Positions 1-64,000 of a stretch of 64,000 bases of DNA are shown one piece after another. Both the position numbers and the translations under genes were made by a program. Under the pieces are notes generated by a model, which saw nothing but the letters and a program-made list of their open reading frames with translations, searched no databases and was not told the origin of the DNA. This DNA comes from Podarcis tiliguerta. Lineage: Eukaryota. The stretch's first letter is position 1. Every line of letters begins with the position of its first letter. The DNA lies in assembly GCA_965153285.1 (NCBI GenBank), contig OZ229113.1. One strand, given 5' to 3'.

Positions 1-1035
1 TATGAGCTGTATACATCATGTATGATCTGTCTAGTATTCAGCTACTGCTAGTGAAAGCCCTTGCAGAGAACACAGAATCCCCCTTCATACCTTATTCACA
101 TGAATGAATTCCATATGATGAAGGGAAAGTGGGACCCCATCCCAGGTGTTCTGTGCTGGGATAGCCTTACCCCCTGATGCTTATGCATTTAATGTGAATG
201 GCTGCAAAGGTATATCTCATGCATAGATCCACACTCAATGTGTGGATTCTGAGGCTGTCCCAGCACAGAACATTGAGGATACAACTTCCCTTTCATCACA
301 TGAACTTTCTTCACCTGCAGGGGGCTAGAATGACCATCTTATTTCCTCTAAAAGCCATTTAGTCTCAGGCTTGAATGCTAAATGGGACTACCCAAAAATA
401 AGGTAGACACTTTTACATATTGGGGGGCTCCTTTGGTATGCAGAAATATGTAAATTAAAACTAAAAAAATTAAGTCCCAAATATGTCTAAAGAATGTTGA
501 GGGCAACAGTGGGGGGAGGAAAGAAAAAAACCTGCTTGGGGCTTTAACATAGGCAAGGCAGACCTGTGGCTCTTTAGTTGTTGGTCTTCCACCTCCCAGA
601 ATTCCTGACCATTGACCATCCTAGCTGGGACTGTTGGAGACCAAGAACTGGAAGGCCACATGCCTCCCCTAACATCTTGCAGTAGGTATTCTGGAGGATT
701 CGGGTCACCAGAGGGACCTGTGCCATGAGGTTATGCTTCCTTTTTTGCACTTTACCAAGATTTTTCAGGAAGAGAAATAAAAAGGTCACACGTACTCTTT
801 CCCATTCTTCCAAAACCTTCCTTGCTTCCATCAATGCATAGGACACTTGAGTTTAGGGCTAGCTAGCCCCCAACCTAAATCCTTTAACACCATATGGTAA
901 AGGCGACAGGAAGGAAAGAAAAAAGGGTCATACAATTTCCATTTCTGGTTCCAAAAAGTCACCCACCCCAGTTGCACTCCAAACAGATTAATCTTTTTCA
1001 AGCTGTAGCTGTAAACAGCAATGTTTCTGTTAAGG

Positions 1036-1171
1036 CAGGCATCCCCAAACTCAGCCCTGCAGCTGCTTTGGGACTGCAGTTCCCACCATCCCTGACCACT
1101 GGTCCTGTTAGCTAGGGATGATGGGAGTTGTAGTCCCAAAACATATGGAGGGCCAAGTTTGGGGATGCCTG
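1036..1171. mobile_element. hAT-type palindromic MITE
   Basis: TIRs CAGGCATCCCCAAACT / AGTTTGGGGATGCCTG. Near-perfect 8-bp TSD TGTTAAGG / TGTTAGGG. Confidence 0.8.
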
Positions 1172-2305
1172 TGTTAGGGGCTGCAACACTTCCTTGTGAC
1201 TCATCACGTGCCTATTACTGCTTAGTCATGTAATGCTTGCTGTAGAATGGATTAGTGATCCATTTTTGCCCAGAGTTTCTACATCTATTTACAGGTGGCA
1301 TACAGGCGAGTCAGAGGCTGTTATAATTGAATGTTAAGTAAATGTGAATCATGAAGTAGCAAAGGAACAGATTTTTCGGTTGAGAGCCAAACTGAGACTA
1401 GGTTGGCAGTGAATAATTATTATTCATTTTGTTAATAGCCAAGTGTGTAACTCTTAAAATGAGAGAACCTTGGAGATGACAGGTAAGTGAGCCTTACACT
1501 GGTCAGGAATAAGGAGTTAAGAACCTTGCTTAGTTTTGTTCTATATCTGTTCTCACGGCAGTGCTGGTAATCTAGTATCAGCTTTCTACAGGTTTTTCTC
1601 TTTGCCAATAGGCAGGAAATCTAGCTGGGTGAATTGTGTTTGTGTATGGTTTGTTTGTTTTGTTTTTTGCAAAATTAATGCTGAAAGAAATTTGAAGATA
1701 ATTTTGGCTGATAGAAGGCTAGGACCCATCTGTTGCTTTAAACTTAGCTGTGATTTCTCATTTGTAATTGCAGATGAAATTATCAAAATATTGCGAAAAT
1801 GTGGCTTAAAAGGCACCAGAGTACTTTCCAGACAAGCAGGAAGAGAAAATCTCTCGGTACTTAAATTTTGCAAGTCCTGAAGACTACCTGTTAAACAAAA
1901 ACTACTCTGGAATAAAGGTTGCACAAAAGACAATAATACTTGATCCTATACTATTATTTTTTTCACAATGAAGCCAGAAGTTCTTTTGATCAGGACTGAA
2001 TTTCTTGAACAGAAACTTTGGAGCGTATGGTGTGCACGTACGGCATGGAAGGCGAGGGGGCTCCATGTCCTCTTTTTTGCTCTTCAAAATATGGCACCCC
2101 TAGTATGCACAGCATTGCACTGGTGGTGTTCTAGTCTCTGGAAATGGAATTAACCAAAGCACAGAAGCTGAGGCTTTACATACCATCAGTTTTTGCCAGA
2201 GATGTCAGAATGCCTTGCTTTTAATATATATAGTAATAATAAATAATAATTAATATAAAAGCCATATACAATTTGTATGATACCCTGATCAAACAACTTA
2301 AGATT

Positions 2306-2311
2306 TTTATT
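2306..2311 (-). terminator. Candidate proximal LTN1 polyadenylation signal
   Basis: Minus-strand AATAAA about 110 nt after the stop. Confidence 0.35.
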
Positions 2312-2373
2312 TGTAAATAAAGCTAAAATTAGCATTTCACAGCTAAATCCAACTGTGCCTGTTGATTTTCTTT

Positions 2374-2420
2374 GAGAAGTTCATTGAAGCAGAGAAGTTC
2401 ATTGAAGCAGAGAAGTCATT
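2374..2420. repeat. 18-bp tandem repeat (about 2.5 copies) right after the LTN1 stop
   Basis: GAGAAGTTCATTGAAGCA x2 plus GAGAAGTCATT. Confidence 0.85.
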
Positions 2421-5400
2421 TCAGAAGAAGGTCTCCCGACAAAGCGGACAGGTGGATTTGTTACTAGATGTAAACCATTTGTACTGAAAGAATTTTTAAA
2501 AAAGAGTATTAAAAGCAGATTTGACATACATTTTACGTTAAATGTAAGGTTGCTAGACGAACAAGTTTTATTTATGTCTTAAATAGTTGAGTAACTATCA
2601 CATGTGTGCCTTCTGTGAAAATTCAAATGAAAGCCATTTCTGAAGCCTATTATTCAACGAAGTTTTTTGCCCATTTGGGTGCTTAAGGACTTAATTGTCA
2701 TATTCTAAGGCTTACTACCGTGGGCAGATAGCTTTCCTATATGAGCATACTACACTAGTATGTCTTAGTCTTTCAGTTTTCAACAATGTCAGCTGCATAA
2801 TTTCCCAAGAGTGATAATTAGTTTACAATGCAGTATGGAAGTAAACTGTGTTTTCATAAGGGAAAGACTTGCTACTCATTACAGGAGGATTTATCCTCTC
2901 AATTTTACTGAAACTCAACTAGTTTTGTGGATTTGACTACTCCTAAAGCCAGTGAAGCTTTCTGTGTCGTCTTTTATTTAAAACTTGCTTCAGAATTTGT
3001 CTATTCCATGTACTTACCAGACAGGCTGAATGGAACTTTTTCTTGCATGTTCTGCAAGCTTTTTTAGGGAGAGAGTAGTTAGAGCCATGTATGACTGAGA
3101 AACAGATCATACAGTCTTCAACACCCTCAAAGCGTTTATCCACATTGTTTTTCCATAATGCTAAGCCTTCCATTATACTTCCGTTCTAAAAGAAAATAAG
3201 TTGTCTCAGGAATCAATAATTCATTATTTCAAGTTTGTCTTTAGAGTAACTTCACTTCTCATACTGGTTCACAGTCCTTTCAACTATTTTACAAGGAAGC
3301 TATACCATATCTTGAAAGTTTTTTTAAAGCATGGTGTCCCACCATTAATGCTGTCTACTACATAATAAAGTACTCCACTGTATCTGGTGACCATTTAGTT
3401 CTGTTGCTATAGTTTTAGCAAGAGTTGTTTTCCATAGATCAGAATCTGCCAAGCATACATTTTACTTAATAGCTATACAGTGGTGCCTCGCAAGACGAAA
3501 AGAATCCGTTCCGTGAGTCTCTTCGTCTAGCGGTTTTTTCGTCTTGCGAAGCAAGTCCATTAGCGGATTAGCGCTATTAGCCGTTTAGCGGCTATTAGAG
3601 GCTTAAGCGATTAGCGGATTAGCTGCTAAAAGGCTATTAGCAGCTTAGTGCCTTAGAAAAAGGGGGTGGGGAGCGGAAAAAACCCCCAGGAATCGCAAGA
3701 CATTTTCGTCTTGCGAAGCAAGCCCATAGCAAATTCGTCCTGCGAATCACCTCCAAAACGGAAAACCCTTTCGTCTAGCGGGTTTTCTGTCTTGCGAGGC
3801 ATTCGTCTTGCGGGGCACCACTGTACTACACAACTCTCTTCTAAAAAAAGAACAGGAATTTTGACTGAAGCAGCTGCCATTTCAATGGCAAGGGCTTTTG
3901 GGAGTGCAGATCTGACTGGGTCCATGCTTGGAAAGTACTTCTCTCTCCCTGCTCAGTTAGGGACTGGATGTTTTTTGCAAGTGCAAATTCAGGAGGAGGC
4001 AATTTCGGTACCCATGCAGATAGCTTTCAGAATGAAGGTTATATTGAGCTAGACAGAATGGAGCTGTCCAATGGTGAACAGCTGCCCTGCTATTCTGCAC
4101 CCACCTGCTGTTCAGAGCAGACCTAACCTGTGGATAATAATACATGGCAAGGACTGAACCATCATGGTACTTTTAAGTGACACATACCTGATGAGTGAGA
4201 TATGTGCTCAACTGTAGCATCCAATTGCGCCATTGCTGCACTGCTACACCAACTCTCTTTCCACTCTCAACAGTTATGGAACCCAGGGGGTAATTTGGAG
4301 GAAGCTGTATTATCAGTTCAATGAATATATCATCAACTGAGTAGGTAGCAATGACTTCTCGGGTAGCAGATCGAGCTTTTACCTGTGGAAAAACAAATCC
4401 ATAGCAGGCAGAATACTTGTCAAAAAGGCATATAGCAGATAATTTGGAATGCACCTAAAATATATACACATGTAGAGTGTACTTGCAATATACTTCTATT
4501 CCTCCCCTCACTGAAATATGTGCAACGTTTTTAACTGTAGCCAGAACAGAGACACTGAAAATGTCTGCTTATAGAAGAGATCTGCCCTGGAAATGACAGC
4601 ACAATATCTGCAACATTTATGAACGCAAATATCTTTTTCTATTTATGAGTGCAAATATTCTTTTTCTATTTAATAAGCAGAAGTAGCAATCCTGGAATAG
4701 TTCTGTATGCTACGAATATCACAAGGCATTTCCAGACATTAATTTGTTGAGGGATTGATATTAACTGGAGTATCTCATACAAACTCTAAATTACAGAATA
4801 ATACATAGACTGCAGATGATCACTGCCCTAATTCAGAGCACTATATATGCACAGACCTGTTTTCCAGAAACAACCTTAGATAAAGTGTATGCTTCTGATT
4901 GAACACTCGATGGTAATTTACTTTCTACAGTATCAAACTTGTCAAAAGAATGAAATAAATTTATGTAGATAAGATCATACTAACCATCATTCCATTAAAC
5001 AACTGTGTACTGGTCTGCACTGAAGATATTTCTTGTAAAGAAAGTACACTGCTGACGTATTTGCTTGTAAATTTATCTACAGTGTTGAAGACTCGTTTCT
5101 CACAGCTATTCCACCAAAGACGAACCATGGCTGGCAAATCTTTTAATGTCATACAGTAAACAGAACATGCCAAATGAGGGATGTGGGAAGACAGCGATGA
5201 GGTGTCTGGATAACAAATGGGGGAAGTGGTTTGTAAATAAGAACAGTTCAATTACATCTCTACAGTTGTTTCATACAATGAAAGAAATTCAATGTCAATT
5301 AAAGCTAAAACTATTTGGACTGACCTTTGACGTCTAAGTCAAGCTCCTCAGTAAAGTACGTTTTTACATCCTTACTTGGGAGTTCAGCTGTTGATCCTGG

Positions 5401-8400
5401 AAGGGCTGGATTTTCTGGCATAAGCCTGAACAGGTGATACAATAGTTTATTCAGACTCTTGGTTCTTCGGAGATATTGTGAGTAAAGAGCTCGCAGCTGG
5501 TGGTGAAACCATACAAAAATTATTCCCAATAAAATCTGTTCTCAGAAGCATTAAAATTGAAGGAATGTATACAATGGGAGTATGAAAAGGCTTGGTGGGA
5601 TTTACAGCAGATTAGACAAGACAGTTTTTATACAAAGCCTTAATACGCACTTGCAAGGAAATTAATGGTAATACATTGGTCAAACTATTTAAAAAAATAA
5701 GATACAACATCACAAATACATATTTCTATGGAGCAATTTAGCAATGTCATTATGACATGCTGGTAAGATTGCCTTGGGTTTCATGTTGCCAGGTATTAAA
5801 CATACCCTATGTGCTTCCAAGTCTTTCCTTCTTACAGCCAGATGCTACAAGACAATATCATTTATCCAAACTGGCATGAGAACAACCATAACCCTTGTTC
5901 AGATATATGAAAGTACTTTTTTCTCAATGACAAAAATGACTTGGGAATACTAGTAAAATGGATAGTGGAACACCATATGACAGCTATTTTGAAGCTCCAA
6001 GTTCTGGGCAAAAGGATTTGAAATGCTTTCATTTGTACTAATGGTTTTCAAGCAAAAGGCTTGATTATTTCCTACTGCTGTGGATTAGGAATAACTGAAC
6101 ACAGCTGAATTCATTTGTCAGTAGAAGGCTGTGGAGAAGTACATGGGTATATGTGTGTCACAGGGTGAGGAGAAAAAGATAAACCCTTTAATTCACCTGA
6201 GAAGATGCTGCCTTGAAGAAAGTTAGTATTAATTTCCAGGTGAGGAGGTATCCCAAAACAAGGCAAAACTCATCACTTAGTGGTTGAATAACTGCAAACT
6301 CTCCAACTGGAATGCCTTCTAGGATGTTTTCCAGTAACTCCTCCTGAGTGGCAAGCACAGTCATAAGAGCTGCTGGTGGGGACCTAAAGTCAGGGCAGCA
6401 AAGGTGTTATTTTTTTACATTCAGATCAGTTTCCATAGTACGAAACATGTAAGCACATTAACCAATGCCATGTTATCTCAAGCACCTCAATGGAGGACTT
6501 TTTCTCCAGGAGAATTTCATTTTATTTTCATTTCCTTGATGCCAACACCTAGAATGTGCTACCAGGTGCTACCAAGGTGACAAAGAACTTCTTCCAGATC
6601 TAAATATATGACTTGGGAGTTAAACCAGACCTACTGAACAAGCCCAGAGCAAGGACCAAAAAGATCTATACAGAAATCAAACAATTGGCTACTCCCAAGG
6701 CAGAATCGCTGCTTAAAATTGTGAATGTGTTACCCAGTTTAAAGGCTAGCTTGTCCTACTTAGAATGCCATGATAGCTATATACTACCCCCCAGGAGTGG
6801 AGGTCTGTGAGTCCTCAACACAGAGATTCAATGGCAGGAGACAGTTATCGCCCTCACATTGTGTTTGTAGGTTTCCCATAGGCATCTGGTTGGCTATGAG
6901 AGATGGGATAATGGACCAGATGACACTATGGTCTGATCCAACAAGGTTCTTATGTCCCTACATGTGAAGACATCAGGATGAAGAGAACAAACACAGAACA
7001 TTACTCTTTCCCAGTTCTTTGGGGGTGTACCTTCTGCGACTATGTGACAGCTCCTGAGGCACGTGTGTGTGTGTGTGCGCAAGTGTACACACACAAACAC
7101 AATATTGAGGATCACAGGTGCATCTTCCCACTTAAGCCATGAAAGTCCAAGTCTGGTAAATGGTTGGAACATTTTAACATTCTACTATGATAGGCAATTG
7201 CTTCGTTCATTATATAAATAAAATGAAACGTACAATGATAGCTCCTCCTCTTCATCACCATAGGATTTGAGATCCTCGTTGTCAAATTTAGGCAAGTCAG
7301 GCATTAACCTGGGATTTAGAAAAATTAAAAAACAGTGTTTTTATCCATATTTTTAAGGCCCAACATTATCTGTTCTGAAAAGGATTTAAACATCGGATAT
7401 TACTAGCAAGTAAGCACACCATTATGTTTTGGAATCATCCGTTTACAGAGGTGATACAAAGAAATAGTTTGCATCATTACCCTCATCCTCAGTATTAACC
7501 CTTATTATATTTAGTGCCTGACAAAATAAATATAAGGGACAATATAATACAATATAAGACAATATTTCAAAACTGGAGAAGATGGAAGGGCAGAGGGGTG
7601 AAAGAGACTCTGCATTCATCCCTTTGCTCTCCCTCTTCCTCTATGCCCCCTTGGTAAGTCTCCTTATTCGGAATCAGTAGAGCAACCTAGCAGATGCCTA
7701 CAGGACAATAGTGGTCACCAATCCCTCTGAGAGGAGGCCAATACCTGTAGGAGCTCCCTGGTGGACTTGATGTGGAAATAGTAGTTAGTCAGTGTGCTTT
7801 TCATCTTCAAGGCAGACCTAGAAATCAAGAAGCCCTACATAGGCTCCGGTTTGGAAAGACTGTTCCTTTCAGACTAATGTGAGCACCTTGAACTAAGCAA
7901 TTGAACGGGCAATTGGTTATGCTAATATGTTCCCTGGTCTATTTCTAAATACATATTCTATGCTATAACAAGATCAAAGTGTATGTGTGGAGGGGATAAC
8001 TTACTTATTTAACATGTGGTAGACTGTGATTTGAACAGGTCTAGCTCTGAAGAGCAGCATTGGAGAAAAAGTATTTAACAAGGTTTGTAGTTTATCTGGG
8101 AGATTTGTCTTCTGACCAGCAACAAATTTGGCAGGAAGTTTGTGGTTCAATAACTGATCCTTTGAAATGTACATTAAAGCTTTCCCCAAAGATTTCAACA
8201 TGAAATTCTGAAATGATGTTTCCAATGCATCTTTTTCTTTTCCTGTTCAGAAAAGAGAATTCACAATTTTAATTCATCTTAGCAAGTTTACATTATAGAA
8301 TTATTAGTTCTCCTGGAAAACTGTTCAAAAAGGTAACATACAAATGTGATATTGTACTCTTAAAGGACTCCTCCAACTTATTGACAACTCATCTTGATTT

Positions 8401-11400
8401 GCACACATAAAGCTTATGTGGTAGTTAGACTACATTTGGTCTTAACTGAGCATTCATCCTGATTTCCTTGCTAACATCTTTCCATTAAGAATTTGTTCAT
8501 CCCATAATGTTCAGTATTTTTCCCATTCAATTTCCTTACCAAAAAAATATATATTAAAAAATTGATTCCTTGTGGCAGAATGTTTTAATCTACTTTAACT
8601 GTATGAACCTAAATTTCCAGTATGCCCTTGAATCCCTCCAGAAAAACAGTGACAGTCTGGAAGCACCCAGCACACTAAATTTACATGCTTTCCTGAATGG
8701 ATTGCAAAAAGTGAAGGATTTCCAGAGCATTGCTGAAAGTCTCATTTTTTATCAAGGAGCTTAACAGCCTAACCAGGTGAACAGACCACCACGGTACACA
8801 AACAGAACAGTGTTGGACACTGAAAAGTTCTGTATTTCTAAGACTGTTAGATAAAACTGCAATCTTAAGATGCAGTAAAGCAGAGTGTCCAAAAAATTAG
8901 TCACTTTTCCATATTATATTGTATACTTATCATTTGCCAGACTTACTTGTAATTTTTACCAGCAACGATAAAAGTAAACTATGAATGCCTTCAGAAAAGA
9001 ATTCCTGCCATTCAGCCATGAGGTTTGGTGGAAGTTTTTCAGTGATTTCAGGAGTTGCTGCCTGGAAAAAAGCACTCGAGGCAGCACTCAAGTCGCAGCT
9101 GACACAGGCAAACACTTGCACAAGGGCAACCGGAAAGACTGCCTGGCTGTCACTTGTTGTCTGGAAAAGAAAGAAGAACACCAGGATGGGCTTTATTTTT
9201 CCTTTTTAAAAAAAAACAACCTGAGGAATTTCAGTAACACCCATTCAAAGAATAATTGTAATCTAAAAGTTACACATTTTCTTAAAGGTTTAATGACAAC
9301 AAACCCTTCTATAACAAATCAAAGCAATTTCTTTAAGTATGAAAATAGATTCCAATGGTCTTTTCTCTCTCTAATGAGAAAGAGAATGGCAGGATCTATC
9401 TGCTGGTAAGAGTATGGTAAGAGATTGTAGGGGTTTGGAACTCTACAGTTCTACGATTCTATGTTCTATATTTCTTCTTTTACCCTCATTTTGACATGAT
9501 TCTTGTTCCACATTTTTATCCATACCTCTTTGTACAAGGTCAGGTGTAACATTTATCAGTTATGCATATTTTAGCAAAATAAACTACCAGTTATGTTTTG
9601 TTGAACATGTTGTGGAACTGGTGCACGGGATTAGATTGAGCTCAGATAATCTTAAATGTGTTCTGAAATTTTTGCTTCACAAAAGTTCAAAACATTTACT
9701 GTAGCCAATTTTACAGTAAAACCATACAATAATAAGTTTACATGATAGGCTGTTGCCACATATTTTAGATTTCTCAAAGGCAGGAACTGCCACCCAGTGG
9801 ATTCACAAAGAAAAATATCTGCACTCTCAAGACTTCATGCAGAGGCCTGAATATCATTCCCTACATTTAAGTTTGCTTCTTACCTCTAACCAGGCCAGCA
9901 TGGAACACATGACAAAATCCCACTCACTCTCCAGCAAAGAGGAAGGATCATTCAGCAACAAAGAAATAAACCGGATCATCTCTATGTTCAAGCCAAGCAC
10001 CTGTGGGCTTCCTTCCCGTAGATTGCTGGGGGGCAGGGAGGAAAATTACAAAAACAAAAATGAATCAGGCAGCAGATTTTGTAAAGTATTTTTTTTTTCA
10101 GTATTTGTGAACACTGCAGAAAGCAAAGAGGAATTTCCCCTTCTCTCACACACAGGAGGAATACCTCTGCTAAGATAATGCCTATTAAGACAAAGGGAGA
10201 TCCTCTAAAAAGAAAAGTATGCTTCTTGCTACAGAAATATTGTTTACACTTACACAAATTTCAAACGGTTATTTAATTGAATTGCAGCCCTATTATAAAT
10301 ATAACCATTTCAACCGTGCAACACAGACCAGTCATAATAAAACTGTAATAAAGCTACCCACCAGCTAAAAAGAAAGCTGTCCTCATAGTCATTTCGCCAG
10401 GCGATGATGATTTTTAATATTCCAGGCATTAGATCTCCATAATCAATGCTTCCACAATTCAAGCAGGAATTTAAAATAGCAAGATATCCAAAAGCTCCTA
10501 AAACAGAGTCAAATGCTAGATTTAAAATATCACATTAAATGTTATTGAAAACAACAAGAAAAGCAGTAAATTAGAAGCAGACAAGATGTGGACACTGGTG
10601 GTTGGATGCAAGATCAGAAAAAGGTAGGTTAAATAATTCCTAACGTTCAGCATCCATATTACATTTTCTTCAATCTGTAATAAATCAGAACTTGTCTAAA
10701 AGAAACTTAGATTTGCCATTTATCTACTGAGTACGCTTAATAATATGCACCTTGGAAAAAGCACTTAACAATAAACTGATTCGTCAAGAGCCTTTTCCTC
10801 TCTCTTGAAGAACAGAAGCAATTCTCAAAGGCAAACAAACATCTAATTAAATTAGTGCATTAAAAATCTAACTCCTACAAGCTAATGAAACATTGGAGAT
10901 AATATTTAAAGCACTGACCATCAGTACTGTAAAGTCCACTTTCATTGCAGGTCATTAGTTTAGCAGTGCACTGAATGACAAGCTCTTCCTTGTCTTCCTG
11001 AAGTAAAAATGGAGACAGATTCTGAAGTGTGTGCAAGTTGCCTTCCGTTAATGGAAAAAACCTGTCCAAGAAAATGACACATCAGCAGACAATCTGGAAA
11101 TCAGTATGATGTCCACAGATAAAATGCAAATTAATTCAGAAAGGCCATGAAACAGGGAAAGTTTTGTTGCAGAATTTTATGAAGAAATAGGATTTGCACA
11201 ACCACAAACCAGGACCCCCAGAGCATTTATTTGAAACAGACAGGACTCTCCACCAAAGGGAAGTAAAGCATATAGGAACAGAGGGGGGCGGGGAATCAGG
11301 AATGCTAAGGATGTTCCATTTCTGTTTCTCATGCTATTTAACATCTATATGAAGTAACCAAGATGATCAGGCTAAAGTGTCTTCAACAGCTCTGCCACTC

Positions 11401-14400
11401 ATCATTTACACCTACTAGGCTTAGGGAAACTGTAGAAATAGTGAACTGATGTCAGGAGAGAGCATGTAACTCCAACTCTGTACCAGCTGTACTGATTGAC
11501 TTGGGCCCAGAAGAGCCGTGGCAAAGTGCTGGTTACCGTTAAAGCCCTAAATGACTTGGGCTATCTGAAAGATTACCTGCTCCCATATGACTGTGCCTTA
11601 AGATCAGCTATAAAAGCTCTGCTTCAAAACTGCCAGCAACATCAATAAGGCTGGTGGTTACAGAAGACATGGCATTTTCAGTGCTGTCCCCATCATTATG
11701 GAACTCCTTCACATGGAAAGAGCAGTTGGCTCTCCTGATGATTGTTTAAAGGCTCTAAATACCTAGCTTTTAACCACACTTTTAAATGATAGATTTGAGG
11801 CTGGTCCGGGTTTATGTAATATAATTTGTCAGTATTTTACTATTATATTTTCTATTTTATCACAGGGGCAGGAGGGTATATGGCATTGTTGTTGGGGATG
11901 GGGGGAAATAAAAAATATGGATTTTATATGTTTTATTATGTGAGCCACCTTAAGGTTTTATGGCCTGAAAGACAGTACAGGCAACTTTCCGCTCGCACAA
12001 GGGTTGCATTCCTGGCTACCGCGCATGTCAGCGGGATGCCCATCAGTCTGTTCCGCCCCATTCCACCCCCTTTTGTTGCCAAAAGCAGCACGTGCGCCAC
12101 CAAATATCTAAGTACATATCAACAATGTAGAATATTTTTACTGTTTTGCGCTACTTGTAGCCAACAAATTATGACCCAACAACCATATTTCATCCTAGTC
12201 ATGATGCATGATATGTTACAGGTGAATTAATTCCATCCAAATTCAGAGCTATTGTTGTTTATTGTCTATGTTGTTTAGCGCCCAGGTGCAGTGAAACATC
12301 ATTTCCACCTCATACTCATGTGACACATGTGCTTCTCTTGAAGAGGGGGAAGGTCTTTATCATAGAGTGGCTCCAATTTGGAGCAAAGCTTGAAAATCCA
12401 AACAGCCAGTTATATGAACACTAATATGCACTTTTATCACTGCCATCTGATTTTGGACCAGAGCATTGCTGGACATATCCTCTCTCTTTATAATGTGAGA
12501 CACAATGTGGGCCTTTCCTCCCATTTCCTACTTTAATCAATGGGGCAGCAGTAGGTGTGATCACAGTCTAAGAAAAACTACAAGCCTACTATCATACCTT
12601 TCTGATGTACTGAATAGTCCTTTTATCTCACAGGATGCAATATTCTCAGTTTTTATCAATTTAGCCATGGTTAAGGCCCAAAGTCGTCCACAGTCTTTTG
12701 ATCTATGGAATAATAAAGTTTCTGTGATAAATCTGGTTTATTTAAAGACAAAATAAATGTTCATTATTATTTATTCTTGATGTGAACAATTCACAAGGAG
12801 ACAAACTTCAGATTAGGTAACAAAAGTGATACCTGAACAGGAAGAACTGGGATATTTGTTGCTTTCTAGTGAAAGCTGTTTGAGAAACAATTGTTTGTTT
12901 TTTGAGAAACAATGTTTTCAAAAATAAAAAAAATACCTACCTATTGAATAATATTCTTAATAGGCCATTTGTATTAGTGAGTATGCATAATTTTTCACAT
13001 GAAATATCCATTACTTGCAGGTGGTGAAGGAATTCAGCAAGAATGCTGGGTGGGTTTGCTAATTCTTCAATCCACTGTAAGGCATATAGCTGTTCTGCGA
13101 CTAGAATAACAACAACAGAACAATATCTGAATAGTATAATCCAGCAAATGAATTTGTTGCTAACCTTGTAATAGTTATTAAACATATAATTGAACATGGT
13201 AAAATTTATACTGCAACAATCACCAGAGGAAGCTGTTTATATAATGTCCTTTTTAATATACATGTTTCAAATTTCTATTATCCCATAAATCCAACTATAA
13301 TCTCCTTTTACAAATAGGTAAATTGAAGCTCAGAGATGGGGATATATGCGTTTGTCACCTAATTCTAAATCCAACACTACACAATAGACTGTGCAGGGCA
13401 GGAGTTCCTTGTTCATATCAGAACTTTTATGACACTGAAAGCTTTCACACACAAGGTATTTCCTATTCATTTCAAAAGAGGAGGCGTCTCCATGTACACA
13501 AAAGAGATTTCTGCCCTACAATTAAAATAAATAGGGACGACTGTGCACGTAGGAGTTCTGTGCAATAAACCACAGTGGCCTGTTTCATGTGCCACTGTAA
13601 ACCACAGTTAAGGTTAACTGTGGTTTAAAGCAAAGGTTGGGAACCATTGGCTCGCCAGATGTTGCTGAACAACCCCTTCCAGCAGCCCCAGCAAGCATGA
13701 CCAATGACCAGGGATGGTGGGTGTTTTACTTTAGCAAGATCTTAAAGAGCCAAACGTTCCCCACATCTAGTTTAAAGGCAAACACACAGCATGCACAGAG
13801 CAAAAATTATGGCTGCTTCACTCCTTCTCTGCTCCTACTGTGGTCACTGCTGCCAGGGGCTAAGGCATGGTTTGGTTTAAGTTGCATTTGAACCTGTGCT
13901 CATTGTTTGCCTTTTTCCATACAAACCTCAAGTTGTAATCAAGCTTTGTTCTGGCCTTACCACTTGTGGCTTGTTTGAGGGAGACAAACATTGAGTCTGG
14001 GAAACAAGGAACATAATGCTAAGACAAACGACCGCTTAGCTTCTGGCAGCAGCAAGAGGGAGGGAGGAGCTATGCTGCTGTGATTTTCAACCCATACACA
14101 GCACATTCACTTTTAAACCAACTGTGATTTCAAGTTATGTACACACAAGCCTAGTGTAAATCATAACACAGAAAGCATGACAAATGCCACTCAATTATAA
14201 TCCTAGCATATCTTTATCAATTCAGAGTTTTCAAATATCAGTTGTCCCTTAAAAATGTTTTACATAAATAAATGTATGTCACACTTCTGTTTGACAACAG
14301 GACCCTACAGAAACTGGTCAGAAAATAAATTATAAATCGCAAACAATAAGATTTTTAAAGTTTGATTTCTTTCTTTTTTGTCACTTACTGATATTTTCAA

Positions 14401-17400
14401 TTTTGCTTCTTTCCACTTCATGGTTTTCAACTCCTTTTCCCAGTATTAATAGTGTCATTCTGCTTAACAGAGCTGCAGTACATAGGTGGCTTGGAAGTTT
14501 TCCCATGAAACAAAGCTTCTGATCTTTCACCATTTCAGGTATTTCACAATTCATACTCAGTCTTCCTTCCAAAAGTGGTTTCTTTAACCACTACAGCAAC
14601 ACATAGGAAGTAAAAAAATTGAATTTCATTTTCCCCCAGAGTCATACAAGATTGTAATTTTTTCATTACTGTTCACATAATAGAAATGTTGCATTAATAT
14701 TATACATTTTAATATAACAGTTAGCAACAACTGACTATAGTTAAAAGTTAACACATAAAACTAATTATCAAGAGACATATTTATGGCACATAGATAACAT
14801 GCGCTCTTCATGCAGAATCTGGTGGCCTGCTCGTTCATGTTGCTTTAGCCGCAACAAAAAATTGGTCCCAAGAAGTTAACTGCAAATGCTGACAGTAACT
14901 ATTCACTGTACAATGACACTGTGGAAACTTATATACCTCATTGGATAGAGATCCCCGCATCTTTTCCCATTCAGACTCACTTGGAGTGAGCCAATCAAAA
15001 TAATCCTTCAGAGTATAAGTAGGAACTTTATCAGCTTCCAAAAGTTTAGTCAACAAGTCATGAACTGCTGTGATCAAAACCTGCAAACTGTGAAGAAACC
15101 AGGTAATTAAAAAATAACGTATTTCACATCTTTCCATACAATGACATACCTTGAATGTTAAGACTCACACCTCCATTATTACGGCACCACTGAATTTCAT
15201 AACAATTTCATTTTAACTAGGTTTTGAAACCACTTTCAAATCTTGATTTAAAATCCTGGTGAAAAGACGAAGCCTTGTTAAAATTGTGGTAGCCCCAGCA
15301 AAGAAATTAAGCAGTGCACTGCTTACCTTTTAACATCCAGCGTTGAGGACTGAAGTTGGTTCTTGACCCAAAATGCAGATCTCTGCAGGAAGGTGCTGTC
15401 TTTATGCATATCGCTAAGATGTTGCACAAGTGAAGTTAAGCCACAGAACCATGTGTGCTTCAGCTTATTCACAAGGAAATCTACATCAATTAAAAAAAAA
15501 TGGCTGAACATTTTAACTTCTGAGCATAATGGGGAAGCATTAGTCATACTGCTAAATCCATTAGCATAAGAGCAGAATCCTATCCTTGAGCATGGGATCA
15601 CCCCCTCACATACTCATGGAAGCTACACACATGCAATCTGCAACACACACACACACACACACCATATGCCTCACAAAGGCTATGGGAAGTGCCACCTCAA
15701 GGCAGTCCAGGCACCTTGAGGCCGCAGCTCCCAACTGAGCCAGCTCCCTTGCTCCATGCCTTAAGTCAATGTACTTGTCAGTAGTGACAACTTTCAGAGG
15801 ATAGAATCTTTCCTCTGTCTTCCCTCACCTCATGCCAGCTTCTCTTCACTTGAATGTTGAAACTGCCACTTCCAGAGCGTTCAGGGATGATCACCAGCAC
15901 TTAGGCATTACTGGAAGCAATAATTTGCTTCAGCTGAATGCACCAGAAGAGGAACATAGCAACACAGGAAGTTGCCTTATACCGAGTTGTCTATACCATG
16001 GGTGGGAAACCTCCAGTCTATGGGCTAAATTTGGCCTGCCAGGCCTCCCCATTTGACTTGGGAGACCATTTCCCCCAAAACACAGTCTATTTGGAGGTGC
16101 TAGGAATTCAGCCAGGGACCTTCTGCTAGTAAAGCAAATGCTCTATCACTGACCGATAGCCCTTCCCCCATGGAAGTTCTATTGTGCAAATGGAAAGAAG
16201 CTGGAAGATACTGTTAAACTCCAACTCTCATCAGCCTTAGTAGCATAGTCAATGGTCAGGGAAGATGAGAGTCATAGTCCAGCATATGGTATCTTCAACA
16301 TATACTTATTGTGCAATACCTGACAAATGTGTTGTATCCTGGCTTTGTGCACACAACTGGAAAATGGTGAGCAACAAATCTTCTGATGATGGCATCAACA
16401 AGCATCCTTTAACTGAGCTGAAAAAGTTAGAGGCTATGTCACAGATGAAAGACACCGATGGTTCTGTGTTTCCAGCTTCTGAAAGATCCTTTGCTTTAGA
16501 CAGAGCTGCTTGAAGTTTATCAATAATCCTTTTAACATAAACTTCACCAATCAAGGACTCTATTGATGGGAAAAAAGCACATTTTAAGTTACTCCATGAT
16601 CAATGTGTGCATGCTGAAATTACAGTGCTTACAGCCTGAGGAAACTGGGCCAGCAGCTCTGAGATTCTTCCTTTGGCAGATAGGTAGGTAATACTGCACT
16701 TGTTTAGCTATAAGCCATTAAAAAATAGAAACAAAAAACACATGTAGCATTGAGTAGAAATTTAGCTCTCAATTTCCTGGTCCCCAACACAAATAATGAA
16801 GATTATGTTACCTTGTGTGTTCCTTTATCAAACAGCAAAAAAGCAAACAAACTTACTAGGTGAAACAAAGTTCTCCCTGAAACTAATCTCCAACAAATAT
16901 TTTTCATGGGGATCTTTATAAAGTGGGCACTGAATAATATAATGAACAATATCCTCTGTGACGGTTATACAAAATATGTTGTCTGAAGCATAATTTCTTA
17001 CAATGACCATCCAAAAAAGCAGAGGGCATCATATTAAATCTAATTTCTGCAAAAGTGTTCCTATGTGGAGCTAAGTTTAGTCTTCTGACTTAATGCATGG
17101 GTACAGTCGTGAAAATCTCAAGGAATGAAATAGTGAGCATATGAGTCAAAGAGTCTTTCCCATGTACAAAAATCCTTAGCTATGGTTCAGACATAGACTT
17201 GATCTTGGTCAACTGGCTAGCAAGATCTCTGCCAAGTGTATGTTAATCAGCTACTTGCTTTTGGCATTCCGTATCTCTGAAGCCCTGAACCTTGGCTTCT
17301 TACTGGGATCTTATAAAGAATAAATGCAATATTCTATTATTCACCTTAACACCACCATTGTCTCACACTTCCCACCCATGACAAGCCTGTCTGCCAGCTC

Positions 17401-20400
17401 TTGCAGTTAATTTTATTCTTTCCTCGGGTAAACTGAAGCCACCTACCATTTTTAATAAGCTGAGATAACACCAAGCTTAGAAGAGTCCATCTTTCTGAAT
17501 GAAAAGATTCTGCTGAAGCTACTGTCGTTTTCAAACTTGTGTTGCACAAGTCATCAGCCAGAGTTACAAGCTTTTCTCCTAACACATCTCCTTTCAGCCA
17601 AGCAGAACTCAATGAATGTTTCTCGGAGTTTGAGCATGCCTAAAACATTAAAAATACCAAAGTATATTTTAGTGGTGGTTTAATTATTTAATGTTCAAAT
17701 ATACTATACTACTTATTATAAATTATATAGACATGTGTCTATAGTTAATTACCAATTGTGCAAGTGATTCAGCACAGAAAGGGCTTTTTCATCTTAAGCA
17801 CACACAGAAAATGGGACAGATATTTACATAAAGTGCAATAAAACTGTCTGTTTAAATAATCTTAAATTCATGCTTCTCTGGATACAAAACTAGTATGTGT
17901 AAAAAAACTAACAAAAATCTTGAATATACCTTTTGAATTATCTGAAGAAGAATATTCCATTTCAGATCCATCTGAAACAAAAACAGAAAAAAGAGAGAAC
18001 ATCAACAATGTGATAAGCAGAAACTTAAAACAATTTGTGTGAAAAGTTTTACATTTATAGCCAATGCAGCATAATGGTTAGAGTACTGGACCAAGGTATG
18101 GGAGACCTAGGTTCAAATCTTCCCTAAGTTGAGCTCCTTGCAGGGATACAAATATTTTTACAAACGTACACATAAATCTGCTGCAAGAAAACTCCCTCCT
18201 CCCCTTTGCTTAGTATAACTGGACTGTTTCTTCAGAAGATCTGTTCTCATGAGTGCCAAACTGAGAGGCTTCCTTGCGGGTGGTTCTGCCTGTGGCACAT
18301 TTCCCCCCTTAAAGTAGCCATGTCGCACTGTCATCAGAAGCACGGCAGGTGGAAATGTGGGACAGAGCCTTCTCAGCTGCAGCACCCAGACAGTGGAACC
18401 CTCTGCCCCAGGTGACTGATTATGCTACTGATTTTGCTTGTGTGCTCCTCTCGATTTCTAAAAGTTTGCTAATTTTTTGAATTGAACTTTTTGAGGATCC
18501 TTTGGGTGAGAAAGCAGAGTTGTGTTCCACATTGCTGTTCTGCTTGTGCAGCAGACTCCCACTTGCGTCACTAAATATCCCCCTCCTTTTCTTTTTTGTG
18601 CAACCCCTAACTCATCCTCAAAATCTGCTCCAGGTGGTTGAGAGAGAACAAACTGGGCAATTTGGGGGTGCATGGAAAAAGGAGAGGAAGGGGAAGCACT
18701 GCTGTATAAGTGGATCTCCACTTGTGCTGTGTTGGATACAACCCTAACTTTCTAAATTTCAATATGAAATGAATAAATTAGCATAGGTTAGTATTAGACA
18801 TGTTTTTCTTAAAAAACTGATCAGCACCTGCTTATGAAACTATATTACTGCTACCAAGTTATTCTATTCTAATCCTAAATATCCAAAATGTTTCATTCCA
18901 AATCTCAAATTACATAAGAGAAAATTGATCCAAACTGTTAAACTCACCACCAGTCTACCAAATCATAGCAAATCAAATACAGTGGAACCTCGGGTTGCGA
19001 ACGTGATCCGTGCAGGAGGCACATTCGCAACCCGTGTCTGCACACGCGCATGACGCGCTTCTGCGCACACGCCAAAAACCGGAAGTAACCCATTCCGGTA
19101 ATTCTGAGTCTCGGCATGTCCGTAACCTGAAAATGTGCAACCCGCAGCTATCGCAACCTGAGGTATGACTGCAGTTCAGTTGGTAGGTAAGCATGAGACT
19201 TTTAATCTCAGGGCTGTGGGTCCAAGCCCCTCACTGGGTGAAGGACTCCTGCATTGCAGGGGGTTGGACTAGAATATCCTTGTGGTCCCTTCCAACTCTA
19301 CAATTCTATGAAACTTATTTTTAAGAAAGTGTACCTTTGTTAAGTCATTTAGAATGTTTTCTCTCTCTGGGGCACTGCTGCAGCAATGGAGGACACTATA
19401 CAAAATATCAACCAAGAAATCTGTCTCTTTTCTCCAGTCTTCTTTCAGCCAACCAATTAGATTTTCATAGAGAAACTGGATAGAAGGATTTTCATACTGA
19501 AGCTTTGCAAGTTCCTGAATACTGGTCCTATTCTCCAAAAGAACCTGGAAAACTCTACTGGAGGCAAAGTTACTGAGGAGAGCAGAGAGGAACTTTAAGT
19601 GCCGCTCAGACCTCTGTTCATTGGTATACACAATACTCAGTTCTGCAAGTTTACAAACTAAATCTTCTAAAGGCTCTTTCTGTAGAGGGGAAAGATGTTG
19701 TGCATGAATAAGAGTGCCAGGATCACTGCTGCTTCTCATATCAACAAAATTTTCATGTTCAGTGTTGCTTTCAGCTTCATCATCTTCTGCAAACCTGATC
19801 TTCACAGCTTTTCTTCTGCTTGGTTTTATCTTATTTTCTGGGTTCTGAAGGATTTGTAGCAAAGAGGACACAGCAGCCAAAGATTTCTCATCTGCGTCTA
19901 TTACATCAATGTGCCCCACACATATAGTTGAAAGGCCATCCCAAAAGTCCGACAATATTCTCCGGAAAGTGGGAGCAGCTCCATCACCACTTGAAATTTC
20001 TGCTCGCGTGCTCCAAAAGCGCAAGGTGTCTGCTACCTCAAAAAACAAAGGTCCATTTTGTAACCTGGGCTCTTTAATCACTGTGTCAATGAGGGGAACT
20101 AGCTGTAAAGAGAAAATACATTCATTTTAGTGCAGAGATTAAAGTAGGGCATGATGTAGAAAATGTTGTTCACTACAAAATGTGACCCTTCCTTTTGGTG
20201 ATTTCCACCCACACACCCAAGTATAGTGAAAAGCAGGGTGGGAGAGGGAGAAGTGGGATGTGTCCAGGCTGCTACTGTACCTAATTTGCTGTGCTGTTGC
20301 CATAGGCAATGAAAATCGTCACAGCAAACAGAAAACTTAACAAAATGGGGGTTGTGAGAAGGAGAAGAGAATGGTATAGCTAGGTCTGCCATACGTCTGG

Positions 20401-23400
20401 GATTTCTGGAAGGTGTCCAGTAGAAGTCCCGTTTGGGGGTGTTTTTGTAAACACCCAAAGCTTTGGCGTTTGTCTAAAAAGAGCTCAACAGTTGTGGGGT
20501 CTTCCTAAGAAAAGCTCAACAACTTTCAAGGTGTCCTGGATTTTACTTTTTGAAAGATGGCAACCCTAGGCATAGCTACAGCAGCAGCAACAGTGAAAAG
20601 GCACAGATAAATATAAATATTCTGAAAGGTATTTACCATAGACCTAGTTCATTTAGCTAACTGTTAGCACAATCCTTAACAACAATGAGCTGGAGGGGAT
20701 GCACATGAGCTGCCCTCCCCAGTTGATTGACAGGGTGAGGGGAGTGTACTTGCCAGCACCAAACAGCTGTTTAGTAGACGGAGGGAAGCACAACGGTCGG
20801 TCTAAACTGGGCTCCCCACAGTCTGCCAAACAACTAGTTGGGGAGCTCAGGTGAGAACTGTGGGTGGGTGTGAATTTGCCTGTAACTTGAGTAACTCAAG
20901 GCAGGCTGTAAGGAATGCTTGGTGAGCTAACAGGGGAGTGGGGTGGAAGGAATTTAAGTTGCTGGGTAGCTGGTAGTGAACTTGGAGCCTGTGGGTTGCC
21001 CACCTGTGATCTAACATATTTATTTGTTTTGCCCTAGGAAGTTTTGCAGTCATAAAGGTGGTGAAGAGGGCCACTTGTGGCAATCTCCTATTCAAAATCC
21101 TTGCATCAGAGAGTATTTTAGCCATTTCATTACAGACGTTTAGGCAACTGGCTCAAACTCAAATTACTAAAAATTATTAGAAGTAAACGATATATTCCCA
21201 TGAAAAAATACCTGATCATTTATAAGCATTTCTTGAATTTTAATTTCTTCTTCTTCTTCACCTATATTCTGTTGCACTGTAAATCGTAAACATTCCATGA
21301 AAGCCGAAAGGATTGCTGAACATTCTGAACGGCTAGCCATAGCCCTTTCAGTCAACAACCTAGACAAACACAAAATTGAGAAACATAATAAATTTCATTT
21401 ATAGTTTTGAATTCAAATGTAATCAAAGAGCCTGATTTAACTAACAGTTCCCACTAGTAGATGCCTGCAAGCTTGTGCTGATAGAACGGTCTCCTTAGCG
21501 CTATGTTGAATTCTTCCCAATGAATGCTATAGCTTTACACTGTGCTGAAAGTGCACTGATTGGAAAATCAGAAGCACAGAACTAGATTAGAAGAACAAAG
21601 AACAATATTTTAAAAATAGTAATCAATGTATTACTATGATGGGTGCATTGAACTATACAGAGCACTGTTGTTTAGCATCTACAATTGTAAAATGTGTTTA
21701 AATTATGGGATGCATTTAATGGTGTCACACAGCAGGTGAAGTAGATCTGGGGAGCGAAGGTGGAAATGGTCTCCCTTCCTGCAACACCACTGGATACGAC
21801 CCATTTGGATATTACCCACTATACATTCCCCTTCATTTCCAAACACGCATAAGGCGATCTTTAATCAAAAAAGAACTAGTTGTTCATACCCTTGAATTAT
21901 GGTGGTGAAAAATGTTCTACAATAGTCCAGCTTCGGTTCTGTAATACCATGAGGTATCTTGCTAATGAAAGGCAAGAGATTAGGATATATAATTGTAGCA
22001 AGACCACGTCCTCCTTCTCGAAGAACGGCCCATATTTTTGGCAGGACTCCCTTTTTTGCATTCACATGACTCCAACAATCCTACAGAACAACACAAGGTT
22101 CAGAAGTAATTTAAAGACTACTCAGCTAGCTTGGAAAGAGCAACCTAACAAATGCACAATCTATTTCATGGGCCACACTGCAAAAGAAGCATGCTAATTT
22201 GACGTACTCACAAATTTGAAAGTTAATGAACATTCTAAGAGACAACAGGAAAATAAATGTTAAGTGCGGTGATATTTAAGCAGAACTTAAACTAGACCTC
22301 TTTTCAGGAAGTCGGGACCTATATAATATTTGCTTCTACATCAAAGTAATGACATAGTTTTATGGACTCAATTTTCCACGTTTTTGAAATTAATATTCAG
22401 CCAAGTAATCAAACTTTTGCAGAACTACTCAGCCTACATTTCACAAATTGCAAGTTGTAATAATTGTGGGTTCTGGGTCTACATAAACAGATCTACTGAA
22501 ACTGATCTGTGAATTATCAGTCTAATGAAAGAGTCAAAACGTCAGAGGTTTTTGAGTGTGCTAGCTGAACTAAAGAGAAGCATGCAGTGGGACTAAGCTT
22601 GTGCCTACGCATTTAATAATATCAATTACTTTTCAAGAAGCATGGTCTGCATACATGGGTAGGCAAACTAAGGCCCCGGGGCCAGATCCGGCCCGCAGAC
22701 GGTCCAGGAATGAGTATGTTTTTACACGAATAGAATGTGTCATTTTATTTAAAATGCATCTCTGGGTTATTTGTAGGGTATAGGAATTTGTTCATATTTT
22801 TCTTCAAAATATAGTCCGGCCCCCCACAAGGTCTGAGGGACAGTGGACTGGCCCCCTGCTGAAAAAGTTTGCTGACCCCTGGAAACAAGTCCCTGAGAAT
22901 TGTGAGAAATAATGCTTCCATTTAGCCCACTGTATTACCTCAATAGCAGTAAGGACATAAAGTGCAGCTTCCCAAAGAGCAGGGCAAACAATGGCATCAC
23001 TGTCATCAATGCTGAGAAGAACCGCTGGGCAAACTCTTGAAGCTTCAGCTTTCATTGACTCAGGAATGTACTGACAAAAAGCAGAAATCAGCTCAAAAAA
23101 AGCTGAACGAACCTGAAGGAGAGGAAGGAGAGGGAAATTTAAACATTTTCAAGCAGACACTAGGTTTATGACCTCCATATCTAGGGCAATCCATGTAAAA
23201 ATTCAGCAATGTATATGAAAGGCAAAAAAAAAAGTGAATGAAAGCAAAGGGTTCAGAACAGATAATCATGACTGACGCCATTTTTTAAGATCCGTTTTAG
23301 AAAGTGGACAAAAAGATAAACATACCGGTGGTGAGTTGTGCTTCCCATATTTCCAAAATTTGTTTTGAGTCAGCAGAGGTTTAAGTTTCTCCTCCAATGA

Positions 23401-26400
23401 ACTATTCTCATTACTGGGTAACATACAAATCAATTTCTTTAAAGCTAACAAAGAACATGTTAGAATTCGGAAGAATTTGGCCTCCCTTTCTTCCTCTGGC
23501 ACAGTTCTATTAAAACAAAAGAATTGAATATATAAGCTATATAGTTTTACAGTTCAGTCATGAACATAATTTTCATATTTGATTTTAAATCATTTGTTAA
23601 AAAGGATAGCACAACCTCACTCTGAAAGCTAGTCCTTCTCTGAATATCCCACATTGTACATATACATAAAAATATCAATCTGAGAGGTCTGAGAAACAGC
23701 ATTAGTCTTAGAAATAATGAAAAGTTTTTTACTAAGCATCACTACCAACATTGCACTACCAAGTTAAATCCATCTTCTAATTCACTCTAGGCATCATATG
23801 TCCTTTGTCAGGAAGCAAAATTATAACAATTTTTTTCGAGCATAAGTTCTCACAAGCAAACTAAACTACTAGACCAATCGGCATTGACTGTGAAATATTA
23901 AAGAGAAGGCAGTGTTCTAAACATACTATTGCTTTAATCCAGAAGTGCTCTGAAAGCAAGATAGATATATGGTACACACAAAACTCCCACATATGCAAGG
24001 GCTTCTGAATGAGGAAGTCTCCTTTATATATATGCACACAAAATTCTGGACAGGGAGAAATGCTTCCCATAATTTGATATAATGGATCTGAAACATGCTT
24101 CTAAGTTTTACATATTTATTGTGAATCAATACAAAACAAACATATTTATACAGAGGTACGTACAGTGGATCACTTAGTGTATCAGGTGTTTCTTTCAAAA
24201 GGTGATCTTGGAGTACCTAGAGAAGAATCAACTAGATGTCCTTAAATGGAAAATAAAATTATGCAGTCCTCATAGAAAAGTTAATATTAAGTTTTATAAA
24301 CCAAAACAATTACAACATTTTGTTTCTTTCATCTTAGAATTTCCAAACTGCAAATCACTTCGAAATTAATGAGGAACAAATGTGTGACTTTGTGTATTTT
24401 TTCCTTCTTAGTTAAACAAGCTCAACTATGCATCACAGCTTCTATTTTGATAATATCAGCAGCTACAAGTAAAAATGACCAACAAGTAAAAATGAATTTG
24501 CATTTGTAACACCCTTTCTCTCTCACTATTATTCACTGCCTAAATTGGAGCGTCACAATGCATTATGAAGTATTATGATGGGTATGAGCTGCAGCAAGTC
24601 TTGGATTCACACATTCCTGCCTCCCGCTCCTGTGTGGTCAAGAAAATACGTAAAAGCTTTTCTTTTGTTTTTAGTAAAATAACAGCCTTCCTTTCCATCT
24701 GAACTGGGGATTGTAGTTTAATACTAAGTCTCAAAGCAAGTCCACTTCAAACCATGGGTTATGAAATTGGTTTGTCTTGAAACTAATTATAGTGTAAACG
24801 ATGATCCTGGTTTTAAGACAAAACTTTCTCTGTCCATACTACATCTGAAATAATTAAGAAAAGAACAGAATATATATTTGATGTAATTAAGAATCAAACT
24901 CAAAACTAGATGCATATCTAATGTGACAACAACAATAACTTATTATTTATACCCCGCCCATCTGGCTGGGTTTCCCCAGCCACTCTGAGCAGCTTCCAAC
25001 AAAATATTAAAAATACATTAAAACACCAGTCATTAAAAGATTCCCTAAACAGGGCTGTCTTCAGATGTCTCCTAAACGACAGATAGTTGTTTATTTCTTT
25101 GACATCTGATGGGAGGGCGTTCCACAGGGCGGGCGCCATTACCGAGAAGACCCTCTGCCTGGTTCTTTTCACTCTTTTAAAAAGCCAAAACGCAACTAAC
25201 ATAAACCTTTAACATAGTCATACAGACTGGAAAACTCACATTCAGAATTTCATCTTTACAAAATACTAAGGCTTCAGGCTGTTTGCTTGGTGGAAAGGCT
25301 TTTTCAAATGCCACTTTAGCTGCTGACGCTGCAGGAGAGTAAGTATCACACTGCGCTATCAGCCAGTGTCCCATAAGACTTCTTAAATGAGGAGCCAAAT
25401 GTTTCTTAACTTTCAAAATAAGCTGCTCAAAAGCTTGCTGTGTTGCTTCTCTGACCCGACGATCATGATCCTACAATAAATATTGGGGGGGAAACTATAG
25501 GTAACTATAGATATAAATAAACAAGCATACTATACAGTACAAGTGTATCACTTAAGAGCTCAGTATTTATATTAGTCTCTCAGCTTCTGGGGCAAAAAAT
25601 CAAAAGGTACTTGGCATCAATCCTGACATTTAAAAACCAAGGTAAAGGGACCCCTGACCGTTAGGTCCAGTCGCGGACAACTCTGGGGTTGTGGCACTCA
25701 TCTCGCTTTATTGGCTGAGGGAGCCGGCGTACAGCTTCTGGGTCATGTGGCCAGCATGACTAAGCCGCTTCTGGCGAACCAGAGCAGCACACGGAAACGC
25801 CATTTACCTTCCCGCCAGAGCGGTACCCATTTATCTACTTGCTTTTTGACATGATTTTGAACTTCTAGGTTGGCAGGAGCAGACACCGAGCAACGGGAGC
25901 TCACCCCGTTGCGGGGATTCGAACTGCCGACCTTCTGATCAGCAAGACCTAGGCTCTGTGGTTTAACCCACAGCACCACCTGCATCCCTAAACCAAGGTA
26001 TACAACATTATTTCAAGCTTTCCCATACTCCTTTGTAAATATGAGTCGTTCATAAAGCACTAAGTAGTTCTATACCAAGTCACAAACTTTCTTCAAAACT
26101 AATCATGCCCACCCCCAGTACAATAGAACCGTGCACTGATTTCTTTGACAACTGTCAGATATAAACCTGTCCATATTTGCCATAATCCAAGAGGTTAATA
26201 CTTACAACAGATATTTTACAATAAATTCTAGGCCAATAAGGTAGGACTCCTTTAACAATCTCTGTTTCTCTCTCCTTACACATTGTTCCAAATTCTTGCA
26301 TAGCCTGAAATTAAAAAAGAGAAAATGAGCATGAATTCCAAACACTGATAATCTATTATCCTTCCCATATGCTTTATGACTGCACTTGTCTGTACACATG

Positions 26401-29332
26401 CAACTTTAAAGACTAGGGTAACCTTTTCCACATCACTTTCCATCAGCTCTGGATAACTATTTTACAGAACATGCTAAAACCATGTAAGGCCTAAACAACA
26501 TATAAAAGGAAGGATATCAAGTATTTGTTGAAATCCTCCATTCCTACCCTTCAGCTACTATCAGTGCAAGCATATATGCATTTCTCTGTGAGTAAGTCCC
26601 ACAAGTCCCACTCAATTCAGTGGGACTTACTTCTGAATATACACATGTATTGGATATACAGCCTAGAACCTTGTGAATCACTTGGTAACCCAAAGGCTAA
26701 GGGTGAATTCTATCCACAATTACTTGAGAGTAAGTTCAACTGAGTTATAATGGGATTTATTTACGTGTAAACAAGCTACATCTCTTGTTGACATACATGG
26801 GACTTGCATCATGATATTATACTTAGTTTACGTAAGCAAGCCCCATCAAGTTTAAAAGTTCTTAATTTCAAATAAAGTTGCAATCCTAGGCTCGCCTAAC
26901 CATTAAAATATGCAGCTAAACAAATCACACAATACCCTATAGTGCAACAAACCATTTGTTAGAAATAAACTGAAAGTAACTGTTTCTTTCTTCGGTGTAT
27001 TTCTATCCTCATAATATTTGTCTAAACTTAAGTAGCATATCAATAAATAATTACTAGGCATTTAAGAGCAAACCTACTTTTAATTTGGTTGTAACATCTC
27101 TCTTGGAAAGTTTTCTCAGCACCATTCGAAAGTCAGCATCCACAAGGCTATCTATTTCTTCAGCGCCTTGAATCGCAGGGACATAGCCTAGGTCACTTGA
27201 AGATGTGCCGAAGCCAACAAACCCAGGAACACTTCCTCGTTCTTTGGCAAGAAGTTCTGCTGCTCTACCACTGCTAGAGGGCTATTTTTTTAAAGAAAGG
27301 GAGAGAGAAACGCAGAGCTTACTTTTACAGAACAATTCTAAAATTTCTGTTTACCGACAATTTGGGGGCATATTTTTGTGCCCCAACAGCTGCAATTCTT
27401 TATCTTATGACTGAAAGAACTAATCCAACTGGCCCAATACCATTATTCTCATTAGTTGCACTGCTACTTGTTCAAATCTTAACCCAACACGTATTTTCTG
27501 TGCTCACAACTCTATTCTCTCTAGAAGTCTACATTTTAGATAAATTCCAAAAGAATAGCCATGCAAGTCTGTTATAGCAAAAACAACAAGTCATGGAATC
27601 TTAAAATTATCACAATAATTATATTTGTCCTTAAGCTACTACAGGATTCTTGTTATGTTTACATTTAGAACAGTTTGGACTGCATTGCTGGGGAATTCTT
27701 ACGACCATCCCTCTCCTGCCAGATACACACAGTGACCCCGTTAGCACATAACAACAAGCCAAACCAGGGCTTAACAAGAACATGTGAGTGTGAAGGTTCC
27801 CGGAGAACAGATCACAGTGATTTTGCCCTACATTTCAACAATGGGGGAAACAAAAATGGAGAGCAGGAAAAGACAAATATAACAAAGCTACAGAAGCCTT
27901 GTTCAAACACTGATCATAGGTAGGAATGAGCACACGGGCACAAGAACTGGGAACACACCAGCAAGTGCCATCCCCGATTTCCACACATTCAGCAGATTAT
28001 GCACAATGTCCACACATTCTATTTTTCAAGGATATTCATAAGGGACTGTACACATGTGGACTTTTTGCACTAGTTCCAAAAAATGTGGAGTTCAAAGGTG
28101 GGAAGAGTAGAGTGTCAGTAAGAAGCCAACCCCCTACTTCCTGCTTGGAATAAACACTTGAATATTGTTGAGGAGGGGGGAATGGGAAACAGAAAGATAA
28201 TACAGGATGATCTTAAAGCAAAAAATCTATGCAGTTAATTACATTTAAGCCTGTTAAAAATCAAGGCTCTGCAAAGCTTCTGGCTACCTTATCCTCACAA
28301 GAAACCTGTAAATTGGTTGGGCTGAAGTATTGTGTGAATACAGATAACCATTTAATTGCAGCAACATACCATAAGGTACATGTAATTGCCTGGAAAACTC
28401 TCAATCTGTATTGTTGTACAAAGTGAGAAGAATAATTTTACCACATTTCAACACCTAACTTAGAAACTTGGGGAGCAGAAGAGTGCTAAAAGTCTCCTTA
28501 ACACTTGACAGGGCAATACAGATGACAAGATTACCAGTTTGATAATTTACAACTTGGTATACAGCTGCCCGTGTTTATGTGTAGTGATCTGAGCTTCATT
28601 GCTAAGCACAGATTGGAACACATGTCACGCCCAGTACTCTTATCCACCATATCAGGAATATATTACACAGGTAAGTGTGTTAACTGAACACAGATTAGCT
28701 GTACTCACAGTAATAGCAGGAAAAGAGGCTGAAGTAGGAAGGAATGGAGCCATTCTTTACACTACATGTTTATGGCAAAGTGGCGAGGGAAACCGATTCC
28801 TGTAAGTTCAAAAACGGAGCCAAGGACAGCGGTTCTTCCGCACTAATTGTCATATACAAAGTCAAGATCATATGGACGTGGCGTGACCAAAGAAAATCAA
28901 GAAGCCCTAGCCCAAAAAAACTTGTCCTCTGAGAATTGTCGTGCTTTCAACTCTCCTTAGTGTCCAGATCACACTCAAATCAATATTTACAAACTTGCAA
29001 CCGCTAAAAGGCCCCGGATAGGAAGAATTCATCCTCCCTTTGGAGAGGGTTTTATGATGCTTGTGTTGGCATAGGCCGCCTCTTTCCCCCGCTCCTCCCT
29101 GCCCCGACAGACGTTGAATCACGCAGCCCTTGAAAGAGAAGGCTGTGGGAACAGGCTCTCATACACGTGTACGCCAAGGGGAAAGCAGGCCCGCGCTGGA
29201 TGGGGAAAGCTGTTGCCGTTTTGATACAGTTTCCCTCCGGGGGCGAAGACATAACATACCCACGTACACACGCGCCCCTCCCTCACTCACCCGCACGTTG
29301 CCCTTCGTTCGCTGCTTGTTCTTGCCTCCCAT
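2421..29332 (-). CDS. LTN1: E3 ubiquitin ligase listerin (ribosome quality control), complete, 30 coding exons, 1763 aa
   Basis: Starts [14 protein letters not shown] in a strong Kozak context (GCCGCCGCCATGG). Ends with the RING region [32 protein letters not shown]|[20 protein letters not shown]. Exons 5'->3': 29291-29332, 27078-27281, 26206-26304, 25240-25470, 24164-24216, 23326-23506, 22939-23112, 21890-22080, 21212-21359, 19335-20102, 17930-17971, 17447-17639, 16320-16559, 15327-15480, 14937-15087, 14389-14590, 12941-13100, 12598-12702, 10919-11061, 10362-10497, 9884-10025, 8947-9160, 8005-8242, 7234-7308, 6197-6383, 5325-5496, 4985-5205, 4188-4382, 3018-3185, 2421-2483. All introns are GT-AG, phases are consistent, total 5292 nt. 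Confidence 0.97.
3478..3823. mobile_element. Tc1/mariner (Tigger-like) MITE
   Basis: TIRs CAGTGGTGCCTCGCAAGACGAA / TTCGTCTTGCGGGGCACCACTG with TA target duplication. Internal TTAGCG-like repeats. Confidence 0.85.
11480..11985 (+). mobile_element. Degenerate L2 LINE 3' fragment
   Basis: GGCATTTTCAGTGCTGTCCCCATCATTATGGAACTCC (AFSV..P.LWNS-like) and GTGAGCCACCTT tail. Confidence 0.5.
15642..15662. repeat. (AC)n microsatellite
   Basis: About 10 AC units. Confidence 0.85.
16830..17330 (-). mobile_element. Degenerate non-LTR retrotransposon 3' fragment; extent approximate
   Basis: [13 protein letters not shown] resembles the zinc-knuckle region at the end of non-LTR ORF2 proteins. Confidence 0.4.
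18980..19171. mobile_element. Tigger-like MITE
   Basis: TA|CAGTGGAACCTCGGGTTGCGA ... TCGCAACCTGAGGTATGACTG. Same family as 38020-38201, opposite orientation. Confidence 0.75.
19172..19310 (+). mobile_element. tRNA-head SINE with CR1-like 3' tail
   Basis: tRNA-like CAGTTGGTAG...GAGACTTTTAATCTCAGGG... followed by GGGGGTTGGACTAGA...GGTCCCTTCCAACTCTACAATTCTATGA. Confidence 0.7.
22654..22881. mobile_element. hAT/Charlie-like non-autonomous element
   Basis: Imperfect TIRs CATGGGTAGGCAAACT / AGTTTGCTGACCCCTG. GGCCC-rich subterminal motifs. No TSD visible. Confidence 0.65.
24930..25165 (-). mobile_element. L2 LINE 3' fragment
   Basis: Translates [36 protein letters not shown], a typical L2 ORF2 C-terminus, and ends in AATAAATAAT-type repeats. 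Confidence 0.8.
25645..25989 (-). mobile_element. Sauria SINE, full length, in LTN1 intron 3
   Basis: tRNA-like head GGGATGCAGGTGGTGCTGTGGGTTAAA...GGTTCGAATCCCC and CCCTTTACC tail. 11-bp TSD AAACCAAGGTA at 25634-25644 and 25990-26000. Confidence 0.88.
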
Positions 29333-29740
29333 GGCGGCGGCGGCGAAGTCGCAAGCAAGCAGGCAGCCCGGCCCAAGGCAGCTGGTCCCGGGCAACAGAC
29401 GTGGGGAAAGGAGGGGCGGCGCTTCCGGGCTCGATGGCGGAGAGGCCGCCCCCGGAGACCGGAGTCTCCTCCCCTCTCGCGCCTCCCTCGCTTATTCTTG
29501 CTCTTCCGCCGAAGCACGCCTCTTTCATAACCGCTTTCGGAGCCTTCCGAGGGAGCTCGAGACGCGACTCGTGGGGGTTGAGTTCAGCCCCGTTTGCCTT
29601 CTAGGTCCCAACCACTTTCATGAGCCTAAATACGGTGCAATTCTTCCCCCCGGTTCTTCCACTTTCCTCTGTTCTTCCCGCGTGTCGGTATTATTAGACT
29701 GCAAGCTTCTTCGAGAATATGCAGTCGCCTGATTTACGTA
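29070..29740 (-). promoter_or_regulatory. LTN1 CpG-island promoter and exon 1
   Basis: High GC and CpG density around the start codon. ETS-type CTTCCGG at 29422. Confidence 0.75.
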
Positions 29741-30839
29741 TAAGCTTAAATAAGCCATAGCTTAGGGCCCCCCAAAAAATTAAAGGGAAAAAAACCTGGA
29801 TGTACATTTCCAAAATATAAGATAAAAAACAAAATTAAACCTACATACACCAACAGTGGTAAATGGTTTTGGATAGCTATTAGGTCCATAAATTACCATA
29901 TAGCATATATTCAACACAAAAAACAATGACAATTTGTTGTTGACAAAGGACAGCTGGACATATAAAGGGCCCCATTACCTTCATTAGCTTAGGGCCTCAT
30001 CAGACCTAAATCCAGCGCTGCCTGTACCTTTGGGCTCTGCAGCGGAATCAAGACTTTGGCGTTTATACTTTTTGGTCCGCAATCTGCTCGCCAAGAATAA
30101 TTGTGGTGTTGTTTTTGTTGTAAAAAAAGGTCATCTTCGCAGCCACAGGCAGCAGTTGTGTCATGTAGGTTCCTCCGATACCCCAACTCAGACCACAGAT
30201 GTCAATTTCTAGGGCCCAAGGATCCTTCGGTTCCTCACCCCACCCCACACGGATGGACATTGCCATTCAAACTGTGTGTGTCCTGTGTCTAGTGATCAAT
30301 TGTGAAGGGCAGGGTTTACCTCCCCGCCCAGCCCTCACATTTCATTCAAGTTGGCACCCCTGCCTCAGACACTTGATGGGAGGCTAATGTGTGCCCTGAT
30401 AAATAGGGCTTTTAAAAAACAAGTGATCTTAGTAGCATACATGGAATCTGACAGGAAGGTTTTTTTTCCAGTTTAGGATTAGGATAGTGTTCAAATTATG
30501 TACTGGAGAACTCGGGGGCTCATTGGGGGTAGTTCAGTGGAGGATCTGGAAGGTGGATCTTTTCCTGAAAGCCTGCTCATCACTAGTTATTTTCCCTGTA
30601 ACATGCCGCTATAGGATACTGGATGTTCAAAAGTTGTGTTATAGGTTCACACATGACAACAATGAGGCCTTAGACTCCTGACCTACAGATGTTCTACATA
30701 TAAGCATACACTCAGGAACTTCCAAGTTTCACAGAAGGTGGAAATATAAGGCATAAAGTCTGAAATACCTACTATAGGATTAGGGATAGCCATCATATAT
30801 TTGACACAAGCTTTTATATTTTACACCTCTTTCATATTC

Positions 30840-31085
30840 CCCTTACTCACTTTTTTCCTAACCGCCTGATCATTTTGGTTGCTCTTTTCTCCGCCTTTTC
30901 AGCTCCACAGTATCCTTTCTGAGATGTGGCAACTAGAACAGTACATAGTATGCCAACTGAGGTCACACAATAGATTTATATAAATGCATAATAATATTGG
31001 CAGTGTTATTTTCAATCCCTTTTCTAACGATCTCTAAAATGGAATTCACCTTTTTCATAGCTGCCACACATTGGGTTGACATGTG
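30840..31085 (-). mobile_element. CR1 LINE ORF2 fragment
   Basis: Minus translation AYYVLF*LPHLRKDTVELK..., a decayed [29 protein letters not shown]. Confidence 0.65.
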
Positions 31086-31801
31086 TTGGCACCAGAGTGA
31101 CAGCCACCTGTAAGAGGTGTAGCAAACCTGTCATAAAGGTTTTGCCTATCTATGAGTAACACAAGCACAACCTACCTACCTACACAATTTTGCTACCCCT
31201 AAAGTGGAAACATGATGATGTAGTCAACCTTGCAAGTGGGTTATGTGAAAAAATAGCTATCATATTTTGTGATGTGCAGACAAGAACAGATAGAAGTTCA
31301 TACTGTGCAGCAAAACTAACTGGTTAGTTTTATCAAAGCCTATTTATTTCAACGAGTTTCCTAATTCTGCAAAGGATTACGCTACGTAGGTATTTGAGAT
31401 TATGGGAATTATTTACATGAATAGATCAACTGCACTGCTTTTATTGTTTATCATTGGCATTAAAATGTTATTTTAAATTAAAATCAAACTTGTTTCGACA
31501 TTCATAATTTATCAGATGTAAATGAGTAAAGTTCTTAGTATTTATTTTTTTAAAAAAAAGTAAAAACATAGGACAAGATCCAACATTACACCAGTGGATG
31601 TGATTGGATTTTCTCCTGCCAACCCACTCCCCAAAATGCTCCAGAAGGTCCCACAACACATTTGGGATGAAAAGGGGAGGGGAGGAGGTACACGTCCTGT
31701 TGTCATAAACAGAAGCGGAACACCACAATTACATGTCACCCACAGAGGACTGCTAAAGTTTCATTTAAGTGTTCCATGTGATTTTTCCACCTCTTGATGA
31801 T

Positions 31802-35076
<3,275 letters not shown>

Positions 35077-36858
35077 TTTAGATAAGTTTATGTGATTCCT
35101 AAACAAGTTAGAGGGAAATAGTGTTAGTATTTGCAGCTTCTGGTGCTGTATATGGCTATATTTGATGGGACAAACACATGAAATCTTTAACTGGTTCCAG
35201 GATATTACCATTAATTTCTATGTCATTTTTCCACATTGAAGGAATTGAAACACAGATTCCCATCAACATCTTTTTTATTGGCAGCCCAATAATATGCACA
35301 TTTACTTCCAAATGACTGCATTGGATTGTAAATTTGCATCCCAATCCTATGCATGTTCACTGTGATGAGTGTGGTTTACAGTGCATTCCTACACACAACC
35401 CAATACTGAAGTTTAAGATAGCAAGTAGTAGTTTCCTCAGGTGGGGGGGGTGCAACAAAGACCCAAGTTTCAAGTGAAAAGCTACTGCCAGTAGTTACCC
35501 TACTGCCTGTGGGAGGAGGCATCTTTGGATAAACTAGATTCAAAACCTTGTGGACTATGCCTCAATTATACCAGCCAGGAGCTAGAATAGCAAAACTCAT
35601 ACAGAAAAATACCACACACACTCATATTTTGACATGCCAGTTCCAAGCCCACAGGATTTGGGATGCAAGGGGCAATCAGCTACTTTTCTGATCTCTAACC
35701 AGGATGAGGATCACTCTGATAGTCCCAGATAAACTTGCATATGACTGCAGCCTTACATTGCTATCCTGTATATGCATATTCAGCAACGTCATATGGAGTT
35801 ATATGAGATTTACTCCCAAGTAAGTGGATACAGGGCTACAGCCTTAGGTTCACGGATTATGGATCACTGATGAGTGTATCTTGTAGGTTATATGAGTTTC
35901 CAAAGAACAGTTAACAAAGATTTGAGGTATACATTGAAAAAATTTAGATCAGCGCCTGAAAAAGATTGCATAAGCATGGACCACGTGGCACATTCTTATG
36001 CATGTTTACTCAGCAGTATCTACCACATAGCCAGAGCCTTCATATGTGGATTGCAGCCCCGGATGTTGAAACACTCAACCCTACATTTTTTCATATTTCC
36101 AACTATCCAGGTCATCCTAAATTCGGCACTTTCGTTTCTGTGTAAGCAGACAGTCATCGGGGCATTTCTTTCTTTCTGATTAAGGGTTGATATTCCATGT
36201 TAGTGATAGGATAGAACCACTGCAATCAATTGATTTATTGTTACTAGGACTCCAATGACCCTGTTTCCATATTGTTAGATACAAATACTGTACACGGAAA
36301 TATAAATCGAGCTCCACCCGATCCCAAATTAAAACATCTTGACTGCTTGCCTTTGCTGCTACCTTGTGATGGGGGGGGGGGGAGAGCACGCTGGCCAAAA
36401 CCACACTAAAAACCTGGATTTCTCAGCAAAGTTCCCGCCTACGAACACCCTTCCCTTCTGCCCTGGAAAGTTCACAGCGAACCCGGAAGCTGGACTCGGT
36501 GTGGCTTGTTTATCCTTCGCTTCACTTTAGATCTGGACCACAGACTTCCTCCCAGGGAGTCCCTTCCCGGCAGCCAACGCACCGGAAGTTCCTGCTCAGC
36601 AAAGCGGCCCTTCTACGGTAAGAAATCTATGCTCGGCGAACCGTCAACTGCTCCCCCCCCCTTTTTTTTTGTGCCGCTCTACAGGACTGTTAATATCCGC
36701 CGCAAATATCCACCTCAGACGCAGAGATAGGTCGCGAACCGTTTAAATCCGGGACATTTCTTTCCGGCTAAGGAGCGCGGGCGACACCTCGGGACTCCTT
36801 TGCCCCATGCTGCGCAGTTGCTCGCTCTCCCCCCCCCCCCGCCCCACTTTGCCCTCAC

Positions 36859-36900
36859 CGGCCGCTTCATTTACTTTCGTCTTCTTCTCCGTGACGCAGC
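36859..36900 (-). other. RWDD2B: Probable first (5'UTR) exon of RWDD2B; 5' end approximate
   Basis: Donor CCG|GTGAGG at 36858, just downstream of a minus-strand CCAAT box in the CpG island. Matching acceptor tttag|G at 35098. Confidence 0.55.
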
Positions 36901-37079
36901 GCAGGACCGTTTTCCTATTGGCTCTAGCTTTTGTCAGTAAGGGCAGACTAGGCGGGGTTAAGGTGACGTGACCAATCAAAGCTGGGGACTGCCTCCCACC
37001 CGGCAAGTTGCGGCGCGTTCTAGTAGAAATTGCAGCGAAGCTCGTTTTCTGAAGGGAGAGGAGAGCTGGGCCATTCGCG

Positions 37080-37233
37080 AGCTGCGTGTTTCTCCCTCGA
37101 CTCTCAGACGGTGACGCGCCGCAGAGGCTGCCACGGAGCAGTGGGGACTGTTGGTCTCTCCAGGCATGCGGGGTGCTGTCGCGGGGCTTTATTTGTATCT
37201 CCTTCACCAGACTTTTCGCTTAACGGCTTGCGG
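37080..37233 (+). other. USP16: Probable non-coding first exon of USP16; 5' end approximate
   Basis: Consensus donor CGG|GTGAGT at 37234 inside the CpG island. The ATG-containing exon has an acceptor cttttag|G at 41488. Confidence 0.6.
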
Positions 37234-37689
37234 GTGAGTAGTACCATCCCTCTTAAGCCCATGTAGTCGCAAAGGAGGCGGCGGCGGCGGCAGTGCCAGG
37301 TCTGCCTTGGCTTGGCTTTCTTGGAGAGGCAGAATATTTTGCCCTTCCAACCTGAGGCTGCCAACTTCTGAAGGGCTCTACTCCTGGGTATGAAGGGAGG
37401 GGAGGACAAGGTTTTGTGTGACTGCGCAGGAACACGAGCTGGGTCCAAGAAGTGCAGCACTCCGTGTCCGGTTAAGGAAAGTGGCCAATTCTCTTGCTGG
37501 CCTTTGGTCCTGCGCCTGTTAAAGGCAGCAGGACATGCAGAAGTTTCGCAGGGGGGCTATTTTCTTAAGATGGAAAGGCAGGCTTTGGGAAAGACAGGAT
37601 TTGGCCCCCGCAATAATTTGAGCGCGCTCCCTGCCATTAACGTGCGCTAAGGAAATGGCACTGGCCAAGCAAGTCACGGGGATAAAAAG

Positions 37690-37781
37690 TCGTTGTTGTT
37701 TAGTCGTGTCCGACTCTTCGTGCCCCATGGACCAGAGCAGCCAGGCACTCCTGTCTTCCACTGCCTTCTGCAGTTTGGTCA
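37690..37781 (-). mobile_element. RTE/Bov-B LINE 3' end
   Basis: Plus-strand GTTGTTGTTTAGTCGTGTCCGACTCTTCGTGCCCCATGGACCAGAGC is the reverse complement of the same tail. Confidence 0.75.
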
Positions 37782-37952
37782 AAAGAAGTTGTAGGGAAAC
37801 GTTTTCACCGGTTTTAAGGTCTGCATGCAGGGCAGGTTAGCTATTTACAGTACAGTATTCCCAACACTTGGTTTTATTTATGGTTTTTTATATTTCAAAT
37901 TGTCTTTTTAAATTGTCCAGTAGCACCTTATAGACCAACTAAGTTTGTTCTG

Positions 37953-37990
37953 GTATAAGCTTTCGTGTGCATGCACACTTCTTCAGATAC
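37953..37990 (-). ncRNA. Minimal type-I hammerhead ribozyme motif in the Penelope pseudo-LTR
   Basis: Minus strand GUAU-CUGAAGA-A-GUGUGCAUGCACAC-GAAA-GC-UU-AUAC: stem I GUAU/AUAC, both core boxes, palindromic stem II, AGCU mini stem III. Confidence 0.7.
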
Positions 37991-38019
37991 ACTGAAGCAG
38001 AAGTCACCAGACCCTTATA

Positions 38020-38201
38020 CAGTCATACCTCGGGTTACAGCCTTTTCAGGTTGCGGACCACCGAAACCCGATAGTACTGGAATGGGTTACTTCTGGGTTT
38101 CGGTGTTCGCAGAAGCGCCGAATTGCAACCCGTGCATGCGCAGACGCAGGTTGCGAACATGCATCCCACACAGATCACGTTCGCAACCCGAGCATGCACT
38201 G
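38020..38201. mobile_element. Tigger-like MITE nested in the Penelope remnant
   Basis: TA|CAGTCATACCTCGGGTTAC ... GCAACCCGAGCATGCACTG|TA, interrupting the Penelope 3' region. Confidence 0.75.
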
Positions 38202-38874
38202 TATATAGTGGGACGGTGGGGTGGGGTATTTCTCAGTAGGGTAGTAGGGGATGGGTGATTGGTTCAATGGGTATGGTAAACATGTTGATGACTGCAGTTA
38301 GTCCTACAGGAAAAAGCAAGGGATAGTATGCAGATGACCAAAAATAACTTTAGCATGTGTAATGAGACAAAAATCCAATATCTCTATTCAGACCAGGTCT
38401 CTCCGTAGTTTTCAGTTTGGTAATAAGTTGTAATTCAGCAACTTCTCTTTCAAGTCTATTTCTGAAATTCTTTTATAATAAGACAGCTGCTTTGAAATCT
38501 TGTATTGGATGTCCTGGGAGATTGAAGTGGTGTCCTACTGGTTTCTCTGTCTTGTGATTCCAGATGTCAGTTTTTTGTTCATTTATCCTTTGGCATTGGG
38601 TTTGGCCTGTTTGTCCAATATAGAGAGTTGAAGGGTACTGCTTCTAACATTTTGTATGTCATAAAATGCTAGCAGTAACACACTTGTGAAGAAACAGGTG
38701 TTTTCCTCCCCTCACAGCAGCCCAGTTGCTAATAATTCAGTGGATGCAAGGGAATGAGGATGTGTCCCAAACTGCTCAATAGCCATGCTTGTGTGAGCAT
38801 TTACTTGTCTTATGTCATAGGAAAGGGCCTTAAATTTAAAACTTTATGCCCTGAATTGTGTTTAACTCCTGTCA

Positions 38875-38996
38875 GAACACGAGACTCTTAATCTCAGGGT
38901 CGTGGTTTCAAGCCCCATGTTGGGTTAAAAGATTCCTGCATTGCAGGGGGTTGGACTAGATTACCCTTTGGATCCCTTCCAACTCCAGAATTCTGG
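38875..38996 (+). mobile_element. tRNA-head SINE with CR1-like tail, same family as 19172-19310
   Basis: GAGACTCTTAATCTCAGGGTCGTGG...CCTGCATTGCAGGGGGTTGGACTAGA...CCCTTCCAACTC. Further fragments at 58391-58461 (+) and about 32612-32710 (-). Confidence 0.7.
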
Positions 38997-39332
38997 GAAA
39001 CTAATTGAGTTAAAAGTGAGAAAGAAGCAGAAATATGGACTTGTAATATGGACTTACATCAATGTAAAAGACTGCTCTTCCCTTTTCCAGGGGTGCTGTT
39101 TCCACCCCAGAGATTGTGGTGAATAATAGTGCAGAAAGTTGAGCAAAGTACTCCAGGGGCTCGGCCTACACTGAATTTGTTTTTGTAGGGAGGAGAAGCC
39201 AGAGTAGGTAGACTATTTTGAAAACATATGTAAAGATGTCACAGTAGTCATTCTTGAGTAATCCCTACAGCAGTACAGTTATACTGTATTTGCAGAAAGT
39301 CTATTTATTTGTCAGCATGTATCCCCACTGTG

Positions 39333-39695
39333 AGGGACGCGGGTAGCGCTGTGGGTTAAAGCCTCAGCGCCTAGGGCTTACCGATCGAAAGGTTGGCGGT
39401 TCGAATCCCCGTGGCGGGGTGCGCTCCCGTTGTTCGGTCCCAGCGCCTGCCAACCTAGCAGTTCGAAAGCACTCCCGGGTGCAAGTAGATAAATAGGGAC
39501 CGCTTACTAGCGGGAAGGTAAACGGCGTTTCCGTGTGTGGCTCTGGCTCGCCAGAGCAGCGATGTCACGCTGGCCACGTGACCCGGAAGTGTCTCCGGAC
39601 AGCGCTGGCCCCCCGCCTCTTGAGTGAGATGGGCGCACAACCCTAGAGTCTGTCAAGACTGACCTGTACAGGCAGGGGTACCTTTACCTTTTTTC
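39333..39695 (+). mobile_element. Sauria SINE, full length, in USP16 intron 1
   Basis: GGGACGCGGGTAGCGCTGTGGGTTAAA head, B box GGTTCGAATCC, (ACCTTT)n tail. 12-bp TSD ATCCCCACTGTG at 39321-39332 and 39696-39707. Confidence 0.9.
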
Positions 39696-40226
39696 ATCCC
39701 CACTGTGCAGGCAGTCTATGGGGATTGGAATATGAACAGCCCTAAACTGTTCATAGTTAACACACACAAAAATGCATTTACCTTTCTGATTACTGTTGTG
39801 TTAAAAAATAATAATCAAAAACCAAGATTAGGATCTGAAAGCTGCTATAGGCATGGCCAGCGGATCTTTGTTGTTCAGATTATTTTTTAAAATAGTCAAA
39901 AGTTTGCTCTGTGTCCTGGCTATTCCATATTGGACACATGAAGCTAAGTCACATGTTTCTCAGGATAATTTCCAAAATAGAATGTAAGTTCTATATAATC
40001 AGGCTAACCTGTCATTTGCCAAGGGAAGCAGCAACAATAGGAGCAAAATATGTACAAGCATATAGAATATGTGGTAGAGGTAACAACAAATCAAGACCAC
40101 CAAAACCTGTACTACTGAAGTTTGTGCTGGCAAATAAACATGTTCCCTAATATTTTCTGTTGCAGAACGTTACCTGTTTCTGAGTGTTCCCAATACAACA
40201 GAGAGTACATTTTAAAGTATCTAAAT

Positions 40227-40429
40227 CAGAGCTTTCCAAACAGTGTGTCACGACACGTTAATGTGTCGGCTGCAGTGTATAGGTGTGTCGCATGAACACT
40301 CCCTGAGCTCCTCCTGGGGTCAAAGCGTTAGTTTAAGCTCTGGTTTGCTAGTAAAACTGAGTTTCTGTGACGAGAAATGATGCATGTCCCAAAAGTGTGT
40401 CACCAACTTGAAAAGTTTGGAAAGCTCTG
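40227..40429. mobile_element. hAT-type MITE
   Basis: Perfect 15-bp TIR CAGAGCTTTCCAAAC and perfect 8-bp TSD ATCTAAAT (40219-40226, 40430-40437). Confidence 0.88.
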
Positions 40430-40584
40430 ATCTAAATCCACACCCTTATATTGTAGCATTTTGTAGTTTAGTATGTGATATCCCATCAGACTAGCTTAAC
40501 CTGCTGTACTAGAACATGACACTTCACTTCATATTTAGTCTCTGAAATATTATCTGTCGCACTTGTATGCATGTCAGTAATTTT

Positions 40585-40765
40585 ATTTATTACATTTATA
40601 TCCTACTTTTCCCCAAAGAAGCTCAAGGCAGTACACAGGGTGCTCTCCCATTTTATCCTCTCAACAACACTATTGTGACAAAGAAAAAATGACTTGCCTG
40701 TGACCACCCAGAGAGCTTTAGGGTTAAGCATGGATTTGAATTCAGTATCTTTGCGGTCAAAAGTC
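40585..40765 (-). mobile_element. MIR-like / CORE SINE remnant
   Basis: CCATTTTATCCTCTCAACAACAC...GACTTGCCTGTGACCACCCAG...GGATTTGAA. Similar remnants near 42510-42600 and 18061-18130. Confidence 0.5.
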
Positions 40766-41529
40766 CAATGTTATATAATAGACTGCATGAGCACTCTCAT
40801 TGAGTTGCAGCCTTCCTGTACACAATGGCACATTTAAGGGATCAAAACTTGGCTTGATAAGCCAAGATACAAATAACCTTCTGGTAACAGCTTTGTTTCT
40901 TCACAGGACAAGTAACCTACAGTTAACCATAGCTTCCAGTTATGTCCAGATTTGAAACTGGTTAGCAGCTTCTAAACAAGTCAGGATATGGAAGCCGATG
41001 TCAAAAAATGGCATGCAATCAAGCAAAAAAATAATAGTTTCCCGGTTCAAGTGTAATGAGAAGCTATGATTAAGTGAAGTTTCCTGAAGTGGGGGGAGCA
41101 GTGTGGCTACATGCAAGTGCCTGAAGCTCATGCATATCTCAGCTTCTCAAGCTGATATTTGGTTATCTGAATATGCCCAATATATTCCTAAAATGTATTC
41201 TGCTGTTAAATTTGTATACAGTACTTTGTGCAAACATTTCAGCTGGATTTTGGGCTTGCTTGGTTGCAGTTTTGCCACTTTCAGCCTCAATTTCCAGGAC
41301 TGATATACAAGAAAGGAAAATATAACTGGTGACACAAACTCTACCCCACTTGCTCCATGGCACATCATTATGTTCAGAGTTACCATCACCTTGAGGAATT
41401 GGGTCTTGAATGTCTTCTAGTGTAGTTGCTTTTAGTTTTTTAGGTCTCCTTCAAAATTGAGAATGATAATATTTCTTTCTCTTTTAGGCCATAAATGTTT
41501 GATGTGAAATAAAACCTTGGAGCAGCAGC

Positions 41530-44500
41530 ATGGGAAAAAGACGAACAAAGGGGAAAAACATGCCACCAGATGACTCACCGGATATAGCGGGTATGCTTTG
41601 TAATTGTAATTGTAATACTGTCAATCAGTTTCATAGCTCCGAGGAAGAAAGAGTTTATACTCTTATTTCCTTGGCAGAAGTTTATACTCTTATTTCCTTG
41701 GCAGAAGTGTAATATCTCAAAGGTGTTTGTCCGAGTGCAAATCAAATCATGTAGAGAACAACAGTATTTAAATTCATATTTAAGGGGCAATCTCATGATT
41801 TAATTTACAGAAGGCCTTGGACTTGCCAAAGGTTTGACTCCAGGGAAGGTTTGCCCTTCTCAGTGAAATTTATGGGTTAACATTTACGTTTGCCTGACTC
41901 CTGTTCACTTCATTGCCTAGTTTTATCTGAATTGGGACAAAACATCTGACAATTAGCTTGGAACCCTGATCATAGTCATGATGATTAAACAGCAGTGTAG
42001 CTTTATCCTCAGTATAAAATGGCATGATTACTTTTCTTCTCCTGCCTGAACCTCCCTGTGTAAAAACAGGTTTTCTGTGCTTGTGACCCCATTATTTCCG
42101 ATTCTTAAATAAATAATATCCATTTGTTCAGCTATTAAATCTCTTTTGATGGATATATGACAAAAATAGGACATTGGAATGAGGCTTGGGAAAGGACAGA
42201 GCATTAAGACCATGTCAGAAAGAAGGCAGTGATACTGGGTTATATAAGATCATGCAGTTAAAGGAAGACACCTGATTCTTTTAAAGAAAAAATGTTTTAA
42301 GAACAAATAAAACAGGTCTTGCTCAAAGAGCTCTAGAGCTTTCATTTTGTACAAAGTTCACAAGCTCTGCTTAGTAGAGCAGCACCAGCAACTATTACTT
42401 CTTCTCACAGTTCTTTGGCTATATGTCTTAGGTTTTTGTTCATTAATCACACCAGTGTCTTACTGTGCACCCAGGAAGCTACTGTGGCAGATGTAGAATT
42501 GTATCGTTTTTGTTCTCACAACAACTCTGTGAGGTAGGTTAAGTTGCAGGACAATAATTTGCCCAAAGCCACCTGGAGAGTTGCACTGTACAGCAGAGAT
42601 TGGAGTATTTCTACCCCTACACCACATTCGTTCTAAATAATGTCCCTTTTAAATTTGCCTTGCCTTGTTGAAACTTCCCAATAGAACCTGTATGCAAGCA
42701 CCTTCGCAAAGGATTGGAACAAGGTGGCCTGAAAAAGGTGTTGCAGAATGTGGACTGGAGCTCCTGCCAGGATTGCCGAACATCAGACAGTGAGACCCGT
42801 GAGAAATCTGAAGAGAAAGCAGAAGACGGACCTTCAATATGGTTATGCCTGAAATGTGGCCACACGGTATTTCTTTCCCTATAATATGCATACCAAGGGA
42901 GGGAAATGTATAACTGCTTTGTTTCATTAGCACTGAACAGTACTCCTTATAGTGGAACTATTCCTTATTGCAACTATTTGAAGGTTTCACTTTAAAAAGT
43001 TTAATTCAATAACTGTTGACTTGCAACCTTTATTGTATTTGCAACTGTTGCTATTCCAGGGCTGTGGCAGAAATTCTCAAGAAAAACATGCCATAAAGCA
43101 TTATGAAACACCAAGATCAGAACCTCATTGTTTGGTTCTCAGTTTGGACAACTGGAGTGTGTGGTGAGTTTGTCAATATTCCAGTTAGAAGAATACATTC
43201 CCCCCCCCCTAAAAGTTATTGGAATAATTATGTAACCTTTTGTGCAGTGTACCTGACTTATTTTATTTACCATTTCTGTCATGCTTTGGCTGTATACTTA
43301 GTTTTCTCTCTTCCTCCTGTATGAGGGATTCCTCTTACACCATCTTCCTATAGAAACCATTATGGAGCTCTTATTCTGAATATGTGCCAGCACACATGGC
43401 ATGCAACATATAACAAAAAAGGGAATCGCTACCTAAATTTTTGTGTTGTCATACTAATTAAGTGCCTTGTAATTCATCCCAGACTAGAAACATTCTTTCA
43501 TATTTTCAGTGGCAGTAACATGGTTTATCATAAATGCTTTCTATTTTCTTGAGAGGCTCACCGCTATAGTGATTCTGCACCCCTTCCCCATCTTGTCATA
43601 GCGCTTATGTTGTAAATTGTTTATAAATATCTCTGGCGCACACACAAAAGCTTATACATCAGAAATTAGGGATTAAATAATACATAACTGGTAGCAATAA
43701 TAAAGTACCAAGATTGTGTTAATCTTGTATTGATTTATTAGGAAATAAGAACTCTGCGGCTCTGTGAGACTTCTAAGTGAACTTACTAGAATTTGCTTCT
43801 AATATAGATTTAATTCCTTGATTTATACAATATACCAAGTTTAGTCTTAAAATTGCTGTATTTCTCTACTGTGCAAAATTTTTGGTCATAGACAACAGCT
43901 GCTGAGAACTTAGTAGCTGGACATTTTGTAGTAAAGAACTGCAAAATTCTAGCTGATTATATATATTTATATATATATATTTTAAAGGCTCTGATAACCG
44001 CTTTCATATCATATGTGAATACAACTTTATTTGAAATGTATCTACATCATGATATGCACTTTATTTTGAAGCCAGCTGCACTGGGCTTATGGGTGTTTTT
44101 TTTATTAATCTTTTTTTCTACTTTTTGTGGACGCAGGTGCTATTTGTGTGACAACGACGTGCCATACAATAGTAATGGTCAATTGGGCCAGCTTGTGGAT
44201 TATGTTAGAAAACAAGCACATGTGAACATGCAGAATACAGGTAAGTTCTGACATCATTGGGACGTGGCTACTGATTTAGAAATTGATGGTTTTTTTGTTC
44301 ACTGTCACCTTCCAGACTAGAATGTACTAGAAACGCCAATTTACTTTTGTTATCTGCAGTAATGAATAGATCCTAGGAGGTCTAGCTTTTCTCTGAGTAG
44401 TATTAGTAATTGCTGCATCCTAACATCTCTCGGTTTGTTGTATTTTGAGAGACAAAATGAATTGTTTTTATTTCAGCATCAAAAGAAGAAGAAAACAAGC

Positions 44501-47500
44501 CATTGGAAAACAAAAAAATAAAGGACCACCGAAATGAGGAAGAGCGGGAGAAAAAAGAGATATTGATGAAGGACAACAAACTTCATTTAAATGGCAATGC
44601 AGAAGTGACAGTGAAGGGTCTCAGTAACCTGGGGAATACCTGTTTCTTTAATGCAGTTCTGCAGGTATGGTGGAGATTCCTAGCAATTCCTAGATTCCTG
44701 ATCTCCCCCCACCCCCATTTGTGCTGAAGTAGCAACAGGAGCTTCATTGCTTACCAGTTCTGTTTCTTGACAAATATCAAGTTGCAAGCTCTTATCTTTT
44801 AAATCCCTGTATAGCCAGTATGATGAAATGTATTATCCTGAATGCATTTGTCTGATTGCTGGGGAACAAAACCTCTTAGGGTAGGCTTTGTCCTGAATGC
44901 TAATAGCGTGAGGTGGAGAAGTGGGAAAATTTTTGTGGGAAAATGATTGTCATTTTTCTTGCTGACAATCTTGTTCTCTGCCTTTATTTGAATAAATTGT
45001 GTCTCAAAAGGATTTTGAACATAAGGAAATGTTTCTAGGTATGACAGTGAGTTCCCAAACGTGTTAATCATTGACTCTAAAAAAAATTCCCTGCAGAACT
45101 TATCACAAACACCAGTTCTGAGAGAGCTGCTAAAGGAGGTTAAAATGCCGGACTTGGCAGTTACACTTGAACCACCAGAATTCTCAATAACGGTATGTTA
45201 GCTGTTGTTTTATGGTGTATTAAAATTTTTAAGAGGTGGATTTAAGCAAGCTTTACCAAAAAGCCTGTGTCTGAATTTTGGGGATGGCCAGGTCAGTTAA
45301 TGCAGTTGCCTGCTTCAGATGCAATGGCTTAGTGCTATATGAATAAGCCCCAGGCTCATTTACTACCTCATCCTGCTCCTGTGTTATAATGTCGATATCA
45401 GAAGCTTTCATTTCAGTTTCTAGCTAACCACAGTTGAGCATCATGTCCAAGCCTGAACAGATGTGTTTAGCCTTAATTAGTTTCAGAAAGCAAACCAGCT
45501 TCCACCACTGAAGACTCTCCTTTTCAGGCAGGTGTTATGAAATTCACATGGTTATTCTTCAGGCCAGGCACCCATGATAGCTCCTTTTCAACCCCTTGAC
45601 CCATATCCCAGGCATTTTCTTTCCTCATGGTTCCCTGACCCTCATGACTAGCAGTGTGAAGGAGAGGGGCAGAAATTCCCATTGTGTGACAATTCTTTTG
45701 CAAGTGCCGCACTGGATACAGGCTACAAAATTTAGAAAAATAAACATTTTGTTGAGGGCAATCCAGATGTTTTTCTATATTGCTTCAAATGAATGAATGG
45801 CAAATTACTTTTTCAAATGTATGTAATACAAATGCTCTTTTTGTGTGATGTTCAGGAACCCATGGTAGTTACACTTGATCAGCCAAGACCTCTTACACTA
45901 GCCATGTGTCAGTTTCTGACAGAAATGCAAGAGACTAAAAAAGGAACTGTGACCCCCAAAGAACTCTTCTCTCAGATCTGTAAAAAGTGAGTATCTGCCT
46001 GAGTTGTAATGTTAATATTGAAAAGCTTACATAAAACAGTGAATTGCATATATTGGTTGGTCTGTAGAGCAATTTGATTGGGTTAAGGCATTTTAGGTTG
46101 TATTTCTTCCTGTACATCATGAGATGTTAGCATTGTCTTATAAATACTTGAAGCTGAAAACAGGCTTCGTGTCCACATGTCTCAGTTTCAGTCCTGATTA
46201 GTTTATGCCACAGTGACCAAGAAAAGGCCTACAGATTATGGTTTGCTGGGAATGAAACAAATCACAACCCCTGGTTTGGACATAACCCCAAGCCAGGGAT
46301 CATGGCTTGTTCCCTCACCCATGATTGGGAGGAGCAAAGCAACCAAGATCACCACATTCATGGTAAACCATTACCAAGGCCAGGGGTATCGATTTCCAGT
46401 TAGACATGCAAAGGATTGTGCTGTACATTATTCTGCTGTACATTATTTAAGAACATGTTTGATCTGTATGATAACTGCCAAAATTATGTAAGGAACAATA
46501 AAATGAAACCAGGAAGTTTCTTTTTTATAACTTCCTAGAATAATGTAAAAAACAAAAGGAGAGCTGTTAAGTGATGTGAGCCTTTGTTTTTCCCTACCAA
46601 GTTATTTCCCCACTTTTAAAATGTTTCTATGTCCTTACTGTAATATTTTAAATTTAAATCTTTGTCCTTTATGTTGTTATATTTAACAGAGCTATACGAT
46701 TTAAAGGTTATCAACAGCAAGACAGCCAGGAACTGCTTCGCTATTTATTAGATGGGATGCGAACAGAAGAAATCCAGGTAACTATCTAGTACAGAATGTC
46801 TGCAGCCTGGAACTCCCTGTCCTCTTAGTGCACAAAGAGCATTGAGGAGAATGGTGGGGCAGAACAAAGGTTAAGTGGGTGGTTCAGCCCCACCGTGCCG
46901 TCCACTGCTGCTTGCTGGGAAAGGTGTCTGTGCTTAGTTCTGAGTAAATATGCATGAAATTGGGCTGTCACAGAATCAGAAATGTAAAAATATGTGTATA
47001 TTAATTATAATGGAGAGTATTTATTTCATGACACCTTTCAGTATTGGCAAATGTGCCCATAGGCCCCAAACGCTTGGAAACCCCTGCTTTATACTACAGG
47101 AATATGTAGAGTAGCTATCTGTTTTGACTGTTAAGGTGGTGATTAAACTTGATGTTTAGTAGAATAAACAACAACAGAAATGTTTAGCTTTGTTACAATT
47201 TACAATTATATTTATTTCTAGCGTATTTCTGCTGGAATTTTTAAGGCACTGAATAATTCTACTGATAAAGAAAATGAAGAACTAAAAAAGAAAATCAAAG
47301 GTAATAACTTCTATCACTTCCTCACCTTGGGCATTGTTTCTGTATTAATTTTGGTATCCAAAGAGTTGCATATGAAACATATGCACATTCTGTCCTATCA
47401 CAACCACAAAAAAGGCTGCTGAGGATTCTCCAGAAAAGGATGTGATAAGTGCCAGGGGAAATTATTGGGGAAATTAATTTTCTTCCTGCCTTATGTGCAT

Positions 47501-50500
47501 GCAGAGGTGCTTTCCACTCACACCAGATCCTTGTTGATAAATAAATAACTGAAAGTTGCATCAAAATTGCTTGGCAGTCGAAAGCACTTTCAAAAGCAGG
47601 TTGTGATATGGGGAAGTGGGGCTGTTTCATGTGTTTAATAATTCCAGTGGACGTGAGCAAATGCTTTTGGATCTTTTTTGATTCCAACCCATCTTTCCAA
47701 TGGAGAAAGAAAAACAATAATTAATATATAGAATGTTCACTGTGCCATTGGGAACTATTCTTCAACTCCATTTCACTTCTCCTTTCCTAAGGAGCTATAA
47801 TGTCTTCATGATGCTCATTGGTTGGGAGTGGGGGTATCATCTTGTTCAACTCAGTGTAGCTCTTCATACAATAACATCTTCAGATCAAGATAAAGTTTTA
47901 ATGTTTTCTCTTAATATTTCAGAGTATGAAAAGGGAAAGGTGACCCTGAGCTTTGTGGACCGTATTTTTGGTGGAGAATTAACAAGCACAATAATGTGTG
48001 AGGAGTGCCAAACTGTAAGTGGCTTTCCTTTTTGATATAACCTAAATAGCTTATAAATTTGGTGGCAAGCAGAATGACACAAAGGCTCTCTTTGCTGTTG
48101 CTGACTTGAGATTTCTATAATGACCTACATCCCAGACACTCCTTTTGATGGGGGAATGAAGTGTGCATGAGTATATCCTATAGTTCTACAAGTGTTCTTG
48201 CAGAACTGGAAATCTTATAAGCTGGAGGAGCTGCTGTATAAGATTTCCAGTCACCTACTGGCTTTTACTTGTAATTCCAAAAAATGTTGGTATTTACATT
48301 CAGGCAAAAGAATAGAGCGATAATAGCAGCCCAGTCTGCTTTTGTATCTTGCTTTCCTACTTTCAAGAATGGGACTTCTCATCCTTCTTTGGCACCTACT
48401 CTTAGCTTTGAGCACACTCTCTCACTCCTCGAAGCTGGGGATTATTTTTCAATAAACTTATTTTCACATAACTGAAGATATAATGGTTGTTCTTAAACCC
48501 AGGCGATTTTTCTAATACTATGATAAAATGTGTATTTCAGATTTCGTTAGTGCACGAGTCATTCCTTGATTTGTCACTCCCTGTCTTAAATGAGGTAAGA
48601 TCAGATTGCTTTTGTTTTTAGGCTGTTGTGCTCATGGAATGACTTTGTGCATCAAAACTTCCCTTCCCTCTGTTTCCCCCACATGCTTCCCACAACTCCC
48701 CCAGCCCTCCAGAGCAGATGGTGGGGGGTTCAGCGAGAGGAGTGGGAGGAGAACTTCAATTGTGCAAACAGAAGTCATTCTACAGTTGGTATCCTTGTGC
48801 TCACAGAAGAGCTTTTGTTAAAAGAAGAGGAAGGGAAGCAATTTTTGCCAATTCCTCCTCCAGCCCCAAGAATCCCCTGAAAATCATTTCCAAAAAGCAG
48901 GAGACCCTCCAGAACAGCATGGAAGATAGCATAGGATTGCAGAAGAGAGAATAATATGAAATTGATTTCTATCTTCAGTAGCAGAGGCATCCACTGGATG
49001 AAGGTTCTGCATATATGAGGAGAGGGGTTGCTGATTCCCCCTACCCATCAGCATAGGTGTACTTCAAGGGATATGCTTCGAGAAAGTCTTCCATTTTTTT
49101 AGGGGTGGGGTGGGACAGTGAAGTGTGCAGTAAGAGAATTTCCAAAATCAGGCATGCAGCTGTACAAATTTATATGTATACTACCATTTATTACATTTTA
49201 TGGGTGCTTGCTCTCAAGCCCATCACTTATATGGGGTTCCTAAAAAGCTAATGGAGTAAACCATTCCTCCCTGCTAAAGCAGTAGGGACGAGGATCCTTT
49301 ACCCCTCAAGAAATTGTCCAACTCCCATAAGCCCAGCTGGTGGTCAGAAATGTAGTCCAGCAACATCGGCAGCAGTGCTTGGCATACTGGTTTCTCCTGC
49401 CTTCATCAGTGAGATAGTATGTAAAGCAAAGCCACCCATTGTTCTTAAATTTGTTGTGAAGAGTAGAAATATCCAGCTGAATATTCCCTTTTCCCCCATC
49501 CTGTTTTCCTTTGTTCATTTGATGTGCCAGTCTCAACCCAAATATTGGGCTTGACGTCCCACCATGTCTCTGAACGGTTTATCGCTTTCTTTTTAAGGGT
49601 GGCAAGAAAAAACCCAGTAATAATAATAATAATGTTAGAAAGATGCAGGAAAAAGAGATTGAAGATGATGAAGACAACACTGGGAATGATTGTTATTTCA
49701 AGGAGAGAGAGGAGACTCCTGGTACAAGTAAGCATCTCCTGAAAAAGGCAAAGAAAATGGCCAAAAAGCAATCAAAGGTTAGTAGAGTAGCAAAGCAGAA
49801 AGCAGTTCTGTACACTTACCTCTTAAATACGGACGGTTGAAGAGTTGTTACTAGTACTGCACTGAGCATTGTAGGGTTTTGGTAGGGGAGTTAAGAAAGC
49901 CCTCCCCCCCCCCCCCCATTCTCCTACTCTTGTGCAGTTGCTTACTCCTGTTTTACACAGGCTGTGTTTTTCTCCCATCTCCTACTGTTTGCGCATCTGT
50001 TTAACTGGTAAAGACTTCATCACTGCAGAATCACATGACAGTCGCGGATCACCTAACAAACATATTACGCTGCAATGTAGCCATATAACTGATAGTGAAC
50101 ACAGGCCTCTTACTGCTCTTATTCTGAATAGAATAGAAGGTATGCATCCCTGTTGCCCAGGCATTAAGGCCAGTGCTCTATCTTGCCAGATTGCACTGGC
50201 TGTTTCATTGCTCATCTGGACTCATTTTCACCTCAGTCCAGTTTTTAAAGTTGAGCATATGTGACTAAATGCATATATTTGTACTGCATTACTTTCCGAT
50301 AGGCATCCCCATCCACATTCTGTCTCTGCTAACCAAGTGCTGAGAGAGCATTGGCATTATTCTAGGCAACATGGCAAATTGTCAAGGAGATTGTTAAGTT
50401 GTAAAATGGTGGAATATGTGCTCTTAAAACAGCAGTGAGGACCACCCTTGTTCAGCTTCCATTAGCCTTGGCCAGAATGGCCAGTGATGAAGGATGATGG

Positions 50501-53500
50501 GGGGGGGGTAGCCAAGCATTAGTAGAGCCACAGGTTCCCATCCCTGTCTTAGGTGCTTCCTTCCCACAAATTGTTGTAAATCCCTTATTTTTACCTGTTG
50601 TTTTAAGTTCCTTTGGCTGAACTACCAAACTATTTCATCTACACCAGATTATGGTTTGGCCTTAAGTTTGAAGACAGCCTTACTGCTTACAGCTCGTAAG
50701 AGCATCTATATGTAAATTAACTTGGAAGCTCAGTTTATACCAAACTTAAATGCCGTATCGTTTTATATATCTCTATGCAGCACAAATTAGGATAATTGTC
50801 CTTTTGGTACCCTTAATTTCTTGTATTTCCTTTGACAGAACCAACGCCGCCAGCAAAAAATGCAAGAAAAGGTAATCCCACTAACAGATATCTGTGCCAC
50901 TGAAAAAATGGAAGGTGATCATGATTGCAGCAGTGAAGCTGTAGGAAATGATTCTGAGGGTACCAGCCTAAAACAAGACGAGGAGTCATGTAACCCGTGT
51001 GAAGAGCAGTGCATGGATCAGACAGAGAGTATGAATGAGCAAGAGGGAACAACTGAAGTACAGAATGAAAATACAGGAAGTTCTGACCAAGAGGCAAACA
51101 ATGACGCCACAATGGCTGTTACCACAGAAGGCTTGGTTTCTGCTGTACAGTGTATTAATAAACGTGACAATCTGCCTGCCAAACATGATAGTCTTGATGA
51201 AGATGAGGATATTACCAATGGCTTTAACAAATTATCCTTGGATGAAGAGCCTAGCGACGATTCAGAAAGCTTGAATGATCTTCACGATTCTGAGACAAAA
51301 ATGTATGAAGTAGTAAATGAGGATCCAGAAACAGCATTTTGTACCCTTGCAAACAGAGAAGCTATGAACACAGAAGAAGGTTCAGTGCTTCATTGCTTGT
51401 ATCAGTTCACTCATAATGAGAAACTTTGTGAGAACAATAAACTGCTGTGTGATGTATGCACACAGAGGCAAGTTTGTGGACCAAAGACCTCTGGAAAAAG
51501 TATGCTCTTAAATATTTTCTTACCATGTCAGCCTAGCATATATGACTTCACAGGGAGGGAAGTTGGAAGTGCGTGTATAGCTGTTATAAAGGCATAGACA
51601 ACTGCATGTAGTAGTGTCCTAAGTAATCCTAGAGAATTGGAGATAGTCGTTTAGAGTGAGTATACAATTTGGCTGAAGTTGTATTTTTGAAAACTAATCA
51701 CATGGTGACAAAACTGAATGGGAGTAGCAGCTTTGGTATTTGTTTATTCAAAAACAGTTGTTTTCCAGATGTTTTGGACCACAGTTCCCAAGCTTCCAGC
51801 TTGGACTGATGGGAGCTGTAGTCAAAAACATCTTCAAGGTACAAAGTTGGTAAAGGCTGGTATACATTAATTTGTTTGTATTTTGAGTGTTACAAATTTA
51901 TAAAGGTCATTGTGAAAAGCTCTATTAAGCATCAGCTCAGAATCGGAGTAGCATAAATTGAGCTCTTTTCAGTCAAAGCAGTCAAAGTTTTAGCATGCCT
52001 GAAGTCTCAAATTATGTGATCCGTTATATTGCATTAGAACAATTCCATGACGGCATTCTTTAAAATCTAATAAATCATTTTTTTTCTTTTGTTCTGCAGA
52101 TGTCAAGAAACATGTATACACTAATGCCAAAAAACAAATGCTTATTTCTCTCGCTCCTCCAATTCTAACGCTTCATTTAAAAAGATTTCAACAGGTATAA
52201 ATGTTTCTGTAAAATAAGTTTTAAGTCCTTGCCTTCATCACTGTAAGCAGCATTGCTAACAGGAAAATGCTCGAGAGAGAAACTGGGAAAATTCTTATTG
52301 CCATATTACAAGTATATTTGAGCTATAAAAGAAATAATTTAAATTTATAAGAATTCTTGTCTTGAAGATCAGAAGCTTTGTTCTTAAATCACTAGATTGT
52401 GTCATTTTTATACATTTTATTTGCCACTGTCTCTGCTATCCTTCTAGACTGGATATAATCTCCAAAAAGTGAACAAGCACATAAAATTTCCTGAAGTAAT
52501 GGACTTGGCTCCTTTCTGCTCAGTTAAGTGTAAGGTAAGCAAAGAGAAAGTCTATTTAAATTTCCACCATTTTTCTCATGCAGAACAGCTTTAAAAAGTC
52601 AGCCACACAAGTTTAACTTGTGCACATAAAATCTTGTGTGTATCCAGTAAAAGAGATGCTTACTATGTGTATGTATTCAAAACCTGATAGCAGCCTGTGC
52701 TTTTCATATATCTGATCCTACCTTTCTACAGAACTTTCTCCCTCCTTCCAATCCCAAATATCCATTTGTTTCTTGAAGCATCCCAGTGGAAACAGCCATC
52801 ATTGTCTCAAACTCAGTACATCAAAGACCCAACCTCTTTCCTCTGAAACCCACCCCTCATAATTTCTGGCTTCTGCCTTCCCTTGAGTGCCCCAGTGTGG
52901 CCTCAAAGTAAGCAGCCTAATGTGATGAGGGTGACTGGTTTGGAATAACCGTATTTCTCTTCTGGCCATCATGCTGTCCTGGGAAATGCTGTCTCTTTTT
53001 TTCTAGATCTGACTCATTTAATTGTGAGCTCTATGAAAACAAGTTATTCTAGTTCCCCCATATACTAGATAGCCCATAGACACTGCTGTTGGGGTAAGAT
53101 GATCCCCTGGTATTCCCTAAGTCCTGGACCACTAGGCTTCTATCAGCACCTAAAATAAACACTTTGCCCTGTTCAAATACATGCTACTGAACATTCTTAA
53201 GGCTCACCCACACCACTTTCTGTTTTTGATAGCCATGTTGCTCACTGGGGAAAGATGGGTCTGAGCACAAAACATGTCATGGCCTAACTGTACTGGCTAC
53301 CAATTTGCTTCTGGGCCTAATTCAAATTGCTGGTTTTGACCTATGAAGTCTTAAGGAGCTCAGGGCTGTACTACATCAGACTGCCTCTCCCCCCATGAAC
53401 CAACCTGAGCCCTACGCTCTCACCTGAGGTTCTTTTCTCTGTGGGTGATAACACATGAATGGGCTTTTGCAGTGGTGCCCCCTTTGCCCAAGGAGGTATG

Positions 53501-54261
53501 CTTAGCATCATCACCCTTTTTTTAGATGCCAGGCAAAAATATAGGTTATTGACCAAGGCCTTTGATTGTAATTTTAGTGGGGTGGGATCTATTTAGATAT
53601 GATTTGTGTATTTGGGGCTGTTTTATCCTCTAATTTTTAGTCTCATTCTTAGCCAAATTGTTTTATTATTCACCTTTTTCTATATTTTTGTTTGAATTGC
53701 TCCTTTTATTAATAGATAAATGTTGCCCCTTATAGTGTTTCCTGTTTATTAGCTGAGCTTGGTTATAATGAAAAGATAATTGTATACTAGTGCGGAAGAA
53801 CGACCAAACGTTACGATTTTTGTGATGCATTATAAAATCAACCTTCTTGAAGTATTTTGGATTCCTTGTTTTCACAGAATGTTGTAGAGGGCAGCTCAAG
53901 AGTATTGTACTCTTTGTATGGTATTGTTGAACATAGTGGCACTATGAGATCTGGTCACTATACTGCCTATGTGAAGACGAGAGCTACTAACAACCAACTT
54001 TCTGATCTTGTCCTCCATGGCAAGATTGGACAAAGTAAGTTGCACCAGTGTTTTTACCCTAGATGACCAATGTAAAATTACTTTCTTGCCATATTACTGG
54101 AATTTAATGACACACACCTTTTGTTTTTCTGTTCAGCTTCAGAGACTGAATCATCCAAAGGACAATGGTTTCATATTAGTGATACACATGTGCAAGCAGT
54201 GCCTCTAGCCAAAGTGCTGAATTCACAAGCATATCTTCTATTCTATGAAAGACTACTGTAA
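41530..54261 (+). CDS. USP16: Ubiquitin carboxyl-terminal hydrolase 16, 17 coding exons, 827 aa
   Basis: ZnF-UBP domain (CKHLRKG...CQDC...WLCLKCGH|[15 protein letters not shown]), Cys box [16 protein letters not shown], His box [18 protein letters not shown]-terminus [11 protein letters not shown]. Exons: 41530-41590, 42685-42866, 43060-43163, 44137-44240, 44477-44664, 45097-45192, 45856-45986, 46690-46777, 47222-47300, 47923-48014, 48541-48594, 49598-49777, 50839-51499, 52100-52194, 52448-52534, 53878-54034, 54137-54261. Total 2484 nt, phases consistent. Confidence 0.96.
41652..41708. repeat. Perfect 27-bp tandem duplication
   Basis: AGTTTATACTCTTATTTCCTTGGCAGA x2. Confidence 0.9.
53270..53600 (+). 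mobile_element. Degenerate L2 LINE fragment
   Basis: CTGTACTGGCTACCAATT...TTCAAATTGCTGGTTTTGACCTATGAAG (L.WLPI...FKLLVLTY-like). Confidence 0.5.
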
Positions 54262-54436
54262 ATGAGCCATTTTCTTTTACAGCTGATTTGAAACCAAGGA
54301 AAGTTGCACCCAAAAAAAAAAAAAAAAAAAAAGCTATCATGTTCAATTAACTTAATATTCCATGTTCAATTAACCTGATACTCGATCTACACTGGTTTTG
54401 TCTTACCCACATCTGAATAGAACTTACATGCTTTTA

Positions 54437-54449
54437 AATAAAAAATAAA
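54437..54449 (+). terminator. Candidate USP16 polyadenylation signals (two AATAAA)
   Basis: AATAAA at 54437-54442 and 54444-54449, about 180 nt after the stop, followed by T-rich sequence. Confidence 0.5.
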
Positions 54450-55382
54450 TGTTTTATCTAACATGAATTTAAATGACATTTTTACCTCTTTTACGAACAT
54501 TCTAGTGCTACATGGATGCAGAAGTAGGGCTCTTGTTCTCTTAAAAGTAGGCACAACTTTTTGCCGAGGGCCACATGTAACTAAGGCTATTAATACACAT
54601 GCACCCATTTACTTCCCAACAGCAACAGAGAACAGTGTTGGAAGCAGTGGAAGGAGGAATCGGGAGCAGTAGAAGTTAAAAGGTGCTCTTAATGTCCCTG
54701 TACTAGGTATAGGAACACATTTTTTGCCTACCTGTGCCTTAAAGGCTTAGACCGCAATACAGAGCTACAGATGTCTTCTAATGCAACTTGGGAATGTGCC
54801 AAATGAAGTTACCTATTCAGCTTGTTGAAACATGATGACTTATAGCCACTAGGAGAGAGGAACATAACTGGCCATGGATATGTTTTCTATGAAGGGTGGT
54901 GGCAGGATGTATATAGTATTTGTGGAGCCTAGAAGAGAAACCAATTTGCAGGAATTCCTTGTGGAAAAAAAATGGTTGGCTTAATTGGCAGTCTAGTCTC
55001 CCATTACCCCACATGTAAATAGATTTACCCCACGTAGGATTAGAACCTAAGTAGGAAAAAACTGGGCTTAGATAGATGAGAACAGCAAACAATCCACTGT
55101 GACATATTGCTAGGACAAGGTATTCTATCCAAGACTGTTCCATTGAAAGAAGGTGACTTCCTGCAGGAAGTCAATTCCAGAATCTTTCCTGGTTTTAATT
55201 GGATAGCAGGCCAATGGCAGAGGTGGTCATTTGTTGAGTGGACTGTAAACCTGTTATCGTGATGTCCATTAATTTCAGTGGGTCTGCTTTGAGTATGACT
55301 AACATTAGATACAGTCCTATCTTTCTGTAATATTGAATAGGATTTATTACCACATTCAGAACAATTTTTTACTGAAACAGTT

Positions 55383-55388
55383 TTTATT
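55383..55388 (-). terminator. Candidate CCT8 polyadenylation signal
   Basis: Minus-strand AATAAA about 95 nt after the TGA. A second copy lies at 55343-55348. Confidence 0.55.
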
Positions 55389-55481
55389 GAAATGGTACAA
55401 GACAAGCTAAGTCTCATAATTTAACGGTGAGTAACATATATGACAAGATACACAACTCCTTAAGTAGTACTCTGAAAGTGT

Positions 55482-55559
55482 TCAATCACTGTGGTCATCA
55501 TCCAATTCCTTCTTTCCTGTTGGTGGTTTGGGGCCACCAGCTGGTTTTGCCATGATGAT
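55482..55559 (-). CDS. CCT8: CCT8 canonical terminal coding exon IIMAKPAGGPKPPTGKKELDDDHSD*
   Basis: Acceptor ctaacaactacttttgcttgcag with a CTAAC branch point. Resembles the mammalian tail IIMAKPAGGPKPPSGKKDWDDDQND (from memory). Minus-strand AATAAA at 55383-55388. Confidence 0.92.
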   Translation of the reverse strand: MIMAKPAGGPKPPTGKKELDDDHSD

Positions 55560-58500
55560 CTGCAAGCAAAAGTAGTTGTTAGACCTACATTTTTACATAG
55601 AATGCACTTCAGCTGAATTAAGGTATGACAGTATTGATTTGATATGTATCTTTTGCATCATCTCTTACATACTTCCATAATTAGTATTACAGAAAGGTTA
55701 TGCAATGAAAAATGCATTCAACCCATAAGTCTTGACCATAGCTCCAGGACTGTTTTTGCTATTTTATAAAATATTGATTGAAATTGTAGAAATCAATCAG
55801 CCTAACAGGGAAAAGCAAAACCCTCTTGCACACGTGAGTAGCCCTTGGCTGCTCTTCTTGCATCTCAAAAAGCACCCATCTCCTTTGCAGGTGTCAGTTG
55901 TACAAGATTGCTATACCCACACTGCTAAGCAGCAATGGGGATAGCACTGTTGTCATGAGGAATTGTCTCCAAGAAGCAGTGATTGTCTGCTGTAAGTTTA
56001 GATTTCTATAGATACATGCTTAGCATGAATGCCAAAAATGGAAATCGCAGAATGCATTTCCTACAAAAGAGATACAAAACGTGGGGTGTTTTGGGTGCAT
56101 TGTGTGGTAACCAAGACAAAGTGTTAATGTTCTGTAAAAAAATTCAACTACAATAACTTGCAAAATATGTAAGATTAGCACACAAATAATGCTTCTAATA
56201 GTGTAAACTAAATCATGCATATTAGTCTATAGAATAATTCTTCAAACCATGTTTTAGGAATATTAACAGTGTTGTGCACCCTTATCTCAAGCAGGTTGTT
56301 AAATTGTGATGTAGCCTACGCATAAGTGGAAGTGGAAGCAAAAATACACTCAGCAGCACCAGGCAAAGGAATTCATACAAAGTCTCGTTCCTTGCCAACA
56401 TGAGCCATGATACCAAATCTTACTTCACACTACTGTTCAGGTCCATCTTTCCAGTCATCCTTGTCCCAATGTTCTGAAGCTTTAGGGGCTTTTGGACCAC
56501 CTGCTGCTTTTGCCATAATAATCTATAGGAATTTCACATCAAGCACAGAATTCCACCAAGTTTCAATTTTAAAAGTATTTATGTAAGAGTCTGCATAATC
56601 CTTTACTGTATGAAACTGATCATTTGAAAACAGAAGCCTACCAGAAGACTACACACTGCCACATTAAGTTATACACCTTCAACTTTAACCAAATCATATG
56701 AAGCATATATAACCCAACAATACTCTAGCAGCTTCCATACCGTATTGATTTAGCCTGATACCTGAAGCAATAAAAAAGCCTATTACACCAACTTACCTGA
56801 TCAACTCTTAGGACAGTTACTGCAGCATTTGTAGCCAGCTTAATCCCCCAGAACTTCCCAAGGTATGTGTCTAATACACCAGCTTCCAACATGTCTTTCA
56901 CAGCTGCAGTTTCAGCCTGTCAAATGTTAGAAAAAGAGTTCAGCGCCTCAACTTTCTGAGCAGATACAGGATTACAATGAGAGTTCCACTGATGTCAGTA
57001 AGAGTTAAAGGTGCTAAGAATCTGCCCATGGAACAAAATGGACAGCTAGCGGGTATTAATATTGATAATCAAGCCCATAGTATTTTGCTTTGAAAGAAAA
57101 CAGTATTTCCCTATTCAAAAACATCTGTAAGCCTTACATCACAAAACAGCTAGAATAGGAAGGTCGCTAAAATAACTGTAAAAGGATTAACAAAACAAGT
57201 GGAGTTTCCCCTGCTTAAGCCTCCCCAATTGGCCCATGAACCTACCCAGTCATCCACCTAATTTGTCAGGTGCAGGACAGGTAAAGCTACAGCACAGCCA
57301 AATTCAAACAGAAGAAACTGGAGTATGCTCTAACTGCATACACACTATGCCTTTAAAGAACATTTCCCTCCTCAAAAGATCCTGGGCACTATACAGTCCC
57401 AATAACTCTTAAACCACAAAATTATTCAAGGAGAAAATGTGTTTTGCCTGTGCTTTAAAAGTATAGTGAGTATGCAGCCTAAGTGTACTCCCAATTCTTC
57501 CTTTACAGATGTGCCCATCTGATCCAGAATCCCCACCCCACCCTGCAACCATAGTTAAAGACTACTGTTCCCTTGCAGACACTCTCCTAGGGATGGCCTT
57601 CCAGAACACTGCTGCCACCACAAGCATGTTACGCTGGGCATTAGCCTTACCTCAATATCAAACCCAACATTTTTGTTGCCTTCTTGATGTACGGCGTAGA
57701 GCTTAGAAATAAGTTCATTAGCCTTAACTCCAGAATTTTCAGCCAGGGCTCGGGGTATAGCTTCAAATGCCTCAGCAAATTTCTTGATAGCATACTGATC
57801 AAGACCTGGACAAGTCTAAAGACAGAATTGGATTTTAAGTCGCATTATATGGAAAGTTAAATTTAATAAAGATATTAAGTTTGTAGCTTACCTCTCCATA
57901 TGACGTGATCTGCTTAGCCAACTCTATCTCTGTTGCACCACCACCTGGAACAAGACGCTTATCCTGCAAAAGAGTTCAAGCAACTATTTCAAGTCTTTTT
58001 TAAAATTTATCTCACTCTCTTCCTTTATATTTATTTTATCAGTATACTGTCTCATATCCCCCTGTCCCAACTAAGACAGGGGGAGGAGACAACATACTGC
58101 ACCAAACAAACTAAAAAAAAAGAGTGTATTGTAACCCATTTTTATTTTAAGTAAGCAGTAAACAATTATTGTAAACTTCTTTTTTCTAGCAGTACATAAA
58201 TATTTTTTATGAATAAATAAGGCCCTGGTGAACAGAATGGTCTACCGGGCTCCAAAAGAACTACAAGCAGAGTGGCACTCTGCTCTACTGAGGGTAGTAT
58301 ATACTATTGTATATTCCAGTATGGTAGCATTTCTGCAACTGCACATGATTAACTTTGCATTTTAACAAGCCAGTAAAATAATGCTCTACATTCCTGCATT
58401 GCCGTGGGCTGGACTTATATGAACCTCGGGGTCCCTTCCAACTCTACAATTCTATGATTCTACATAGCACTTTACTCACCCGTGTGAGTACTTTGAAAGT

Positions 58501-59091
58501 GTTGACACCATCATCAATTGCTCTTTCTACATCATCCATAAGATTGTCTGTAGAGCCACGAATTACTATTGTAGAAATGGCACCATCTTCCTTTTCTGCA
58601 GGAAAATATATCAATGTTTTACTTGTGAAATCTGACTAAATGCAAAGTTTCTATATGCAATGTATTAAAGATAACGAGTAGACTAAAATAATAAACATAC
58701 CATGTTTAAACACAACTACTTGTGTTTCCCCAACTTCTGACAAACACACACTGTCACAGTAACCAATTTCTTCTAGATTAGGTGGTGTCTGGAAAGGAAA
58801 AAGGAGGATTATGTCTATGCAAAGGAGTAGGTTTTAAAAAAACCTCTGCTGTTCTCGCTACATACCAGTCTGGGGAGGGCTGTGGCACCAACAGTTTTAC
58901 ATAGTCTCCTGAGATCCCACTTAGAATTCAGCCTTTAAGAAAGGAGATAAAATAGTGTTCAGGTGTAATTTTCATAATCTAGAAATTCTTGTTAGTACCA
59001 AACTAATTTTTCCAGGAATGTTCCCTATCAACATTTTACTTCCTGCAAAGACCCTGTTCTAGGGCCTTTTAAAATAATAATAATAATAATA

Positions 59092-59122
<31 letters not shown>

Positions 59123-62100
59123 GATGAGCTCTCTATCTAGAAAATGGGAATTTGTCTTGTATAAACACTGAAAGCACCAGTCTCTCTTAAGCAATCCAGA
59201 ACACATTCTTTCCTAAGAATGTATGTAGTGCCTGCAGGATGAGACCAAAGTATACCAAGCCCAGCAGTCTGCAATATCCCAGCAGGTACTAGCAGTCTAC
59301 CAACAGACTGCAATTTACCATCTGCCTCTCACCACTGTCCTGTTTAGGAACAAGCAGGGACTCTGGTAATGGCTCAAGGACAGTGCCCCTCCATCATATC
59401 TTGATTGGTAACAGAAGCATTAAAGTGCATTTCATTATTGACAAAAGAAATTGACAAATAATCGTACATATGTACACCTTATCATCATCATCCAAACTAC
59501 CTGAAAACCAAAACCATATTAACTGCACACTGGACTTAAATGAAATCCTTTCCATGATCAGAAAAGTGACATCTCTAGAATTCTAAAGAAAATTTGCCAC
59601 AAATTGAAGAGGGGACAATTTAAGGGCAAAAATGGTACAAAATAAAATGATGAACTGTTCTGTGCCATGATCCTGACCTGCACGGAGTACTTTCCACCCA
59701 TTCACCCCCATCTTCAGAAAGAGAGGAAAACACACACACAGGGATAATCTTGGTTGAAGTCATAATGGGATGAAACATATGTACTAATTTACACTTCAGG
59801 AAACAAATATGTTATGTATTTCAGTTAAATGAGCCAAGAAATGTAAACAATTTACATCTTTGCACAACTTACCTGAGTAACATAATATTATATTTGTTAG
59901 CATAATGAAGTGCCATGTCTGCCACTTTTCCTCCTGTAACTACAACATTTACACCAGCATCAGCAATGCTCTTGACTTGTAACTCCAGTAAGTTTTCCTC
60001 TCCTCTGCTAAAATTTGTCAGCTCAGCGGCATTCTTGATGAGTACAGTTCCCTGCAATTATAAAGCATTTCCCCCATCATTCTCATCTTCAATTCCTAGT
60101 ATGTTTTAATACAAATAACCTGAAAAACAGGCAATTCCAGAAGTGACAGCTATCATAGAACCATGTTCTAAGTAATGCACATATAGATCAACAGCAACAT
60201 GTGTCTCCAGGATTTCTAAAGTGTTTAGCAAACAAAGACTGAGCTGCTGAAGAAGCTAGAAAAAGTGATTTGTGAATCATGGATATGGTGTTTTTGCACA
60301 AGGGTTTTTTGGGGAGCATTCCAAATGAACCATTGTCAGGTATGTTCATCTAAAGAACCTAACATGGAAGGACTTCAGACACTTAAGACCCTAGTACCAC
60401 CGAACAAAAGTTTACTGAATCATGGAAATATACGACAGACAATCCATGAAAGGACTGCCTGCTGAAATCCCAGCCCAGATAAAATCAGTCAAAAATTTGT
60501 AGTCATTTTACTAACTTACTTACACACACGCACCATTCTTGTGGCATAACTGGAAAATATGCAACAAGAGATCCCTCCATTTGCCCAAGCTTTCCATGGG
60601 TGTTGGGCACCCAGGGGCAAAAAGTCACTGCAAAGTTGTGACTGCTTCCCACTGACAGTTTTGTGGATCCCTGCCTTAACACAGAACAGATTGCATTTTT
60701 AAAAGGGCTGCAGCTATTTATCTAGTTGCAGCACCACTTTTTACAGTCACGATAATAGGACTGTCCCTCTCTGTGCTAACCAAGGTTTCGCCATATTGGC
60801 CCCTGTGAACAGAACTGCACAAAGGAAGGTAGCTCTCGGCCTGGTTCACCATGCAAATGCAGACACGGAAAGGATCGCCTTGAGAAAATAAGCAACTACT
60901 ATATATACGTAAAGACATGCAGCTGCTTCATACATATTTAATACTTCCAAAGGGTGGGAAACCATACCTTAGTTTCTGTTATCATACCATCAAAAGGGCA
61001 AGAATACACAGCTATTTTGGCATCTTTGACAGAAGTAACATCACCTTCAGTTTCTTTTTTAAAAACCATGCCATGCAATACTGTAGAAGCACAAATGCCA
61101 GAACCCTGAAAAGAACAGATTATAATTACCATTCCATCCAAGTTAAGCCAATGAAATCACACTGAGTTGGATCTAGACTGTCATACTTGGGAGTAGATTT
61201 CATTGATTTTAAGAGACCTACTGCAAAGTCTGAATACAACTAATTTTTTACTTTAATTAAATTAATGTGCTATTTAATGTGAAAGCATACCTGAACTCTG
61301 ATTGTATCTGCTTAGGAACAGTTAAATTGCTACAATTTAAAGCATTTGTTTTATCATTCTTATGTTTCTATTTCAATACAGCAAATGATTCCCTACTCTA
61401 GATCTTCCCAATCTTCCCCACTGATATTTGAAGAGAAATGCTAATTATCTAATTGAAGAGAAATTCATTATCTTATTGACTGAAAGCCAGAACTCTTTCT
61501 TTTCTGCGAAATCTACTTTCGAATTTCAGAATCGGAATGTTTATATGTATCCATACCTACATATGAAGTCTCTAATCTCCCAGGAAATAGGAACAGTCTA
61601 CTAAAAATCCACAGATGGTATGTTTTTTACACCCTCTCCTGTTTTTGGCCCCAACCAAAGTTCAGACAGAACTGCTTTTCTTCAAGGTTACCATAACTAA
61701 AGCTGCAACCCTCAAGCATAGTGACCAGAAGGCAAGTTCCAGTGAAACAAAGTGCCTTCAATGTTGAGTATTACAGTACTGAAAGGAAAAGAAAGAATGA
61801 CTTACTATGATCTTGCACACTCTGATGTTGTCAACATTAAAGTGACCCGACTCGGGGAAAATAGAGACTGTGAGAGAGCGAAAAATGAAAAGTAACATGT
61901 TTTTAGGAATGGCGCCAGTGACAATATTATGCTTTATAATATGAACAAGTGTTACTCTATTTTTAGACACTGTTGCAGCTTGACAAGAGCAGCTCAGGAA
62001 AATACAGGTACCTTGGTTTAAGAACAGCCCGGTTTACAAACTATTCAGTTTATGAACTACGCAAAACCCCAAGTAGTGTCCCGGTTTGCGAACTTTACCC

Positions 62101-64000
62101 CGGTCTAAGAACGGAAGCCAAATGGTAGAAGGGCACTGGTGGTGGGGGGCCTCCTTAGGGAAAGCGTACCTCAGTTTAAGAACAGTTTCGGTTTAAGAAT
62201 GGGCCTCCAGAACGGATTAAGTTCATAAACAGAGGCACCAATGTACTCAACTGAAAAACGACATCCAACAAGAAATTAAGACAAGTGACTTTCACTACAA
62301 AAAACAAGCTTGAAACGAACATGAAAATATTTTAGGTATCAAAAACAAAATACTATGTTTAGATTTTTAAAAATGACATATACTTACCACATGCCTCAGC
62401 AATAAGCTTAGTAAGAAATATTTCACTGCCACATTGTTTACTCATTATTGAAGTTTGCAGCAAAGATGCCACTTCTTCAACATCCCGAAGATTTTTTGCA
62501 GAGCAGCACACTAGATCAGGAAGTATCTCTAAGGCTTTCTTCATAGCTTTTTCATAGCCTTCAATTAGCTAAAATTAAAGACACTAGCATGTCTGTACTG
62601 TGATGCATAAGTTGTTAAAAGTTCAAAGTCAGTTTCATATCTTAACCTCACAAAGGATTGGATTCAGACTTCCCAAGAATAAAACTCTGCCAACTGGACT
62701 CTTCCATAAGCAGAAGCAGGGAAAGTGACCAGTTTTCCCTGAAGCCCCATTCCACACAAAAAGAGCCATTTTGACAGGGACATCTGGATCCAACCCAATC
62801 TCCACAAGGCAAAATAGGACACAATTAGGAATGGAAAAATTAAGAGGATAAACAAGAGACTGAGTTTCATACACAATTATTCAAAGATCCTAGAATACTA
62901 ATTTGAATTGCAATAATCTGAACAAAATAAAAGATTACCTCTGAAACAGAAAGTCCCATTCTTAGAAGCTCCTCTGCATGTTCTAGGAGGGCTCCAGCAA
63001 ACACAAGAACAAAATTTGTTCCATCACCAACTTCTTGCTCTTGCATGTGAGAAGCCAAGGCAATCATTTTTGCAGCTGGATGTTGAACCTGTTTAAGATT
63101 TTGTATCAGAGAACACTATTAAGCACACTTGTGTATATTCAGTAACTAATAGCATGCTTCAATATGTATTATGCTGCATTACAAAGTCAAAACATTTAAC
63201 TAATTCAGTGCACCTAAATCTTATTATGCGGCAACAGTCATTAAAACACATATGTGAAATAGCAAAACTTTGGCGTAATTAACAAGTTCTTCATACAATC
63301 TTAGCAGCACACATTTCTTATAATCATGCTAATTCAACACTGATATACACAAAGCTGCCTGTACCACAAATTTCTATCCATCCCATACACCCCACCCAAA
63401 GGTGTCTTTGGACCCCTTCACAGGGAAACAACACAGGCCTAGAAAAGCTTAGCTTGTAACAGATAGCATACACAATGTTTCGCCATAAATAATCCTCATG
63501 TACAAGTCAATATATCCTTAGCAGACTACAAATGAATAAGGCAGGAAGGAATTTACCTCCAACTCTCTTAGGATGGTAGCAGCATCATTAGTAACAAAAA
63601 GCTTCTCCAAATGATTGATAACCATTTTGTTCATCCCTTTAAAAAAAAAAAAAGAACACCTCAAGTATGTGAATGACAATTTAATATAACTAGACAGTGT
63701 TATGAAATGTGAATTAGTTTCAGGATTTAATTCTATCTAATTCTCCTGGCGTGCTCTGGTCCATGGGGTCACGAAGAGTCGGACACGACTAAACGACTAA
63801 ACAACAACAACAAATTCTCCAAACAAATCATGGCATTGTTCCTGGGTTTATCAACAAACAAAAGCATCATAAGCTGTATTTCTTAATACATACTACATAG
63901 TCACCCTAAATTCCTCTTTTTAAGGTTATAATTTATGAATATTTTAAAAAGTCTTACCATTTGGTCCATAGGCTGTGCGAGTTGTTTGAGCAAGCTCTTT
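55482..64000 (-). CDS. CCT8: T-complex protein 1 subunit theta (TRiC/CCT chaperonin), 5'-partial
   Basis: Exons 5'->3': 63958-64000 (partial, KELAQTTRTAYGPN), 63557-63636, 62939-63088 (QEQEVGDGTNFV), 62388-62568, 61806-61867, 60968-61105, 59873-60051, 58866-58932, 58701-58788, 58480-58595, 57892-57963 (RLVPGGGATEIE), 57651-57815, 56797-56916, 55482-55559. The GDGTN variant of the ATP-binding motif is characteristic of theta. Confidence 0.96.
56424..56522 (-). CDS. CCT8: Duplicated alternative CCT8 C-terminal cassette exon IIMAKAAGGPKAPKASEHWDKDDWKDGPEQ* (coding 56430-56522)
   Basis: Phase-0 acceptor ttcctatag|ATT, paralogous to the last exon, TAG at 56430-56432, then TGTGAA|GTAAGA donor. Confidence 0.8.
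59073..59121. repeat. (AAT)n microsatellite
   Basis: Near-perfect AAT run. Confidence 0.9.
62004..62243. mobile_element. Degenerate Tigger-like MITE in CCT8 intron 5
   Basis: GGTACCTTGGTTTAAGAAC ... GTTCATAAACAGAGGCACCAATG|TA. Resembles copies A and B. Confidence 0.6.
63747..63812 (+). mobile_element. RTE/Bov-B LINE 3' end, heavily 5'-truncated
   Basis: GTCCATGGGGTCACGAAGAGTCGGACACGACTAAACGACTAAAC(AAC)n with TSD AATTCTCC at 63739-63746 and 63813-63820. Confidence 0.8.

What the first reader, a model, noticed from the sequence alone, without database searches (positions are those of the whole stretch)
56424..56522. CCT8 carries a duplicated, diverged last exon: a switchable C-terminal tail for the TRiC/CCT chaperonin
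Seen: 274 nt after the exon-14 donor is a phase-0 acceptor opening IIMAKAAGGPKAPKASEHWDKDDWKDGPEQ* (30 aa). It is a clear paralog of the canonical last exon IIMAKPAGGPKPPTGKKELDDDHSD* (25 aa, 55482-55559). Over the first 11 codons the two copies differ at 6 nt, and 5 of these are synonymous third-position changes. That pattern fits purifying selection on both copies rather than decay. It is too short for the ORF track. Known: the C-terminal tails of chaperonin subunits are flexible, face the chamber interior and influence substrate handling. Inference: alternative splicing produces two CCT-theta isoforms, one with a longer tail containing two Trp residues, giving specialised TRiC complexes without duplicating the gene. 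I cannot tell whether this isoform is already annotated in some non-mammalian vertebrates.
Basis: partly seen in the sequence, partly recalled or inferred. Interest (0 to 1): 0.9.

Follow-up and report, generated by a model that had tools for sequence, protein, structure and literature searches.

The report
Known alternative tail exon of CCT8
This lizard's CCT8 chaperonin gene really carries a second, strongly conserved copy of its last coding exon that gives the protein a different tail, but public annotation already lists this isoform in the same genus and across bony vertebrates; only its function is unstudied.

Summary
CCT8 lies on the minus strand. 274 nt after exon 14 there is an AG acceptor, a 30-codon frame paralogous to the canonical last exon, a TAG, and a GT donor 6 nt later.

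The exon is real. Against a bird contig (L001) only exon 14, this exon and the canonical last exon align; the introns do not. A teleost contig (L005) has it too, with 22 of 31 differences at third codon positions.

It is not new. NCBI lists it as "T-complex protein 1 subunit theta isoform X1". The Podarcis raffonei entry (XP_053242536.1) has a tail identical to the window's, beside an X2 entry with the canonical tail. Similar entries exist for birds, alligator, turtle, lizards, frogs, a caecilian, coelacanth, many teleosts and seals. The Xenopus tropicalis reference protein (NP_001007875.1) carries this tail.

The core motif GHWDKD.W is 92-100% conserved in 39 distinct tails, more than the canonical tail's Trp (64%). 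I found no paper on the isoform.

Inclusion level, tissue pattern and the cassette layout in this species are therefore inferred. Whether the two tails give specialised TRiC complexes is untested.

The parts
56797..56916 (-). CCT8 exon 14 (40 codons, phase 0-0), the constitutive exon spliced to either tail exon
   Evidence: matches CCT8 residues 484-523 in PDB chains (E 2e-17); tblastn of Podarcis raffonei X1 (P0215) covers it.
56523..56796 (-). 274-nt intron between exon 14 and the alternative exon. Its 3' splice site is tatAG with a weak pyrimidine tract (11 of 20).
   Evidence: It does not align to the bird locus except for its last 25 nt.
56424..56522 (-). Alternative tail exon, 99 nt: 30 codons (56522..56433), TAG (56432..56430) and 6 nt of 3'UTR before the donor
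   Evidence: 100% identical over 30 aa to residues 524-553 of XP_053242536.1 (P0215); 85% nt identity to L001:10162-10296.
56414..56423 (-). 5' splice site gtaaga, plus the end of the conserved block
   Evidence: In the bird locus a gtaagc donor sits at the same offset, 6 nt after the stop.
55560..56413 (-). Intron between the alternative exon and the canonical last exon. It holds no AATAAA or ATTAAA, and one TGCATG at 56219.
   Evidence: It does not align to the bird locus.
55482..55559 (-). Canonical last coding exon (25 codons plus TGA), with a stronger 3' splice site (ttttgcttgcAG)
   Evidence: tail identical to Podarcis raffonei and P. muralis isoform X2 (P0255, P0253).
55343..55481 (-). 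Shared 3'UTR with two AATAAA signals (55388..55383 and 55348..55343)
   Evidence: Read directly.

Best explanation
This is a genuine, ancient, alternatively used coding exon of CCT8. It arose by tandem duplication of the last coding exon no later than the common ancestor of bony vertebrates.

When the 99-nt exon is spliced in after exon 14, its own TAG ends the protein. The usual 25-residue tail is replaced by a 30-residue tail whose core GHWDKD.W is nearly invariant, giving a 553-aa protein instead of 548 aa.

In amniotes the exon most likely acts as a cassette. A conserved GT donor lies 6 nt after the stop, so the canonical last exon would follow as 3'UTR and the shared poly(A) site would be used. 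With the stop so close to the last junction, the 50-55 nt rule predicts that the mRNA escapes nonsense-mediated decay.

The weak pyrimidine tract fits a regulated, non-default exon.

Shown here: exon anatomy, paralogy, conservation at the protein level, and annotation as isoform X1 in the window's genus and many other vertebrates.

Inferred: cassette use of the donor, escape from decay, regulated inclusion, and any effect on the tail-lined inter-ring space of TRiC.
For: - Anatomy.
- Lizard against bird: only exon 14 (87%), the alternative exon with its splice sites (85% over 136 nt) and the canonical exon (79%) align. The introns do not.
- Codon pattern: window against teleost shows 31 differences in 30 codons, 22 at third positions, with dS saturated and dN 0.21. 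Bird against teleost is 21 of 26 at third positions, dN 0.13.
- A profile of three alternative exons found 30 proteins, including a spliced Hucho hucho CCT8 fragment that joins exon 14 directly to this tail (P0035, UniRef A0A4W5LV34).
- About 40 of the 120 listed full-length CCT8 clusters carry the tail (38 met a strict motif test and a few variants missed it).
- X1 and X2 pairs are annotated on the same contig in several species. P. raffonei X1 is identical to the window's exon. The Xenopus tropicalis NP_001007875.1/AAH80140.1 protein carries the tail.
- The stop falls at codon 30-31 in nearly all tetrapod entries: alligator 29, amphibians 31. Coelacanth has 34 codons and teleosts about 35.
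- G17, H18, W19, D20, K21, D22 and W24 are 92-100% conserved in 39 distinct tails.
- Neither the window nor the bird locus has a poly(A) hexamer between the two tail exons. The donor is conserved and the acceptor tract is weak.
Against:
- NCBI X-numbered isoforms are model predictions, and I could not see their mRNA exon structure. Cassette versus separate terminal exon is therefore unproven.
- The teleost contig shows no donor right after its stop and no canonical exon within the next 1.1 kb, so the layout may differ in fish.
- All four spliced metatranscriptome or cDNA-like contigs recovered (L003, L004, L006, L007) use the canonical-type tail. This fits the alternative form being the minor one in many samples.
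Confidence: 0.88

Rival explanations
1. The exon is used as an alternative terminal exon with its own cleavage site in the downstream intron, not as a cassette followed by the canonical exon.
For: The teleost contig L005 has no GT donor just after its stop and no canonical exon in the next 1.1 kb. Exons carrying a stop are often terminal.
Against: The window and the bird locus have no AATAAA or ATTAAA between the two tail exons, where about 2 are expected by chance. A GTAAG donor is conserved at the same offset in lizard and bird. Read-through ORF fragments from other sauropsids show V then S/R at the codons where GTAAG would lie.
Confidence: 0.12
2. The exon is conserved mainly as a regulatory, non-productive exon, or is included so rarely that it contributes little protein. 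On this view the X1 entries reflect pipeline predictions more than an abundant protein.
For: The 3' splice site is weak. Every spliced environmental contig recovered has the canonical tail. Most X1 entries are automatic models.
Against: Substitutions fall overwhelmingly at third codon positions over a very deep (fish to tetrapod) divergence, and the stop position is kept. This points to selection on the peptide, not just on RNA. The stop lies 6 nt from the junction, which predicts no decay. The curated Xenopus tropicalis NP_ entry (also listed as AAH80140.1) and an Ensembl-derived salmonid entry carry the tail.
Confidence: 0.07
3. The exon is a decaying, unused duplicate (pseudo-exon) that resembles the last exon only through recent duplication.
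For: None beyond its absence from simple ORF lists.
Against: Orthologues with an intact frame, stop and splice sites occur in bird, teleost and many annotated vertebrates, while the surrounding introns are unalignable.
Confidence: 0.02

Closest known systems
NCBI RefSeq 'T-complex protein 1 subunit theta isoform X1' of Podarcis raffonei (XP_053242536.1, 553 aa), with isoform X2 (XP_053242538.1, 548 aa)
   Same: Residues 524-553 of X1 are identical to the window's 30 codons. The X2 tail is identical to the window's canonical exon. Of the lacertid proteins compared, the P. raffonei entries fit the window's other exons best.
   Different: Nothing detectable. The window is this gene or that of a very close relative. 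I could not see the XM record, so its exon structure and RNA support are unknown to me.
Xenopus tropicalis CCT8 reference protein NP_001007875.1 / AAH80140.1 / UniProt Q68ER1 (554 aa)
   Same: It carries the same type of tail (core GHWDKDDW). A second X. tropicalis entry (UniRef A0A6I8SZD3) has the canonical tail.
   Different: The tail is 31 residues and differs at several positions. Here the alternative form is the named reference protein, not a minor X-numbered model. From my own knowledge, AAH accessions come from full-length cDNA clones, which would make this clone-level evidence.
Single C-terminal tails of invertebrate deuterostome CCT8 (Oikopleura dioica E4YBR3, crinoids, sea stars)
   Same: They share the start of the tail and a K-Q-x-G-(H/N)-W-D acidic core. 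The alternative exon matches this core better than the vertebrate canonical tail does.
   Different: These genes show one tail only. They lack the second Trp and the KDEPE-type extension.
[quoted passage not shown]
   Same: The exon replaces exactly the flexible segment after residue 523. That segment belongs to the tail mass reported to contact unfolded tubulin in the open state.
   Different: Those studies used the canonical tail of human TRiC. Neither mentions an alternative CCT8 tail.

Membership tests
CCT8 / TCP-1 theta gene | Exons encode the theta subunit of the group II chaperonin | tested here: met
   Exon 14 matches CCT8 residues 484-523 in PDB chains (E 2e-17). tblastn of lacertid CCT8 proteins covers residues 37 to the end across 64000..55485.
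CCT8 isoform X1 (alternative C-terminal tail) as annotated by NCBI | A 30-residue tail with core GHWDKDDW, encoded between exon 14 and the canonical last exon | tested here: met
   100% identity over 30 aa to P0215 residues 524-553. Position confirmed.
CCT8 isoform X1 (alternative C-terminal tail) as annotated by NCBI | Splice junction from exon 14 to the alternative exon present in RNA of this species | not testable with these tools
Spliced evidence comes only from other species (P0035 Hucho hucho, P0194 Xenopus tropicalis).
Stop-containing cassette exon predicted to escape nonsense-mediated decay | Stop codon less than about 50-55 nt upstream of the last exon-exon junction | tested here: met
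   The TAG ends at 56430 and the donor follows 56424, so 6 nt separate them. The bird locus has the same spacing.
Stop-containing cassette exon predicted to escape nonsense-mediated decay | The donor is actually used, with the canonical exon following as 3'UTR | tested here: inconclusive
   A conserved GTAAG donor and no poly(A) hexamer in the downstream intron favour this. No transcript was seen.
Tandem exon duplication with mutually exclusive coding use | Two adjacent homologous exons in the same phase, of which only one contributes coding sequence to a given protein | tested here: met
   Both exons are phase 0 and share their first 5 residues and GGPK. The upstream copy carries its own stop, so only one copy is translated.
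Tandem exon duplication with mutually exclusive coding use | Only one of the two exons is present in each mRNA (strict mutually exclusive splicing) | tested here: inconclusive
   The layout suggests that both exons sit in the X1 mRNA. This is not verifiable without transcripts.

The most novel reading that the evidence does not exclude
The alternative tail is not a minor annotation curiosity. It would be an unstudied TRiC variant that has existed since at least the ancestor of bony vertebrates. Its core (GHWDKD.W) is more constrained than the canonical tail. It keeps the ancestral metazoan tail pattern, while the 'canonical' vertebrate tail is the derived copy. It is included under regulation, so that cells can change the chemistry of the tail-lined inter-ring chamber for particular substrates. 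Most mammals may have reduced or lost its use, which would explain why work on human, bovine and yeast TRiC has not met it.
Probability: 0.4. Interest if true: 0.55.

Novelty: already known. Interest (0 to 1): 0.27.

Why it matters
TRiC/CCT folds actin, tubulin and many WD40 proteins. Its disordered subunit tails are now thought to hold the unfolded substrate in the open state. A second CCT8 tail that is conserved from teleosts to seals and adds an extra Trp offers a natural way to ask what one tail contributes.

The databases already hold the isoform, so the finding adds no new gene structure. Its value is a pointer: a deeply conserved, apparently unstudied isoform of a heavily studied machine. 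It is easy to test in Xenopus, zebrafish or chicken.

Tried and rejected
I could not fetch the Logan contigs behind the genomic ORF fragments P0003, P0005 and others.
I redid it with alignment A1.
- A scan of genome contigs with the alternative-exon alignment found nothing.
- The search for homologous proteins with the Oikopleura protein tail region returned only Oikopleura-like proteins.
- Many genomic ORF fragments show Q where the window and bird have TAG, both at the acceptor and at the stop. I considered that the stop is lost in relatives and rejected it. Sister fragments show W or Q just after the normal teleost end (P0032, P0034, P0023). The gene caller therefore evidently used codes that read TGA or TAG as sense. 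The RefSeq proteins of birds and lizards end at the same codon.
- RBFOX/QKI motifs: the window has one TGCATG (56219) in the last intron and the bird has four at other positions. I drew no conclusion about tissue specificity.
- Literature searches found no paper on this isoform. The one CCT8 mention in PMC8769537 concerns a different, truncating human exon.
All searches used single exons by reference, or proteins returned by the tools.
- I took no contig for human. The mammal-like protein fragments P0001, P0002, P0011, P0015, P0016, P0042 and P0047 were not followed.

Full report
**Observation.** On the minus strand the window holds the 3' part of CCT8, from residue 37 to the end, over 64000..55485.
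- Exon 14 is 56916..56797: 40 codons, phase 0. It matches CCT8 residues 484-523 of solved TRiC structures (E 2e-17).
- After a 274-nt intron ending in tatAG comes a 99-nt segment, 56522..56424. It has 30 codons, a TAG at 56432..56430, six further bases and then GAA|gtaaga.
- The canonical last coding exon is 55559..55485 plus TGA. Two AATAAA signals follow, at 55388..55383 and 55348..55343.
- The 30-codon peptide hits only CCT8 chains in PDB, at residues 524-546.

I therefore tested conservation.

A search with exon 14 returned short genomic ORF fragments from other vertebrates. An alignment of these (A1) was used to scan metagenome contigs. This gave two long contigs from a bird (L001, L002) and one from a teleost (L005). 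Identity was judged from tblastn against named RefSeq proteins.
- The bird locus has an exon at L001:10188-10286. It has the same 30 codons, a TAG at the same codon and a gtaagc donor six bases later. Its canonical exon lies 650 nt further on.
- blastn between the lizard and bird regions aligns three islands and nothing else. These are exon 14 (87%), the alternative exon with 25 nt upstream and 10 nt downstream (85% over 136 nt), and the canonical exon (79%).
- The teleost contig has the exon 930 nt after exon 14, with 37 codons.
- Between lizard and teleost, 22 of 31 differences in the shared 30 codons are at third positions. Between bird and teleost the figure is 21 of 26. dS is saturated and dN is 0.13-0.21.

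This is selection on the encoded peptide, not decay.

**Is it known?** Yes.
- A profile of the three exons (A2) searched against 1.84 billion cluster representatives gave 30 hits.
  - Most are genomic ORF fragments from fishes and sauropsids.
  - One is a spliced, multi-exon CCT8 fragment of Hucho hucho (UniRef A0A4W5LV34) in which exon 14 runs straight into this tail.
- I then searched with the C-terminal region of a sea-star-like CCT8 open frame from contig L004. This listed 120 full-length CCT8 clusters with their source names.
- About 40 of these carry the alternative tail. 38 met a strict motif test and a few variants missed it.
- They include P0215, [quoted passage not shown] (XP_053242536.1, 553 aa). 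Its last 30 residues are identical to the window's exon.
- The X2 entry of the same species (XP_053242538.1, 548 aa) has the window's canonical tail, as does P. muralis X2.
- Among the lacertids compared, P. raffonei fits the window's other exons best. The window is therefore from Podarcis or a very close relative.

The same tail is annotated in the following groups:
- birds: Manacus, Vidua, Zonotrichia, Coturnix, Excalfactoria, Numenius/Gavia/Falco, Pavo
- alligator and Chelonia
- lizards: Euleptes, Pogona, Sceloporus, Varanus
- frogs: dendrobatids with X1/X2 pairs, Leptodactylus, Pristimantis
- a caecilian and the coelacanth
- many teleosts
- seals: Mirounga, Leptonychotes

The Xenopus tropicalis reference protein NP_001007875.1 (also AAH80140.1, UniProt Q68ER1) has this tail, and another X. 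tropicalis entry has the canonical one. From my own knowledge, AAH accessions come from full-length cDNA clones. If so, the transcript has been in the databases for about two decades.

Cartilaginous fishes in the list show only the canonical tail, but absence there was not tested.

**Evolution.**
- The stop falls at codon 30 in most amniotes, 29 in alligator, 31 in amphibians, 34 in coelacanth and about 35 in teleosts.
- Across 39 distinct alternative tails, G17, H18, W19, D20, K21, D22 and W24 are 92-100% conserved. In 36 distinct canonical tails the single Trp is kept in only 64%, and lacertids have Leu there.
- Invertebrate deuterostome CCT8 proteins have a single tail: Oikopleura, crinoids, sea stars, a hemichordate. 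Its K-Q-x-G-(H/N)-W-D pattern looks more like the alternative exon than the canonical one.
- I infer a tandem duplication of the last coding exon no later than the ancestor of bony vertebrates. The upstream copy probably stayed closer to the ancestral sequence. This last point is a soft inference from short peptides.

**How it most likely works.** Including the exon replaces the 25-residue tail with a 30-residue tail, because the exon brings its own stop.
- Lizard and bird share a GTAAG donor six bases after the stop. Neither has an AATAAA or ATTAAA between the two tail exons, where about two are expected by chance. I therefore favour a cassette layout, in which the canonical exon follows as 3'UTR and the shared poly(A) signals are used.
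- A stop this close to the last junction is predicted to escape nonsense-mediated decay (the 50-55 nt rule, established knowledge).
- The acceptor has a weak pyrimidine tract: 11 of 20 pyrimidines, against 13 (lizard) and 17 (bird) for the canonical exon.
- The four spliced environmental contigs recovered all use the canonical-type tail.
- Both points fit a regulated exon that is often the minor form.
- The teleost contig lacks a donor right after its stop, so fish may use it as a terminal exon.
- None of these splicing steps could be verified with reads.

**Functional context.** The segment after residue 523 is part of the disordered tails that fill the inter-ring space of TRiC. In reconstitution and cryo-EM work these tails contact unfolded tubulin in the open state (bioRxiv 10.1101/2022.03.25.483853; PMC9113939). 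A tail with a second Trp and a different charge pattern could change that environment. This remains a hypothesis. Five literature searches found nothing on this isoform. The one splicing paper that mentions CCT8 describes a different, truncating human exon.

- NCBI X-numbered isoforms are pipeline models, and I could not see their mRNA structure or RNA support.
- Many Logan-derived ORF fragments show Q or W where a stop is expected. I read this as gene calling under alternative genetic codes, not loss of the stop.
Exons were searched one by one, by reference.
- I took no contig for human, and mammal-like fragments were left aside.

**Verdict.** The two-isoform reading is supported by annotation and conservation. 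Specialisation of TRiC is untested. The feature is already known to the databases, in this genus among others. Interest is low to moderate, and rests only on the apparent lack of any functional study.

Noticed in passing
window 50860-54261 (+): The 3' part of a USP16-like deubiquitinase gene lies tail to tail with CCT8. It includes a 245-aa open exon at 50860..51597 and a last exon ending ...LLFYERLL at 54121..54261. An earlier scan note places MAP3K7CL just beyond the window's end. From memory, this is the same gene order as on human chromosome 21.
   Followed up: no
L004:489-2099 (JACSEG010001306.1): A sea-star-like CCT8 (95% identical in the tail region to Asterias rubens) sits as one uninterrupted 537-codon open frame in a 4.9-kb metagenome contig. 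Either that lineage has almost no introns in this gene, or the contig is a processed copy or cDNA.
   Followed up: partly
proteins P0018, P0023, P0026, P0028-P0032, P0034: Logan-derived ORF calls on vertebrate genomic contigs read through TAG (as Q) and TGA (as W). The gene caller apparently chose alternative genetic codes for these eukaryotic fragments. Such entries can mimic loss of a stop codon.
   Followed up: partly
L001:9743-10936: The bird's last CCT8 intron region holds four TGCATG (RBFOX-type) motifs where 0.3 are expected. One lies about 15 nt upstream of the alternative exon's acceptor and one about 40 nt after its donor. The lizard window has a single one, at 56219. Positions are not conserved between the two.
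   Followed up: partly
P0270 (Latimeria chalumnae isoform X1, 564 aa): The coelacanth has three annotated tails. One leaves the alternative exon after ...GHWDKD and continues into unrelated sequence, which suggests an internal alternative donor or a model error.
   Followed up: no
P0146, P0220 (Mirounga, Leptonychotes); P0042, P0047: Seals have an annotated X1 with an intact 30-residue alternative tail (N replaces H before the first Trp). Some mammal-like genomic fragments look degenerate. The state of the exon across mammals was not examined, and possibly human material was left aside.
   Followed up: no
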